The notes under the pieces are model-generated. The model was given only the letters and a program-made list of their open reading frames with translations. It did no database searches and had not been told where the DNA came from. The position numbers and the translations under genes are program-made. Of a stretch of DNA of 64,000 nt, positions 1 to 64,000 are shown in pieces. The stretch is taken from positions 1,280,001 to 1,344,000 of the forward strand of contig CAVPPB010000003.1 of NCBI GenBank assembly GCA_963707215.1, in the 5' to 3' direction. Within the stretch, counting starts at the first letter, position 1. Every line of letters starts with the position of its first letter. The DNA is from an uncultured Chloroflexia bacterium (GTDB taxonomy: Bacteria > Chloroflexota > Limnocylindria > Limnocylindrales > CSP1-4).

Positions 1-2171
1 GCCGGAGCCGGCGCGTCCGCGGCGCCGGCGATCGCTCCCGGCGCCGGCGGCTGCCCGAGGACCACGAGCACCGTCCGCCAGGTCGCCGCCACGACGCCCA
101 GGAACGGGACGACCAGGAACATCCCGATGATCCCGCCGAGCGCCCCGCCGGCCGGGATCGAGAGAAGGACGATGGCTGGGTGGATGTTGACCGCCCGGCT
201 GAAGACGAGCGGCTGGACGACGTTGCCCTGGACGACGTTGAAGATGGCCGTGAAGGCGAACATCACGATGATGGCCACGGGGTCGCCGGTCGTCACCGCG
301 AGCAGGAAGGCGGCACCGGTCGTGATCAGGCTCCCGATGTACGGGATGTAGCCGCCGAAGAAGGAGAGGACGAAGATCGGCAGGGCCAGGGGCACGCCCA
401 GGATGACCATGAGCGCCCACTGAGTCGCCGCTCCGAAGAGCGACACGGCCCCGGTGCCGAGCATGTAGCCGCCCAGCACCGACACGGCCTGGCCGCCGGC
501 GGCATCGAGCTCGCGGCGCCGCCAGGGGGCCGTCCGTGACGTGATCCGGTCCCAGGCATCGCGCCCGTCCCTGAGGAAGAAGTAGGTCAGGATGATCCCG
601 ACGAGGAACACGAGGGCGACCGCGGCGGCGCTCAGCGTGACGCTCAGGACGGCCGTGGCGATCGAGTTGCCGATCGTGGCGACGAGATCCTCGAGCGACC
701 CGCCGAGGCCCTCCAGGAAGTCGTTGATGGCCCCGGCGCCGTCCCCCAGACCGGCCACCAGGTCGCCGACGTTGGAGATCAGGAAGACGACCGACAGTAC
801 CGTGAGGAGCCCGATGATCCCGGTCACCCCGGCCGTGACCACGGCCGCGGCGAGCCCCAGGCCCCAGCCACGCTTGGTCAGCCAGCCGACGATCGGCGCG
901 AAGGTGGCAGCCAGGACGGCGGCGATGATGAGGGGCAGGGCCAGGATCGGGATCTGCAGGACGGCCGTCAGGGCCGCGGCGACGAGCGCGATACCGATGA
1001 GCAGACGCCAGCTCCACTGGGCGAGCATGTCGAGCCAGGGCGGGACGACCTCGCTGGCCGCGGCGCCGTCAGGGCCGTCCGGTCGGACGATGTCGATGGC
1101 CGAGGTCCCGATCGCCAGCAGGGCGACGGCGACCGGCACGGCCAGGATCACCCCGAGCAACCCGCCGAGCGAGGCTCCGATCGGCAGGGCGATGAGGACG
1201 ATGGCCGGGTTGATCCGGGCACTGACCCGCTCGAGGCGCGGTGCGACGAGACGTTCCGTGACCAGGTTCAGGACCACGATCAGGATCAGCAGCACGAACG
1301 TCCAGGTGGGGCCCACGGAGGCGAACGCCACGAGCAGCACCGCCGCCGTCGCCACGATCGCCCCGATGTAGGGGATGAAGCCGCCGGCGAAGACCAGCAC
1401 GGACAGCGGGAACGCCACGGCGACCCCGAGGACCACGAGCAGCGCGAGGGTGATCAGGGCCTCGAGGGCCGCCATGATGGCCGTCCGCCGGAGGTAGCCG
1501 CCGACCCGCTGGATGCCGAGCCCAGCGCTCTGCGCCGCCGCCTCGCGATGGTGATCACTCATGCCCTGGGTGATCCAGCGCCAGCCCCGGCCGAAGTCCT
1601 GGAGCACGTAGAAGGTCGTGAACGCGGCGAAGAGCAGGACGGTCGCCACGCTCGCGACGTTGCCGACGATCGCAGCGACGTTGCCGGCGAACCACTCCAG
1701 GCTTCCGTCAAGCATGTCGGCGATCGAGTCGGCGATCGCGGGCGGCACCAGGTCGCCGGCCTCGCCGTCGCGCAGAGCATCGACGCCATCCCTGATGGCG
1801 CGGACGAGGTCCGGCCCGTACACCACCAGGACGTAGACCGCGACCCCGAGGATCGCCACGACGATGCCGACCACCAGCAGCGTGCCGACCGCCGCTGCTC
1901 GCCCGCTGCCCCAGCCTCGCGCCCGGAGGCTCGTCACGAGCGGCGCGACCGCTACCGAGGCAAGGAAGGCGACGAGGATGGACGCGGTCACGGTCGAGAT
2001 CGAGACCGCGATCGCCAGCAGGACCAGGGCGAAGGCGACGATCACGAGGACCCGCCAGCCGAGACCGCCCAGGCGGACCAGCCAGAACGGGATCTCCGCT
2101 CCGGCGGACGTCGCGACCGCGTTCGGATCTCTCCTCTCGGATCCGGCCGCGGGCCTGGAGCTGTCGACCAT
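1..2171 (-). CDS. AI-2E family transporter with two tandem AI-2E modules; 3' end runs off the window
   Basis: Manual translation from ATG at 2171 (RBS GGAGG). GFIPYIG...INPAIVLIALPIG and GYIPYIG...IHPAIVLLSIPAGG motifs lie in the same frame. Absent from the ORF track because there is no stop in the window. Confidence 0.85.
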   Translation of the reverse strand, partial: MVDSSRPAAGSERRDPNAVATSAGAEIPFWLVRLGGLGWRVLVIVAFALVLLAIAVSISTVTASILVAFLASVAVAPLVTSLRARGWGSGRAAAVGTLLVVGIVVAILGVAVYVLVVYGPDLVRAIRDGVDALRDGEAGDLVPPAIADSIADMLDGSLEWFAGNVAAIVGNVASVATVLLFAAFTTFYVLQDFGRGWRWITQGMSDHHREAAAQSAGLGIQRVGGYLRRTAIMAALEALITLALLVVLGVAVAFPLSVLVFAGGFIPYIGAIVATAAVLLVAFASVGPTWTFVLLILIVVLNLVTERLVAPRLERVSARINPAIVLIALPIGASLGGLLGVILAVPVAVALLAIGTSAIDIVRPDGPDGAAASEVVPPWLDMLAQWSWRLLIGIALVAAALTAVLQIPILALPLIIAAVLAATFAPIVGWLTKRGWGLGLAAAVVTAGVTGIIGLLTVLSVVFLISNVGDLVAGLGDGAGAINDFLEGLGGSLEDLVATIGNSIATAVLSVTLSAAAVALVFLVGIILTYFFLRDGRDAWDRITSRTAPWRRRELDAAGGQAVSVLGGYMLGTGAVSLFGAATQWALMVILGVPLALPIFVLSFFGGYIPYIGSLITTGAAFLLAVTTGDPVAIIVMFAFTAIFNVVQGNVVQPLVFSRAVNIHPAIVLLSIPAGGALGGIIGMFLVVPFLGVVAATWRTVLVVLGQPPAPGAIAGAADAPAP

Positions 2172-2285
2172 CGTCACCCTCCCTGTCCGGTCCGGCTCAC
2201 GCGCGGGATCCGGGACCCCGCAATGGTACGGGGCGGGACCGTGGCCGTGGGCACCCGCTCGCCGGCCGGTCGAGACGTCGGCCGG

Positions 2286-3557
2286 TCAGTCCTCGGGCAG
2301 CGGCGGATGCTCACCGGCGAGGCCGTCGCGATGCCGATGGGCATCGGGCGAGATCGGCAGGATCGCGACGGCCGCGAGCAGGTAGCTGACGGCCATGATG
2401 CCGAAGGCGATCGGGAAGCCGATCTCGTTGCCGAGCGCCCCCACGATGATCCCCAGGACCGCCGACCACAGCGCGCCGACGACGAACATCAGGGTGAAGT
2501 AGGCCCCGAAGGCGACGTCGCGGATGCCGGGGCGAGCGACGTCGGCGAGGAGCGCCTGGAGCAGGGCGCTCTCCTCGTAGACGAAGGCTGACATGAAGCC
2601 GATCGCCAGCCAGACGAGCGGGATCGTCGAGCCCGCGGCGACCAGCATGACGAGCCCGACCGCGCCCAGGAGGTAGGAGCCGACGAGCACCCATCGATGC
2701 CCGAAGCGCCCGGCGAGCCAGCCGGCCACGATCGGCCCCGGCACGCTCCCGGCCAGCAGCAACGTGTACATGACCGCGATCGTGGCGGCATCGAGGCCGA
2801 GCACCAGGGCCAGGTACAGGGGCACGAACGTCGTCACGATGCCGAGCCCGCGACCGGCCGAGGCGACCGTCGAGGCGATGAACACCCAGCGCAGATCGTG
2901 CTCGTGGCGGATGGCCCGGATGATCCGCCAGGTCGATCCCTCGGCGAGGGCCGCTGTCCGATCGGTGCCGGCCTCGCGGACCAGCAGGACGATCGCCAGC
3001 CCGACGGCGACCGCCGGGACACCCAGGACCAGCATCGAGGACTGCCAGCCGGCCGTCGCGATGAGCCAGCCGCCGATGAGCGGGACGGCCACGGTCCCCA
3101 GGTTGCCCATGGCGATATGGGTGCTGATGGCCATCGCCCGCCGGACCGGCGGGAACTGCTCGGCAAGGACCGCGTGGCCGACCGTGTGCTGGGGAGCGCC
3201 GCCGAGGCGCGCGACGATCGTGGCGGCCGAGAAGGCGGTCCACGACGTGGCCGCCGCCGTGAGGAGGGTGCCCACGCCGAAGACCAGCCCGGCGGCACCC
3301 AGGATCCGTGGCCTGGGGACGTACCTGGCCAGCGGGCCGAACCCGAGCTGCACCGCCCCGCTGAGCAGGTTCGCGACACCCAGCAGAATCCCAACCGAGG
3401 CGACCCCGACGCCGTACGCGGCAACGACCTCGACGAGGACGAGCGGCAACAGGGCCGACTGGGCGTGGATCAGGCCATGCTGGATGGAGAGCAGACCCAG
3501 GGTCAGCCGAGGCCGGACTCCCGGGACCGGCCGCCCCGGGGCCATCAGGCTGGTCAT
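2286..3557 (-). CDS. MFS transporter
   Basis: About 12 hydrophobic segments; MFS loop motif GWLAGRFGHR. Confidence 0.85.
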   Translation of the reverse strand: MTSLMAPGRPVPGVRPRLTLGLLSIQHGLIHAQSALLPLVLVEVVAAYGVGVASVGILLGVANLLSGAVQLGFGPLARYVPRPRILGAAGLVFGVGTLLTAAATSWTAFSAATIVARLGGAPQHTVGHAVLAEQFPPVRRAMAISTHIAMGNLGTVAVPLIGGWLIATAGWQSSMLVLGVPAVAVGLAIVLLVREAGTDRTAALAEGSTWRIIRAIRHEHDLRWVFIASTVASAGRGLGIVTTFVPLYLALVLGLDAATIAVMYTLLLAGSVPGPIVAGWLAGRFGHRWVLVGSYLLGAVGLVMLVAAGSTIPLVWLAIGFMSAFVYEESALLQALLADVARPGIRDVAFGAYFTLMFVVGALWSAVLGIIVGALGNEIGFPIAFGIMAVSYLLAAVAILPISPDAHRHRDGLAGEHPPLPED

Positions 3558-3669
3558 CGTCGGTCATGGTAGCCAGCCACGTGTACCCGGCGAGCGAACG
3601 CGGCGCGCGAGGATCGACCGACCGTGCCACCATGTCCTCGGCCCATCCGTCCCGGGCCGGGAGGACATC

Positions 3670-4995
3670 GTGAGCGAGACACCGACCAGCCCGCCGCCCG
3701 TGACGTTCGCGGAGGCACCGCCGTCGGCGCCACCCGGACCTCCTGCCCAGCCTGACCCGTCCCCGGCCCAGCCACCGAGCGACTGGCGCAAGGCTCGCCG
3801 CTGGCTCACCTGGGTCGCGCTGATCCTCACCTGCGTGACCGCGGTGTCGGCGACGGCCGCGGTCTGGACGCACCGGACCCTGCTCGACACCGACACCTTC
3901 ATCGACAACGTCGCCGAGCCGATCGCTGACGACCCGGCCGTCGCCAACGCCCTCAGCATCGGGCTGACCGACCGCATCTTCGACGCGCTCGACATCCAGG
4001 GTCGGCTGGAGGCGGTCCTCCCCGACCCCATCGACTTCGTGGCCGGCTCGATCGAGGTCTCGCTGCGGGCCCGGGTCCAGGAGCGCCTGGAGGTCGCCCT
4101 CCGCAGCGACCAGGCCAAGGCGGCCTGGCTGGCTGCGAACCGCTTCGCCCACGAACGGATCCTGGCCATCATCCGGGGCGAGTCCGAGGTCGTGATCTCG
4201 GAGGACGGCGTCGTCTACGTCGACCTGCGTGGGCTCGTCGAAGTGGCCCTGCGGACCCTCCAGGACGCCGGCGTCATCGACGCCTCGGTCGTCATTCCCG
4301 ACTTCACCGAGTTCGAGACGCCGGAGCGCATCCAGGCCTGGCTCGAGCAGAACCTGGGGCTCGCGCCCGACACCGACATCCTCCTGGTGCCCGTCGCCCA
4401 GACCGAGGCGATCGAGACGGCCCGGGTCCTCCTGCGGGTCTTCGACGTCGTCGTCGTCGTGCTGATCATCGCGGCCGTGCTCCTGGGGATCCTGACCATC
4501 GCGATCGCCCTCGCCCGACGCCGAGCCGCGGTCCAGCTGGCCATCGGCCTGGCCATCTCGTTCGCGGTCTCGTACCTCGTGATCGAGGCGGTCCAGGGTT
4601 GGCTCATCGACCAGCTCGCGGCAGGCACCCTGGCGAGCGTCGGGCAAGCCACGATCGAGGCGACCCTCACCGATCTCTCGCGCTGGACCGAGGTCCTGGT
4701 CGGCTTCTCGGTCGTGCTCGCCGTTGTCGCCTACTTCCTGAGCGGCCCGGGCTGGCTGCGCCGCCTGCCGGGCACCCGGGCCGGTGCCTGGATCGTCGGC
4801 AATCCCGGTCCGATGCGGCTCGGCGGCATCGTCGTCCCGCTCCTCCTGCTCTTCGTCCTGCCGAAGGGCCCGGTCATCGTCGTCGCCATCGTCGCGCTCG
4901 CGATCACCTACCAGGTGGTCTACGTCTTCGTGCGACGGGACGCCAGGGAGATGGGCGTGCTGACCGACGAGGGGGAAGCCACGGCGGCCGCCTAG
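3670..4995 (+). CDS. Integral membrane hypothetical protein
   Basis: GTG at 3670 after GGAGG; N-terminal TM, soluble domain and several C-terminal TMs (real 3' part of ORF 2764..4995). Confidence 0.7.
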   Translation: MSETPTSPPPVTFAEAPPSAPPGPPAQPDPSPAQPPSDWRKARRWLTWVALILTCVTAVSATAAVWTHRTLLDTDTFIDNVAEPIADDPAVANALSIGLTDRIFDALDIQGRLEAVLPDPIDFVAGSIEVSLRARVQERLEVALRSDQAKAAWLAANRFAHERILAIIRGESEVVISEDGVVYVDLRGLVEVALRTLQDAGVIDASVVIPDFTEFETPERIQAWLEQNLGLAPDTDILLVPVAQTEAIETARVLLRVFDVVVVVLIIAAVLLGILTIAIALARRRAAVQLAIGLAISFAVSYLVIEAVQGWLIDQLAAGTLASVGQATIEATLTDLSRWTEVLVGFSVVLAVVAYFLSGPGWLRRLPGTRAGAWIVGNPGPMRLGGIVVPLLLLFVLPKGPVIVVAIVALAITYQVVYVFVRRDAREMGVLTDEGEATAAA

Positions 4996-5054
4996 GACCC
5001 GCCGGATCGGGAGGCGCCGTCGCTCCCGCCGGCCGGAACGCAGGACGGACGGAA

Positions 5055-5084
5055 CGGCCGGGCCCCGGTTCGGGGCACCGGCCG
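5055..5084. terminator. GC-rich hairpin between convergent genes, possible bidirectional terminator
   Basis: cggccgg-gcccc-ggttc-ggggc-a-ccggccg stem-loop; no U-tract. Confidence 0.35.
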
Positions 5085-5131
5085 CTCATGGTCTCTCGGA
5101 CGGCGCGGCCAGCGGACCGCGGCCCGGTCGT

Positions 5132-6490
5132 TCAGAACGCCTCGAGGTAACGGTCGAGCTCCCACTTGGTGACCTGGGTCTTGTACTCGTCCCACTCGGC
5201 GCGCTTGGCGTCGAGGTAGTGCGAGAGGACGTGGTCGCCAAGGGCCTCGCAGATGACCGGGTCGGCCTCGAGCTCGTCGATCGCCTCGCCCAGCGTCCCA
5301 GGCAGCTCGCGGATGCCCTTCTCGGCGATCCGGATCGCGTCCATCTCGAAGAGGCTCTCCTCGACGGGCTCGCCGAGGGTCATCCCCTTCTCCACCCCGT
5401 CGAGTCCGGCGGCGATCATCGCCGCGAAGGCGAGGTAAGTGTTCGATGAGGGGTCCGGGCAGCGGACCTCCAGGCGGGTGCCCTCGATCGACTTGCCGGG
5501 GGAGACCTTGGGAACCCGGATGAGGGCGGACCGGTTGGTCCGGCCCCAGGTGAGGTACGTCGGCGCCTCGTAGCCGGGAACCAGCCGCTTGTAGCTGTTC
5601 ACCAGCGGTGCCAGGACGGCGATCATCCCCCGGGCGTGGGCCAGGACCCCGGCCGCGTACGAGCGGGCGACGTCGGACAGCCCGTACTGGTTGGCCGGAT
5701 CGGCGAAGGCGTTCCGCTTCTCGGCGATGGAGAAGAGGCTCTGGTGGGTGTGCATGCCGGAGCCGTTGATCCCGTGGATCGGCTTCGGCATGAACGTCGC
5801 GTAGAGGCCGTGGAGCTGGGCGACCGCCTTGAGCGTGAACTTGAAGGTCAGGGCGTTGTCGGCCGTGCGGATGGCATCCGAGTACTCGAAGTCGATCTCG
5901 TGCTGCCCTTCGGCGACCTCGTGGTGGGCGGCCTCGACGTTGATCCCGAAGGCCCCGAGGGCGTCGACCATGTCCTGGCGGACCTCCTGGGCGAGGTCCG
6001 TGGTGAAGTCGAAGTAGCCGGCCAGGTCGTGCGGAAGGGGCGCCACCCGACCGTTCTCGTCGCGCCGGAACAGGAAGAACTCGAGCTCCGGGCCCATGTT
6101 GACGATGTAGCCCAGGTCGCGGGCCCGGTCCACCTGACGGCGGAGGATGTAGCGCGGGTCGCCGACGAACGGCTCGCCCTTGGGCGTGTAGACGTCACAG
6201 ATCACGCGGGCGGTCCCTCGTGGTCCGCTGCCCTTCTGCCAGGGGATCTCGCCGAAGGTCGCCATGTCCGGGACCAGGTACTGGTCGGACTCGGCGATCC
6301 GGGTGAAGCCCTCGATCGACGAGCCGTCGAACCAGGTGCCGTGAGCGACCGAGCTCTCGAGCTGGTGGATCGGGATCGTGACGGCCTTGACGGAGCCGAT
6401 GATGTCGGTGAACTGGAGCTGGACGAAGCGGATACCGTTCCCCTTCGCCTGATCGATCGTCTTCTTCGCGTCCGAAGGGATGTCGGCCAA
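5132..6490 (-). CDS. glnA: Glutamine synthetase type I (GSI-alpha-like)
   Basis: WFDGSSIEGF, HHEVAEGQHEI, ATFMPKP...NGSGMH, NSYKRLVPGYEAP, NRSALIR and EVRCPDPS motifs. Confidence 0.95.
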   Translation of the reverse strand: MADIPSDAKKTIDQAKGNGIRFVQLQFTDIIGSVKAVTIPIHQLESSVAHGTWFDGSSIEGFTRIAESDQYLVPDMATFGEIPWQKGSGPRGTARVICDVYTPKGEPFVGDPRYILRRQVDRARDLGYIVNMGPELEFFLFRRDENGRVAPLPHDLAGYFDFTTDLAQEVRQDMVDALGAFGINVEAAHHEVAEGQHEIDFEYSDAIRTADNALTFKFTLKAVAQLHGLYATFMPKPIHGINGSGMHTHQSLFSIAEKRNAFADPANQYGLSDVARSYAAGVLAHARGMIAVLAPLVNSYKRLVPGYEAPTYLTWGRTNRSALIRVPKVSPGKSIEGTRLEVRCPDPSSNTYLAFAAMIAAGLDGVEKGMTLGEPVEESLFEMDAIRIAEKGIRELPGTLGEAIDELEADPVICEALGDHVLSHYLDAKRAEWDEYKTQVTKWELDRYLEAF

Positions 6491-6537
6491 TGTCGTGTCC
6501 TCGTGCGATCCGGGGGCTGCCCGGTGGCACGGTCGAT

Positions 6538-6652
6538 GCTTGTGCCGTGTGCACTAGCAAACCGCGGAGCAGCCGGTCCGGGGCGAGGATAGCAGGGGCT
6601 CCGCCGTCGTCACTCGGGCCGTACCCCCGATCCTATAGTGCGCTTTGCACGA
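6538..6652 (-). promoter_or_regulatory. glnA promoter with two GTGC-N5-GCAC palindromes (putative PucR/CdaR operators) and a -10-like TATCCT
   Basis: GTGCcgtgtGCAC at 6542-6554, GTGCgctttGCAC at 6638-6650, TATCCT (minus strand) at 6586-6591. Confidence 0.55.
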
Positions 6653-8168
6653 GCCTCACGGCGATCGCGAGCGGGAGGCGCAGGTCGGCGTCGGTCGGAC
6701 GCCAGCCGGCGAGGGCCTCGATGCGGCGCAGCCGGTAGGCCAGCGTGTTGCGGTGGATGCCGAGGGCGACCGCCGCCTCGGCCATCCCCGGCGTCTCGAG
6801 GACGGCCCGGAGCGTCGCCAGGCGCTCGGCGACGACGTCGGGTCGCCCATCGAGAAGCGGGGCCAGGAGCGTCCGGGCATGTCGTGTGCCATCGGGCAGG
6901 TTGTGCAGACCGCCCAGCAGGCGGTAGGCGGCCTGGCGATCGGCCCGGGCGACCCGCGCACCGTCGTGGCTCGGGTCCGTGGCGGCCAGGCTCTCCATGG
7001 CCTCGAGCGTCGCGCGCGCCTCCGCCTCGGCGAGGGGACGCTCGCCCGGGGCCCCGAAGGGCCGCGACACGGCGACCGGTCGACCCAGCAGGGTCGCGAT
7101 CCGGCCCGCGGTCCCGAGACCGCCGGGGTCGATCGGCCCCGCCGCCAGGACGACCCGCAGCTCGAGGCTCTCGGCGTCGCCCCGGAGGGCGAGTCGGCGG
7201 GCCGGGGCCAGAGCACGGATCTCGCGCCGGACGGTCTCCCGCGCGTCCAGGCCATCCACCTCGTCGGCAGCCCCCTGCCGTGCGACGAGGACGACCCAGG
7301 GCGGACCGGCCGCCGGCAGGGCCCCGTCGCGGCGTCCCGCGTCGCGGGCCCGGCGGACAGCCTCATCGCGGGCCAGCTGCAGGGCCACCAGCCCGGCGAT
7401 CCGCTCCGCCGCGATCCGGTCGAGCTCGCTGGCCGGACGCGCCCCGAGCAGCACGAGGGCACCCGTCGAACGCTCGGTCGCGGAGCCGTCGACGCCGCCC
7501 GGACTGCCGGGGAGGTTGACCCGAAGGGTGCCGGCCCTGACCCCGCCCTGGTAGCGGGCGACCTCGGCCGCCGCAGCCGGGTCGTCGCCCGCCAGGTGGA
7601 CGGCCAGGACGTCGCCGCGACGGCCCTCCAGGGCAACGGGGCGACCCAGGAACGTCCCGACCTCGGCCAGCAGCGCCGCGGGCTCCGCGTCGCCGAGTGC
7701 CAGGCGCTCGAGCCGGGTCTCCAGAACGCCGGCCTGGTGCTCGAGCTCGGCCCGCCGATTGACGATGCAGCCGATGATCCCGCGCTCGAGCGCCCCGGCA
7801 TCACCGTCCTTGAGCCGGAAGGCCGGCAGTCCGGCCGAACCGGCCGCGTCGATGAGGACCTGGACCGAGCCGCGACCGCCGTCCTCGACCGGCTCGGCGG
7901 CGTCGCCTCCGACCACGACCAACCCGGCGACCCGCGAGCGAGCCAGGGCGACGACCAGCTCCACGATGAGCCCGGACGACGGAGCGACGATGGCCAGGGC
8001 CGTGACGGGCACGACGATCAGATCCCCGGGCTCGGGGGAGTCGAGCGCCGGGACCCGCGCTCGCAGGACCCGGACCCAACCCACCGTGGCACCGAGCCGG
8101 GCGTCAGCGGCCTCGCTGGCGGTCGCCGTCGGGAAGACAGCGTCGCGGATCTCGCCGAGGGTCGCCAT
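6633..8168 (-). CDS. PucR/CdaR family transcriptional regulator
   Basis: N-terminal PucR-like domain (VGWVRVL); C-terminal HTH AAVALGIHRNTLAYRLRRIE; ATG overlaps the upstream TGA. Confidence 0.88.
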   Translation of the reverse strand: MATLGEIRDAVFPTATASEAADARLGATVGWVRVLRARVPALDSPEPGDLIVVPVTALAIVAPSSGLIVELVVALARSRVAGLVVVGGDAAEPVEDGGRGSVQVLIDAAGSAGLPAFRLKDGDAGALERGIIGCIVNRRAELEHQAGVLETRLERLALGDAEPAALLAEVGTFLGRPVALEGRRGDVLAVHLAGDDPAAAAEVARYQGGVRAGTLRVNLPGSPGGVDGSATERSTGALVLLGARPASELDRIAAERIAGLVALQLARDEAVRRARDAGRRDGALPAAGPPWVVLVARQGAADEVDGLDARETVRREIRALAPARRLALRGDAESLELRVVLAAGPIDPGGLGTAGRIATLLGRPVAVSRPFGAPGERPLAEAEARATLEAMESLAATDPSHDGARVARADRQAAYRLLGGLHNLPDGTRHARTLLAPLLDGRPDVVAERLATLRAVLETPGMAEAAVALGIHRNTLAYRLRRIEALAGWRPTDADLRLPLAIAVRLVQSAL

Positions 8169-9652
8169 CAGGCCGGACCGTCGCCGGTCGCGGAGTCGGC
8201 AGGGGCGTCGGGCGGTGACCGACGCTGCGCCACCAGGTCGTCGACGACCGCCCCGAACTCCCGGTCCACGTCGACATAGCGGTCGTAGCGGGCCACCAGG
8301 GTGGCCTCGCCGTCCGGCCGCAGGCGCGCCCAGATCCGCCGTCGGGGCAGCCAGAAGGTGACCACCAGGCCGACGATGAGGAGCCCGAAGGCGAGCCAGA
8401 CCAGGCCCTGGCCGGGGTCGTGCTTGGCGATGAGGAGGGTGTACTCGGAGACCCCTCGAAGCCCGACGATGAAGTCGATCGCCGGCGTCGTCCCGCTCTC
8501 GCCGGGGACGAGGGCCAGGGCTCCGAGCTCCTCGGTCTCGGGCGAGCCGTCGGGGAGCTCGCCGACGACCCGGTACGGGATGGCCAGGACGACCGCCGAG
8601 CCGTCGTCGCCCCGATCGAGGAAGAGCTGCAGCCCGGCATCGCGACCCGGGACTGCCGTGATCCCGAACGGCAGGCCGGCGACCTGGTCGGTCAGCACGA
8701 CCGGTCCGCTCCACAGCACGGCTCCGCTGGAGCGGTCGCGGATCAACAGGTCCGGGGCCGGGCCGAAGCCGTTCTGGTGAAACGTGTAGCCGGCGACGCT
8801 GAGCGGGTCGTTCACCCGGATGACCTTGCGGGCGATCTCCCGACCGTTCTGGAAGACCGCCAGGTCGGTCGTGAAGTCCTCGGGTCGGCCCGTCTCGAGA
8901 CCCGGCGCCTCGAACCCGAGGTTCTTGACGACGAGCAGGTCGGGCGTCCCGATCGGTTGCACCGTCAGCGAGTCGCCCTCGGCGACGACGAGCCCCGATT
9001 CGTCGCCGAGCAGGCTGGTCACGGCCGCGGCGACCAGGAAGAGGATCAGGCCCGCGTGGGTCAGCAGCGTCGCCAGCTTCGTCCAGCGGTGGCGATCGGC
9101 CATGACCTGGAGCTCGCCGTCGACCTCGACCTCGCGGAGGCGGAAGTGATGGCGGCGCAGGACCGCCCGGAGGCCGTCGGCCGGGACGGCGGTCACGACG
9201 GCCCGCTCGGGCAGACGGGGCTCGTAGAACGTCGGCGGCTGGACGACCCGGATCTCGGCCGCCGCGCGCCAGAGCCTCGGGAGCCGGTCGAGCGTGCAGA
9301 TGAGGATCGAGAAGAGCAGGACGACGAGGCCGAGCGAGAACCAGGTGGAACGGAAGACCTGGAACAGCTGGAGCCGCTCGAGGACGTCGACCACCACGGG
9401 GCCGAGAACGGGATCCAGGCGGGCGTGGATGTCGGCCATCCCGTTGGCGTAGTCGGTCGCCGACCTGAAGGCCGAGTCGGGCAGCTGCGGCAGGGTCATG
9501 CCGATCGTCGCCAGGACGGCCAGGGCGATGATCTGGATGACGGCGAAGTCGACCGAGGTGAAGAGCCGCCATCCCGCAGCCCCCAGCCGGGCCAGCGGAC
9601 CGGCTGGCTGGCGCCGGGCCGAGGCGGGACGGCCGGCCGTCAGCGTCGCCAC
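8168..9652 (-). CDS. resB: Cytochrome c biogenesis protein ResB/CcsB (start uncertain, 9652-9748)
   Basis: FTSVDFA...IGMTLPQ, VFRSTWF, conserved His in LTHAGLILF, IRVNDPL and DPG...VWLAF motifs. Confidence 0.85.
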   Translation of the reverse strand: MATLTAGRPASARRQPAGPLARLGAAGWRLFTSVDFAVIQIIALAVLATIGMTLPQLPDSAFRSATDYANGMADIHARLDPVLGPVVVDVLERLQLFQVFRSTWFSLGLVVLLFSILICTLDRLPRLWRAAAEIRVVQPPTFYEPRLPERAVVTAVPADGLRAVLRRHHFRLREVEVDGELQVMADRHRWTKLATLLTHAGLILFLVAAAVTSLLGDESGLVVAEGDSLTVQPIGTPDLLVVKNLGFEAPGLETGRPEDFTTDLAVFQNGREIARKVIRVNDPLSVAGYTFHQNGFGPAPDLLIRDRSSGAVLWSGPVVLTDQVAGLPFGITAVPGRDAGLQLFLDRGDDGSAVVLAIPYRVVGELPDGSPETEELGALALVPGESGTTPAIDFIVGLRGVSEYTLLIAKHDPGQGLVWLAFGLLIVGLVVTFWLPRRRIWARLRPDGEATLVARYDRYVDVDREFGAVVDDLVAQRRSPPDAPADSATGDGPA

Positions 9653-9804
9653 CGCCGGGTCAGGTCCGGCCGGCGGCGCCCGGGGCAGCGGCCGTGGCTG
9701 CGGCCAGGCGGCGGGCGAGCTTCTCCTGGGGAGGATGCGTCGCCGCACGGATGGCGTGCGGGGGGAAGCCGGTCACGCGCCGGATGCTACACCGACCGCG
9801 GTGC

Positions 9805-11034
9805 CTACCCGACAGAGATGCTGCGACCGGTCGTGCCCGAGACCCGGTCGCGGCCCGATCGCTTGGACGCGTACATGGCCTGGTCGGCCGCGATCAGGAG
9901 GGCGTCGGCCGACGCTCCATCGTCCGGGTAGGCCACGATGCCGATGCTGACGGAGGGTCGGATCGGCCCCTCGGGCGACTCGATGAGCCCCTCCCCGACC
10001 CCCTGGCGGATCTTCTCGGCCAGGACGAAGGCCCCGGTCGGGTCGGTCTCCGGACAGAGCACCGCGAACTCATCGCCGCCGTAGCGGGCGGGCGTGTCGA
10101 TCTTCCGGACCCCGACCCGGATCACGTCTCCGACCCGCCGCAGGAGGCGGTCACCGACGTGGTGTCCGAAGCGGTCGTTGACCGGCTTCAGGCCGTCGAC
10201 GTCCATGAGGAGCAGGCAGAAGCCGCGTCCCGACCGGCTGCTGCGGGCGATCTCGCGCTCGACGGCCGCGAAGACGAACGGGCGGTTGAAGAGGCCCGTC
10301 AGCGAGTCGACCGTCGAGGCCCGGATGGCGGCCTCGCGTGAGCGGCGCTGCTCGCGGCCCACGATCAGGGCGATGTAGGCGATGAGGACCATCGCGGTGA
10401 GGTTGACCGTCACCGTGATCACCTGGGCCTCGTCGAGCGGCGGACCGCCGACCGGCAGCACGATGACCAGGACGTAGGCGAGGCTGGCGAAGGCGGTCAG
10501 GGCGACCGCGGCGGGAGCGCTGGCGACCAGCGAAGCCCCCGCGACGACCAGGGGGAAAGTGAAGAAGAACGGGCTGACCGCCTGACCCGTGAGCAGGACC
10601 AGGGCGCCCGCGACCGTGATGGCGATGCTGCCCTCGACGATGGGGCGGACCGGGCCCAGCGCTTCCGGCGGGAAGATGTCATGGATGAGGACGACCGCGA
10701 GCGCTGCCAGGAGGACCACCACGAGGATCGCCGCCTGGGTCTCCGGCCAGGCACCGCTCACCACGACGATCGCCGCAACGGCGATCAGGTAGGTCCAGGA
10801 GGCGATCCGGACGATCCGGTCGTAGGTCCCCGGCTCATCCTCGCCAGGTACCACCGCGGCCTCCGGCCGGCCGGCCATGGCGGCGAGCCGGACGAGCCCC
10901 GAGGCCGTCCCGGGTCGATCCGCGTCGCCTGCGGCACGCCCCCGGAGCAGCGGCGGCAGGATCGCCAGGGCCAGCAGGACGAGGTTGGCCAGCACGGCCA
11001 CCACGACCAGGGCCAGGACGGGCTCGACGGGCAC
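9805..11034 (-). CDS. Membrane-anchored diguanylate cyclase (start approximate)
   Basis: DSLTGLFNR, NDRFGHHVGD, RKID I-site and ARYGGDEF; N-terminal TMs. Confidence 0.9.
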   Translation of the reverse strand: MPVEPVLALVVVAVLANLVLLALAILPPLLRGRAAGDADRPGTASGLVRLAAMAGRPEAAVVPGEDEPGTYDRIVRIASWTYLIAVAAIVVVSGAWPETQAAILVVVLLAALAVVLIHDIFPPEALGPVRPIVEGSIAITVAGALVLLTGQAVSPFFFTFPLVVAGASLVASAPAAVALTAFASLAYVLVIVLPVGGPPLDEAQVITVTVNLTAMVLIAYIALIVGREQRRSREAAIRASTVDSLTGLFNRPFVFAAVEREIARSSRSGRGFCLLLMDVDGLKPVNDRFGHHVGDRLLRRVGDVIRVGVRKIDTPARYGGDEFAVLCPETDPTGAFVLAEKIRQGVGEGLIESPEGPIRPSVSIGIVAYPDDGASADALLIAADQAMYASKRSGRDRVSGTTGRSISVG

Positions 11035-11205
11035 GATCGGGCATCCTCCGGGCACATGCATCCTGGGCACGGGATGCCGGCCCATGGTAGACGGCGCCAG
11101 CGGAGCGGACGAGGGTCCGACGGCCCCGACGGTGCGCCCTGGCAACGGCGAACGGCGCCTGGTCGGCCTGTCGACGAGGCGGGTCGACGGCGCCGCCGCG
11201 ACGCG

Positions 11206-11760
11206 TCAGTCGGTGGAGGGGATGTCGACCGGGTCCGAGGAGGACTGCCCGAGGGGTCCGAGCAGTGGGTCGAGGACCTCGACGATCCACTCGGCGGCGG
11301 CCTTGAACCGCTCCTCCGCCCGGCCGGGCGTCTCGGCCGTCCGGGACGGACCGTAGCCGATCAGGATGTTCAAGCCGACGAACGTGTAGGGCGGCTCGCC
11401 GGCAGCCGGTGGGGCGCCGTCGACGAACCCCGTGGAGGCCAGGAGCGCCGGCGAACTGCTGTAGCCGGCAAGGACGAGCGGCCAGCCCTCGAGGGTCGCG
11501 TTGATCCGCTTGACGGGCTCGCCCGACGGATCGCTGCCGGCGTTGTTGGGGACGACCCGCAGGCCGGCAGCCGTCAGGGCCCGAAAGATGTCGTCGACCG
11601 CGACAGGCTCGGTCAGGTGGGGATCCGGGGTCGGCGTGGGACGCCGGTCGGGGGTCGGCGTCGGCGACGGGGCCGCTTCGGCGCCGCAGCCCACGACGAG
11701 CACGACGACGACCAGGGTGGCCGCCGCGCGGAGCACGCCAGATCGCATCCACCCCCGCAT
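11206..11760 (-). CDS. Putative lipoprotein
   Basis: Signal peptide with lipobox VVGC followed by a Pro/Thr-rich linker. Confidence 0.6.
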   Translation of the reverse strand: MRGWMRSGVLRAAATLVVVVLVVGCGAEAAPSPTPTPDRRPTPTPDPHLTEPVAVDDIFRALTAAGLRVVPNNAGSDPSGEPVKRINATLEGWPLVLAGYSSSPALLASTGFVDGAPPAAGEPPYTFVGLNILIGYGPSRTAETPGRAEERFKAAAEWIVEVLDPLLGPLGQSSSDPVDIPSTD

Positions 11761-11831
11761 GGCGGGGCGATGCTAGCACGCACCGGTCCGCGTACCGACC
11801 GGTACGAAGCGCCCCCCTGACAGGGGGACCG

Positions 11832-12755
11832 TCAGCCGGCGTCGAGCGCCTCCAGGACCGGGGCCAGGCCCTCGAGCGACGCGGCCGTGATCGGATCGAC
11901 GACGAGCTGGACGTGCCCGATGCCGGCGGCTGCATAGGCGCGAAGCGTGCCTGCGACCTCGTCGGCCGAGCCTTCGAGGGCCGGGGTCGAGCGCTTGGTG
12001 TCCCCCATGATCCGCCCCGAGCCACCCGGCATCCGGACCAGCACGGCCACCGTTCGCTCGATCTCGGCCGGGTCGCGGCCCACCTCCCAGCAGGCGGCAT
12101 CGACCCGCTCGCGGAGCGGTCCCACGCCATCTGGCGAGTTGCCCGTGTCCGCGAACCAGGCGTTCCATGCGTCGGCGTGGGGCATCGTGATCCGCAGCAT
12201 CCGCTCGCCGCTGGAGCCGATCAGGAGGGGCGGCCCACCGGGGCGGGCTGGGCGCGGCAGAAGCTCGCAGTCGCGCGCCTGGTAGTACGCCCCATCGAAG
12301 TCGATCGAGCCTTCCCTCAGGAGCGTCCGGATGATCGTGAAGGCCTCCTCGAAGCGTGATATCCGGTGATCGAATGGGAAGCCGAAGGCTCGGTACTCGG
12401 TCTCGTTCCATCCAGCCCCGAGCCCCAGGATCAACCGGCCACCGGAGATCTCGTCGACGGTCGCCGCCTGCTTGGCCAGCATCGCCGGCGCGTGGAAGCT
12501 CGTCGAGGCGACGAGCGGCCCGAGCGCGATCCGCTCGGTGGCCTGGGCCAGGCCGGCGAGCGTCGTCCACGCCTCCCAGGGCCCGCGGGTCTCGCCGCTG
12601 GCGAAGCGGTAGAGCAGATGGTCACCGACCCAGAGCGAGTCGAAGCCGATCTCCTCGGCCAGGCGGGCCATCGTCCGCAGCTCGGGCCAGCGGACCTCGC
12701 GCTCGACCTCGGGCAGCTGGACCCCGACCTTGAGCGGTCGACCGGATGCCGTCAT
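11832..12755 (-). CDS. LLM-class flavin/F420-dependent oxidoreductase
   Basis: GFDSLWVGDH, LAKQAATVDEISGGRLILGLGAGW; ATG at 12755 with GGAGG. Confidence 0.9.
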   Translation of the reverse strand: MTASGRPLKVGVQLPEVEREVRWPELRTMARLAEEIGFDSLWVGDHLLYRFASGETRGPWEAWTTLAGLAQATERIALGPLVASTSFHAPAMLAKQAATVDEISGGRLILGLGAGWNETEYRAFGFPFDHRISRFEEAFTIIRTLLREGSIDFDGAYYQARDCELLPRPARPGGPPLLIGSSGERMLRITMPHADAWNAWFADTGNSPDGVGPLRERVDAACWEVGRDPAEIERTVAVLVRMPGGSGRIMGDTKRSTPALEGSADEVAGTLRAYAAAGIGHVQLVVDPITAASLEGLAPVLEALDAG

Positions 12756-12891
12756 CGGTGAGCCCTCCTGCTGGATGGACCGGAAGCGTAGCCCGTTCGC
12801 GCTCGCCGCAGCGGCCGCAGTAGCCGCCCGGGCGCGCCTCCGTCTCGACCCGATATGCTTGCCGCCGCAACTAACCACTGGGGAGCCCGAC

Positions 12892-13272
12892 GTGGACGAC
12901 ACCATCCGCCGTGCGCTCGGTCAGAGCAGCGTCATCGACATCACGACGACCGGCCGGAAGACCGGCCAGCCGCGGCGGATCGAGATCTACCTCCACAGCA
13001 TCGACGGCCGGCTGCTGATCAGCGGCATGCCGCGTGCCGACCGCCCGAGGGCCTGGCTTCGAAACCTGGAGGCCGACCCGAACCTCGTCGTCCACCTCAA
13101 GGGGCCGCTGGCCGTGGCCGATGTCGCTGCCACCGCCCGGATCGTCACCGACGATGCCGAGCGTCGGGCCCTCCTGGTCGGCGTGGCCCGCGCCTGGGGC
13201 CGCGACGACATCGAGGCGATGGTCGCCCACAGCCCGCTCATCGAGCTCACGATCCCCGGCCTCCCGGCCTGA
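12892..13272 (+). CDS. Deazaflavin-dependent nitroreductase-family (split-barrel) protein
   Basis: ITTTGRKTGQPRR and WLRNLEADP motifs; GTG after GGGAG. Confidence 0.8.
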   Translation: MDDTIRRALGQSSVIDITTTGRKTGQPRRIEIYLHSIDGRLLISGMPRADRPRAWLRNLEADPNLVVHLKGPLAVADVAATARIVTDDAERRALLVGVARAWGRDDIEAMVAHSPLIELTIPGLPA

Positions 13273-13342
13273 TCCGATCCTCCCGGCCGAGAGGACCAGC
13301 GTGGCGTTGACGGACGGGGCGCCCGGACCCATCATCGGTCGC

Positions 13343-13434
13343 GAAGGGGAGTAGGCCTCCTCCGGCAGATCGACATGCTGGCGCTTCGCGCCCGGTCGCC
13401 GGGTCCACCGACGCGGTGGATGGTCGAGACCTTC
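13343..13434 (+). ncRNA. yybP-ykoY manganese riboswitch
   Basis: GAAGGGGAGUA ... GACAUGCU ... GAGACCUUC landmarks with a GAAGG/CCUUC closing stem; sits directly upstream of a TMEM165/GDT1 gene. Confidence 0.85.
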
Positions 13435-13503
13435 GAGCGGACGAGCCTGGGGGCGTCCGGTCGAGGGCCGTCCCCGATCCGGAGCCCGAGCAACGGAGCC
13501 CGG

Positions 13504-14076
13504 ATGGACGCCTTCCTCCTCTCGACCGGGGTCATCCTGCTGGCCGAGCTCGGCGACAAGAGCCAGCTGATGGCGCTCGCCTTCGCGGCCCGCTATCGGG
13601 CGGTGACGGTCCTGGTCGCCGTGACCCTGGCCACGCTCCTGGTCCACGCCCTCTCGGTCCTCATCGGCCAGACGGCCGCACTCCTCCTGCCGACCGCCCT
13701 GATCAACGTCGTCGCCGGGCTGTCGTTCTTCGGCTTCGCCTGGTGGACGCTCCGCGGCGACCACCTCGGCGAGCGCGAGCGGAATCGGGCGGAGCGGGGC
13801 GGTCGATGGGCGCTCCTGACGATCGGCACGGCGTTCTTCCTCGCCGAGCTGGGCGACAAGACGATGCTGGCCACGGTCTCCCTCGCCACGACCGAGGAGC
13901 CGATCGCCGTCTGGCTCGGGTCGACGCTCGGGATGGTCATCGCCGACGCGATCGCCATCGGTGTCGGGGCGTTCCTCGGCACCCGTCTGCCCGAGCGGGC
14001 CATCGGGATCTTCGCCGCCGGGGCATTCGTCGTCTTCGGCGCGCTGCTGATCGCCGAGGGCCTCGGCCTGATCTAG
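13504..14076 (+). CDS. TMEM165/GDT1 (UPF0016) Mn2+/Ca2+ exporter
   Basis: Two ELGDK(S/T) motifs; six TMs. Confidence 0.93.
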   Translation: MDAFLLSTGVILLAELGDKSQLMALAFAARYRAVTVLVAVTLATLLVHALSVLIGQTAALLLPTALINVVAGLSFFGFAWWTLRGDHLGERERNRAERGGRWALLTIGTAFFLAELGDKTMLATVSLATTEEPIAVWLGSTLGMVIADAIAIGVGAFLGTRLPERAIGIFAAGAFVVFGALLIAEGLGLI

Positions 14077-14133
14077 GCGGCTCGGCGCGGGCGGGGAGCC
14101 CCGCACGCTCTGCGCCGGGTCGCCCGCGACGCG

Positions 14134-16611
14134 TCAGGCCAGGATCCGCCGCCGCTCCGGGTCGTACATCGGCCGCAGCGACGCCCGGGCCGGGTAGCGG
14201 ACACCGGCCACGTCGACCTCGAACCGACCTTCCTCGATCGCCTCGCGCGGGATGCCGGCCGGGTCCTCGACCGCGGCCAGGCCCACGGCGCCACCGAGGG
14301 TGTGCCCGAAGGCGCCGATCCGGACGTAGCCGAACCACTCGCCGTCCCGGAGCAGCGGCTCGCCGCTGTAGAGGATCGGCTCGGGATCCTCGACGAGCAC
14401 CTGGATCAGCCGCCGCGTCGGCGGGCCGTCGGTCCGGGCCGCCAGGAGCGCGTCGCGACCGAGGAACCCACCGGGCTTGTCCCAGGCCACCGTGAAGCCG
14501 ATCCCGACGTCGAGCGGCGAGTCGGTGTTGTCGATGTCGAGGCCGTAGTCGCGATAGGCCTTCTCGAGCCGCAGGCTGCCCATCGCCCCCAGGCCAACGT
14601 TCCGGTAGCCCAGGTCGGCGCCGGCTTCCATGAGGGCGTCGTAGACGGTCAGCGCCAGCTCGGCCGGGACATGGAGCTCCCAGCCCAGCTCGCCGACGTA
14701 CGTCACCCGCATGGCGAGGACCCGGGCGTAGTCGAGGTCGATCTCTCGGGCGGTCAGGTACGGGAACGCCTCGTTCGACAGGTCGGCACTCGTGAGACGC
14801 GAGAGCAGTTCCCGGGACCGCGGGCCCTGGACGGTCATGAGGGTCGTCCCGGACGTCACGTCGGTGACCGTCACGTGAGCGTCCTCGGGCGCGTTGCGCA
14901 GGATCCAGGGCTCGATCCGGCGGTGGATCAGGTCGGTGACGACGACGAGGAAGCGGTCCTCGGCGAGCCGGGTGACCGTCAGGTCCGCCTCGATGCCGCC
15001 CTTCGTGTTGAGCCACGGGGTGTAGACGATCCGCCCGACCGGGCCGGCGACGTCGTTCGCGGAGACCCAGCTCAGCACGCGCTCGGCGTCGCGACCCTGG
15101 ACGATGAACTTCGCCATCAGGGACATGTCGAGCATGCCGACCGCCTCGCGGACGGTCCGGTGCTCGGCGGCCTGGAGCGGGAAGGAGGCGTCGCGGCCCC
15201 AGCCGTGGACGATCTCGGGGTGGCTGCCCGGCTCGGCGAACCACTCCGGGTACTCCCAGCCGGACGAGACCGCGAAGTGCGCCCCGGCATCGGCCAGGCG
15301 ATCGTGGATGACCGACCGGCGCACGTTCCGGGCGCTCTTCGGATGCCAGTTGGGCCAGACCGCGTCGCCGAACAGCACGCCCAGCTGCTCGACCGTCCGG
15401 TCCAGCCGGAAGCGCCGACTCGTCTCGAACGGCTGGGTCCGGTCCAGGGTCAGCCCGGAGACGTCGACGTGAGGCACGCCGTCGACGATCCAATGGGCGA
15501 GGATCTGGCCGACCCCGCCGGAAAGCAGGATGCCAAGCGAGTTCAACCCTGCCGCGACGAAGTAGCCGCCGAGCTCCGGCGCCTCGCCCAGCTGGGGCAT
15601 GACATCGGCGGTGAAGCTCTCCGGCCCGCAGAACATCGTCCGGACACCGGCGTCGCGCAGGGACGGGAAGCGGTCCATCGCCCGCTCCAGGTACGGCCCG
15701 ACGCGGTCCCAGTCCGGCGGCAGGCTGGCGAACGAGATCTCCTTCGGGATGCGGTCGAGCGACCAGGGCCCGGCCACCGGCTCGAACAGGCCGACGAGGA
15801 TCCCGCCGCCCTCCTCGCGGTAGTAGCCGTAGCGGTCGGGGTCCTCGACGATCGGCAGATCCGGGTGAGCCCACTCGACGGTGTCGGTGATGAGGTAGTA
15901 GTGCTCGGCCGCCTGGAGCGGCACCGAGACGCCGGCCATCTCCCCCACCTCGCGGCCCCACATGCCGGCGGCGTTGACGACGTACTCGGTCCGGATCGTC
16001 CCCTGCTCGGTCACGACCCCGGTGACCCGACCACGCGCGGTCGTGAAGCCGGTGACCTCGACCCCCTCGAGGATCCGGGCACCCCCGTTCCGGGCGCCGT
16101 GGGCGTAGGCCATCGTGAGGTCGGCGGGGTTGACCCGGCCCTCGTCGGGCACGTAGAGGACGGCCAGCACGTCGTCGATCCGGGCGGCCGGCCAGAGCTC
16201 GGCGAACTCGGTCGGCGAGAGCTCGTGGTTCTCGACGCCGTAGCCGTGCACGAACGCCGCCTCCCTGCGAAGGGTCTCGAGGCGCTCCGGGGTCGAGGCG
16301 ACGTGGATGTGCCCGATCTCCCGGAAGCCGGTCGCCTGCCCGGTCTCGGACTCGAGCGAGACGCACAGGTCGCGGGTCGTCCGGGTCATCCAGAGGAGCG
16401 TCTCGGAGGCCAGGCCGGCTGACGTGATGAGGCCCGCGGCGTGCCAGGTCGTCCCGCCGGTCAGCTGGCGCCGCTCGAGGAGCACGACGTCGCGCCAGCC
16501 GAGCTTCGTCAGGTGGTAGGCGATGCTGGCCCCGATGACCCCGCCACCCACGATGACGACCTGGGCCTGGTCGGGGATCGTCGCCTCGGTCCGCTGCCTC
16601 GGTCCGGTCAT
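14134..16611 (-). CDS. GcvT-family FAD oxidoreductase (dimethylglycine/sarcosine dehydrogenase-like)
   Basis: IVGGGVIG, GTTWHAAG, GPESFT and a C-terminal GcvT domain (YVGELGWEL, SLRLEKAY). Confidence 0.92.
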   Translation of the reverse strand: MTGPRQRTEATIPDQAQVVIVGGGVIGASIAYHLTKLGWRDVVLLERRQLTGGTTWHAAGLITSAGLASETLLWMTRTTRDLCVSLESETGQATGFREIGHIHVASTPERLETLRREAAFVHGYGVENHELSPTEFAELWPAARIDDVLAVLYVPDEGRVNPADLTMAYAHGARNGGARILEGVEVTGFTTARGRVTGVVTEQGTIRTEYVVNAAGMWGREVGEMAGVSVPLQAAEHYYLITDTVEWAHPDLPIVEDPDRYGYYREEGGGILVGLFEPVAGPWSLDRIPKEISFASLPPDWDRVGPYLERAMDRFPSLRDAGVRTMFCGPESFTADVMPQLGEAPELGGYFVAAGLNSLGILLSGGVGQILAHWIVDGVPHVDVSGLTLDRTQPFETSRRFRLDRTVEQLGVLFGDAVWPNWHPKSARNVRRSVIHDRLADAGAHFAVSSGWEYPEWFAEPGSHPEIVHGWGRDASFPLQAAEHRTVREAVGMLDMSLMAKFIVQGRDAERVLSWVSANDVAGPVGRIVYTPWLNTKGGIEADLTVTRLAEDRFLVVVTDLIHRRIEPWILRNAPEDAHVTVTDVTSGTTLMTVQGPRSRELLSRLTSADLSNEAFPYLTAREIDLDYARVLAMRVTYVGELGWELHVPAELALTVYDALMEAGADLGYRNVGLGAMGSLRLEKAYRDYGLDIDNTDSPLDVGIGFTVAWDKPGGFLGRDALLAARTDGPPTRRLIQVLVEDPEPILYSGEPLLRDGEWFGYVRIGAFGHTLGGAVGLAAVEDPAGIPREAIEEGRFEVDVAGVRYPARASLRPMYDPERRRILA

Positions 16612-16910
16612 GGCCGCCTCCGCCGCTGGTGCGGCCACGGCCCGTCCGGGCGAACCCCCGACCAGGGACCGCGACCCCGCCGCGATGCTAGCCGGGGCTC
16701 GCCTGGCTGCCCTCCTCGGTTCCGCGGGCCGGGCGGACCCTGGTTGCCGGTCACCACGCCGCCACCGTGGACGACAGCGCGGAACAGCGCCCGTCGGCAC
16801 CGCGCGACCGGTGCATCCTGCCGGTCAGGGCGGGGCCCGTCGGCGGAGACCGGGCGGATCGGACCGGATCGGCGACGCGGACGCCGGACCCGCAGCGGAT
16901 CGGAGGTCGC

Positions 16911-18132
16911 ATGGCCCGGAGGACAATCCTCGTCATCGGGACGCTGGACACGAAGGGAGACGAGATCGCCTTCGTCCGCGACCTCATCGCGGCGCGCGGG
17001 CACGTCCCGTTGGTGCTGGACGCGGGCGTCTCGGATCCAGCCTGGGCCCCCGACATCGATGCGGCTCGCGTGGCTGCCGCGGGTGGCGGTGACCTCGGGG
17101 CCCTCCGCGCTGTGCATGACCGAGCGTCCGCGCTCGAGGTCATGTGCCGCGGCGCCCGGGCGGTCGCGCTCGAGCTCCTCGCCGCCGGCCGCATCGACGG
17201 CGTCCTCGGCCTCGGCGGGTCGGGCGGAACGGCCATCGCCACGGCTGCCATGACGGCGCTGCCGGTCGGCTTCCCGAAGGTCATGGTCAGCACGATGGCC
17301 TCGGGCGACGTCTCGAGCTACGTCGACGTCAAGGACGTCACGATGATGTACTCGGTCCTCGACATCGCCGGCCTCAATCGGCTGTCACGACGGATCCTCG
17401 CCAATGCCGCCGGGGCGGTCTGCGGGATGGTCGAGCAGGCCATGCCACCGACCGAGGATCGGCCGCTCGTGGCGGCGACGATGTTCGGCGTTACCACCCC
17501 GTGCGTCACCCGGATCCGCGAGGCCCTCGAGGCGGCCGGCTACGAGGTCCTCGTCTTCCATGCCACCGGCAGCGGCGGCCGGGCGATGGAGGCCCTCATC
17601 GAGGATGGCTTCGTCGTCGCGGTCGCCGACGTGACCACGACCGAGTGGTGCGACGAGGTCATCGGCGGCGTGCTCTCTGCCGGACCGGATCGGCTGGGAG
17701 CCGCCGGCCGCGCCGGGATCCCCCAGGTCGTCTCGGTCGGCGCGGTCGACATGTGCAACTGGGGCCCCATCGACACCGTGCCGGCCCCGTTCCGGGAGCG
17801 GAACCTCTACAAGCACAACCCATCGGTGACGCTGATGCGGACGACGCCGGAGGAGAACGCCGAGGTCGGCCGGATGATCGCGACGAAGCTGAACGCGGCG
17901 ACCGGCCCGACCGCGCTCTACCTCCCGCTGCGGGGCGTCTCGCATGATCGACGCCGAAGGCGGTCCGTTCTGGTCGCCGGAGGCCGACGCCGCCCTGTTC
18001 GAGGCGATCCGCTCGACGGTGGACCGCGACGGGGTGGAGCTCGTCGAGCTCGATCTCCACGTCAACGACCCGGCCTTCGCCGACGCGATGGCCAGCCGGC
18101 TCCTCGAGATGCTCGAGGCCGGCCGGCGATGA
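16911..18132 (+). CDS. Tm-1-like / UPF0261 ATP-binding protein, +1 frameshift at about 17943
   Basis: GTLDTKG, GGSGGT, TMFGVTTPCV, FHATGSGG; the C-terminus (HVNDPAFA) continues in ORF 17944..18132. Confidence 0.85.
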
Positions 18133-18179
18133 CCGCCCGCCCTGCGCGCGTCCCGCGAGCGCGAAAGGAGCGCTGATCG

Positions 18180-19016
18180 ATGCCGTTCATCCCACGCGAG
18201 GAGATCCTCCGCCGCCTCCGCTCGCAGATCGAGGCGGGCGTGCCGATCGTCGGCTGCGGCGCCGGCACCGGGATCTCGGCCAAGATGGCCGAGGCCGGCG
18301 GCGCCGACATGGCGATCGTCTACAACAGCGGCCGCTACCGGATGGCCGGCCGCGGGTCGCTCGCCGGCATGCTCCCCTACGGCGATGCCAACGCGATCGT
18401 CGTCGAGATGGCCGCCGAGGTCCTCCCCGTCGTCCGCGACATGCCGGTCCTCGCCGGGGTCAACGGCACCGACCCGTTCCGGATCATGCCGGTCTTCCTC
18501 CGCCAGCTGCGGGACCTCGGCTTCGATGGCGTCCAGAACTTCCCGACAGTGGGGCTCATCGACGGCGACTTCCGCCGGAATCTCGAGGCGACCGGCATGG
18601 GCTACGACCTCGAGGTCGCCGCGATCCGGGCCGCCCACGAGCTCGACCTGTTCACCTCGCCGTACGTGTTCGACCCCGACCAGGCGGCCGAGATGGCGAG
18701 GGCGGGCGCCGACCAGCTCGTCGCCCACATCGGGCTGACGACCGCGGGGACGATCGGCGCGGGGGTGGCGCTCACCCTCGACGAGGCGATCGAGCGGGTC
18801 ATGGCGATCGCCGAGGCCGGACGAGCGGTCCGTGGCGACATCATCGTCCTCTGCCACGGCGGGCCGCTCGACGAGCCGGACCAAGTCGGCGAGGCGCTGG
18901 CGCGGATGCCCGGCGTCCACGGCTTCTTCGGCGCCTCGAGCATCGAGCGGCTGCCGACGGAACGGGGCATCAGGGGCCAGGTCGAGGACTTCAAGCGCCT
19001 GGCGATCGCGCGGTAG
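18180..19016 (+). CDS. Phosphoenolpyruvate hydrolase-like TIM-barrel protein
   Basis: [32 protein letters not shown] and [12 protein letters not shown] motifs. Confidence 0.9.
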
Positions 19017-19041
19017 GTCGCGCCAAGACCCGGCCGGCGAG

Positions 19042-19118
19042 TGGTCGGGGTGGTGGGATTCGAACCCACGACCTCGTGCTCCCAAAGCACGTGCGCTACC
19101 AGGCTGCGCTACACCCCG
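19042..19118 (-). tRNA. tRNA-Pro (anticodon TGG)
   Basis: 77-nt cloverleaf CGGGGTG...CGTGC-TT-TGG-GA-GCACG...GTTCGAATC...CACCCCG-A-CCA. Confidence 0.97.
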
Positions 19119-19300
19119 CCGGTTCCGTGCTCACGAATACCACAGAACTCGTGCCCACGACCGGCCGCGGCGTCAGACCAGAGGCCGAGGGCCTGGTCGG
19201 CCTGCTGTCGCCCCGGTTCGTCCGATCCACGTCCTCGGCAGGGCAGCTCCTGCCGGATCCGCACGAGGGGAGGTGGTCGCGAACCCCGCCCCGCGGAATC

Positions 19301-19780
19301 CTAGATGCCTCCTGAGGCCGGGACGATCACCTCCTCCTCGCCCGTCCGAACGGGCTCCCTGGCCGCCGCCGAGTGGGCTGCCGTCAAGATCGACTTGGCG
19401 ACCCCGACCTGCACGCTGGCCCCGCTTGCGAGGGTGCTGGACGCCCGCAGGAGGTGGAGGGCCGCGTCGAGGTTCACCTGGCCGCTTGACGCAAGACCGT
19501 CGGAGGTGGACCCCGTATGCCGTTGGACCACGCCGCTGCCGGGCGTCGCGGACGGGGCAGCGGTCTGCGGCTCACGTTGCGCCAGCATCTGCAGGATCGC
19601 CCGATTGCCGGCCGTCCGCTGCAGGTGCTCGATCGTCGCGGGCGTTGCGACGGGCGGCGCGTTGACGGGCGAGCCCGGGGGCAACGAGGTTGCTCGTTCT
19701 CGTTCGACGGGTCGCTTCGTTCTGGCCGCGGTCTGCCGCTGGTCGCCCGTGGGTCCGGCGTGGTCATGTGCTTCTGTCAT
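19301..19780 (-). CDS. Hypothetical protein with LQRTAGNRA / VVQR motifs (eCIS/DUF4157-associated N-terminal signature)
   Basis: ATG at 19780 with GGAGG RBS; motifs visible in the translation. Confidence 0.6.
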   Translation of the reverse strand: MTEAHDHAGPTGDQRQTAARTKRPVERERATSLPPGSPVNAPPVATPATIEHLQRTAGNRAILQMLAQREPQTAAPSATPGSGVVQRHTGSTSDGLASSGQVNLDAALHLLRASSTLASGASVQVGVAKSILTAAHSAAAREPVRTGEEEVIVPASGGI

Positions 19781-19822
19781 CGCGACCTCCGCGAGGCGGG
19801 AGCGACGCGAAACCTGGCAGGT

Positions 19823-19885
19823 CCCGCGCTGCATCGGTCAGGGTGCCGGCCGGAGAACGCCCGAGGCAAGAGGCTTGGGGGCTCA
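19823..19885. repeat. Dispersed 63-bp element, copy 1 (copy 2 at 20473-20535)
   Basis: Ungapped match, 43/63 by eye, including identical CGGTCAGGGTGCCGG. Confidence 0.65.
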
Positions 19886-19937
19886 TGGAGGCGGGATCGG
19901 CCCTTTCGGGCAACTGACGCCTCGATCCCCTGGGGGG

Positions 19938-20381
19938 CTAGGCGTGCGCCGGAACCGTCGCCTCGGCGAGGGCCTTGAAGTCGGCCAGGATCTTGCGATG
20001 GTTCCGCTCGATCCAGCTCGAGCTCACGACCCGCTTGACGAAGCCCGGAAGCTTGGCCGGGAGCTCGTAGTCGGACTCCAAGACGAAGCGGGTCGCCTCG
20101 CCGTCGGACTCGCAGCGGAAGTAGTTCTCCATCGGTCCCGGTTCCATGTGATCGTGGTACAGCCGCAGCGGCTCGAACTCGACGATCGTGACCGTCCACT
20201 TCTGCTCGAAGCCCATCACCCGCGCCGTCTGGACGAACGTCGTCCCGACCTCGTCGATCGGGCCGCTGAACTCAGCGAACTGCACGTGCATCCAGTCTTC
20301 CCAGCGCGATGTGTCCGAGAAGCGCGCCCAGACGTGCTCGACGGGTGCCTCGATCCGGATCTCGTCACGGAAGTGCATCAC
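19938..20381 (-). CDS. SRPBCC (START/polyketide cyclase) family protein
   Basis: IRIEAPVEHVW...W start and an amphipathic C-terminal helix LADFKALAE. Confidence 0.85.
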   Translation of the reverse strand: MMHFRDEIRIEAPVEHVWARFSDTSRWEDWMHVQFAEFSGPIDEVGTTFVQTARVMGFEQKWTVTIVEFEPLRLYHDHMEPGPMENYFRCESDGEATRFVLESDYELPAKLPGFVKRVVSSSWIERNHRKILADFKALAEATVPAHA

Positions 20382-20560
20382 GGCCTACCCCCTTGATCGG
20401 TGCACCAAGTCTGCCCGTGGCTCGGCGCGGTCCGATGCGGCGGCCGTGGGCACGAACCGAGCGTCAGCGGCCCCCGCGCCATGGCGGTCAGGGTGCCGGT
20501 CATGGAACGTACGGGTCTAGAGGACGAGGGCCTGAACGGTCGCGGCCCCGTCGTCGATCA

Positions 20561-20720
20561 TGCTCGCGAACCGAAGGATGATCGGGGCCTTCACCGCTCC
20601 GTGGTCCGTGCTCAGCTCGGCACTGGGCCGCTCCCGCCGCAGCGGCTCCGAAGCACGTCCGCTACCAGGCTGCGCTCCACCCCGCCCGGTTCGCGCTCAC
20701 GAACTCCACATGACTTGCGA
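20561..20720. repeat. tRNA-Pro 5'-half repeat B with shared flanks
   Basis: 20645-20720 aligns to 19078-19153 (tRNA 5' half plus upstream flank); 20561-20693 aligns to 25454-25589. Confidence 0.85.
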
Positions 20721-20809
20721 GCGGACCGTTTCGGCCTGCAGCGCTCGAACACGCGCTATGGTGCTCGCGCGCAAGGCCGACCCCATCGGAACTCGCCGGG
20801 AAAGGACTC

Positions 20810-23563
20810 GTGAAGCAGGAGCTCGATCGCCGGCTCGTTGCGGTGGCCTTCACCGACATGGTCGGCTACTCCACGCTGATCCAGGCGGACGAGCGCCTGG
20901 CCGTCGACAAGCGCGACCGGTACTGGCGCGCGGTCGACCGTCAGCACCGGGCCTTCGGCGGGACGATCGTGCAGCGACTCGGCGATGGCAGCATGAGCAT
21001 GTTCCCGAGCGCGCTCGCGGCCGTCCAGGCCGCAGTCGAGATCCAGCGTGGGCTCGCCGCCGAGGACGTCCCGGTGCGCATCGGCATCCACGTGGGCGAG
21101 GTGACGGTCGAGCGAGAGCGGCTCACCGGTGAGGCGGTGAACATCGCCTCCAGGATCGAGTCCTTCGCGGTGCCCGGCGGGGTGATGCTGTCGGACACCG
21201 CGTACGACCACCTCAGGAACCGGACGGATGTGGCCGTCGTCAGCCTGGGACGGTTCAGGCTCAAGAACGTCGGTCGTCCCCTGGAGCTCTTCGCCCTCGC
21301 CGATGACGGCATCGTCGTGCCGGATCCGCGGGTGCTCGAGGGCAAGGGCGAGCGGTTCGCGAGCCTGCCGAGCCACCTCCCCGACCCGGTCGGACCATTG
21401 CTCGGTCGCGCCGCCGACCTCGAGGCGCTCGTCGCGCTGGTCCGAGAGCATCGGGTGGTCACGATTACCGGCCCGGGCGGCGTCGGGAAGACCCGCTTCA
21501 TGGTCGAGCTCGGCCGGGTGCTCGCCCCGGACTTCCTGGACGGTGTCGCATTCATCCCGCTGGCCGACGTCCTCGAGGCCGATGCCTTGGTCCCAGCTCT
21601 CGCCGCTGCGCTGGACGTGAAGGAGGCCGAGGAACGGACGCTGGGCGACGGAGTCATCTCGCTGATCGGTGACAAGAAGGCGCTCCTGCTCCTAGACAAC
21701 CTCGAGCAGATCGTGGCGGCTGCTCCGGAGGTCGCCCGGCTGGTGGCGGCCTGCCCGGGCCTGCGGATCGTCGTCACCAGCAGGACCCTGCTGCGGATCT
21801 CGGCTGAGCGGGAGTTCCCGCTTGCACCGCTCGCGCTCCCGACCTCGTCCGACCCGGGTCCGTCCGCGTCGCTCCTCGATTACCCGGCCGTCGCGCTGTT
21901 CGTCGAGCGGGCCCGCGCCTCGAAGGGCAGCTTCGAGCTCACGCCGGAGAACGCGCGTGCGGTGACCGAGGTGTGCCGTCGCCTGGACGGTCTTCCCCTT
22001 GCGCTCGAGCTCGCTGCCGCGCGGCTTCGGATCCTGTCACCCGAGGCGCTCCTGGAGCGGCTCGACAGAGCCCTGAACGTCCTGACCTCCGGTCCCCGCG
22101 ACATCGCCGAACGACACCAGACCCTGCGTGCCACCATCGACTGGAGCCACGCGCTGCTGATCGATCCGGAGCAGCGTCTCTTCCGGCGGATGGCCGTGTT
22201 CGTCGGGGGTTGCACCCTCGAGGATGTCGAGGCGGTCTGCTCCGAGCCGGGCGAGACCAGCCTCGAAGAGCTGGAGTCGCTCGTCGACAAGGCGCTCGTA
22301 CAGGCGGCCGGCCAGGACGACAGGTTCCGGATGCTCCAGACGATCGGCGAGTATGCCCATGAGCGCCTCGAGGACTCCAGCGAGGCCGATACGATCGCGC
22401 TGCGGCATGCCCGACGGTATGCCGCGCTGGGGCGTGGCATCCGGGATGGCATCGAGGGCATCGACCAGGTCGGCGCCGTCGAACGCGGGATCATGGAGGA
22501 GGGCAATCTCCAGGCCGCGCTGGACACGCTCCTGGCGTCCGCGAAGCTGGGGGACACGATCGCACTCGAGCAGGGTCTGCAGCTGACCGGCGACCTGTGG
22601 ATGTACTGGCACATCCGCGGCAAGAACCTCAGCTCGAAGGAGTACGCGACCGCCTTTCTCGATCTCGATCCTGAGGGTGCTCCCACCGTCGGGCGCGCGG
22701 GCGCCCTGATGACGGTGGGCCTCGCATCCTGGATCTCCGGGCAGTCCGCGCGAGCGGCCGACGAGTGGGGCGAGGCGTATCGCATCGCCGCGGAGCTCGA
22801 TGCCGGGCGCGAGCTGTGCCTCACCGCGTTCTGCCGGGCCCTCGCGGTGCTCGGGTCCGACGTCGACCTTGGGCTCGCGCTGTCGCAGGAGAGCGCCGAG
22901 CGATCCGGAGCGCTCGGGTTCACCTGGGCTCACTCGTGGGCCTTGACCTTCGAGGGGATGCTCCACGCGGTGTCGGGCGATCTCGATGCGGCAACGGCGA
23001 GGTACGCCGACGCGCTGGCGATCCAGCAGCGACTCGGCGACCACGAGGGGGCAGGCATGTCGATCGGCGGCCTTGCCGGATCAGCCGCCGCTCGTGGCGA
23101 CCTGGTCGCCGCCATCGACCTGTACGGCCGGTCGCTCGCGGCATTCGAGACGATCGGCGACCGTGGCGAGGAAGCCAGGATCCTGTCCGAGATCGCCTGG
23201 GCGCATCTCCGGAACGACGACCCGGAGCTGGCACGCAGCTATTTCTTCAAGGCTGCCCAGGCACATACCGACGTGGCCAGCGTCCGTGGAGTAGGGCTGT
23301 CCCTGATCGGGCTGGCGGCCACGGAAGCGGTCGAGCTCCGACCCGAGCGCGCCGTGCAGATCGCGGCGGCGGCCGAGGTCCATGCCGCGCAGGAGGGCAT
23401 CGTCGTGGTCTACTCCGACGAGAACCCGGGTCGTGCGTTCGTCGAGCAGGCACGCGCATCGCTGTCGGACGCGGACGTCGCCCGGGCCACGGAGATCGGC
23501 CGCCGGCTCACGATCAAGCAGGCCCTCGACCTCGCCAGGAGGGCCGATCCGGCTCCTGACTAG
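20810..23563 (+). CDS. Class III nucleotidyl cyclase + STAND (NB-ARC-like) NTPase + TPR protein
   Basis: FTDMVGYS, GDG, RIGIHVG, VNIASRI; Walker A GPGGVGKT, LLLDNLEQ, LDGLPLALELAAAR; helical repeats. Confidence 0.9.
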   Translation: MKQELDRRLVAVAFTDMVGYSTLIQADERLAVDKRDRYWRAVDRQHRAFGGTIVQRLGDGSMSMFPSALAAVQAAVEIQRGLAAEDVPVRIGIHVGEVTVERERLTGEAVNIASRIESFAVPGGVMLSDTAYDHLRNRTDVAVVSLGRFRLKNVGRPLELFALADDGIVVPDPRVLEGKGERFASLPSHLPDPVGPLLGRAADLEALVALVREHRVVTITGPGGVGKTRFMVELGRVLAPDFLDGVAFIPLADVLEADALVPALAAALDVKEAEERTLGDGVISLIGDKKALLLLDNLEQIVAAAPEVARLVAACPGLRIVVTSRTLLRISAEREFPLAPLALPTSSDPGPSASLLDYPAVALFVERARASKGSFELTPENARAVTEVCRRLDGLPLALELAAARLRILSPEALLERLDRALNVLTSGPRDIAERHQTLRATIDWSHALLIDPEQRLFRRMAVFVGGCTLEDVEAVCSEPGETSLEELESLVDKALVQAAGQDDRFRMLQTIGEYAHERLEDSSEADTIALRHARRYAALGRGIRDGIEGIDQVGAVERGIMEEGNLQAALDTLLASAKLGDTIALEQGLQLTGDLWMYWHIRGKNLSSKEYATAFLDLDPEGAPTVGRAGALMTVGLASWISGQSARAADEWGEAYRIAAELDAGRELCLTAFCRALAVLGSDVDLGLALSQESAERSGALGFTWAHSWALTFEGMLHAVSGDLDAATARYADALAIQQRLGDHEGAGMSIGGLAGSAAARGDLVAAIDLYGRSLAAFETIGDRGEEARILSEIAWAHLRNDDPELARSYFFKAAQAHTDVASVRGVGLSLIGLAATEAVELRPERAVQIAAAAEVHAAQEGIVVVYSDENPGRAFVEQARASLSDADVARATEIGRRLTIKQALDLARRADPAPD

Positions 23564-23824
23564 ACCTGGATCGCAGCCGATCGGTCGCGCCTGATGCTGC
23601 GCGTCATCGCATCTCCGGTCCCTGGTCGCTCCAGGTCGAGGATGGTCAACCCCCCTTCCGTCTACAGTGATGACCGCTTGTGACCCGGAGCAGAGGCGCC
23701 CGACGCGGTCGGTCGTCGCGGGGCGAGATCGACCCGGGGGAGTGGGCCCGGGCCGCCTCGGTTGAAGACTGCCGTCCGCGCCACCTCGGAGAGCACCGCG
23801 AGCAGTCACTGAAGGAGGATCTCC

Positions 23825-25021
23825 GTGGACACGAACCCGGTCATCGAGATGCTTGGCCGTCCGCTGCGCCTCGCCGTGATCGGCGGTGGCCCGGGCAGCT
23901 TCATCGGTGCGATGCACCGAACGGCCGCACGACTCGATGGTCGCTATGAGATCGCGGCCGGGGTGGTCTCGTCCGATCCCGAGCGATCCCAGGAGGCGGC
24001 CGCCGGAATGGGGATCGATCCCTCCCGCGCCTATGCCGATGCGATCGGGATGCTCGACGCGGAGAGCGAGCGCGAGGACGGTGCCGAGGTCGTCGCCATC
24101 ATGACCCCCAACGACAGCCATCATCGGTATGCCCTGGCAGCCCTGGGTCGTGGCTTCGACGTCATCTGCGAGAAGCCCATGACGAACACGCTTGACGAGG
24201 CCCTGGACATCGTTCGGAAGGTCGACGCCACCGGGCTGGTCTTCTGCCTCACGCACAACTACACCGGATACCCGATGGTGCGCCAGGCTCGCGCGCTCGT
24301 TGAGGATGGGCAGGTCGGTGAGATCAGGCTGGTCCAGGTCGAGTACGTACAGGGAGGCAAGGCCGACGAGTCCGACCCTGATCCGGTCGACGGGTTGCCC
24401 TGGCGCTATCACCCCGTGCGAGGCGGACCGTCGCTCGTGATGGGCGACATCGGAACGCACGCCCACAACCTGGTGCGATTCGTGAGCGGTCTCGAAATCA
24501 CGGAAGTCGCCGCTGAGATCGGGCACGTGATCCCGGAACGGCCTGTCGACGACTACGGCGCCGCCATGTTGCGCTTCGACAACGATGCGCGCGGGACCTT
24601 CTGGGTCACACAGACCGCCGCTGGGGTGGAGAACAGTCTCTGGATCCGAGTGTCTGGCACGAAGGGCAGCCTGGAGTGGCATCAGGAACGGCCGACGCGG
24701 CTCACCTTCAAGCCGCTCGAAGGACCTGTTCGCGTGTACACGCCGAATGGGCCCGGGGCTCTGCCAACTTCGGCCCGAGCGTGCCGGATCGTCGCCGGGC
24801 ACCCGGAGGGATTCCATGAAGCCTTCGCCAACATCTACTCGGACGCTGCCGAGGTGATCGCCGCGCGGCGCACGGGCCGGGAGCCCGATCCGCAGGCGCT
24901 GCAGTTCCCGAACGAACGCGACGGCGCGGTCGGGGTGAAGTTCGTCGAGGCGGCGGTCGCGTCGAGCGACGCCAACGGTATCTGGACGGACGCCAAGCTC
25001 TTGCTCGAGGAGAAGTCGTGA
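23825..25021 (+). CDS. Gfo/Idh/MocA oxidoreductase (sugar dehydrogenase-like)
   Basis: GGGPGSFIG, CEKP, HNYTGYPMV, DIGTH and GHPEG motifs. Confidence 0.9.
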   Translation: MDTNPVIEMLGRPLRLAVIGGGPGSFIGAMHRTAARLDGRYEIAAGVVSSDPERSQEAAAGMGIDPSRAYADAIGMLDAESEREDGAEVVAIMTPNDSHHRYALAALGRGFDVICEKPMTNTLDEALDIVRKVDATGLVFCLTHNYTGYPMVRQARALVEDGQVGEIRLVQVEYVQGGKADESDPDPVDGLPWRYHPVRGGPSLVMGDIGTHAHNLVRFVSGLEITEVAAEIGHVIPERPVDDYGAAMLRFDNDARGTFWVTQTAAGVENSLWIRVSGTKGSLEWHQERPTRLTFKPLEGPVRVYTPNGPGALPTSARACRIVAGHPEGFHEAFANIYSDAAEVIAARRTGREPDPQALQFPNERDGAVGVKFVEAAVASSDANGIWTDAKLLLEEKS

Positions 25022-25437
25022 TGCCTGAACGCAGGGAGATCGGACATGCAGAGGCTCGTGGCCTCGTCGCCATGATCATGGACCGACTCGAGGCCAACGG
25101 AGAAGGTGCCGCGGTGGCCGTCGTCGACCCTCACGGCGAGCTCGTCGCGTTCCTCCGCACCGATGGCTGTGGATTGGCGTCGATCAACATCGCGATCCAC
25201 AAGGCGTTCACGGCGGCTCGCGAGCGTGTCGAATCCAGCGTCCTCGGAGAGCGGTCCCGAACGGAGGGCTTCCCCATCACCAACTTCGGGGACCCACGGT
25301 ACGTGGGATGGGGAGGTGGGGTCCCGATCACCGTGGGCGATGTCGTGATCGGAGCCGTCGGGGTGAGCGGCCTGCCAGAAGCCGCCGACATCGAACTGGC
25401 CCGTTGGGCGGCCGCGAGTCTCGCCGCCGCCCGTTGA
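25021..25437 (+). CDS. GlcG/HbpS family heme-binding protein
   Basis: VAVVDPHG, KAFTA and GGVPI...IGAVGVSG motifs. Confidence 0.88.
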   Translation: MPERREIGHAEARGLVAMIMDRLEANGEGAAVAVVDPHGELVAFLRTDGCGLASINIAIHKAFTAARERVESSVLGERSRTEGFPITNFGDPRYVGWGGGVPITVGDVVIGAVGVSGLPEAADIELARWAAASLAAAR

Positions 25438-25453
25438 CCTGAGCCCGACGCCC

Positions 25454-25589
25454 TGCTCGCGAACCGCTCGATGTCCGGCGCCTTCGCCACTCGACCGGTC
25501 CTGCTCGGGACCCCCGACGCTACGCCGCTCCCGCCCCGGCAGCTCCAAGGCACCTGCGCCACCAGGCTGCGCCACCCCCGATCGGTTCG
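25454..25589. repeat. tRNA-Pro 5'-half repeat C with a left flank shared with repeat B
   Basis: gctccaaggcacctgcgccaccaggctgcgccacccccg at 25542-25580; TGCTCGCGAACCG and GCCGCTCCCGCC shared with 20561 and 20627. Confidence 0.8.
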
Positions 25590-25640
25590 GCCGATCGTCG
25601 CCATGGCCGGAAGGGCCCTCGACGCCTGGCCGGTCGGCGT

Positions 25641-26929
25641 CTACCGCGTGGCGCTGCCGGCCGCCCCCGCGCGGGAGCGAGGCACCGTATCCGGCCCATC
25701 GGACGACTCCGATGCCTTCGCTCGGCTCCGCTGGGCAAGGCGGGCCAGCGCGGTCCCCAGGCGCGCCGCCCGGGCCGTGGCCTCGGGAGTGGCGGGCCCG
25801 GCGACGATGCCTGTCGCCTTGAGGGCCGCGACTTCGTCCGCCGGGAACCCGGCGGACGCGAGGACGTCGAGCGTGTCCTCACCGAGACCGGGCGCGCCCC
25901 GACCATCGCCATCCCCGGCCGCTGCCCGAAGTGGGGTGACGACGTGCATGCCAGCGCCCTCGCCGACGATGAGGCCGCGGGCTCGGACGTGCGGGTCGAG
26001 CTCGACCTCCGCCGGCGTGTTCACGGGTACCACGCAGGCGTCGTCCCCGAGCTCGGCCAGCCAATCGGCGCCAGTTCGCGACCCGAAGATGCCGGCCAGC
26101 TCTGCGATGGCGGACGGGTCGAACTGCCGCGGCACGAGATCCTCGCGCTCGATGGCCCGGCAGAAGGCCACCCAGAACTGCGGCTCCAGGGCGCCCAGGG
26201 CCAGCCAGCGGCCGTCCGAGGCGGCGTAGACGCCGTAGCAGGGGTAGGCGCCGGCAAGCGGACCGGGCGCGGAGCCGGCGGTCTCCAGCCCGGCGCCGAG
26301 CGGGCCGAGCCAGGCCACGATCGCGTCGAGGACCGCGACATCGAGCACGGCACCCTCCCCCGTACGTTCGCGTCGGAAGAGCGCGCTGACGATCTCGAGC
26401 GCAGCGAGCGTCCCTCCGGCCAGGTCCGCGATCTGCAGGCCGGGCGGGACGGGCCGGATCCCGGCCGAGCCCAGGACCGACAGCACGCCGCCGACGGCCA
26501 GGTAGTCGAGATCGTGGCCGGGCCGGTCACGGTAGGGGCCTTCCTGCCCGTAGCCGGTCAGGGCGCAGTAGACGACGTCCGGGTTGACCTCGAGGACGTC
26601 GTCGGGCCCGAGCCCCCGGCGCTCCAGCTGGCCAGGCAGGGACGACCCGAGGAAGACGTCGGCGTCCCGGGCCAGGCGCAGCACCACGTCGCGGCCACGG
26701 GGCAAACGGTAGTTGACCGCGATGCTCCGCTTGCCGCGGTTGACGGCCTCGAAGAAGCCACCGAACCCGAGCTCGGGGGAGCGATCCGGGCGTAGTCCCC
26801 GGCGAGCGGGGTCTCGACCTTGATGACTTCGGCCCCGAGATCCGCCAGCAGCAGGGAACACCACGGTCCCGGGAGCAGCCGGGACAGGTCCAGCACTCGG
26901 ATCCCATCGAGCGGTCGGCCGAGCGACAC
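25641..26929 (-). CDS. CaiB/BaiF family CoA transferase, -1 frameshift in a C-run at about 26775-26779
   Basis: [17 protein letters not shown]...[11 protein letters not shown] in one frame; NRGKRS, GYGQEGP and GHDLDY in another. Confidence 0.88.
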
Positions 26930-27263
26930 CTGCGGTCCCCCTCGACGGAATCGTGCTCCACTCATGTCCGGTCGCCAGTGCCGGATGGCCCGGCGGGTCG
27001 TGCGCGCAACACGGGCGACCCATGGGTCGTCTGAGGGGCCGACGCCGGGTGGTCGTTGGCAGGCTGAGGGACCGCCCGGCGTCTCCACGTCTCGTGCGAC
27101 GCGGGCGCCACGGCATCCGCCCCCTGGCTGGAACCGGACCTTCGGGCGCACGGGCTCGGCTTCCCCGTCCCCGGACGGCCTGCTATCCTCGTGCCGCCTG
27201 TGCCCGGCAGACGCGGTCGCCCCAGCGGCCGTCGTTCCGCCGTACCGTCGACCTGGAGGGTCC

Positions 27264-28742
27264 GTGTCAGCGCACAGGCAGCCCACCTACCGCGCCCCCG
27301 GCGAGCGTCGCTACGCGGCGGCGAGAGTCCAGGCTGAGCCTCGGTCGACGGCCCGCGTCCGGAACGTCGAGCCCGGGCACCCGGGCAGCAGACGATCGAC
27401 CGGGGAGACATCCCCGAGGCCTCGGTCAGTCATCGCCGGCCGACGGCGGGTGACGGCAGCTGCCCTGTCGTCCCTTCTCCCCGGCCTTGGCCAGCTGGCC
27501 AATGGGCGACGGACGCTGGGAGTGAGACTCCTGGCCCCCTTCCTGGTCGCGGTCGGGATCGCGGGAATCCTGATCGTCTCGGTCCCCCCACTCCGGCTGC
27601 TGGCGACCCTGGTGTCGCCGACAGCCCTCGATCTGCTGGCGACCCTGAGCCTGGTCCTCTTGGCATGGCGGTCGTTCGCAGTGATCCAGGCCTTCTCGGA
27701 TGGACGGCATCCGGGCCGTCCGTCGCCGGGCGCGGTCGCCGGCCTGTCGCTCGTCCTGGGGTTCGTCGCCCTGCCGCACCTCGTGGGCCACGTCTACATC
27801 GGTGCGGCCGACGATGCCTTCGGGCGATTCTTCGCCGGTAGCGCGGAGGACGACGGGGCCGACCTGTCGGGGGACGGCAGCGGGATCCCGGTCCCGGGGC
27901 CGGGCGATCGGTTGAACGTCCTGCTGATCGGGGTCGACAAGACGGAGCAGCGCGCCCACGCGCTCACGGACACGATCCTTCTCGCGTCGCTCGATCCCGT
28001 CGGCCGGACGGTCAGCTTGATCTCCATCCCGCGGGACGTGGCGATGGTCCCGCTGGGGAACGGGGACGTGTACGGCCCCAAGATCAACTCGCTCTACTCG
28101 TACGCCGCGACCCACCCGGACGAGTTCCCATCGGGGCCGACACGGACGCTCCAGGACGCGATCGGAGCGCTCCTGGACACGGACGTCCACTACTACGCGC
28201 GGATCGACATGGACGGGTTCCGACAGCTCGTGGACGTGGCCGGCGGGGTCACCGTTGACGTGCGGAAGGGCTTCTTCGACCCTTCCTACGGATTCGCCAA
28301 GGGCGTCCAGGGATGGGGCATCGAAGCCGGCGTCCACCATCTCGACGGCCGGGAGGCGCTGGCCTTTGTCCGCTCCAGGAAGGCCCCCGGGGAGAGCGAC
28401 TTCACCAGGGCTGCCCGCCAGCAACAGGTCCTCGTCGCGCTGTACCGGGGGCTTCTCGCCGACGGCAGCCTCCTCTTCCGTCTGCCCGACCTGCTGGATG
28501 CCTTCGGTGGCATGGTCAAGACCGACGTGCCACCCGCACGCCTGCCGGACCTGGCGGCGATCGCGGATGGGCTCGATCCGGACGCCGTTACCAGCGCCGT
28601 ACTGGAGGGACCCTTGCTCAAGCCGATGAAGAGCGAGTACGGCAACGTCTGGGTCCCGCGCGAAGATCGGATCGCAGCCCTCACCGCGGCCGTCCTCACC
28701 GACCCCGGCACGCCGCCGACCCCCTGGCCGCCGACTCGCTAG
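27264..28742 (+). CDS. LCP (LytR-CpsA-Psr) family glycopolymer ligase with N-terminal TMs
   Basis: [25 protein letters not shown] and [11 protein letters not shown]; GTG after GGAGG. Confidence 0.9.
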
Positions 28743-29386
28743 AAGCCGCGGCGTTGGAGCAGCGGCGCCATCGCCCGGGCGGCCCCGGCCCGATGCGAGA
28801 TCGCGTGCTTCTCCTCCGGCGCGTACAGTCCCAGCGTCCGCCCGCCCGGCGACTCCCCGGCCGGCTCGAAGATCGGGTCATAGCCGAAGCCGCCCGTCCC
28901 CCGCGGTCCGTCGGCGATCCGGCCGCGACAGGTACCCCGGGTCTCGGCGACGATCGGGAGGCCGCCCCGCGGGCCCGCCCCGTCGGGCAGGACGAAGCTC
29001 AGGACGCAGACGTACCGAGCGCCGCGCTCGGCCGGCGGTCGACCGGCAAGGACCTCGAGCAGCCTGGCGTTGTTGTCCTCGTCCGTGGCGGTCTCCCCGG
29101 CGAACCGCCGGGTCCGCACGCCCGGACCACCGTCGAGGGCGTCGACTTCGAGCCCGGAGTCGTCGGCCAGGGTCGGCAGGCCGGTCAGCCGCGCATAGAA
29201 CCGGGCCTTGAGTCTCGCATTCGCGGCGAACGTCCCGCCATCCTCGACCGGCTCCTCGGTCACCCCGAGGTCATCGAGCGAGACGAGTTCGGCGCGCGCC
29301 AGGTGGAGCAGCTCGCGGAGCTCGCGGAGCTTGTGCGCCGAATGGGTCGCAAGGACGATCCGGGGCCGGCGATCCCCGGTGACCAC
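28739..29386 (-). CDS. rdgB: RdgB/HAM1 non-canonical purine NTP pyrophosphatase
   Basis: ADDSGLEVDAL, GFGYDPIF and EKHAISHR motifs. Confidence 0.93.
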   Translation of the reverse strand: MVTGDRRPRIVLATHSAHKLRELRELLHLARAELVSLDDLGVTEEPVEDGGTFAANARLKARFYARLTGLPTLADDSGLEVDALDGGPGVRTRRFAGETATDEDNNARLLEVLAGRPPAERGARYVCVLSFVLPDGAGPRGGLPIVAETRGTCRGRIADGPRGTGGFGYDPIFEPAGESPGGRTLGLYAPEEKHAISHRAGAARAMAPLLQRRGF

Positions 29387-29397
29387 GGGCGAGCGCC

Positions 29398-30132
29398 TCA
29401 GCGGGGGACGCTGGCGAGCGCCTCCGCCTGGGCGGCGAAGAGCTGCTCGAGACCGTGGTTGGCGAGGTCGAGGAGGCCGTCGACGGCGGCCCGGTCGAAG
29501 GGCTCGCCCTCGGCCGTGCCCTGGAGCTCGACGTAGGTCCCGGCGTCGGTCCCGACGACGTTGAAGTCGACCTCGGCCGCCGAGTCCTCGGCGTAATCGA
29601 GGTCGAGCACCTGCATCCCGTCGACGATGCCGACGCTGACCGCCGCCACGTGGCCGGCGATGCAGCGCTCCATGCCGTAGGTGATGAGGGCCGCGGCCAG
29701 GGCGACGTAGCCGCCGGTGATCGAGGCGGTCCGGGTCCCGCCGTCGGCCTGGAGGACGTCGCAGTCGATCGCGACCGTCCGCTCACCGAGGCGGCCCAGG
29801 TCGACGACGCCGCGGAGCGACCGGCCGATGAGGCGCTGGATCTCGTGGGTCCGGCCGCCGATCCGGCCCCGCACGGACTCGCGGTCGGAGCGCTCCGAGG
29901 TCGCCCGCGGCAGCATCGAGTACTCGGCGGTGACCCAGCCGGAGCCCTTGCCGCGGAGGTGCGGCGGGACGCGGTCGAGGATGCTCGCGGCACAGAGGAC
30001 CTCCGTGTCGCCGACCTTGATGCGGCACGACCCCTCGGCCCACTTCTGGACCCCCAGGGTGAGCGAGACGGGCCGGAGCTGGTCCGCCCGACGCCCGTCG
30101 CCACGGCTGCTGGGTCGGTTGCCGATCGTCAT
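29398..30132 (-). CDS. rph: Ribonuclease PH
   Basis: [25 protein letters not shown] and [18 protein letters not shown] motifs. Confidence 0.97.
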
Positions 30133-31317
30133 CCACGTTCCTCCGTCGTCGCCGTGCCCGCCCCGGACCTCGCGTCCTCGCGCTTGGCCTGGTCCCAGAG
30201 CTCGTCAAGCTGCTCGAAGGATAGGTCGCGCAGGACCACGCCGCGCTCGGCGATCAGTCGCTCGACGATCCGGAAGCGTCTACGGAACTTGTCGTTGGCC
30301 GACCGAAGGGCGGCCTCCGCCTCGATGCCGTGCTTGCGGCCAAGGTTGACCACCACCATCAGCAGGTCGCCGAGCTCCTCGCGTCGATGGTCCGGGCCAT
30401 CGGCACGAGCCAGCTCGTCCAGCTCCTCATCGACCTTGGCAAGGACGCCCTCGATCGTGGGCCAGTCGTAGCCCAGGTTGGCGGCCCGCTCCTGCATCTC
30501 CTGGCTGGCGGCGAGGGCCGGCATGGAGGAGCTGATCCCGTCCAGGGCGCTCTTCAGCGGCACGTCGGTGCCGGCCTCGTCGGCCGCGGCCGCCCGCTCG
30601 GCGGCCTTGATCCGCTCCCACTGGCGGTTGACGTCACCCGCGGTCCGGGCCTCGGCGTCGCCGAAGACGTGGGGATGGCGGCGGACGATCTTGCGGGTCA
30701 GGGCGTCGTGGACGTCGGCCAGGTCGAAGACGCCGGCCTCGGCGGCAAGCTGGCTGTGGAGGATCACCTGGAGGAGCAGGTCGCCGAGCTCCTCGGCCAG
30801 CTCCGGCGTGGCCCCGGCCTCCAGGGCGTCGTAGACCTCGTAGGCCTCCTCGAGGAGATGGTTGCGGAGCGACTCGTGGGTCTGCTCGCGGTCCCAGGGG
30901 CAGCCGTCGGGACGGCGGAGCCGCTCGGAGACCGCCGGCATCCCCCACGGTGAGGCGAAGGCCTCGGTCGGGGCGACCGGCGCGAGATACAGGGGACCCA
31001 GGAGGTCCTCGGGTGTGAGCGCTCCCACCGTGGCGACCTCGGCGACACCGAAGCGCCCGACCGGGTGATCCGCCGGATAGAGCCGCCCGAGGGCCCCTTC
31101 GGGCGTGCGCCCTCGTGGTCCCCGGCGACCCGGCGGCGCCTCGATCGATCCCCGCGATCCGCAGGGGCCGATCCAGGACGACCAGCGGCACGAGGATGCA
31201 CGGGCGGGACGGCTCGATGGGATAGGCGACGAGCCGCTCGGTCGGCACGACCTGGAGCCCGTCGTTGACGTCAAGGCCCCAGCGGAGCCGTGCTTCTGCG
31301 AGGAGGGCGTCCAGCAC
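30129..31317 (-). CDS. mazG: MazG NTP pyrophosphohydrolase with a degenerate YabN-like N-terminus; probable frameshift at about 31140-31175
   Basis: [22 protein letters not shown] (twice), RRHPHVFG; the N-terminus ([11 protein letters not shown]) lies in another frame starting at 31317. Confidence 0.85.
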
Positions 31318-31328
31318 CGGCAGCCCGC

Positions 31329-33059
31329 CTAGGGGGTCGGCAGGTCCGTGGCCCGCTCGATCGTGGCTGCCGACTTCTCCTCCGAGTACCAGTTGCTGAA
31401 GGCGGTCTCGCGGAGCGTGACCGCCTGCTCGCCCTCGGGCAGCCGCTCCTCCTCCTCCCAGACCTTGAAAAGGTAGAAGCCGTCACCGGGCAGCTCGACC
31501 GTGTCAGAGGCCTCGCCGACGGGCGTCGCGAACACGACGTCCTCCAGGGTCTGGTCGAGCTGGGTCCGGGCGATCCAGCCGAGCTCACCGCCATCCGCGG
31601 CCTCGGGGCCCTCGGACATCTCGCGGGCGATCGTGGCGAAGTCCTCGCCGGCGAGATCCCGGCGCTTGGCCTCCTCGATCCGGCTGGTCGAATCCGGACG
31701 ACGGTCCTCGTAGAGGATCACGTGCCAGCCGAACTGCGTCTTGACCGGCTCGAGCAGATCACCGGCCTCGAGGCCGTCGGCGAAGATGGCATCGCCGAAG
31801 GCGCGGTCGACCTGGTCGCGGGTGAAATAGGGCAGGTCGCCGCCGCTCGTCTCGGCACCCGGCTCGTCGCTTTGCTCGCGGGCCAGCTCGGCGAAGCGAT
31901 CGGCCATCTCATCGGTCCCGACGAGGGGCTTCAGCTCGTCATAGGCGGCCCGGGCGGACTCCTCGGCCTCGATCCAGGCCGGATCGTCCTCGGGAAGCTC
32001 GCCGATGAGGTTCGGGTCGGGATCGTCGTTCGGCGAGAAGAGGATGTGGGAGGTCTTCACCTCGTCGCCCGCACCCTGCGGAGCGCGCACGTAGATCTCG
32101 CTGACGCGGCGCTGGAGGCTGGGGGTCTCGACGACCTCGGCAACGACCATCGCCTCCATCTTGTCCCGCCGGACGTCGGCCTCCACGGCCCGCCGGTAGT
32201 CTGCGAGGGCGATGCCGGCGTCGACGATCTTCTGCTGGTGCTGCGGGTCGACCTCCTCGGCCACGATCTCGCTGACCCGCCCGATGCGGAAGACCCCATC
32301 CTCGCCATCGATGACGTCGGTCGGGACATCGACTTCGGCGGCGAAGATCGCCTCGATGAAGGCCGGGTCCAGGGAGCTCTCCTCGCGGACCCAGCGGAGG
32401 TCGCCGGCCTGGCTGGCCGACGGGGCCGTGGAGACCTCCTTGGCCACCTCGTCCCAGGCCGCTCCGCCGCGGAGATCGTCGAGCGCCGCCTCGGCGGCAT
32501 CCCGGGCCGTCGTGATCTGCTCGGCCGTCGGCTCGCTGGCGCCCTCGTCGACCTCGGGCTCCACCTCGATGACCCAGGCATGCCGCTGCTCCGGGTCCGT
32601 CGCTTCGACGAGGAGCTGGGCATCGATGTCGGCGTCGCTCACCACGACACCCTCGCGCTCGCCGAGCTGGCGCTGGAACTCGACGTCGATCAGACGCTCC
32701 TGGACGAGGCTCGGGAGCGCCTGGCGCTGCTGCTGCACCAGCCCGATGCCGCTGTCCCGTTCGGCCTCGGTGATCCGGCCCGCCTGGTACTCGTCACGCA
32801 GGCGGGATTCGGCCTGGTCGAGTCGCCACGACTCGATGTCGTAGCGGATCCGGTACTCGTCGCGACTGATCCCGACGCCGTTGACCGTCGCGACGGTCCC
32901 GAAGCGGTCGGCGACCACGTTGCCGGCCACCGCGACGAGGAGGATGCCGAGGGCGGCCACGATGACGAGGGTGAAGCCGATGTTGAGGTAGAGCGACCGA
33001 CGGCCGCGCTCGTCGCGGCTCGGTCCGCGGCCCTTGGCGGGCCTGGCGCGGAAGGTCAT
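31329..33059 (-). CDS. Membrane-anchored parvulin-type peptidylprolyl isomerase (PrsA/SurA-like, multiple rotamase domains)
   Basis: N-terminal TM, VATVNG, SHILF, GGDL, KTQFGWHVI and GGELGW motifs. Confidence 0.88.
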   Translation of the reverse strand: MTFRARPAKGRGPSRDERGRRSLYLNIGFTLVIVAALGILLVAVAGNVVADRFGTVATVNGVGISRDEYRIRYDIESWRLDQAESRLRDEYQAGRITEAERDSGIGLVQQQRQALPSLVQERLIDVEFQRQLGEREGVVVSDADIDAQLLVEATDPEQRHAWVIEVEPEVDEGASEPTAEQITTARDAAEAALDDLRGGAAWDEVAKEVSTAPSASQAGDLRWVREESSLDPAFIEAIFAAEVDVPTDVIDGEDGVFRIGRVSEIVAEEVDPQHQQKIVDAGIALADYRRAVEADVRRDKMEAMVVAEVVETPSLQRRVSEIYVRAPQGAGDEVKTSHILFSPNDDPDPNLIGELPEDDPAWIEAEESARAAYDELKPLVGTDEMADRFAELAREQSDEPGAETSGGDLPYFTRDQVDRAFGDAIFADGLEAGDLLEPVKTQFGWHVILYEDRRPDSTSRIEEAKRRDLAGEDFATIAREMSEGPEAADGGELGWIARTQLDQTLEDVVFATPVGEASDTVELPGDGFYLFKVWEEEERLPEGEQAVTLRETAFSNWYSEEKSAATIERATDLPTP

Positions 33060-33167
33060 GGGAAGGCTGGACTCCGATGGATGGGGCGATGCGGCCGGCT
33101 GAGGGTGGCCGAGCCCGCGACATGCTACCGCATCGCCCGCCCGCGGCCCCGCCTGAGAGTCCGGCCC

Positions 33168-34475
33168 TCAGGCGGACGGGACTCCCCAGCCGGCCCCGAG
33201 TCGGAGGACCTGGTCGTCGCGCCGGACCCGTCCACGAGAGCTGTCGACGGTGTCGACGACGAGGCGGGCCCGGTCGTAGACGCCCTCCCAGTCGATCGCC
33301 CGATGCGGCGTCACGACGACGACGACGTCCGACTCGGCGAGCAGCTCGTCGAGGTCGCGGCTCTCGAACCTGGTCCCTGCAGCGTCCCGGAACACGGGGA
33401 CGTGGGGGTCGTGGTACTCGACCGTCGCTCCGAGGTCCCGCAGCCCGGCGATGATGTCGGCCGCGGGCGAGTTGCGCGGATCCCGTACGTCGCGCTTGAA
33501 GGCGACCCCCAGGACCCCGATCCGGGCCCCCCGGACTGCGCGGCCGTGGCGGTTCAGGGCGGTCCCGACGAGGGCGACGACATGCCGCGGCATGGCCAGG
33601 TTGATATCTCCGGCCAGCTCGACGAAGCGATCGACGAAATCGAACTCTCGGGCCCGCCAGGACAGGTAGTAGGGATCGACCGGGATGCAGTGCCCTCCGA
33701 CCCCCGGGCCGGGGGTGAAGCGCATGAACCCGAAGGGCTTGGTGGCCGCCGCGTCGACGATCTCCCAGACGTCGAGGTCCATCCGCTCGCAGAGCAGGGC
33801 CAGCTCGTTGACGAGCGCGATGTTGACGTTGCGGAAGACGTTCTCGAGGAGCTTCGCGAGCTCGGCGGCGTCGGGCGATGAGAGCTCCAGGACCCGGTCG
33901 TTGATCCGCCGGAGGAGCGCGGCCGCCCGAGCTGTCGCGGCGGGGGTCAGGCCGCCGACCAGGCGGGGCACGTCCCGCATCGCGGACTCGGGGTCGCCCG
34001 GGTTGACGCGCTCCGGCGCGAAGGCCAGGTCGAAGTCCGTGCCGGCCGCGAGCCCCGACGCCTCCAGGGCCGCCCGGAGCGGGCCGGTCGTCGTCCCCGG
34101 GAACGTCGTCGACTGGAGAACGACCAGCTGACCCGGGCGAAGCTCGGAGCGGATCCGGGCGGCCGCGTCGAGCACCGGGCCGAGGTCGGGGTCCTTGGCG
34201 TCGTTGATGGGGGTCGGGACGCAGATGAAGATGGCATCGGGCCGGGCCAGGTCCGCCTCGTCGGTCGTCGACACCGCGAGCCCGGCCCCGAGGGCGCTCC
34301 GGAGCCGCTCGCTGGTCACGTCGTCGATCGGCGACCGGCCGGCCGCCAGCTCGGCCACCCGTTCCGCGCTGGCGTCGACGCCGACGACGGTGCAGCCCGC
34401 CTCGACGAAGCTCACGGCCAGCGGCAGCCCGACGTAGCCGAGCCCGACGATGGCGATCTCCTGGTCCCGTGTCAC
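33168..34475 (-). CDS. Nucleotide-sugar 6-dehydrogenase (WbpA/WecC-like)
   Basis: GLGYVGLP, PERVNPG, KLLENVFRNVNIA and GVGGHCIPVDP motifs. Confidence 0.92.
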   Translation of the reverse strand: MTRDQEIAIVGLGYVGLPLAVSFVEAGCTVVGVDASAERVAELAAGRSPIDDVTSERLRSALGAGLAVSTTDEADLARPDAIFICVPTPINDAKDPDLGPVLDAAARIRSELRPGQLVVLQSTTFPGTTTGPLRAALEASGLAAGTDFDLAFAPERVNPGDPESAMRDVPRLVGGLTPAATARAAALLRRINDRVLELSSPDAAELAKLLENVFRNVNIALVNELALLCERMDLDVWEIVDAAATKPFGFMRFTPGPGVGGHCIPVDPYYLSWRAREFDFVDRFVELAGDINLAMPRHVVALVGTALNRHGRAVRGARIGVLGVAFKRDVRDPRNSPAADIIAGLRDLGATVEYHDPHVPVFRDAAGTRFESRDLDELLAESDVVVVVTPHRAIDWEGVYDRARLVVDTVDSSRGRVRRDDQVLRLGAGWGVPSA

Positions 34476-35731
34476 CGGTGCGCTCCCTCTCGGTCCCCGG
34501 GACCCGTGCCCGGCCCCGCGGAGGATAGCCCGTCCGCCGCGAGTCGCTCGACGAGGGCGAGGTATCGCTGGGACTCCCGCTCCCAGGCGAGCTCCGCGAC
34601 CAGGGCCTGCGTCCGGGCCACCCGGGCCTCCCTGTCCGCGACGTCGTCGGTCAGGGCGAGGATCGCCTCGGCGAGGTCGTCGGGGTCCCCAGGCCGATAG
34701 GTCCTGATCGTCCCGGGACCGAAGACGCGCTCGACCATCGGCAGGGCGGTCGCGACCACCGGCTTGCCCATCGCGGCGTACTCGAAGAGCTTCGTCGAGA
34801 GGCTGAAGTCCGTGAAGCCGTTCCGACGAGTCGGCGCCAGCCCGATGTCGGCCGCAGCGATCGCCGCTGGCACGGCCTCGATAGGGACCCGCCCGTGGAA
34901 GACCACACGATCGGCGACGCCGAGAGCCCTGGCGGCGCCGGCGAGGTCGGCCTCGCCGTAGTCGCGGCCGTACAGTTCGAGTGTCGGGTCCAGCTCCGGC
35001 CGGGCTGCGACGACGGCGGCGACGGCGGCGATCGCCACGTCGAGCTCGTAGATCGGCGACAGGGCGCCGGCGTACACGAGCCGGAGCCGGCCATCGGCCA
35101 TGAAGGAGCGGCTCGCCGCGATGCCGGGGTCGAAGCGGGACAAGGCCGGGCTGTTCCGGACGACGGTGACCTTCGATGGCGGCGCGCCGAGGACCACGAG
35201 CCGGTCGGCGAGGGCCTCGTTCACGGTCAGCACGGCCGAGGCGACCGCGATCGCAGCGCGTTCCTGGGCGACCAGCAGGGCATGGGCGAGCGGGTTGGAG
35301 GCCCGCGGGAAGCGGATGCGAAAGAACTCCGGCATCGCCTCGTGGAGGTCCAGGACGAGCGGGACGCCGGCAAGGCGGACGGGCAGCGCAGCGAAGGCGA
35401 GGTAGTCGGGCAGCGAGTGGACCTGGACGAGCGCGTAGCGGTGACGACGATGGGCCCGCGCGAGCGCCCAGCCCGCCCGCAGGAAGAAGTCCCCGTACTC
35501 GGTCAGGTAGCGGGGCAGACCGGCGCCCTGGTGTCGCTGGACGTCGAGGCGGATGACGCGGACGCCGTCGAGCCGGTCGACGGCCGGGTCGCCCGGACGA
35601 CGCAGGGCGAAGACGTCGACCGGCCGGCCGGCGGCGACGAGCGCCTCGGCCTCGCGGCGGACCCGGGGATCCTCCTCGTAGTACGAGTGGGCGAGCATGG
35701 CGACGGGCCGTCGCCGGCGGTCCTCGGCCAC
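34472..35731 (-). CDS. Glycosyltransferase family 4
   Basis: DPRVRREAEAL and STKLFEYAAMGKPVV motifs. Confidence 0.88.
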   Translation of the reverse strand: MAEDRRRRPVAMLAHSYYEEDPRVRREAEALVAAGRPVDVFALRRPGDPAVDRLDGVRVIRLDVQRHQGAGLPRYLTEYGDFFLRAGWALARAHRRHRYALVQVHSLPDYLAFAALPVRLAGVPLVLDLHEAMPEFFRIRFPRASNPLAHALLVAQERAAIAVASAVLTVNEALADRLVVLGAPPSKVTVVRNSPALSRFDPGIAASRSFMADGRLRLVYAGALSPIYELDVAIAAVAAVVAARPELDPTLELYGRDYGEADLAGAARALGVADRVVFHGRVPIEAVPAAIAAADIGLAPTRRNGFTDFSLSTKLFEYAAMGKPVVATALPMVERVFGPGTIRTYRPGDPDDLAEAILALTDDVADREARVARTQALVAELAWERESQRYLALVERLAADGLSSAGPGTGPGDREGAHR

Positions 35732-35739
35732 CTCGCTGC

Positions 35740-37041
35740 TCAGCGTCCCCGACCGCGGCCGGCGAGACGCGCCCGGAACCGGCGCAGCGGCCGCTTGACC
35801 GGTTCGGGCAGGAACGTCCGCAGCCGGTCGCCGGGGGTGGGGGCGACCGCTCCGGTCACCGGACCGAGTGACGGCAGTCCGAGCCGGGCACGCAGCTCCT
35901 CCTCGCGGAGCCGGGTCCTGGCAAGCTCGTTCTGGGACCGGGCGAGCTGGGTCTCCAGGCGCTCGATCCGGCGGGCGGGCTCGAGACTGAGCCAGTCGGG
36001 GAACGCGCGGACGGCCACCGGCGGGTGATCGGCCTCGTACGCGGCCACGAGCTGCCTCGCGATGACCGGCGCGTCGTGGATCCCGGCGACGTACGAGCGG
36101 CCACGGGACGCCAGTCCACGACGCAGCTCGCGGTCCGTGAGCAGGGTCGTCATCCGCTCGTCGAACGTGTCCGGATCGAGCGCCCAGACGGGCGCTGCCG
36201 GGAAGGCGTCGAGGGCCTGCGGCCCGACGTTGGCGACGGCGACGCGATTGGCCGCCATCGCCTCGATCGAGACGACCTCGTAGTCGCCGGTCAGGACGTT
36301 GTCGATGACCACGTCGGCATCGGCGATCGCCCGCATCGCCTCGTCGTGCGGGACCCCCTCGAGGAGTCGACGCTCGAAGGGCAGCCCGGCCGCTGCCAGG
36401 CGGTCCAGGCCGGCGAGGATCAGGTCGGTGCCCTTGGTGCCCCGCCTCGAAGGGACGTGGAGGACGACCGGCACGTCGCGCTGGGCGGGCGGTTGCTCCG
36501 GCCACGCCGCGAGATCGATCGCCCTGGGTAGGACCTCGGCCTCCGGGACGAAGTGGCGGTAGTCGACGGAGGTGACGAAAAGCCGATCCGCATAGGTGCG
36601 ACAGACCTCGATGACCTTCTCCGTCCGATCGTCGTCCGCCTCGATGTCGCTGAACCTGTAGTAGCTCCAGGGGTTGACCTGCTCGTGGATCCGGCGGATC
36701 CGGATGTCGGTGCCGTGGAAGGTGAAGAAGACCTTCTTGCCGAGGATGCGGTAGATCGGCAGGTCCCAGAACGGCGGCAGCCCGCCCCACTGGTTCGGGA
36801 ACAGCGTCCGGGCGAAGTGGAAGTGCAGGACATCGAACCGATCGATGGCCTCGAGGAAGGTCCGCCAGAAGACCGTCGGATCGCGGGTCTCCCGATCGAG
36901 TGAGATGGTCCGGTCCACCTCGAAGCCGAACGGGTTCGCGTCGTACTCCCAGACCTCGGCCTCGTGGCCCATGGCCCGCAGGGCCCGGACGACGATCGCC
37001 GGCTGGTCGGCGATGTTCCGGGCGGCGTGGAGGATCCGCAT
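35740..37041 (-). CDS. Glycosyltransferase (GT-B) with a C-terminal coiled coil
   Basis: FTFHGTDIR, HVPSRRGTKGT and SIEAMAA motifs. Confidence 0.8.
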   Translation of the reverse strand: MRILHAARNIADQPAIVVRALRAMGHEAEVWEYDANPFGFEVDRTISLDRETRDPTVFWRTFLEAIDRFDVLHFHFARTLFPNQWGGLPPFWDLPIYRILGKKVFFTFHGTDIRIRRIHEQVNPWSYYRFSDIEADDDRTEKVIEVCRTYADRLFVTSVDYRHFVPEAEVLPRAIDLAAWPEQPPAQRDVPVVLHVPSRRGTKGTDLILAGLDRLAAAGLPFERRLLEGVPHDEAMRAIADADVVIDNVLTGDYEVVSIEAMAANRVAVANVGPQALDAFPAAPVWALDPDTFDERMTTLLTDRELRRGLASRGRSYVAGIHDAPVIARQLVAAYEADHPPVAVRAFPDWLSLEPARRIERLETQLARSQNELARTRLREEELRARLGLPSLGPVTGAVAPTPGDRLRTFLPEPVKRPLRRFRARLAGRGRGR

Positions 37042-37044
37042 CGT

Positions 37045-38367
37045 TCAGGCTCCCGCTTCCGTCCGACCGCCGCTCCCGATCCGGGTCGCCGTGGCGGCCT
37101 CGAGGTAGGGCGCGATGGCGGCCTGGACCGCCGAGTAGGTGAAGGCGCGACCGGCCGCGAACGTCCGCTCCGCGGCCGCCTTGTACAGGCCCGGGTCGGT
37201 GAGGGCCCGGCGGATGATCGGGCTCGCCTCGTCGAGATCGTCCACGAAGAGCGGGTAGTCCGTCCCCAGAACCTCCTCCTGGGTCGAGGTCCGGGTGAGG
37301 ACGACGGGCAGCCCGACAGCGGCGTAGTCGAGGAGCTTCGTGGAGACGACCAGGTCGTTCATGTGCGATCCGTGGCGATAGTCCCAGAGCGACAGGGCGA
37401 CGCCGCCATGGCCCAGCAGGCGAGCCGTGGCCTCCCGGCTGAGGCCGCCGTGCCAGACGACCCCCGGCGTCGTCCGCAGCCGACGCTCCAGGTCCGGCGC
37501 GTAGGTCGGATCCTCCGGCAGGCGGACGATCTTGTCGCCCGCGACATGGAGCTCCAGGTCGGGCAGCCCCTCGGCTCGGAGCGCCGTCGTCGTATCGATC
37601 ATCCGGTCGACCGGGTAGAAGGGATGGAACTTTCCGGTGTAGAGCAGCCGACGGACGGGCATCGAAGGGTCCGCCCGGGCCGGCGGCTCGTCAGGGATCG
37701 CCGGCGGCAGCAGGATGGTCCGGCCGTGGGCCTCGGGGACGATGGATCCCAGCAGGTCCCGCATCGCCGCTGACTGGACCACGACGTGCCGGGAGAAGCT
37801 CGCGATCCGGGCCATGTCCGCGCGATACGCGGGATCGTCCTGGTCGCGCTCCGGCTCCAGGACGTAGGCGCTCCAGATCCGGTCCCGCAGCGACTCGCGC
37901 TCCGTGGCCCGGAGGCAGAGCTGGAAGGAGCGCAGGATGACGGCGTCGAACGGGCGGTCGCGGTCGAGGCGCTCGATGAGATCGAGGGCCTGGGTGGTCG
38001 TCAGCCCCAGGTTCCGGGCGGCCAGGCGCGGATGGATGTCGACGACGTCGACCCGGTCCATCGCGGCAAGCGGCCCGCTGACGATGGCGCGCCGTTGTGG
38101 CGCGCGAAGCGGGACCGTGACCTGGACCCGAGGGCCGGCGAGGAGCGTCTCGACGACGCTCTGGACCCAGATCGTCGAGCCGTCCACCTGGTTCAGGTTG
38201 GCCGGCGAGTAGAGAAGGACGCGAATGGTCTCGGCCGGCAGGTCGGGCAGGGGTCGGAGGCGGGGCCGGCTGAGCTTTCGCAGGGCCGCGTCGAAGCCGC
38301 TGACGGTGCGGATGCGGCGGGCGACGTGGGCCGCGCCGGCACGAGAAGCCTCGACCCCGGGTGACAT
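37045..38367 (-). CDS. Glycosyltransferase (GT4-like)
   Basis: NLNQVDGSTIW, LYTGKF and STKLLDYAAVGLPV motifs. Confidence 0.8.
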   Translation of the reverse strand: MSPGVEASRAGAAHVARRIRTVSGFDAALRKLSRPRLRPLPDLPAETIRVLLYSPANLNQVDGSTIWVQSVVETLLAGPRVQVTVPLRAPQRRAIVSGPLAAMDRVDVVDIHPRLAARNLGLTTTQALDLIERLDRDRPFDAVILRSFQLCLRATERESLRDRIWSAYVLEPERDQDDPAYRADMARIASFSRHVVVQSAAMRDLLGSIVPEAHGRTILLPPAIPDEPPARADPSMPVRRLLYTGKFHPFYPVDRMIDTTTALRAEGLPDLELHVAGDKIVRLPEDPTYAPDLERRLRTTPGVVWHGGLSREATARLLGHGGVALSLWDYRHGSHMNDLVVSTKLLDYAAVGLPVVLTRTSTQEEVLGTDYPLFVDDLDEASPIIRRALTDPGLYKAAAERTFAAGRAFTYSAVQAAIAPYLEAATATRIGSGGRTEAGA

Positions 38368-38430
38368 CCGGGCCATTCTAGCGGCCACCCGAGGCGGGGC
38401 CGGGCGACCGTCTGCTACGCTCCGCCGCGC

Positions 38431-39279
38431 ATGTCCAGCCACTCGCAGGTCCGAACCTACCGGGCCGCCGAGCATCCCAACCCGTTCCAGCTCATCGCCC
38501 AGGGCTTCCGCGAGATCTGGTCGCGGCGCCGCCTGACGCGCTACCTGGTCCAGGCCGACCTCCACCGCCACGGCGCCGACACCATCCTCGGCAACATCTG
38601 GTGGGTGCTCGACCCGCTGCTCCAGATGATCGTCTACGTGATCCTCGTGTCGGTCATCTTCCAGCGCGCCACGGAGGATTACGCGCTCTTCGTCTTCGCG
38701 GCGATCCTGCCCTGGAAGTGGTTCTCGGCCAGCGTCAACGATTCGATCACCTCGGTCACGTCGCGCGAGCGGATCATCAAGCAGGTCAGCTTCCCCAAGA
38801 TCGTCCTGCCCGTCGCGGCGACCTCCAGCGGGATCGTCAGCTTCGCCTTCGGGATGATCCCGATGCTCGGGTTGATGCTCCTCTTCTACAGCGACCGGAT
38901 CAGTCTGTTCCTCCTGGTCATCCCGGCGGTCGCGGTCGTCCAGCTGGTCTTCACCCTGGCCATCGCCATCCTCGTCTCGGCCGTGAACGTGTTCTTCCGC
39001 GACGTCGGTAACGTCGCTCGTCACGGCCTGCGGATCTGGTTCTATCTCTCGCCCGGTCTCTACGGCCTCGACGCGCTGACCGGCAACCCGACCCTCCAGT
39101 CGCTGATGCGGTTGAACCCCTGGGCGACCATGTTCGAGTCCTACCGCGCCCTCATCTACTACGGGACCTGGCCGGACTGGGGCGCCCTGGCCATCCTGCT
39201 GGGCCTGTCCGTCCTCGGGCTTGGTGTCGCGATGGTCTTCTTCAAGCGGGTCGAGCCCGCCTTCGCCAAGGTCCTCTGA
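38431..39279 (+). CDS. Polysaccharide ABC exporter permease (Wzm/TagG-like)
   Basis: LGNIWWVLDPL, VFFRDV and WFYLSP...NP motifs. Confidence 0.92.
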   Translation: MSSHSQVRTYRAAEHPNPFQLIAQGFREIWSRRRLTRYLVQADLHRHGADTILGNIWWVLDPLLQMIVYVILVSVIFQRATEDYALFVFAAILPWKWFSASVNDSITSVTSRERIIKQVSFPKIVLPVAATSSGIVSFAFGMIPMLGLMLLFYSDRISLFLLVIPAVAVVQLVFTLAIAILVSAVNVFFRDVGNVARHGLRIWFYLSPGLYGLDALTGNPTLQSLMRLNPWATMFESYRALIYYGTWPDWGALAILLGLSVLGLGVAMVFFKRVEPAFAKVL

Positions 39280-40103
39280 TGAACGCCGCGACCGACGCCG
39301 ACACTGGGCCCGAGCTCGACTACGCGATCGACGTCCGCGGCCTGGGCATCCGCTACAACCTCCGCCTGACCCGCCGCACGACCGTCCGTGAGTCGTTCAA
39401 GAACGCCCTCCGCCGCTCCGAGGGTCCGACCCACTTCTGGGCCCTCCGGGACGTCACCTTCCGGGTCCCCCACGGCGAGACGCTGGCGGTCATCGGCCCG
39501 AACGGCGCGGGCAAGAGCACCCTCCTCCAGGTCCTCGCCGGGATCCTCCGGCCGAACGAGGGGCAGGTCGACGTGGTCGGCCAGGTGTCGAGCCTGCTGA
39601 CCCTCGGGGCGGGCTTCGATCAGGACCTCTCGGGCTTCGACAACATCCTGCTCGCCGGCGCCTTCCTCGGCATCGAGCACGAGGACATGGAGCGACGGCT
39701 CCCGGGCATCGTCGAGTTCGCCGGCCTGGGTCGCTTCATCGACGCCCCGATCAAGACCTACTCCTCGGGGATGCGGGCCCGGCTCGGCTTCTCGATCGCC
39801 ACGGCGGTCGATCCGGACGTGCTCATCATCGACGAGGTCCTGGCGACCGGCGACGCGGTCTTCCGGGAGAAGAGCAAGCACCGGATCATGGAGCTGACCC
39901 AGGCCGCCAAGGGCATCGTCATCGTGACCCACGACATGAGCTGGGTCCGCGAGTTCTGCAACCGGGCGCTGCTCCTCGACAGGGGCGGGATCGTCGCCAC
40001 CGGCGAGCCGGACGAGGTCGCCACGCTGCACGAGGAGCGCTCGGTCCGGGCCAAGGAGGCCCGCGAGGAGGAGCTCCGACGTCAGCTGGGGGCGGTGATC
40101 TAG
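39279..40103 (+). CDS. Polysaccharide ABC exporter ATPase (Wzt/TagH-like, no C-terminal CBM)
   Basis: GPNGAGKST, YSSGMRARLGF and IDEVLATGD motifs. Confidence 0.93.
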   Translation: MNAATDADTGPELDYAIDVRGLGIRYNLRLTRRTTVRESFKNALRRSEGPTHFWALRDVTFRVPHGETLAVIGPNGAGKSTLLQVLAGILRPNEGQVDVVGQVSSLLTLGAGFDQDLSGFDNILLAGAFLGIEHEDMERRLPGIVEFAGLGRFIDAPIKTYSSGMRARLGFSIATAVDPDVLIIDEVLATGDAVFREKSKHRIMELTQAAKGIVIVTHDMSWVREFCNRALLLDRGGIVATGEPDEVATLHEERSVRAKEAREEELRRQLGAVI

Positions 40104-41401
40104 CCGACCCGTTGCGGCGGAACGAGGTCGCGGACGGCCGCCAGGTACGGCCCGATGGCCGTCTCCCAGTTGTAGTGGTCGGCGGCCAGCCAGAGTGCCC
40201 GCGATCGCATCGCCTCGTAGGCGGCGGGCGGCTGGTCGAGGATGGTCGCCAGGGCCCGGGCAAGGTCGGTCGGGTCGGCCGGGTCGGCTGTCGCACCGAT
40301 CCGACCCGACTCGACGATGGTCCGCATCACCTCGAGGTCTCGCCCGACGACGATCGGGGTGCCGGCCGTGAGCGATTCCCAGAACTTGTTCGGGCTCGAG
40401 AGGCGCTGGTTGAGCGAGTCGGCCGGCACGGCGACGATCGACGCGTCGGCCGAGGCCGTCCAGGCCGGGACGTCATCGGGATGGACCGGGGGGAGGGTCA
40501 CGTGGCGACCGACGAAGCGCGGGTCTCGGTCGCGGTCGCGAAGGCGCTCGGCCCAGGCGCCGAAGCCGAGCACGACGAGGGCGGCGTCAGGCAGGCGAAG
40601 CACGGCCTCGGCGGCCTCGTCCAGGCCCCGGCCCGGCCCAAGGCGGCCCAGGAACAGGACGATCCGTCGTTCCGCGGGCAGGCCGACGGCGGCCCGGATC
40701 AGGTCCGGGCGGGGCTCCGGCGGGGCCCAGCGAGGCTGGCAGTTGAGCAGGACGAGGGGAGGTGGCAGGTCCCATCGGCGGGCCAGGTGGGCGGCCAGGG
40801 ATCCGTTCACCGTCACGACGAGGTCGGCCCGTCTCGCCCAGCGTCGTTCGCGAGCCCGGTACCAGGTCAACAGCGGTCCGGGCACCCGCTCGACGTTGTT
40901 CGAGTCGAGGATCGCATCCGTGACGTCGTAGACGACCCGCCCGGTTCGGCCGGCCCGGCGCGCACGCCGGGCCATCTCGATGGCGACCGGCACGGCCAGC
41001 ATCCCGCAGGCGTGGTACAGGTCGGCCGGCGCCAGCTCGGAACCCAGGGCCGCCCACCAGCCACGGGCCTGGGCAGGCCAGCCGATCCCCTTGAGGGCGA
41101 GGTCGCCGAGATCCGCGATCCGGCCGGCGCCGCGGCGGCTCGTCGGCGGACGCTCGGCCGTGAACCGGGCCCACGGGCCGGTCGGTCGATACCGGCGGAG
41201 GCGGACCGGGCCCTCGCTCTCCTCGACCGGCAGATCCGGACGTCCGACCGCGGCGATCTCGACGTCGTAGCCCTCGGAGGCCAGGCTGCGAGCCACGCGC
41301 AACCCGCGCGAGTACGGGGCAGCTGCGTTGCCGACGAGGACCACTGCCCGCGGAGCGGGTCTCGGCAGATGACCAGGACCGGTCGCCCGGGTGGTCACCA
41401 C
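40100..41401 (-). CDS. Glycosyltransferase family 4
   Basis: SLNQRLSSPNKFWESLTAGTP motif. Confidence 0.88.
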   Translation of the reverse strand: MVTTRATGPGHLPRPAPRAVVLVGNAAAPYSRGLRVARSLASEGYDVEIAAVGRPDLPVEESEGPVRLRRYRPTGPWARFTAERPPTSRRGAGRIADLGDLALKGIGWPAQARGWWAALGSELAPADLYHACGMLAVPVAIEMARRARRAGRTGRVVYDVTDAILDSNNVERVPGPLLTWYRARERRWARRADLVVTVNGSLAAHLARRWDLPPPLVLLNCQPRWAPPEPRPDLIRAAVGLPAERRIVLFLGRLGPGRGLDEAAEAVLRLPDAALVVLGFGAWAERLRDRDRDPRFVGRHVTLPPVHPDDVPAWTASADASIVAVPADSLNQRLSSPNKFWESLTAGTPIVVGRDLEVMRTIVESGRIGATADPADPTDLARALATILDQPPAAYEAMRSRALWLAADHYNWETAIGPYLAAVRDLVPPQRVG

Positions 41402-42798
41402 GGCCGCCCCGTCAGCCGGCCGTACTCGGTCAGCAGCCCCGCCACCTGGGTCTCCCAGGTGTACCGCTCGTGGGCCACCCGGAGCGCCTCGGCCCGCCGA
41501 GCGGCTCGCTGCTCCGGGCCCTCGTCGAGGATCCGCCGGATGGCTGCCGCGATGGAGACCGGGTCGACCGGATCGCAGAGCTCGCCGGCGCCCTCGACGG
41601 CGATCGCGGCCATCCCCGGCAGGTCCGAGGCGACCGCGGGGACCCCGACGGCGATCGCCTCGAGCAGCTTGTTCGGGGTCGTCAGGCGGTGGTTCAGGGT
41701 CGTCGGCTGGATCGGCATCGCCGCGACGTCGGCCGCGGCCACCCAGTCCAGGAGCTCGGTCGGCGGGACCGCCGGCAACACGAAGGCCCGGCCGACCAGG
41801 TCCGGCTCGCTGACCCGCCGCTCGAGGTCGTCGGCCATCGTCCCGTAGCCCATCAGGACGAGGACCGCGTCCGATAGGAGGGGGACGGCCGCGAGGAGCT
41901 GCTCGATCCCGCGATGGGGCGAGAAGCCCCCGTGATAGAGGACGACGGCGACGTCAGCCGGGAGACCGAGCCGCTCGTGGAAGCGCCTGATCGGCGGATC
42001 CGGCGGGTCGGTCCGGTAGGCGCAGTTCATGACCACCAGCGGGAGGTCGACCGGCCAACGGGCGACCATCACGTCGGCGTACGGACGATTGACCGTGACG
42101 ATCCGGTCGGCGCGCCGCGCCCAGCCCCGCTCGAGGCGGCCCAGGATCGAGCGGACCGGGCCGGGCAGGCGGGCGAGGTTGGCTGCGTCGAGGTAGATGT
42201 CCCGGGCGTCATAGACGACGCGCGCCCCACGTCGCTTCGCGAGGTCCAGGGCTACCGGGATGCCCATGTAGGCCATCCCGTGGTAGAGATCGGCGCCCGG
42301 GTCCACCGTGCGGCTGGCACGCTGCTGAGCGCGGACGGTCAGCCCGATCGCCGCCATGCGCCGGGCGGATCCGATCACCCGGCGGAATCGCCAGGTGGCC
42401 GAGGCGCCGTCGGCCGGGCGGGGCTCTTGGGTCGGGGCGTCCCCCCCGGAGCCCGCGGTGGTGTTCGGACGGCGTCGTCGGGCCCTGTACCGCTCGAGCC
42501 GCTCGACGACGGCTCCGGGCAGCGGCAGGCCCGCCAGCGCCGACACGGGGACCCTCCGGATCCGATAGCCGGCCGGATGCTGCTCGTCGGCGGGGAGGTC
42601 GGGAGCGAGACGGGCGACGACGGTGACCTCGTGGCCACGGGCCGCGATCGACGAGGCGATGCGGTACGTCCGGGAATCGTGCTCGGCCGTGGTCGGCAGC
42701 ACCAAGGCCAGGCGCTGGCGGACCGGAGCGCCGTCGGCCTGCGCGGCTGCGGCCGGCGCGTCGCTCGTGTCCACGACCCCCACGCGGGTGGCGGTCAC
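41395..42798 (-). CDS. Glycosyltransferase family 4
   Basis: VYDARDIY and TLNHRLTTPNKLLEAIAVGVP (real 3' part of ORF 41395..44106). Confidence 0.88.
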   Translation of the reverse strand: MTATRVGVVDTSDAPAAAAQADGAPVRQRLALVLPTTAEHDSRTYRIASSIAARGHEVTVVARLAPDLPADEQHPAGYRIRRVPVSALAGLPLPGAVVERLERYRARRRRPNTTAGSGGDAPTQEPRPADGASATWRFRRVIGSARRMAAIGLTVRAQQRASRTVDPGADLYHGMAYMGIPVALDLAKRRGARVVYDARDIYLDAANLARLPGPVRSILGRLERGWARRADRIVTVNRPYADVMVARWPVDLPLVVMNCAYRTDPPDPPIRRFHERLGLPADVAVVLYHGGFSPHRGIEQLLAAVPLLSDAVLVLMGYGTMADDLERRVSEPDLVGRAFVLPAVPPTELLDWVAAADVAAMPIQPTTLNHRLTTPNKLLEAIAVGVPAVASDLPGMAAIAVEGAGELCDPVDPVSIAAAIRRILDEGPEQRAARRAEALRVAHERYTWETQVAGLLTEYGRLTGRPW

Positions 42799-44084
42799 GC
42801 GGCCGGGCCCTCCCGCTCGAGGTCCGCGTACAGGGCGACGAGCCCGGCGACCTCGGCTTCCCAGTTCCAGCGCTCGCGTGCCGCCCGGCGGCAGCGCGCT
42901 CGCAGGTCCTCGCTCGCCTCGGCGGGCAGATCGAGCAGCGAGCGGATCGCGGCCGCGATGGCCGCCGGGTCGGTCGGGTCGCAGACCACCCCGAGCGGCC
43001 CATCCGGATCGTCGAGCAGCACGCCCCGGATGCCCGGGAAGTCGCTCGCCACCACCGGGATGCCCGCGGCGAGCGATTCGAAGAGCTTGTTGGGCGTCGA
43101 GAGGACGTAGTTGAGGGAGTCGGGCTGGAGCGCCAGCGCCTCGACATCCGCCGAGGCGACCCAGTCCACGACGTCCTCGGGCGGTACCGGGTCGAGGACG
43201 TGGACCCGCCCGCCGGCCCGTCGATCGGCGGCCCGCTCGACGAGGAGCTCCCGCAGCGGGCCGAAACCCAGGAAGGCCACGTGCACACCGGCAAGCTCCG
43301 GGCGCAGGGCGGCGTCGGCGAGCTGCTCCAGGCCCCGGTGAGCCCGGAAACCACCGTGGTGGAGGACGATCCGGTCGGCGGGTGGGATGTCGAGCGCCTC
43401 CCGGAGCCGATCGGACGGCACCGGGGCATCGGGCCGCCGCGGAGGGCAGTTGTGGACCACGACGACGCGGCCGATGCCGAGGCCGGGCCCCAGGCGCTCG
43501 GCAAGGGCCTGGTTGACCGTGACCAGAGCCACGGCCTCGGCTGCCCAGCGGCGTTCCTGGGCATCGATCCGGGCGATCGCCCAGGCCGGCCGGCCGACGA
43601 AGCTGCCCGAGCCGAGGAAGAGCTCGTGACTGTCGTACACGACCCGCCCGCCGTTCCGTCGGGCAGCCTCGACCGCAGCCGGGAGGCCGGTCAGGTCGTG
43701 GCCGTGGTAGACATCGGCCGGTGGGGCCGCTCGCGCAGCGGTCCGGGCCCAACCGAGGTTGCCCAGCCACCAGGCGGCCAGCCAGTCGAGCGTGTCGAGG
43801 CGTGCCGGGCCGTGGACGGCCGGTCGTGGCCGGATCCGCCGGGCGACCCATGCGGCCAGCCGCCATGGGGCCCGGATCCAGCGCCACCAGCGTCGGTAGC
43901 GGGGCAGGCGGACGCGGATGATCTCCAGGTCGTCGCGCTGGGTGCGCTCGAGGGCCCGGGGTGAGCCCGGATCGAGCGTTCCGACGATGGTCAGCCGATG
44001 GCCGGCGTCGCGGAGACTGGCTGCCTCCTTGAGGACCCGGGCGTCTGCCGACAGGTCGTTGCGGACGAACATGACGACCTTCAC
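42795..44084 (-). CDS. Glycosyltransferase family 4
   Basis: DARVLKEA, VYDSHE and SLNYVLSTPNKLFESLAAGIP motifs. Confidence 0.9.
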   Translation of the reverse strand: MKVVMFVRNDLSADARVLKEAASLRDAGHRLTIVGTLDPGSPRALERTQRDDLEIIRVRLPRYRRWWRWIRAPWRLAAWVARRIRPRPAVHGPARLDTLDWLAAWWLGNLGWARTAARAAPPADVYHGHDLTGLPAAVEAARRNGGRVVYDSHELFLGSGSFVGRPAWAIARIDAQERRWAAEAVALVTVNQALAERLGPGLGIGRVVVVHNCPPRRPDAPVPSDRLREALDIPPADRIVLHHGGFRAHRGLEQLADAALRPELAGVHVAFLGFGPLRELLVERAADRRAGGRVHVLDPVPPEDVVDWVASADVEALALQPDSLNYVLSTPNKLFESLAAGIPVVASDFPGIRGVLLDDPDGPLGVVCDPTDPAAIAAAIRSLLDLPAEASEDLRARCRRAARERWNWEAEVAGLVALYADLEREGPAA

Positions 44085-44124
44085 CGGTCGTGCGGTCCCT
44101 CGTCATCCGGACGGTCGGTCGCCC

Positions 44125-45252
44125 TCACCGCCCGCTCTCCAGCGCCGCGGCGATCAGCTCGTCCGCGCCGACCCGTGGCACGACGACCCCCCGGGCCCGG
44201 GCCGCGGCCAGCTCGTCGGATCGGCCGGCCGGAGCCAGGCGGTCGAGCGCCTCGACGGCCCGGACCCGGTCGAGGCCCACCAGGACCATCCGGCCGCCCG
44301 ATCCGGCGACGGCCTCGACCCACTCGGTGGCATCGCGCAGGATCAGGCAGGGGACGCCCAGCCAGGCCGCCTCGCGCTGGACGCCGCCGGAGTCGGTGAG
44401 GACCGCGGCCGCGTGGAGCTGCAGGGCCAAGGCCGTCCGATATCCCACCGGCCGGACGACGCGCACGTCCCGGGACAGCTCGATCCCCGCGGTCGCCAGC
44501 GAGGCGGCCGTCCCGGGGTGGAGCGGCAGGACGACCGGCCGGTCGTCGCGGGCGACGGCCCCCAGGAGATCGGTCCAGCCGCGAAGCGCCTCCGCGGAAC
44601 GGTTCGCCGCCCGGTGGACCGTCGCCAGGAGGTAGCCGCCGGGACGGAGCTCGAGCCCGGGCGCCTCTGCTCGGAGTCGACCCTCGATGGGCTCGAGGAC
44701 GGCCGGGTCACGGACCTCCATCGCGGTCCGGGCAGCGAGGTCCTGGAGGACGTCGCCCACGAGGTGGACGCCGTCGACGATGCCCTCGGCAGCGAGGTTC
44801 GCCACGGCCGCCGGCGTCGGCGCGAAGCACCACCTCGAGAGATGATCCGCGACGACCCGGTTGACTTCCTCCGGCATCGATCGATCGAAGCTCCGAAGGC
44901 CGGCCTCGACGTGGGCGACCGTCAGGCCGAGCTTCGCTGCTACGAGCGCCCCCGCGAGGGTCGAGTTGGTGTCCCCGTAGACGAGGACGGCGTCGGGTCG
45001 CTCGGACTCGAGGATGGGTTCGAGCGCCGCCATCATCCGCCCGGTCTGCTCCGCCTGGCCGCCACCGCCGATCCCGAGGCTGTGGTCGGGTCGGGGCAAG
45101 CCGAGCTCGTCGAAGAAGTCGCCGGCCATGGCGTCGTCCCAGTGCTGGCCGGTGTCGACGAAGACCTCGTCATGGCGCTCGCGGAGCGCCGGCAGGAGAG
45201 CAGCCGCCTTGATGAGCTGCGGCCGGGTCCCGACGACCGAGACGAGGCGCAC
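44125..45252 (-). CDS. wecB: UDP-N-acetylglucosamine 2-epimerase (non-hydrolysing; WecB/WbpI-like)
   Basis: VGTRPQLIK, GDTNST, HVEAGLRS and TDSGGVQREA motifs. Confidence 0.92.
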   Translation of the reverse strand: MRLVSVVGTRPQLIKAAALLPALRERHDEVFVDTGQHWDDAMAGDFFDELGLPRPDHSLGIGGGGQAEQTGRMMAALEPILESERPDAVLVYGDTNSTLAGALVAAKLGLTVAHVEAGLRSFDRSMPEEVNRVVADHLSRWCFAPTPAAVANLAAEGIVDGVHLVGDVLQDLAARTAMEVRDPAVLEPIEGRLRAEAPGLELRPGGYLLATVHRAANRSAEALRGWTDLLGAVARDDRPVVLPLHPGTAASLATAGIELSRDVRVVRPVGYRTALALQLHAAAVLTDSGGVQREAAWLGVPCLILRDATEWVEAVAGSGGRMVLVGLDRVRAVEALDRLAPAGRSDELAAARARGVVVPRVGADELIAAALESGR

Positions 45253-45257
45253 GCCGG

Positions 45258-46700
45258 TCAGCCGCGGGTCGCGGCCCCGGCCAGGCCCCGACCCACCCCG
45301 GGCACGCCGACGCCCAGGTAGGTCACCCGATCGGGCAGGGCCAGGTCGCGGAGGCTGTTGCGACCGTCGTAGACGAGCTCGAGACCGGGGAAGCGCTCGA
45401 CGTCGAGCCTCCGCCAGGTCGGGTCGGCCGTCTGGGTGACGATCGCCCGCGCGACGGACTGCTCGCCCCACCGGTACGGGTCGGCCCCCAGGGCGGCGAC
45501 CTCCTCGTCGGAGAGGAGTGGGTCGGCAGCCGAGACGACGGCCCCGCGGACGCGGAGCTGCTCGATCAGCGGGAGCGCCCTCGAGTAGGCCAGCTCCTTG
45601 ACGCCGTCGCGATAGGTCAGCCCGAGGACGAGGACCGGGGCACCCTCGAGGCCGCCGAGCGTCTCCTGGATCGCCCGCACGGCCTGCCCGACCTGGCCGT
45701 CGTTGACCCGGCGGGACAGCTCCACGAGCTCCATCTCCGGGGCCCTCGACAGCAGGAAGTGCGGGTAGACGGGGATGCAGTGACCGCCGACGCCGATGCC
45801 CGGCTGGTGGATGTGGCTGTACGGCTGACTGTTGGCCGCGGCGATCACCTCGCCGATGTCCACCCCGACCCGGGCCGCGTAGCGGGCGAACTCGTTGGCC
45901 AGGGCGATGTTGACGTCACGGTAGGTCGTGTCGGCGAGCTTGCTGAACTCGGCGGCCTCCGCCGACGACATCCGGACGACCTCGGCATCGAGCACCGAGG
46001 CGTAGAACGCCGTCGCCCGGTCCCCGGACACGGGCCCGATGCCCCCCACGAGCTTGGGATACATGGCGAGGTTTCGGAGGGCCGAGCCGGAGTAGAGGCG
46101 TTCCGGGGAGAACGCGACGAAGAGGTCCGCGTCGCCGGACAGCCCGGACGCGTCCTCGAGCCGCGGCAGGTAGCGGCCCCGCGTGTCGCCGACCGGGAGG
46201 GTCGTCTCGAAGACGACCAGCGAACCGGCATGGACCCCCGGCCCGATCGCCTCGACGGCAGCGTCCATGAACCGATAGTCCGGCTGCTGCTCATCGTCCA
46301 GCATGACGGGGACGATGAGGACGACGACGTCCGCGGCCAGGGCCGCCGAGGCTCCGTCGGTCGTCGCCGAGAGAAGGCCGGCGCCGTGCGCCTCGGCCAC
46401 CATGTCGGCGAGACCGGGCTCTTCCGTGACGTGCGAGACCCCCGCGTTGATCGCGTCGACGACGGCCTGCTGGACATCCACCGCGATGACCCGCCAGCCG
46501 TGCGACGCGAACTGGGCGCAGAGCGGCAGGCCCATCTTGCCGGCGCCCACCACGGCGACGGTCCCGGCGGTCCCGGGCGCACCGGCCCACGTCTCGACCC
46601 GCCGGGCTGGCTCGTGCTCGCACGGGGCCAGCGCCGACTCGATCGAGCCGCCGAGGAGACTCGGCCCGGTGGCGGACGGGCGATCGACGATCCTGGTCAT
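45258..46700 (-). CDS. Nucleotide-sugar dehydrogenase (second copy)
   Basis: GAGKMGLP, SPER, TYRDVNIALANE and GVGGHCIPV motifs. Confidence 0.9.
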   Translation of the reverse strand: MTRIVDRPSATGPSLLGGSIESALAPCEHEPARRVETWAGAPGTAGTVAVVGAGKMGLPLCAQFASHGWRVIAVDVQQAVVDAINAGVSHVTEEPGLADMVAEAHGAGLLSATTDGASAALAADVVVLIVPVMLDDEQQPDYRFMDAAVEAIGPGVHAGSLVVFETTLPVGDTRGRYLPRLEDASGLSGDADLFVAFSPERLYSGSALRNLAMYPKLVGGIGPVSGDRATAFYASVLDAEVVRMSSAEAAEFSKLADTTYRDVNIALANEFARYAARVGVDIGEVIAAANSQPYSHIHQPGIGVGGHCIPVYPHFLLSRAPEMELVELSRRVNDGQVGQAVRAIQETLGGLEGAPVLVLGLTYRDGVKELAYSRALPLIEQLRVRGAVVSAADPLLSDEEVAALGADPYRWGEQSVARAIVTQTADPTWRRLDVERFPGLELVYDGRNSLRDLALPDRVTYLGVGVPGVGRGLAGAATRG

Positions 46701-47749
46701 CGGATGCCAAGCCTCGTGGACAGGTCGGAGAGGTCGACGGGCCGCCGATCGCTGGCCGCAGTCAGGAGGGCGCCGGCGGTCGCCAGGGCCCAGAGGCCGT
46801 CCTCGGCGTCGACCACGGGCCGGCCGCCCTCGCGGACGACCGCGACGAAGGCGTCGAGCTCGGCCGCCAGGGGCTCGTGGGCGGTGACCGGCAGCTCGGC
46901 GACCTCGTTCTCGAAGGTGGGTGCGTAGCCGCGGATGAGGGTCGGGTGCGACACGTCGGCGGCCCGGGTGAAGGTCAGCCGCTGGGTGAGGTAGTCGAGC
47001 TCGAACATCCCCTCCTCGCCGGTCACGACGAGCTGGCGACGCTTCGCGGGGGTGAGCCAGTTGACGTCGAGTGTGCCGGTCGCACCGCCGGGGAAGTGGA
47101 GCAAGCCGAAGAGCAGGTCCTCGTGGTCGGCATGGACCCGCTGGGCGGTCTCGGCATACACGCGATCGGCGCGCTCCCCGACGACCCAGGAGAGGATGTC
47201 GACGTCATGGGTCGCCAGGTCGATCGTGACCCCCACGTCCCGGATCCGGGCGGGGAAGGGACCGGCCCGGCGGCTGGCGATCGCGTAGACCGTCGAGAGC
47301 CAGCCGTCCTCGATCAGCCGGCCCAGCTCCAGGACCGCCGGGTTGAAGCGCTCCACGTGACCGACCTGGACGGGAACGCCGGTCCGGCGGGAGGCGGCGA
47401 CGATCTCGAGGCCCTCGTCGACCGACGCCGCAAGCGGCTTCTCGACGAGGACCGCGACGCCACGCTCGATCGCCGTCATGGCGAGCGCGTGGTGGGCGGT
47501 CGTCGGCGCGGCGATCACGAGAGCGTCGAGCTCGGCCTCGGCCAGCATCGCGAGCGGTTCGGCGAACCCGGCGGCGCCCGTCCGCTGGATCGCCTCGTCG
47601 AGGGCAGCCGGGACCGGGTCGGCGACGGCCGCCAGCGTCGCATCGTCGCGGCCGCCGATCACCCGGAGGTGGTTCCGGCCCATCGACCCGAGCCCGGCCA
47701 GGCCGAAGCGCAGGCGGCGCTCGCCGGCCGGCGACCAGGCTGTCGTCAT
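46697..47749 (-). CDS. Gfo/Idh/MocA 3-dehydrogenase (WbpB/WlbA-like)
   Basis: GLGSMGRNH, VEKP, GHVERFNPA and DLATHD motifs; operon context. Confidence 0.85.
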   Translation of the reverse strand: MTTAWSPAGERRLRFGLAGLGSMGRNHLRVIGGRDDATLAAVADPVPAALDEAIQRTGAAGFAEPLAMLAEAELDALVIAAPTTAHHALAMTAIERGVAVLVEKPLAASVDEGLEIVAASRRTGVPVQVGHVERFNPAVLELGRLIEDGWLSTVYAIASRRAGPFPARIRDVGVTIDLATHDVDILSWVVGERADRVYAETAQRVHADHEDLLFGLLHFPGGATGTLDVNWLTPAKRRQLVVTGEEGMFELDYLTQRLTFTRAADVSHPTLIRGYAPTFENEVAELPVTAHEPLAAELDAFVAVVREGGRPVVDAEDGLWALATAGALLTAASDRRPVDLSDLSTRLGIR

Positions 47750-48855
47750 CGGGCGACCGCCTCCGTGGCCTCGGCGCGGCGCAGGACGGCGTCGTGGACC
47801 GCGGCGATCACCTGCTCGACCTCGTCATCGGTCAGGCCGGGGAACATCGGCAGGGAGAGCGACCGGTCGGCGGCCCGGTCGGTCACCGGCAGGTCCGCCT
47901 CGATGCCCCGCTCCAGGACGTAGGCCTGGCGATGGACCGGGATCGGGTAGTAGATGCCGACCCCGATCCCCGCCTCCCGCAGGTCGCCGACGATGGCGTC
48001 CCGCGCGGGGCCAACGTCGAGGGTGTACTGGTGGTAGACGTGGGTCCGGTCGGCCGGGGTGACCGGCGTCCGGATCGGGAGGTCGGCGAAGCCGGCGTCG
48101 TAGGCCGCGGCGATGGCCTGCCGGCGAGTCGTGTTGCGCTCGAGCTTGTCGAGCTGGACGAGGCCGATCGCGGCGGCGATGTCGGTCAGCCGGAAGTTGT
48201 AGCCCAGGATGTCGTGGTGGTAGCGCTCCCGCATCCCCTGGTTGCGGTAGAGGCGGATCCAGTCGGCCAGCCGCTCGTCGTCGGTGGTGATGAGGCCGCC
48301 CTCGCCGGTCGTCAGGTTCTTGGTGCCGTAGAGGCTGAAGGCAGCGTGCCCGAACGAGCCGGCCCGAGCGCCCCGGAAGGTCGCCCCGTGGGCCTGGCAG
48401 GCGTCCTCGACGACCGCCACGCCGTGACGATCGGCGATGGCCCTGATCATGTCCATGTCGGCGACCAGCCCGAACAGGTGGACCGGGCAGATGGCCCGGG
48501 TCCGAGGCGTGATCGCACCCTCGATCCGGGCCGCGTCGATGAGGTAGGTGTCCGGTTCGATGTCGACGAAGACCGGGGTGGCGCCGGTCGAGAGGATGGC
48601 GCTCACCGTCGCGTTGAACGTGTGGCCGACGGTGATGACCTCGTCGCCCGGGCCCAGGCCCAGCCCGGCGTAGATGCACATCAGGGCGACCGTGCCGTTG
48701 CTGACGGCGACCGCCTCGTTCGTCCCGACGAACTCGGCCCACCTGCGCTCGAGGTCGGCGACGCGGGAGCCCTGGGCGATCATGCCGCTGCGAAGGACCT
48801 TGCTGACGGCGTCGATCTCCTCCTGGCCGATGTCGGGACGGACCTGCGGGATCAT
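47746..48855 (-). CDS. DegT/DnrJ/EryC1/StrS aminotransferase (WbpE/WlbC-like)
   Basis: EDACQAHG, SLYGTKNLTTGEGG and GYNFRL motifs. Confidence 0.92.
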   Translation of the reverse strand: MIPQVRPDIGQEEIDAVSKVLRSGMIAQGSRVADLERRWAEFVGTNEAVAVSNGTVALMCIYAGLGLGPGDEVITVGHTFNATVSAILSTGATPVFVDIEPDTYLIDAARIEGAITPRTRAICPVHLFGLVADMDMIRAIADRHGVAVVEDACQAHGATFRGARAGSFGHAAFSLYGTKNLTTGEGGLITTDDERLADWIRLYRNQGMRERYHHDILGYNFRLTDIAAAIGLVQLDKLERNTTRRQAIAAAYDAGFADLPIRTPVTPADRTHVYHQYTLDVGPARDAIVGDLREAGIGVGIYYPIPVHRQAYVLERGIEADLPVTDRAADRSLSLPMFPGLTDDEVEQVIAAVHDAVLRRAEATEAVAR

Positions 48856-49514
48856 GCGGGAGCACCTCTGGGTGGGACGAGCGGTCGCTCGACGAGCAGC
48901 TCGTCGTCGGGATCGTAGACGTAGACGCGTCCGCAGGACGGACAGGCGAGGTCGTCATCGTGGTCCGGCTCAGCCGGAGCCGGGGCGTCGCCGGAACGGA
49001 GGCGAGCACCGCAGGCACAGACCCAGCCGAGCCGGCGAGCCGGGTTGCCGACGACCAGGGCATGGTCGGGAACGGCACGGGTGACGACCGCACCGGCCCC
49101 GACCGTCGCGAAGCGACCGACGTCGATGCCGGCCACGACGACCGCGCCGGCCCCGATGGAGCAGCCGTGGCGGAGGACGATCGGGCTGACCGCCCAGTCG
49201 TCGGCCCGGGCGAGCTCGCCGGTGGCGGTGATGGCCCGCGGGAAGCGGTCGTTCGTCAGGATCGCATTGGGCCCGATGAAGACCCCATCCTCGACGGTCA
49301 CGCCGTGGTAGACGAGGGCGGCGTTCTGGATCTTGACCCGGTCGCCGATGGCGACGCCCTCGTCGATGAAGGCGTCGCGTCCGACGACGCACTCGGCACC
49401 GATGCGGGCCCCGGTCCGGATCTGCGCCCGATGCCAGACCGAGGTCCGAGGGCCCACCGCCACGTCAGCCTCGACGTCGGCCGTGGGGTGGACGCGCGCG
49501 GTCGGGTCGATCAC
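48852..49514 (-). CDS. Hexapeptide-repeat N-acetyltransferase (WbpD/WlbB-like)
   Basis: KIQN, FIGP...TND, GNPAR...GWVCACG and CPSCG motifs. Confidence 0.9.
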   Translation of the reverse strand: MIDPTARVHPTADVEADVAVGPRTSVWHRAQIRTGARIGAECVVGRDAFIDEGVAIGDRVKIQNAALVYHGVTVEDGVFIGPNAILTNDRFPRAITATGELARADDWAVSPIVLRHGCSIGAGAVVVAGIDVGRFATVGAGAVVTRAVPDHALVVGNPARRLGWVCACGARLRSGDAPAPAEPDHDDDLACPSCGRVYVYDPDDELLVERPLVPPRGAPA

Positions 49515-49825
49515 GGGGACGATGGGCTCCTGTCCTGGCTCGGGCTCGGTCGCACGGGGATCGGGTCGGTCGGGGGGACCGTGCCGCGCGCAGACGACCA
49601 AGCCCGGAGTATAGCCGAGGCCCGTCGACTGACCGGCGGCGGGAGGCGGCGGGCGGAGCCGGGGCGGGATCCACTTGGGCAGCCGCGGTATCCTGCCGCT
49701 CGTGCCGGCATCGGAGCGCCGGCCATCGATGGGAGGACCGGACGCTGCGTGATCGTCGGGGCGCCACTGAGCTGCTGGGTGCCCCCTGCCGGGACGTCCG
49801 ACTCGGGCGCCTGAGCCTCATCACG

Positions 49826-50965
49826 ATGTTGATCGCGTCGACGCTTGCCGCCTGCGGTAGCGCGTCCTCCACACCTGGGGGATCGGCGTCGCCCGACCCG
49901 GTGGCCGTCCTGCCGAGCCCGAGCCCGTCGCCGAGCCCGTCACCGAGTCCATCCCCCTCGCCCAGCCCATCACCGACACCCGAGCCGACGCCGGTCCTGG
50001 TCCCGGCACCGCTCACCGGTCGACCGGTCGCCCCCGAACTCACGCTGCGGCGGCCGATCGCGGTGATGGTCGACGACCTGCGGCCCGCCCGGCCGCAGTC
50101 CGGGTTCACCGACGCCTCGGTCGTCTGGCACGCCCCCGCCGAGGGAGGGATCCCTCGCTACATGATGGTCTTCGCCGAAGGCGATCCTCCGGCGGTCGGG
50201 CCGGTCCGCAGCTCCCGCGAGTACTACGTCGGCTGGGCGGCCGAATGGAACGCCCTGTATGTCCACGTCGGCGGGTCGCCCCAGTCGCTCCGGACGCTAC
50301 GGGAGAAGGGCAACGGCCAGCTCGTCTGGAACGCCGACGAGTTCCGCTGGGGCAAGTACTTCCGCCGGATCAAGGAGCGCTACGCCCCGCACAACGTCTA
50401 TACCGACGCGAAGCGCCTCCGCGCGCTCCTGGAGGCCGTCGGCGCCGGCGACCTGGACACGCCGCCGACGCCCGCGTGGTCGTTCGAGCCCGATCCCCCG
50501 GTCGCCGAGCGGCCCGAGGGCGGACGCATCGTCGTCCCCTACCCCTACAACGAGATCGTCTACACGTACGACCGGCGCACCAACACCTACCCACGAGCGG
50601 TCACCGGTGAGAAGGCCCAGGTCGACGCCACGACGAAGGTCCGCGTCGCCCCGAAGAGCGTCATCGTGATGTTCATGCGCTTCGGGCGACTGGACGACGG
50701 ACATCCCGAGAAGCGCCGCCTGGAGGCGGACTTCATCGGCACCGGCGAGGCGCTGATCGCGACCGGCGGGCGGACGATCGCGGGGACCTGGGAGAAGGCC
50801 TCGGCCACCGCGCCGACCCGCTTCCTCGATGCCGACGGCGAGCCGGTGACCCTGACGGTCGGCCAGACGTTCATCCAGGTGGTCACGACCGGGACCAAGG
50901 TGACCGTGAAGGACGGCCGCGTGCCGCCGCCGCCCAAGGACCCGGCAGCTTCGACGCTGCTCTAG
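49826..50965 (+). CDS. DUF3048-like lipoprotein with an (SP)n linker
   Basis: Lipobox LAAC, APLTG, ARPQSG, EGGIPR, GPVRS and APHNVY motifs. Confidence 0.8.
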   Translation: MLIASTLAACGSASSTPGGSASPDPVAVLPSPSPSPSPSPSPSPSPSPSPTPEPTPVLVPAPLTGRPVAPELTLRRPIAVMVDDLRPARPQSGFTDASVVWHAPAEGGIPRYMMVFAEGDPPAVGPVRSSREYYVGWAAEWNALYVHVGGSPQSLRTLREKGNGQLVWNADEFRWGKYFRRIKERYAPHNVYTDAKRLRALLEAVGAGDLDTPPTPAWSFEPDPPVAERPEGGRIVVPYPYNEIVYTYDRRTNTYPRAVTGEKAQVDATTKVRVAPKSVIVMFMRFGRLDDGHPEKRRLEADFIGTGEALIATGGRTIAGTWEKASATAPTRFLDADGEPVTLTVGQTFIQVVTTGTKVTVKDGRVPPPPKDPAASTLL

Positions 50966-51768
50966 GCTCCGGCCGACCCCGACCCGCCGCTCTCGTCGCC
51001 ACGCCGGCCCGTCCGACGCAGCCTGCCCAGGACCTCCTCGGCTCGCAGTTGGACGACGACGACGAGGGCCTCGGCGACGATCCGCCGGCTCATCTTGGAG
51101 GCGCCGACCCGACGGTCGCGGAAGACGATCGGGACCTCGCGGACCGCGGCCCCGGACCGGCTCGCCCGGTAGGTCATCTCGATCTGGAACACGTAGCCAC
51201 CAGCGTGAATCCCCTCGAACGGGATCGCCGCCAGCGTCGCTGCCCGCCAGGCCTTGAACCCGCCGGTCAGGTCGTGGGGCGAGAGGCCCAGGACGAGCCG
51301 GGCGAAGGTGCTGCCACCACGCGAGATCAACCGTCTGCCGAGGCCCCAGTCTTCGACGGCCCCGCCTCGCACGTAGCGCGACCCGATGACAAGGTCGGCC
51401 CCACCCATCTCGATCGGCTGGAGCAGGGTCGGCAGCGCAGCCGGGTCGTGCGACCAGTCGGCGTCCATCTGGACGACCCGTTCCGCGCCCCCACCGATCG
51501 CCACCCCGAAGCCGTCGAGGTAGGCGCGTCCCAGCCCCTTCTTGCCGGGTCGGTGATGGACCCGGATCCGGGGGTCCGCAGCGGCCAGCTCCTCGGCGAG
51601 TCGGCCGGTCCCGTCCGGCGATGCGTCGTCGACGACGAGCAACGTCGCTCCCGGGAGGACCTCGAGGATCCGGGCCGAGATGCCCGGCAGGTTGTCGGCC
51701 TCGTCGTACGTGGGCAGGACGACCCAGGTGCCGGCCCCGGCGACCGGCGTGGTCGATGCAGCACTCAT
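50962..51768 (-). CDS. Polyprenol monophosphomannose synthase (GT2)
   Basis: PTYDE, VDDASPDGTG, GLGRAY, QMDADWSH, GSRY and GYVFQIE motifs. Confidence 0.9.
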   Translation of the reverse strand: MSAASTTPVAGAGTWVVLPTYDEADNLPGISARILEVLPGATLLVVDDASPDGTGRLAEELAAADPRIRVHHRPGKKGLGRAYLDGFGVAIGGGAERVVQMDADWSHDPAALPTLLQPIEMGGADLVIGSRYVRGGAVEDWGLGRRLISRGGSTFARLVLGLSPHDLTGGFKAWRAATLAAIPFEGIHAGGYVFQIEMTYRASRSGAAVREVPIVFRDRRVGASKMSRRIVAEALVVVVQLRAEEVLGRLRRTGRRGDESGGSGSAGA

Positions 51769-51884
51769 GGGATGGCAGTGTACGGCCGCGATCCGGCATG
51801 ACGGCCGGGCGACCCAGCCCGAGGGCCCGGCTACGTCTCGCCGGCCTGATCCGGGCCGATGGGCCTGCGGCCGTCAGCGGTCCG

Positions 51885-54800
51885 CTAGCGCCCGCCCGCC
51901 GCCGACCGGGCCGCGCTGGCCACGGCATCCGACACGACACCGGTGCCGCCGAGGACGACGATCCGGGACGGCTTGAGGCGAGCGAGCTCGGTCGCGGTCG
52001 CCGCGGGCAGCGAGGTCGCCGAGGTCAGCAGGACGGGTCCCCCGGCACGGGCGGCGGCGACCGAGCCGGCCAGCGCGTCGGGGTAGTCCGTGCCGACCGC
52101 GAGGTAGGCGACCGGCACCCCGGGGGCGAAGCTGGCCGCGCTGACGGCCGCGGCGGTGGCGTAGCGGTCGGGACCGGCGAGCCGGCTGACGGTCTTCGTG
52201 GTGGCGTAGGCCCGGGCCGCGCTGGCCACGGCATCCGACACGACACCGGTGCCGCCGAGGACGACGATCCGGGACGGCTTGAGGCGAGCGAGCTCGGTCG
52301 CGGTCGCCGCGGGCAGCGAGGTCGCCGAGGTCAGCAGGACCGGTCCCCCGGCACGGGCGGCGGCGACCGAGCCGGCCAGCGCGTCGGGGTAGTCCGTGCC
52401 GACCGCGAGGTAGGCGACCGGCACCCCGGGGGCGAAGCTGGCCGCGCTGACGGCCGCGGCGGTGGCGTAGCGGTCGGGACCGGCGAGCCGGCTGACGGTC
52501 TTCGTGGTGGCGTAGGCCCGGGCCGCGCTGGCCACGGCATCCGACACGACACCGGTGCCGCCGAGGACGACGATCCGGGACGGCTTGAGGCGAGCGAGCT
52601 CGGTCGCGGTCGCCGCGGGCAGCGAGGTCGCCGAGGTCAGCAGGACCGGTCCCCCGGCACGGGCGGCGGCGACCGAGCCGGCCAGCGCGTCGGGGTAGTC
52701 CGTGCCGACCGCGAGGTAGGCGACCGGCACCCCGGGGGCGAAGCTGGCCGCGCTGACGGCCGCGGCGGTGGCGTAGCGGTCGGGACCGGCGAGTCGGCTG
52801 ACCGGCAAGCGGTCCACCCTGACCGAGTACCGGGCGATCGTGTCTGCCGTGACCGGGACCGGCGAGGGAGCCGCGTAGGTCACGCTTCCGGCCGTGCCGA
52901 CGAGCTGCAGGACGTACGTCCCATCCGGCAGCGGGCCGGCAGCGGTCCGTGCGTCCCAGGCCATCGCCTGGCGGCCGGCCGCCCGCCCGGACAGGGACAG
53001 GGTCCCCGCCAGTGACCCGTCGGGTCGATGGACCCGAAGGGTCAGCGAATCGAGGCCGACGGCATTGGTCCAGGCCAGGGTGACAGTGTCGCCGACGCCG
53101 TCACCGTTCGGCGAGACCGTCGGTGGCGAGGCGGGTGCGGCGGCGGCCGCCGCGCTGCTCCCGATCGACAGGCCATGGATGCCGGCCTTGACCACGGTCA
53201 CGTTCGGCGGCTGGCGCGGCACCAGGTAGGTCGATCCGTTCCCCGAGGCCGCCACCCAGAACCCGTCCTCGACTGCGGTCACCGGGGCCCACTCGCGCAG
53301 CGGCCCGCGGACGCGGTACCAGGTGTAGCCATCTGCCGTCGCCGGGCCACCGGTCAGCAGCAGGGTGTCGCCGGCCGACAGGGTGCCCAGCTGGGTCGCA
53401 CTCGTGTCCGGGCCCGCGCGCATGCGGAGACCGGTCGTCGTGACGCGCCCGAAGGCGCCGACGGCCAGCGATGCCGGCGTGCCCCCGCTCGAGGTCACGT
53501 CCCAGGCCGAGAGGTTGCCTTTGACGTCGCGGGCTCGTGCCCGGAAGGCGAACCGGCCGCCCTCGGCACCGAGGTAGACACCGCCGCCGGACGAGGTGCC
53601 GGTGAGCCAGGTCTGCCAGGCGCCGCCGTTGGTGGCGACCTGCACGTCGTACGAGGCGATGGCGTTGTCGTCGTAGGCGCTCCATGTCACGCGGAAGCCC
53701 TCGGACGACTGGCTGGTCGGCAGGACGTCGATGCCGACCACCGGGGGCGTCGTGTCGTCGACGAACTTCTGGCGCAGGAGGCGATAGAGCTCGGGGCGGG
53801 TGCCGTCGTACCCGAGCGCCCACATCCCGACGCCGCGAAGCCCTCGTCGGTTGACCAGGTCGTACTTGGCTCCCAGGGCCTGGACGTCGTCGACGTACAG
53901 CTGGCGCCAGCAGCTGCCCGTGCACGAGTCCGTGTGATAGAGGGTCCAGGCGACCTGCTCGAGAGCGTCGTAGCGGCGTCCATTGGCCGCCAGGTAGTCC
54001 ATGGCCGAGCCATATACGACAGCGCTCGAGTAGCCATATGTCGATCCGGAGATGTTGCGGGCGTTCAGCGCGCTGGAGTCGGTCGACCAGGCCCGTCCGT
54101 AGTAGGGCACCCCGAGGATGAGCTTGCTGGCCGGCACCCTTGCCAGGTAGGCGTCGAGGGTGTCGGCGATGTCGTACCTCGGTCCGGCCAGTGGCGCGAT
54201 CGAGCCGACCGGCGACGAGCCGGACCCTCGGTAGTCGTAGCCCATGATGAAGATCGCGTCGGCGCCCCCCGGCGCGGTCGCCGCCTCGAGCGGATAGTTC
54301 CCGATGTAGCCGGTCGTGTCGAAGGTCAGCTGGTAGCCGGGAGTGATGGCATCGAGCTCGCGGCGGACCTCCCGGACGAAGGTCGCGAACTCGTCGGCGT
54401 AGCCGGACACGATCGGCTCGAAGTCGAGGTTGATGCCGTCGGCCCCTCGGTCGCGGACGGCTGCCGCGGCCTGGCGGGCGAGATTGAGGCGCGCGCTCGG
54501 GTCGCCGAGCAGGGCCGCCTGGGTGTTGCGCTGAGAATCCGTCCACGCGAAGACCGAGACCGTCAGGACGACCCGCGAGCCGGCCCGGTGGGCAGCGTTG
54601 ATGATCGAGGTCATCTTCGAACTGGTCCAGCCGGTCCAGCCGGTCGAGGTGCCCTTGATCAGGTCGCCGGCCCTGGTGGCGCCGACGCTGAAGTAGGCGA
54701 TCGTCGAGAGGACGTCGTAGTCGAGCGTCGTCGACGCATCGCTGACCTCCCAGTACGGCAGGAATCCGAAGACCTCGCGCCGAAGGCCCGCGAGAGCGGT

Positions 54801-55328
54801 CGGAACCAGGGCCTCCCCGTCGTGCGGGACCAGGAACGAGGCGCCCTCAGCGTCGACGATCCCGGCCGGGTCGACGATCGACTCATCAGGGGCGAACGTC
54901 CCGGGGACCTGGCTCGGGTCGGCCGACGGGGCCGGCGAGGCGTCCGACGGTCCCTCAGCCGCAGGGTCGCCCGACACGTCGGTCGGGCCACCCAGGGGAG
55001 ACCAGCGCGCTCCCTGCGGCGTGGCCGCCATCTCGATGCCCGATGCCCGACCTGCTGGCAGGGCCCGGGCCGGCAGGCCGCCGATGAGCGTGCGGTCGCC
55101 GCTTCGCGGCTGGAAGCCGACGGTCACCCGGTCACCCGGAACGAAGGTGATCGGATCGTCGGCGTGGGCGAGCCATTCCTCGTAGTGGACCGACGGGGCC
55201 ACCGGTCGATCGACGGCTGTCGGGTCTGCGGCCCGGGCGACCCCCGTCGGCAGCGAGCCGAGCGCCACCAGCAGCCCGACGACGAGGAGGACGAGCGAGC
55301 GAGCGAGCGGGCGGGCGGGCGTCGACAA
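51885..55328 (-). CDS. Secreted GH18 glycoside hydrolase with FnIII-like, SH3b, FlgD-Ig and three CWB2 repeats
   Basis: Signal peptide; DGINLDFE catalytic motif, MGYDY, LGVPYYG; RLAGPDRYATAAAVS...YPDALAG...PVLL three times. Confidence 0.88.
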   Translation of the reverse strand: MSTPARPLARSLVLLVVGLLVALGSLPTGVARAADPTAVDRPVAPSVHYEEWLAHADDPITFVPGDRVTVGFQPRSGDRTLIGGLPARALPAGRASGIEMAATPQGARWSPLGGPTDVSGDPAAEGPSDASPAPSADPSQVPGTFAPDESIVDPAGIVDAEGASFLVPHDGEALVPTALAGLRREVFGFLPYWEVSDASTTLDYDVLSTIAYFSVGATRAGDLIKGTSTGWTGWTSSKMTSIINAAHRAGSRVVLTVSVFAWTDSQRNTQAALLGDPSARLNLARQAAAAVRDRGADGINLDFEPIVSGYADEFATFVREVRRELDAITPGYQLTFDTTGYIGNYPLEAATAPGGADAIFIMGYDYRGSGSSPVGSIAPLAGPRYDIADTLDAYLARVPASKLILGVPYYGRAWSTDSSALNARNISGSTYGYSSAVVYGSAMDYLAANGRRYDALEQVAWTLYHTDSCTGSCWRQLYVDDVQALGAKYDLVNRRGLRGVGMWALGYDGTRPELYRLLRQKFVDDTTPPVVGIDVLPTSQSSEGFRVTWSAYDDNAIASYDVQVATNGGAWQTWLTGTSSGGGVYLGAEGGRFAFRARARDVKGNLSAWDVTSSGGTPASLAVGAFGRVTTTGLRMRAGPDTSATQLGTLSAGDTLLLTGGPATADGYTWYRVRGPLREWAPVTAVEDGFWVAASGNGSTYLVPRQPPNVTVVKAGIHGLSIGSSAAAAAAPASPPTVSPNGDGVGDTVTLAWTNAVGLDSLTLRVHRPDGSLAGTLSLSGRAAGRQAMAWDARTAAGPLPDGTYVLQLVGTAGSVTYAAPSPVPVTADTIARYSVRVDRLPVSRLAGPDRYATAAAVSAASFAPGVPVAYLAVGTDYPDALAGSVAAARAGGPVLLTSATSLPAATATELARLKPSRIVVLGGTGVVSDAVASAARAYATTKTVSRLAGPDRYATAAAVSAASFAPGVPVAYLAVGTDYPDALAGSVAAARAGGPVLLTSATSLPAATATELARLKPSRIVVLGGTGVVSDAVASAARAYATTKTVSRLAGPDRYATAAAVSAASFAPGVPVAYLAVGTDYPDALAGSVAAARAGGPVLLTSATSLPAATATELARLKPSRIVVLGGTGVVSDAVASAARSAAGGR
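51906..52803. repeat. Three near-identical 306-bp tandem repeats (CWB2)
   Basis: Units start at 51907, 52213 and 52519. Confidence 0.95.
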
Positions 55329-55621
55329 GCGATGGTCCTCCGGGGGCAGGCGCCGTGGGCGGCGGAGACGGCGTCGAAGGGTCCCGACCCGGGGCCGTCG
55401 ACCGCAGGAGGGAGTGTCGACCCTGGGCGTCGTCGGGCCTATCGGTCGATGGTCATGCTAGCGGCCCGTACGAGATGGTGCGGTGGAGTACCGGGCGGTC
55501 GGCGGACGAAGGGTGGGGAGCGGACCACTCCGGTGGCGTCAGAGGTCGTCGGGGATCGTCAACCTGCAGCCGGGCCTGCGAGCGCGACCGGGCGCCAGGT
55601 CAGGCAGCGATCCGCTGGCGG

Positions 55622-57905
55622 CTACGGGACCTCGTACCGCGCGAGGGCCGCCTTGACCGCGTCGGTCACGACGCCGGTCCCGCCGAGGACGACGATCCGA
55701 GCGGGCTTGAGGCGGCCGAGCTCGGTCGCGGTGGCGGTCGGGATGGTGTCCCTCGTGACGAGCAGGACCGGGGCCCCGGCGCTGCCGGCGGCGGCGCTGC
55801 CGGCGAGGGCGTCGGGGAAGTTCGCCCCGGTGGCCACGTAGGCGACGGCGACCCCCGGGCCGAAGGAGGCCGCGCTGATCGCCGCGGCGGTCGCGTAGCG
55901 GTCGGCCCCGGCGAGGCGGCTGACCGAGCCGGCGGTGTACCGCGCGAGGGCCGCCTTGACCGCGTCGGTCACGACGGCGGTCGCCGCCGAGGACGACGAT
56001 CCGAGCGGGCTTGAGGCGGCCGAGCTCGGTCGCGGTGGCGGTCGGGATGGTGTCCCTCGTGACGAGCAGGACCGGGGCCCCGGCGCTGCCGGCGGCGGCG
56101 CTGCCGGCGAGGGCGTCGGGGAAGTTCGCCCCGGTGGCCACGTAGGCGACGGCGACCCCCGGGCCGAAGGAGGCCGCGCTGATCGCCGCGGCGGTCGCGT
56201 AGCGGTCGGCCCCGGCGAGGCGGCTGACCGAGCCGGCGGTGTACCGCGCGAGGGCCGCCTTGACCGCGTCGGTCACGACGCCGGCGCCGCCGAGGACGAC
56301 GATCCGAGCGGGCTTGAGGCGGCCGAGCTCGGTCGCGGTGGCGGTCGGGATGGTGTCCCTCGTGACGAGCAGGACCGGGGCCCCGGCGCTGCCGGCGGCG
56401 GCGCTGCCGGCGAGGGCATCGGGGAAGTTCGCCCCGGTGGCCACGTAGGCGACGGCGACCCCCGGGCCGAAGGAGGCCGCGCTGATCGCCGCGGCGGTCG
56501 CGTAGCGGTCGGCCCCGGCGAGGCGGCGATCCGTCCGACTGTCGACGATGACCGCCCCGGTGCGATCGAGCGGCTCGTTGCCCCAGTCGTCGACGGCCGT
56601 CACGACCCACCGATAGACACCATCGGGGACCTTGGAGCCGCCCTTGGTCCCGTCCCAGGCGAGGGTCGCGGACGTGCCGGACCCCTTCGCTGCGACGATG
56701 GTGGACCCGGACGCATCGACGACCTTCGCCGTCCAGGCGACGTCCTCCGAGAACCGCCCCTCGATCCGGAGCGTGTCCGTCGTGCCGTCGCCATTCGGGG
56801 TGATGACGATCGTCTCGGGAACACCCCAGAGCTGCGGCCCGAGGCTGTCCCGGGGGACGAGGTCGGTGGTGATCATGTGACCGGCGACCGACCCATCGAG
56901 CGTCTCCACCTCGAGGATCCGGGCCCCTTCGGCGACCGCGCCGGCATCGTCGTTGACCCGCAGGCGGGTGCCGGCGGCCAGGGTCGCGGTCGGCTCGGCG
57001 GCGACATCGGCAGAGTCGTACACCGGTGCCCCGTCGACATCGACCGAGGCCGCCCCGGGCACGACGAAGTCCGACGGGTCCGATCCGGTCTCGGCGAACG
57101 CGCCCCCGGTCACGTCGGTCGTGGTCAGGCCGGGCTGGCCGACCAGCGAGCGGTAGAACCCCTTCGTCGGGCTGTCCGGGTCCGACCAGGACACGAACCC
57201 AGAGCTTCGCGCCGACGACCAGCTCGCCGCGTTGCCGTTGGCGGCCGGGTGACCCTTCCAGGCCGCCTCCACCGTCTGGCGGGTCGTGAAGAGGGCCCGG
57301 AACCACCAGCCGGCACCGTAGTGGGCGTCGGCGATGACCGCGCGCGCGCCCGCCTTCAGGAACCCGGCGGCGTAGTTGTCGATCCGCTGTCGTGCCACGG
57401 AGACCGACGGCTCGGCGTGGCCCGGCTCCGAGTTGCCCGAGGCGTAGCAGAGGTGGTTCAGGATGACCAGCGCGTTGGGTGCGAGGTCGATCTCCTTGGC
57501 GATGTACGACTCGCCGTAGTAGGTGTTGTTGTAGTCGCCCTGGCCGGCCGCCTTGTTCAGGCCGAAGCCGTTCTGCTTGAGAGGGTTGAGCGTGCTGCTG
57601 TACGGGCTCGGGAAGCCGTTGCCATGCCCCAGGTACAGGACGACCGAGGCCCCCTGGAGGGCGGACCGAACGGCGCCCCACGTCGCGTTCGGGCTGTAGA
57701 CACGGACGACGTTCGAGGAGTACTTGACGGCCTCCGCATAGGCCTCGTCGGCCCGTGAGCGATACGCCGAGGTCGAGCTGTGGGTGGCGCCGACGATGAT
57801 GACGATCTTCGGGTCGATGGGCTCGGCGGCGTTCGTCGTCGGGACCGAGGGCATGACGAGGCCAGCGACGATGAGACCAAGGGCGATCAGGAGGGACCGG
57901 CGCAA
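55622..57905 (-). CDS. Secreted protein: putative His-Cys peptidase domain, SH3-like, FlgD-Ig and three CWB2 repeats; frameshift at about 55975-55983
   Basis: TTG at 57905 after GGAG; YLGHGNG and NHLCYA motifs; RLAGADRYATAAAIS...NFPDALAG three times; the last repeat is in ORF 55622..55972. Confidence 0.8.
55634..56527. repeat. Three near-identical 303-bp tandem repeats (CWB2)
   Basis: Units start at 55634, 55937 and 56241 (the middle unit has one extra base). Confidence 0.95.
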
Positions 57906-58164
57906 GAGGGACTCCAGGTGGTCGATCCGCTCGCATCGAAACGGCGGCTCGACTGGGCAGGCGATGACGATGCAGCGAGCGTGCGTCGCGCGACCCGGCC
58001 CCTCAATCGCGGGATGGTCCGGGCCCGGCATAGGCCCACCGTCCCGGAGACGGGCGTTGCGGGCGGGTCGGGGGACGTGCAGGTGCGTCGGGCGGGTCGG
58101 GGATCGCGATCCGCGGTGCGGCCCGGCACCCCGGCTCCGCCCCGCTCACGCGGCTGCCCGGGGC

Positions 58165-58752
58165 TCAGCCTCGGAGACGCTGCACCAATGTCGCCAGGGA
58201 TGGGCTATCGCGGTCCCGGTCCGACAGGATCGGGCGACCGTCGGCGGTCACCCTCACCGCGGGCCAGGGCACGGCGGCCAGCGGGTCGTCCCAGGCGAAC
58301 CCCAGCTCATCCGTCCCGTCGTACTCGCCCGTGACGAGGTAGAGCAGGGTCAGGGGCTCCAGGGCCAGGAAGCCGTGGGCGACACCGACGGGGATCGATA
58401 GCCATCCGTCGCGCGACAGCTCCATCGTGTCGACGACGGGCCTGGCGGCGTCGTGGAGCATCGGTCGGACGTCGACGAGGGCCACGAAGGCTCGACCGTC
58501 GAGGACGACCCAGTGGTCCAGCTGACGCCCGTGGACGTGCAGCCCGCGCAACACGCCCGGCGCCGAGGTGGAGACGTTCGCCTGGACGAACCGGGGGTCA
58601 GGCCCCGCGGCCTCCGGATCCAGCCGGCCGTACCAGCTGTCCCGCCAGACCTCGCGGAAGGTGCCTCGATCGTCCCCATGGGGCCGAAGACGACCGACCC
58701 GGACACCGGCGATCCGGGCGTCGCCGGAGGAGGATCCGGCCGGTGCCGTCAT
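58165..58752 (-). CDS. rmlC: dTDP-4-dehydrorhamnose 3,5-epimerase
   Basis: DDRGTFRE, QANVS, GVLRGLH and GVAHGF motifs. Confidence 0.92.
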   Translation of the reverse strand: MTAPAGSSSGDARIAGVRVGRLRPHGDDRGTFREVWRDSWYGRLDPEAAGPDPRFVQANVSTSAPGVLRGLHVHGRQLDHWVVLDGRAFVALVDVRPMLHDAARPVVDTMELSRDGWLSIPVGVAHGFLALEPLTLLYLVTGEYDGTDELGFAWDDPLAAVPWPAVRVTADGRPILSDRDRDSPSLATLVQRLRG

Positions 58753-59699
58753 CGCCCGGCCGCCTGAGCCGACCGGCGCCAGGCGAGATCGTCGGCCAAC
58801 GCCTCCGGCCATGGGCGCATCGGCTCGCCGGACGGCAGCGGCGTAGGCTCCAGGACGGCCCACATCGGTGGCGTCGAGGCGCGGTGCCAGGCGGCGGCGG
58901 GGATCTCCTGGATCGGCACGCCGGGAGCGAGCGCATCGAGGACGGCCCGGGCCCAGCCGGCTCGCGAGACGACGCCGGCATTCACGCAGTGGTGGATCCC
59001 CCCGAATCGCGGGGCTCCGATCAACTCGACGATGGCTTCGGCGAGGTCGGCGCTCCGGGTCGGCTGGCCGTACTCGTCGCCGACCACCCGGAGCGGCTCG
59101 CCCGCGGCTTGCGCTCGCCCGGCTGCAGCGACGATGCGGGCCGGGAAGTCGTCCCCCGGGGGACCGTACAGCCAGGCCGTCCGGACGATCGCCAGCTGCG
59201 GGTCGGAGGCGACCCGGTCGACCGGCACGAACGGGCCGGGACGGGTCCCGGTGAACGTCTCGTAGGCGTCGGTCGCGGCCCGCTCCCCGGCCAGCTTGCT
59301 CCGGCCGTACGGATTCGGCGGATCCGGCGGGTCTCCCGCCCCGTACGAGCGACCATCGGTGCGGGTCCCCGGGAAGACCTCGTTGGTGGAGACGACGACG
59401 AGATCGATCCCCTGCGCAGCGCAGGCCCGGGCAAGCGCACCGACCGCCGCGCCGTTGCGAGCCAGGGCGAGCTCGGGCTCCCTGGCGCAGGCGTCGACGT
59501 CGGTCCACGCGGCGGCGTGGACGACGACCTCGGGTCGATCCTCCACCAGGAGGGGGCCGAACCCATCGGGACGGTCGAGATCGAACGCGCGCCGGTCCCA
59601 GCCGAGCGGCCCCGAAGGACCGGTGAAGGGTGCCTCCTCGAGCGCCTCGATGAGCGCCCTGCCGAGGCGGCCGGACGACCCGGTGACGGCGACCCGCAC
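58749..59699 (-). CDS. rmlD: dTDP-4-dehydrorhamnose reductase
   Basis: TGSSGRLG, AAWTDVDAC, STNEVF, YGRSKLAGE and RTAWLYG motifs. Confidence 0.9.
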   Translation of the reverse strand: MRVAVTGSSGRLGRALIEALEEAPFTGPSGPLGWDRRAFDLDRPDGFGPLLVEDRPEVVVHAAAWTDVDACAREPELALARNGAAVGALARACAAQGIDLVVVSTNEVFPGTRTDGRSYGAGDPPDPPNPYGRSKLAGERAATDAYETFTGTRPGPFVPVDRVASDPQLAIVRTAWLYGPPGDDFPARIVAAAGRAQAAGEPLRVVGDEYGQPTRSADLAEAIVELIGAPRFGGIHHCVNAGVVSRAGWARAVLDALAPGVPIQEIPAAAWHRASTPPMWAVLEPTPLPSGEPMRPWPEALADDLAWRRSAQAAGR

Positions 59700-60832
59700 T
59701 ACGGCTCCGGCGTGGCCGTGGAGGCCGCGAGGCGCTCGCGGTACTGGCGATCGACGTAGTCGGCCCAGTCCTCGCCACGAGCCCGACGCCACCAGACCTC
59801 GTTGGCCCCGTACCAGTCGACGGTGGCATCGAGGCCCTCCTCGAAGGCGAGGCTCGGGGCCCAGCCGAGGGCTCGGAGCTTCGAGCCGTCCATGGCGTAG
59901 CGCCGATCGTGGCCAGGTCGATCGGGCACCGACCGGACCAGCGACCACGGCTTGCCCAGCCGGGCGAGGAGGCGGGCGACGACCTCGCGGTTGGTGCGCT
60001 CCGTCGCACCGGGCACGTTGTAGGCCTCGCCTGCCGTTCCGTACCGGAGCACGTGCTCGACCGCGGCGGCATGGTCCTCGACGTGGAGCCAGTCGCGGAT
60101 CTGGCGGCCGTCCCCATACATCGGGAGAGACCGGTCCTCGAGGGCCTCGGTGATGAAGAGGGGGATGAGCTTCTCGGGATGCTGATATGGCCCGTAGGTG
60201 TTGGAGCCGCGGGTCACAACGACGTCGAGCCCATAGGTCACCTGATAGCTTCGGGCCAGCAGCTCGCCGGCCGCCTTGGCGGCCGCATAGGGCGACCTCG
60301 GCGCCATGGGGTCGCCCTCTACGGATCGGCCCTCTTCGACCGAACCGTAGACCTCGTCGGTGGAGACCTGGAGCAGCCGTGGGGACCCGAGCACCCGACC
60401 GGTCGCGTCGACCCGCTCGCCGTCGCGGGCTCGGTCGGTCTCGCGGCGAACGGCCTCGAGGAGTACGTGGACCCCGATGACGCCGGTCCGCAGGAAGGCC
60501 TCCGGGTCCAGGATCGAGCGGTCGACGTGCGATTCAGCCGCGAAGTTGACCACCGCGTCCGCTGCCGCGACCAGCGGCCCGACCACGTCGGGATCGGCGA
60601 TGTCGCCGCGGACGAAGGTCAGCCGGGCCGCCTGCTCCGGCTCGCCATGGACCAGGTCGAGGTTGGCGAGGTTGCCCGCGTAGGTCAGCTTGTCCAGGAC
60701 GGTGATCCGCGTTCCATCACCTCGAGCCAGGATGCGCCGGACGAAGCACGAGCCGATGAAGCCGGCGCCCCCGGTGACCAGGAGGTGGCTGGGGCCGGCC
60801 CCAGCCGCCGACGGGTCGGGCTGCTGGGTCAC
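59699..60832 (-). CDS. rmlB: dTDP-glucose 4,6-dehydratase
   Basis: TGGAGFIGS, DKLTYAG, AAESHVDRS, STDEVYG and DRPGHDRRYA motifs. Confidence 0.95.
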   Translation of the reverse strand: MTQQPDPSAAGAGPSHLLVTGGAGFIGSCFVRRILARGDGTRITVLDKLTYAGNLANLDLVHGEPEQAARLTFVRGDIADPDVVGPLVAAADAVVNFAAESHVDRSILDPEAFLRTGVIGVHVLLEAVRRETDRARDGERVDATGRVLGSPRLLQVSTDEVYGSVEEGRSVEGDPMAPRSPYAAAKAAGELLARSYQVTYGLDVVVTRGSNTYGPYQHPEKLIPLFITEALEDRSLPMYGDGRQIRDWLHVEDHAAAVEHVLRYGTAGEAYNVPGATERTNREVVARLLARLGKPWSLVRSVPDRPGHDRRYAMDGSKLRALGWAPSLAFEEGLDATVDWYGANEVWWRRARGEDWADYVDRQYRERLAASTATPEP

Positions 60833-61647
60833 TGGGGGCCGTCCCCGGATCCGGGAGGGGCCCACTCCGAACCCGTCTCCTCGGCCCGCTCGCCGGGCCG
60901 GCCGGGTGGCGGGGCCAGCCGGCCGGCCTCGTCGTCGACGGCGGCCAGCTCGGCTGACCGCAGGAGCGAGGGGACGGTGCCCGCATCGGCCCAGGCACCC
61001 TCATAGACGCGAGCGAAGAGCCCGCCGCCGGGCACGTAGTGGTTGAGCAGGTCCGTGATCTCGAGCTCGCCGCGTCCAGACGGGACCAGGTGCTCGATGA
61101 CGTCGAAGGCGTCCGGGCGGAGGAAGTAGACACCGATCGGGATGAGATCGCTCTTCGGCCGCTCGGGCTTCTCCTCGAAGCCGAGGATCGTGCCGTCCGG
61201 GGCGAGGTCGGCGACCCCGAAGCGCTCCGGATCGGACACCCGGTAGAGGAGGGTCCCGGCACCCCAGGGGCCAGCCTCGAACTCGCGGGCCACATCGACG
61301 AGATCGGGGCCCCGGAGGATGTTGTCCCCGAGGACCACGCAGAAGGCCTGGTCGCCGACGAAGTCGCGGGCGAGGCCGATGGCATGGGCGATACCCAGCG
61401 CGCCGCGCTGGTACCGATAGGTCAGGTCGAGACCGAAGTGCCGACCGTCGCCGAGGAGCTCCACGATGTCGCCGACGCTCTTGCCGCCCACCACCACGAG
61501 CACCTCGCGGATCCCCATCCCGGCCAGGGTCTGGAGCGGGTGATAGATCATCGGCCGGTCATAGATCGGCAGGAGGTGCTTGTTGGTCACGATCGTCAGG
61601 GGGAACAGCCGGGTCGCAGTCCCCCCGGCGAGTACGAGGCCACGCAT
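60829..61647 (-). CDS. rmlA: Glucose-1-phosphate thymidylyltransferase (short form)
   Basis: LAGGTATRLFPLT, NKHLLPIYDRPMI, EKP, RGELEITD and WADAGT motifs. Confidence 0.92.
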   Translation of the reverse strand: MRGLVLAGGTATRLFPLTIVTNKHLLPIYDRPMIYHPLQTLAGMGIREVLVVVGGKSVGDIVELLGDGRHFGLDLTYRYQRGALGIAHAIGLARDFVGDQAFCVVLGDNILRGPDLVDVAREFEAGPWGAGTLLYRVSDPERFGVADLAPDGTILGFEEKPERPKSDLIPIGVYFLRPDAFDVIEHLVPSGRGELEITDLLNHYVPGGGLFARVYEGAWADAGTVPSLLRSAELAAVDDEAGRLAPPPGRPGERAEETGSEWAPPGSGDGPQ

Positions 61648-61685
61648 GGACCGGAGAGTAGCAGGCAGACCCCGGCCAGCGGCGC

Positions 61686-62639
61686 TCAGGGCACCGGGAC
61701 GATCGGGTCCGAGCTCGGTGACGGCTCCTGGCCGTCGGTGGGGCTCGCGTCGGGACCGGGCGTGGCACCGGGCAGATCCTCGGGCAGCGGCAGCGTCCCG
61801 TCGTAGTCGGTGATGACGAGGACGTAGACGAGCCGGTCTGGATCGATGACCGGCTCGAGGTAGACGGTCTGGACCACCGCGTTGGCGTCCTGCTTCACGT
61901 CGACGACCTGGCCGAGGAGCAGGCCCCGGGGATAGGGTGACCTGACCCCTCCGGCGAGCTCGATCCCGGCGGTGAGGACCTCCTCGCCCACCAGCACGTC
62001 GACCGTCGCATCGACGTTGCGCATGACGAGGACGCCGCCGAGCTGACCGACCACCTCGCCGGTGGCCCCGGAGGACGGAAGCTCGCCGACGACCGTGGAG
62101 CCACCGTCGTTGATGAGCTGGACCGTCGCGAAGTTGGGGCCGATCGCGATGATGCGACCGGCCAGGGCGCCGCCTGCGGCGATGACGACGTCCCCGAGGG
62201 CCAGGTCGTCGTCCGTCCCGCGGTCGAGCGTGGCGACCCGCCGGAACTCAGAGGACTCGCGGGCGACGATCCGGGCGGCGACCGTCTCGTGCTCGAGGCC
62301 GGAGCGGAGCTGGAGAAGAGCCGTCAGCTCGTCGTTCTCGCGCTGGGTGGCCTCGAGCCGGGTGTTGAGCGACCGCAGCCGGTCGTTCTCGGAACGGAGG
62401 GTCTCGTTGTCCTGGCGGAGCCGGTCGATCTCGGTGATGGCCTCGACGGCCGATGCGGCCTGGGCGGCGATCCCGTCGACAGCCGACTGGACGGGCCGGA
62501 AGGCAAAGCCGACGCCGCGCTGCAGCTCGACGACGAGCCAGTTCGACGAGAGCGCCATCAGGCCGAGCGTCGTCGCCAGGAGGACCAGGAAGACGGTGGC
62601 GCGGCGGCGGGTCGAGCGGGAGGAAAGGAGAGCGCTCAT
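61686..62639 (-). CDS. mreC: Rod shape-determining protein MreC
   Basis: TM, coiled coil, LDRG, LAGRI and YPRGLLLG; directly downstream of mreB. Confidence 0.9.
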   Translation of the reverse strand: MSALLSSRSTRRRATVFLVLLATTLGLMALSSNWLVVELQRGVGFAFRPVQSAVDGIAAQAASAVEAITEIDRLRQDNETLRSENDRLRSLNTRLEATQRENDELTALLQLRSGLEHETVAARIVARESSEFRRVATLDRGTDDDLALGDVVIAAGGALAGRIIAIGPNFATVQLINDGGSTVVGELPSSGATGEVVGQLGGVLVMRNVDATVDVLVGEEVLTAGIELAGGVRSPYPRGLLLGQVVDVKQDANAVVQTVYLEPVIDPDRLVYVLVITDYDGTLPLPEDLPGATPGPDASPTDGQEPSPSSDPIVPVP

Positions 62640-62676
62640 CGGCGTGACGACGTCCGACCCATGGGACCCGTGACGC

Positions 62677-63738
62677 CTATCGCGGTGGCCGCGAGTACGT
62701 CTCGGCGACCAGGACCCGGGCCATGTTCGGATTGCGCGACATCTCCTGGAGGACCAGGCCGGTGCCACGGGCGACGCAGGTCAGCGGATCGTCGGCGACG
62801 TGGACCGGCATCTGGGTAGCCTCGGCGGTCCGTCGGTCAAGGCCGGCGAGCAGCGCCCCGCCGCCGGCCAGGACGATGCCCTGGTCCATGATGTCCGCCA
62901 CCAGCTCGGGCGGGGTCTCCTCGATGGTGTCCTTGATCGTGTCCACGATCTGAACGACCGATGGCTCGATCGCCTCGCGGATCTGGTCCGCCCCCACCTC
63001 GACCGAGCGAGGAAGGCCGGTCAGCAGGTCGCGGCCCCGCAGGGTGACCCGCTGGCTGTCCCACTCGCCGGGATAGGCCGACCCGATGGCGATCTTGATG
63101 TCCTCGGCGGTCCGCTCGCCGAGGAACAGGTTGTACTCACGGCGGGCGAAGCCGACGATGTCCTGGTCCATCTCGTCGCCGCCGATGCGGATCGAGCGGC
63201 TGACGACGATGCCGCCGAGGCTCAGGACGGCGACCTCGGTCGTCCCGCCGCCGATGTCCACGATGAGCGACCCTGACGGCTCGCTGACCGGCAGGCCGGC
63301 GCCGATCGCTGCCGCCATCGGCTCCTCGATGAGCCGGGCCCAGCGGGCGCCCGCGTTGAGGGCCGCGTCCCGGACGGCGCGCTTCTCGACCTCGGTGACG
63401 CCGGACGGGATGCCCAGCAGCATCCGGGGTCGTGGGATCAGGCCGATCCGGTCATGGACCCGCTGCACGAAGTACTTGATCATCTGCTCGGTCACATCGA
63501 AATCCGAGATGACCCCATCGCGGAGCGGTCGGACGGCGATGATCGAGGCGGGGGTCCGACCGACCATCCGCTTGGCCTCGGCGCCGATGGCCAGGACCTT
63601 CTTCGACTTGGCCTCGATGGCGACGACGCTGGGCTCGCTGATCACGATGCCGCGGTCGCGAACGTGGACGAGCGTGTTGGCCGTGCCGAGGTCGATCCCG
63701 ATGTCACGGGAGAAGAGGCCGAGGAAGGCGTCGAGCAT
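62677..63738 (-). CDS. mreB: Actin-like rod shape-determining protein MreB
   Basis: GIDLGTANT, EPSVVA, RPLRDGVI, EEPMAAAIG and DIGGGTTE motifs. Confidence 0.97.
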   Translation of the reverse strand: MLDAFLGLFSRDIGIDLGTANTLVHVRDRGIVISEPSVVAIEAKSKKVLAIGAEAKRMVGRTPASIIAVRPLRDGVISDFDVTEQMIKYFVQRVHDRIGLIPRPRMLLGIPSGVTEVEKRAVRDAALNAGARWARLIEEPMAAAIGAGLPVSEPSGSLIVDIGGGTTEVAVLSLGGIVVSRSIRIGGDEMDQDIVGFARREYNLFLGERTAEDIKIAIGSAYPGEWDSQRVTLRGRDLLTGLPRSVEVGADQIREAIEPSVVQIVDTIKDTIEETPPELVADIMDQGIVLAGGGALLAGLDRRTAEATQMPVHVADDPLTCVARGTGLVLQEMSRNPNMARVLVAETYSRPPR

Positions 63739-64000
63739 GGGGCGGGATGGTCCTTCGTGATCGAGGCGTCCCGCGGACGGCGACGGGGGTCGCGCGGATC
63801 GCTCGGGGGAAGCGTCGGGAGAGCCCGCAGAGTATAGCCGCTACCTGCCCGATCCCCGTCGGCGGCCGCACGGGATCGGCGTCGCTCGTGCGGTCCGGAC
63901 CCGGTCGGCCGGGAGCCGCAGGCCACTATGATGGTCCGACACGCGTCGGCCGCGGTCGTCCGGCTGCTTCGGCCCCACCGACGTCCGGACGGTCCCTGCC

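Follow-up and report, generated by a model that had tools for sequence, protein, structure and literature searches.

Two integrase-less islets stacked at the 5' half of tRNA-Pro(TGG) in a Limnocylindria-type Chloroflexota genome: a probable legacy of a site-specific element family

We have found a stack of two integrase-less islets at the 5' half of a tRNA-Pro(TGG) gene. The region is probably a tandem array of integrative islets left by a site-specific element family of Limnocylindria-type Chloroflexota. The anatomy of the array, its family, the link to an integrase and the order of decay are demonstrated by the comparisons given here. As to how the islets arrived, the chances are about equal that they had an integrase of their own, later deleted, and that they were installed by the integrase of a helper. 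Within the window (the whole stretch of DNA analyzed, 64,000 nucleotides) the array has the following parts.

19042-19118, minus strand: intact tRNA-Pro(TGG) (ARAGORN; Rfam tRNA model, 71 bits, threshold 29)
about 19080-19118, minus strand: copy A, the 5' half of the intact tRNA-Pro(TGG)
19119-19160, minus strand: P' arm of the proximal islet, which is the tRNA-upstream flank (84% identity to the flank of copy B)
19301-19834, minus strand: islet 2 cargo, a low-complexity ORF of 177 aa without family assignment (nothing in Pfam, NCBIfam or PADLOC)
19938-20381, minus strand: islet 2 cargo, an SRPBCC / Polyketide_cyc2 protein of 147 aa (Pfam PF10604, E 6e-16)
20561-20644, plus strand: conserved ~85-bp end (P arm) of islet 2 (repeat and BLAST matches)
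20645-20684, minus strand: copy B, a displaced tRNA-Pro 5' half (94% over 34 nt, E 4e-10)
20685-20775, minus strand: P' arm of the older islet 1 (aligned with 21 integrase-bearing and 19 integrase-less flanks)
20810-23563, plus strand: islet 1 cargo, a class III nucleotidyl cyclase - STAND NTPase - TPR protein of 917 aa (Pfam)
23825-25021, plus strand: islet 1 cargo, a Gfo/Idh/MocA oxidoreductase (Pfam)
25018-25437, plus strand: islet 1 cargo, an HbpS-like (GlcG-type) protein (Pfam PF03928, E 6e-30)
25454-25541, plus strand: conserved end (P arm) of islet 1 (repeat, BLAST and relatives)
25542-25580, minus strand: copy C, the oldest and most decayed displaced tRNA-Pro 5' half (89% over 28 nt)

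The tRNA-Pro(TGG) gene is the sole tRNA that ARAGORN found in the window and the single copy of its kind in the genome. A sequence-only reading had reported two decayed copies of its 5' half, and these were recovered by repeat search, by BLAST and by a control on all tRNAs; the differences counted by eye were also about right (about 3 substitutions and 1 indel in B, about 4-5 and 2 in C). Copy B, whose loop is mutated, covers the tRNA from its 5' end to 2 nt past the anticodon loop. The repeat search of the window gave a family of three copies (19052-19116, 20618-20682 and 25515-25579, at spacings of 1566 and 4897), an A/B pair (19082-19149 versus 20648-20715, 84%) and a B/C pair (20561-20599 versus 25454-25492, 79%). 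In a BLAST of the B stretch 20540-20720 against the whole 3.26-Mb genome, the sole matches were C, at E 7.3e-15 (133 nt at 74%), and A, at E 2.5e-14 (63 nt at 86%); beyond these, no E was better than 0.02. With nhmmer, E was 1e-26 for B as for C. For the control, the 41-nt 5' and 3' halves of all 52 tRNAs were searched against the surrounding +/-30 kb. The only non-tRNA 5'-half copies near any of the 52 were the two of tRNA-Pro(TGG); among 3' halves, tRNA-Gly(CCC) had one exact copy and three tRNAs showed merely 16-nt matches to their own 3' ends (E 3.8e-4). Both fragments lie in tRNA orientation on the 5' side of the minus-strand gene, which fits the upstream rule of Islander for 5' fragments, and at every junction aligned the block of identity stops 2 nt beyond the anticodon loop, as for an anticodon-centered site. 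A reading of the inner 75-nt repeat as an RNA was rejected, since it lacked covariation support and Rfam matched the tRNA alone over 18900-25800.

The younger, tRNA-proximal islet (islet 2) spans about 19083-20648 (1566 bp, 1.57 kb) and the older islet (islet 1) about 20648-25545 (4897 bp, 4.9 kb). GC content is 0.65-0.70 in the islets versus 0.72-0.78 in the flanks, and about 71% in the genome. The P' arm of islet 2 aligns with the stretch between tRNA and integrase in relatives and holds the box TGCTCACGAAT at 19128-19138, a pattern with 3 exact matches in the window versus 0.06 expected. The P' arm of islet 1 keeps both family boxes (about 20693-20712 and 20734-20746), the second as an exact motif match at 20734; with one mismatch this second motif has 12 matches versus 7.0 expected, which is no enrichment. 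The boxes may be protein-binding sites. At the opposite end, the P arm of islet 2 opens with the box TGCTCGCGAAC and belongs to sequence model R1, to which 43 of the 151 family genomes have a nearly full-length match (counted by hand from the listed rows; the family tallies for R1 and for the integrase search include two unpublished genomes, G105 and G162, on which none of the specific conclusions depends). The flank common to A and B, earlier put at ~35 bp, is present at 84% identity; the flank that B has in common with other family members extends over about 95 nt, to ~20750. The common ~85-bp end of B and C was upheld by the repeat pair and the genome BLAST. The tRNA promoter presumably sits in the upstream flank 19119-19160. 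That each islet supplied a new promoter, as proposed earlier, is suggested by the geometry; a promoter scan detected no sigma-70-type promoter anywhere in 18950-25750.

Pfam identified no integrase, excisionase, replication or other mobility gene in either islet (19119-25541), so that the defining gene of the element is missing here; the earlier statement that neither islet encodes a recombinase was thus accurate. The arms of both islets align with those of integrase-bearing elements, and with cargo lacking an integrase between them they have the layout of cis-mobilizable elements. The cargo genes are on mixed strands, minus in islet 2 and plus in islet 1. Cargo homologous to the 917-aa cyclase-STAND-TPR protein was found in 6 other stacks. 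A defense role of the cargo was considered and rejected, as PADLOC gave weak cyclase/TPR matches for this protein (PycC, E 8e-6) and none for the other four.

The same end and half-tRNA delimit 5-24 kb elements in the same bacterial family (Ca. Limnocylindrales, Chloroflexota). These elements have a Xer-like tyrosine integrase on the strand opposite the tRNA, at a distance of 47-196 bp from its 5' end. All of the related genomes are metagenome bins and possibly chimeric. In G006, a divergent 337-aa integrase (PF00589 at 1e-28 plus a SAM-like N-domain) begins 47 bp past tRNA-Pro and is followed by a Replic_Relax gene, GC dips within the element, and the same end with half-tRNA recurs 24.2 kb away. 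Further both-ended elements are found in G021 (5.0 kb, again with integrase and Replic_Relax gene paired), G145 (8.9 kb), G093 (9.4 kb), G010 (10.2 kb) and G146 (14.8 kb), and G138 has a tRNA-proximal one of 4.8 kb with a broken integrase. A 3.3-kb element at locus L108 carries a rolling-circle Rep-like protein. No transfer gene was seen in the autonomous relatives. Autonomous elements with these ends and a tyrosine recombinase, which the sequence-only reading had named as a test, therefore exist.

Integrase loci were collected from public genomes (80 in total, 12 of them cut by a contig end). Among the 68 uncut loci, 59 have the tRNA on the opposite strand at 47-196 bp (the reversed layout), at Pro-TGG (39), Val-GAC (14), Ala-GGC (3), Gly-CCC (1), Gly-TCC (1) and Val-CAC (1); the tRNA is co-directional in 4 and lacking in 5. 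Among 22 tested loci that were either non-Pro or co-directional, three have an element bounded by perfect 40-41-nt repeats of tRNA positions 1-40/41, two at tRNA-Val and one at tRNA-Gly(CCC). Loci L097 and L161 are 95.7% identical over 11.2 kb from the tRNA onward, and 9.8 kb on the other side of the tRNA have no megablast match, a pattern that suggests mobility of the element family. The closest PDB matches of the integrase are XerD (9e-22), XerA (6e-20) and Gp33 (5vfz, 6e-10), and it has no recognizable arm-binding domain. A FastTree phylogeny was built for 56 of the 80 integrases, omitting 21 loci (contig-end cuts, truncated or broken integrases) and 3 with a frame below 250 aa. On this tree, arbitrarily rooted on a Streptomyces sequence and without support values, the Pro and Val clades are sisters, Ala and Gly(CCC) fall outside both, and distant branches mix reversed and usual layouts.

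In the mechanism that we propose, the attachment site of the circular form would comprise the conserved ~85-bp arm, a copy of tRNA nucleotides 1-40 and a ~100-bp arm (that is, the tRNA upstream flank), directly after which autonomous members have their Xer-like tyrosine integrase gene. Recombination by the integrase between this site and the chromosomal tRNA would take place within the anticodon stem-loop. The working gene would then consist of the element's 5' half and upstream flank joined to the resident 3' half, while the old 5' half and old upstream flank would be shifted to the far end of the element. Because a second insertion would repeat the displacement, the oldest fragment would come to lie outermost. 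The anatomy fits: A and B have a common upstream flank, B and C have the other arm in common, and outside C lies an unrelated flank followed by a CoA-transferase gene (25641-27116, minus strand). Copy A itself would have been supplied by the proximal islet. The model of two related elements inserted successively at the tRNA 5' half, each pushing the older half outward and leaving C the most decayed, holds in view of the conserved ends, the integrase-bearing relatives and the integrase-less stacks of other genomes.

In G067, replacement of the 5' half can be observed directly. Its resident half agrees with both displaced halves over positions 27 to 40, but departs from them at position 26 and in a compensating pair of the D stem; the exchange accordingly falls in the anticodon stem-loop, its exact position probably being within that stretch. 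With respect to the site before insertion, no empty site was found among the relatives compared, including G001, another species of the genus. The UPF0261/PEP-hydrolase/tRNA gene order is conserved in this genome (2.1 kb at 85% identity), where the tRNA is flanked by a box of the family and by an unrelated ORF of lipoprotein-like type. Such an element-type flank means that G001 is not an empty site; it provides the other expected observation, different cargo at the same type of junction.

The studied array is most likely an immobile fossil. The loops of B and C each have a substitution and a 1-nt deletion. In most of ten other stacks the displaced copies show at most 2 differences over ~38 tRNA positions, the exceptions being a truncated second copy in G032 and the displaced copies of G067, which have 3-4 differences from the resident half. 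No cognate family integrase was detected in the studied genome (G000, 85% complete), the best tblastn match being a Xer-type protein of 31% identity. The suggestion of trans-mobilization is tenable as a route of arrival, and improbable as a present activity, given the undetected integrase and the mutated B and C cores. Joints that skip an islet were sought in short assembled contigs of four out of 24 public runs, with no reliable one found. The contigs bridge junction C (25353-25683) with no differences and extend from within B into the STAND gene (20659-21034), while 19457-19807 has nearly no cover. Two contig joints would skip islet sequence (19013 to 20823 and 21524 to 26590); they are not trusted, since the shorter side is just 21 letters.

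At least nine other genomes, from several genera, contain integrase-less stacks, with one to five units per stack. Two-armed stacks are present in G032, G108, G067, G102, G121, G092, G091 and G007, and further ones stand behind the integrase elements of G021 and L108 (four more junctions in the latter). They carry a variety of cargo: ECF sigma with anti-sigma, Kelch, beta-lactamase family, CAAX protease, histidine kinase and unknowns. These stacks raise the alternative of a live, integron-like platform, on which two-armed integrase-less cassettes would be excised and inserted at the tRNA by the integrase of an incoming autonomous element acting in trans, and would have spread in this integrase-less form. 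In its favor, both arms are kept in integrase-less units, even tRNA-proximal ones, and the upstream arm ends at about one point, just before the expected integrase start. Only one of about two dozen mapped units, that of G007, has a backbone piece (a truncated 240-aa integrase), other backbone gene families being absent, and several arms from different genera have a common variant of the second box. Stacks also exist behind a resident integrase in L108 and G021. Against this, the family integrase is absent at E<=1e-20 in eight genomes (G000, G001, G030, G032, G067, G091, G102 and G121), and all copies in G092 and G108 have internal stops. An all-against-all comparison of the stack loci plus the 80 integrase loci revealed no integrase-less unit at least 78% identical over at least 400 bp in two backgrounds, and the STAND unit common to G102 and G121 has merely 67% nucleotide and 54% protein identity. 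A 0.46-kb unit of G032, which contains a 111-aa STAND gene fragment and whose ends have no tRNA half, seems to have decayed by deletion. Cargo genes point in both directions, and the integrase does not resemble IntI. In the studied window, the loop cores of B and C no longer agree with that of A, a difference expected to prevent exchange. We regard such a platform as unlikely, and give a similarly small chance to a tRNA-anchored cassette system in which short integrase-less units of cargo plus two conserved arms are captured and shuffled at the tRNA 5' half, in trans, by the Xer-like integrases of small integrative plasmids. If the latter were true, each capture would rewrite the front half and promoter of the tRNA, and the system would be a functional analogue of the integron built on a tRNA gene.

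Local duplication of the tRNA 5' region and its neighborhood by unequal crossing-over or slippage, with no site-specific recombinase, is very improbable. Direct repeats of gene fragments can arise in this manner, and the window contains no recombinase. However, the half-copies adjoin the conserved end known from 43 of 151 family genomes rather than local tRNA-adjacent DNA, the same ends bound integrase-bearing elements, and the copies enclose unrelated cargo, which means that nothing was duplicated. Chance similarity can practically be dismissed: short GC-rich motifs do recur at about 71% GC, as the degenerate second box illustrates, but the within-genome BLAST and nhmmer E-values, the 52-tRNA control and the excess of the exact box pattern all speak against it.

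Among known systems, the array of two integrase-less islets is closest to tRNA-gene islands with a 5' tDNA fragment, reportedly described by Zhao and Williams in 2002 as having a 'reversed target orientation'. The likenesses are a replaced 5' tRNA part with the displaced 5' fragment upstream, a site centered on the anticodon loop and a tyrosine integrase. Unlike in those islands, the habit here is that of a whole integrase clade, on four tRNA types in one bacterial class, with long conserved arms and stacks of up to five mostly integrase-less units. The rarity of 5' replacement, assumed by the sequence-only reading, agrees with Table 1 of Islander, which has 159 islands with a 5' fragment and 3760 with a 3' fragment among 3919, and a passage of PMC6563490 terms 5'-distal recombination 'considerably less frequent'. 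The Islander rules demand an integrase in every island, and integrase-less stacks such as these would go unreported. A literature search on integrases of Limnocylindria gave nothing on such elements, judged by title and abstract; the 5'-fragment list of Islander could hold relatives.

The CIMEs of ICESt1/ICESt3 (Streptococcus thermophilus) and the ssrA islands of Dehalococcoides likewise form tandem arrays at one RNA gene, in which attachment sites of an autonomous family flank units without integrase or transfer genes, but they target the 3' end (fda, ssrA) and not a tRNA 5' half. Mobilization has been demonstrated for the streptococcal case, while the islets described here are known from sequence. 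For Dehalococcoides, PMC3146451 reports 15 islands without an integration module and proposes a mobilizable reading for them. That system has a serine recombinase and a 20-bp repeat, whereas the family here uses a tyrosine integrase.

The likeness to integrons, proposed by the sequence-only reading, did not hold beyond topology: the recombinase gene of autonomous relatives reads away from the insertion point, and older units lie further out because new ones enter at the proximal position. The family integrase scores 55 bits against the integron-integrase model TIGR02249 (cut-off 265) and 22 bits against NF011946 (cut-off 435), and there is no IntI-type integrase in the window. Junctions are tRNA halves with attP-type arms of ~85 and ~100 bp, not attC hairpins, and the cargo is on both strands, often in several genes, with no common promoter. 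At the level of the integrase proteins alone, the same architecture, a SAM-like core-binding plus catalytic domain with no N-terminal arm-binding domain, is found in arm-less Xer-like actinophage integrases (35-37% identity, 37% being the best phage match), among them Streptomyces phage Kromp, Mycobacterium cluster phages and Gp33 (PDB 5vfz), which we take to be the 'directionless' Brujita integrase. Small integrative plasmids of the pSAM2 type in actinomycetes insert at the 3' end of tRNA-Pro. Like the autonomous relatives here, they pair an integrase with a replication gene; the present family uses the 5' side instead, with no transfer gene seen.

No component of this system is new in itself, since 5'-fragment islands, tandem accretion and integrase-less elements have each been described before. 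For the studied window alone the significance is modest, as the array is old and probably dead. In the wider lineage, which is abundant in soil and sediment but uncultured, an entire integrase clade inserts as a rule in the reversed layout, on the 5' side of tRNA genes, a layout usually treated as rare and exceptional. Such integration builds small accessory-gene arrays that integrase-based island finders would miss. An insertion exchanges half of an essential single-copy tRNA gene and presumably its promoter, so that element and host have to stay compatible, as illustrated by the compensating D-stem change of G067. The system thus offers a natural experiment on the extent to which a core gene can be rewritten by a mobile element.

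The only tRNA gene in the window is an intact tRNA-Pro(TGG) (Rfam score 71 bits), whose 5' half (copy A) has two displaced and decayed counterparts, B and C, on the 5' side of the tRNA and in the same orientation. UPF0261 and PEP_hydrolase genes lie to its left. The features of the locus are:

19042-19118, minus strand: tRNA-Pro(TGG)
19301-19834, minus strand: 177-aa low-complexity ORF, cargo of the younger, proximal islet
19815-19890, minus strand: copy of a conserved sequence of about 75 nt
proximal islet, minus strand: gene for an SRPBCC protein
20455-20545, minus strand: copy of the same sequence of about 75 nt
20561-20644: common sequence of about 85 bp (arm P) at B
20645-20684, minus strand: copy B, tRNA-Pro 5' half only
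older, distal islet, plus strand: genes for a 917-aa cyclase-STAND-TPR protein, a Gfo/Idh/MocA oxidoreductase and an HbpS-like protein
25454-25541: arm P at C
25542-25580, minus strand: copy C, tRNA-Pro 5' half only
25641-27116: family III CoA-transferase gene, beyond C

Copies A and B are spaced by 1566 bp, and B and C by 4897 bp. In B and C the match begins at the first tRNA base, runs through the anticodon loop and two bases further, and then ends, with arm P in place of the tRNA 3' half. The tRNA-upstream flank is common to A and B and is absent at C. When the whole 3.26-Mb genome was searched, the stretch at B matched only C (E 7e-15) and A (E 2.5e-14). As a control, both halves of all 52 tRNAs were searched within +/-30 kb. 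Apart from hits on other tRNA genes, and from three tRNAs whose 3' ends gave matches of 16 nt, half-tRNA fragments were found only at tRNA-Pro(TGG) and at one tRNA-Gly(CCC), the latter as a classical 3'-half copy. The two 5'-half copies with a common end, described in the sequence-only reading, were thus confirmed by both searches. The tRNA-Gly(CCC) gene lies outside the window (contig C1 of the same genome, 717584-717659), with an exact 41-nt 3'-half copy 4.7 kb downstream (722384-722424), and the pair looks like a classical 3'-side island. Another tRNA gene beyond the window, tRNA-Arg(TCG) (contig C2, 247650-247726), has its final 16 nt repeated, in unchanged orientation, at three downstream sites (239769-239784, 240856-240871 and 245284-245299; each E 3.8e-4), possibly a stack of islets of the 3'-end type.

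Gene annotation of both islets and their flanks revealed no recombinase of any kind, as the sequence-only reading had claimed for the islets. The GC content of the islets is 65-70%, against 72-78% in the flanks. The 177-aa ORF contains the stretch …LQRTAGNRAILQ…, which we presume to resemble the N-termini of DUF4157-type proteins; contigs from public runs give almost no cover at 19457-19807 and cover the DNA on both sides. The sequence of about 75 nt stands upstream of minus-strand cargo genes: two copies belong to the proximal islet and four to contigs of the genus's other species (L043 818-910, 1812-1900 and 3505-3600; L042 460-550). It had no match in Rfam and covariation gave no support for a fold; the cargo genes may share it as a promoter or operator. 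The CoA-transferase gene has counterparts of 78-81% DNA identity on the tRNA-Pro 3' side in two relatives, G092 (L080) and L171; in the window it lies instead past the stack, on the tRNA 5' side, reflecting either a rearrangement or a paralogue.

With a sequence model of the conserved end plus half-tRNA, 151 genomes of the same bacterial family were searched, all related genomes being metagenome bins. Among the matches listed (counts are from 150 listed rows), a near-full-length match occurs in at least 43 of the 151 genomes, often several in a row. Autonomous elements combining these ends with a tyrosine recombinase, which had been named beforehand as support for an insertion, are present in G006, G021 and other relatives. 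In G006, a divergent 337-aa tyrosine integrase 47 bp past the tRNA is followed by a Replic_Relax gene, an ECF sigma factor and low-GC DNA, and the far boundary (end plus half-tRNA) lies 24.2 kb away. Integrase elements with both ends are also found in G021 (5.0 kb), G145 (8.9 kb), G093 (9.4 kb), G010 (10.2 kb), G146 (14.8 kb) and G138 (4.8 kb, integrase broken); at five more loci the integrase adjoins the tRNA and a contig end cuts the element. Backbone genes differ among the elements (Replic_Relax; a rolling-circle Rep-like protein in a 3.3-kb element; DUF3631 with a YqaJ-like nuclease), and an MmeI-type restriction-modification gene occurs as cargo. Loci L097 and L161 share an element of more than 11 kb at 95.7% identity and have no megablast-level match in the DNA across the tRNA, as expected after recent transfer, a pattern that suggests recent horizontal spread.

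In the circular form of such an element, the attachment site would consist of arm P, tRNA positions 1-40 and arm P' (about 100 bp, also the tRNA-upstream flank), followed by the integrase gene. If such a circle inserted within the anticodon stem-loop, the order would become outer flank, old half, P, cargo, P' and a new half fused to the resident 3' half; insertion of another related element in the same way would produce the two-islet arrangement. The window matches this layout exactly, in that C joins a foreign outer flank to P, B joins the P' of the first element to the P of the second, and A carries the P' of the second. C is more decayed than B, in agreement with successive insertion, and this order and the arm layout uphold the earlier proposal that two related elements inserted one after the other. 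The genome G067 (L078, C1:1878000-1895000) displays the replacement directly: compared with both displaced halves, its working tRNA-Pro 5' half has a change at position 26 and a compensating pair of changes in the D stem, and it matches them exactly from 27 to 40, which places the exchange at those positions. Evidently, the element brought a different, internally consistent allele of the tRNA front half.

Arms P and P' are direct repeats of one another, and both are conserved from genus to genus. A box that starts with TGCTC(A/G)CGAA has three exact matches in the 64-kb window against 0.06 expected, all at predicted arm positions, and a second box has two, both in the arms of B, with no enrichment when one mismatch is allowed. 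These boxes may bind the integrase or a partner and would overlap the tRNA promoter; a scan of the locus for sigma-70-type promoters found none.

An alignment of 11 integrases used as query retrieved 80 loci from public genomes, 12 of them cut at the integrase. In 59 of the 80 the tRNA lies on the opposite strand, with 47-196 bp between the tRNA 5' end and the integrase match (Pro-TGG 39, Val-GAC 14, Ala-GGC 3, and Gly-CCC, Gly-TCC and Val-CAC 1 each). The usual, co-directional layout was seen in four, which are the most distant sequences (42-52% identity, one Streptomyces included), and no tRNA is nearby in five, among them the truncated integrase of G007, beside an internal junction. When the 22 non-Pro or co-directional loci were tested for tRNA 5'-half copies, an exact 40-41-nt copy of positions 1-40/41 was found at two tRNA-Val loci and one tRNA-Gly(CCC) locus (at 6.8, 9.8 and 2.5 kb), and the other 19 had none within the locus DNA examined. 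The layout counts and these half-copies indicate that the reversed layout is a property of the integrase clade, beyond one element. At locus L093 (G126:C3, 4323-5467 and 17484-17610), a tRNA-Val(GAC) element of the sister integrase clade has its far end 13 kb away, and the tRNA-Pro end model still recognizes that end (E 3e-4); the conserved arm is therefore older than the tRNA-target switch. The integrase is Xer-like and falls under every curated cut-off (XerC 155/335 bits, integron integrase 55/265 bits). Among solved structures it is closest to XerD, XerA and a phage Gp33, and its nearest phage and plasmid genes are 35-37% and 27-31% identical, respectively. The integrase gene has a small conserved ORF as its neighbor.

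Several relatives carry units of 0.46-4.9 kb that have both arms and lack an integrase. Five are stacked in G032 (the outer ones with partial ends), three in G108, two or more each in G067, G121 and G102, and one each in G092 and G091; G007 has one unit followed by the junction with the truncated integrase, and in G021 and L108 the stacks lie behind an integrase element. Their cargo is mixed, with cyclase-STAND genes in seven loci. The window islets may be deletion products that lost their own integrase, or units that travel without one, in trans, and we consider the two about equally probable. The truncated and broken integrases of G007 and G138, a 0.46-kb unit in G032 with a 111-aa gene fragment, eight stack-bearing genomes without the family integrase, and the lack of any unit common at high identity to different backgrounds argue for deletion. 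Travel in trans is favored by the regular end point of arm P', which is retained up to where the integrase gene would begin, by the near absence of backbone remnants, and by an arm variant common to several genera.

No family integrase was found in the assembly of this genome (85% complete, 5 contigs). In B and C alike, the seven-base loop, the predicted exchange site, has one substitution and has lost one base. Displaced copies in most of ten other stacks have at most two differences from their tRNA over about 38 positions, the exceptions being the truncated second copy of G032 and the displaced copies of G067. Cores are intact in integrase-less units of, for example, G108 and G121. Contigs of four public runs confirm junctions B and C and contain no reliable joint skipping an islet. 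The array in the window is most likely an old, immobile remnant.

The integron-like array suggested in the sequence-only reading is not borne out, as the integrase score, the junctions and the cassette orientation all fail to fit. The first island with a 5' tDNA fragment is reportedly that of Zhao and Williams (2002). Such islands are a known minority (159 of 3919 in Islander). Tandem arrays and integrase-less units between attachment sites are already described for Dehalococcoides ssrA islands (PMC3146451). Streptococcal elements are likewise known for both. A search of titles and abstracts for integrases in this lineage found nothing on such elements. What is new is the combination: the reversed habit, clade-wide and spanning four tRNA types, goes together with long repeated arms and with frequent stacks of small integrase-less units in an uncultured lineage.
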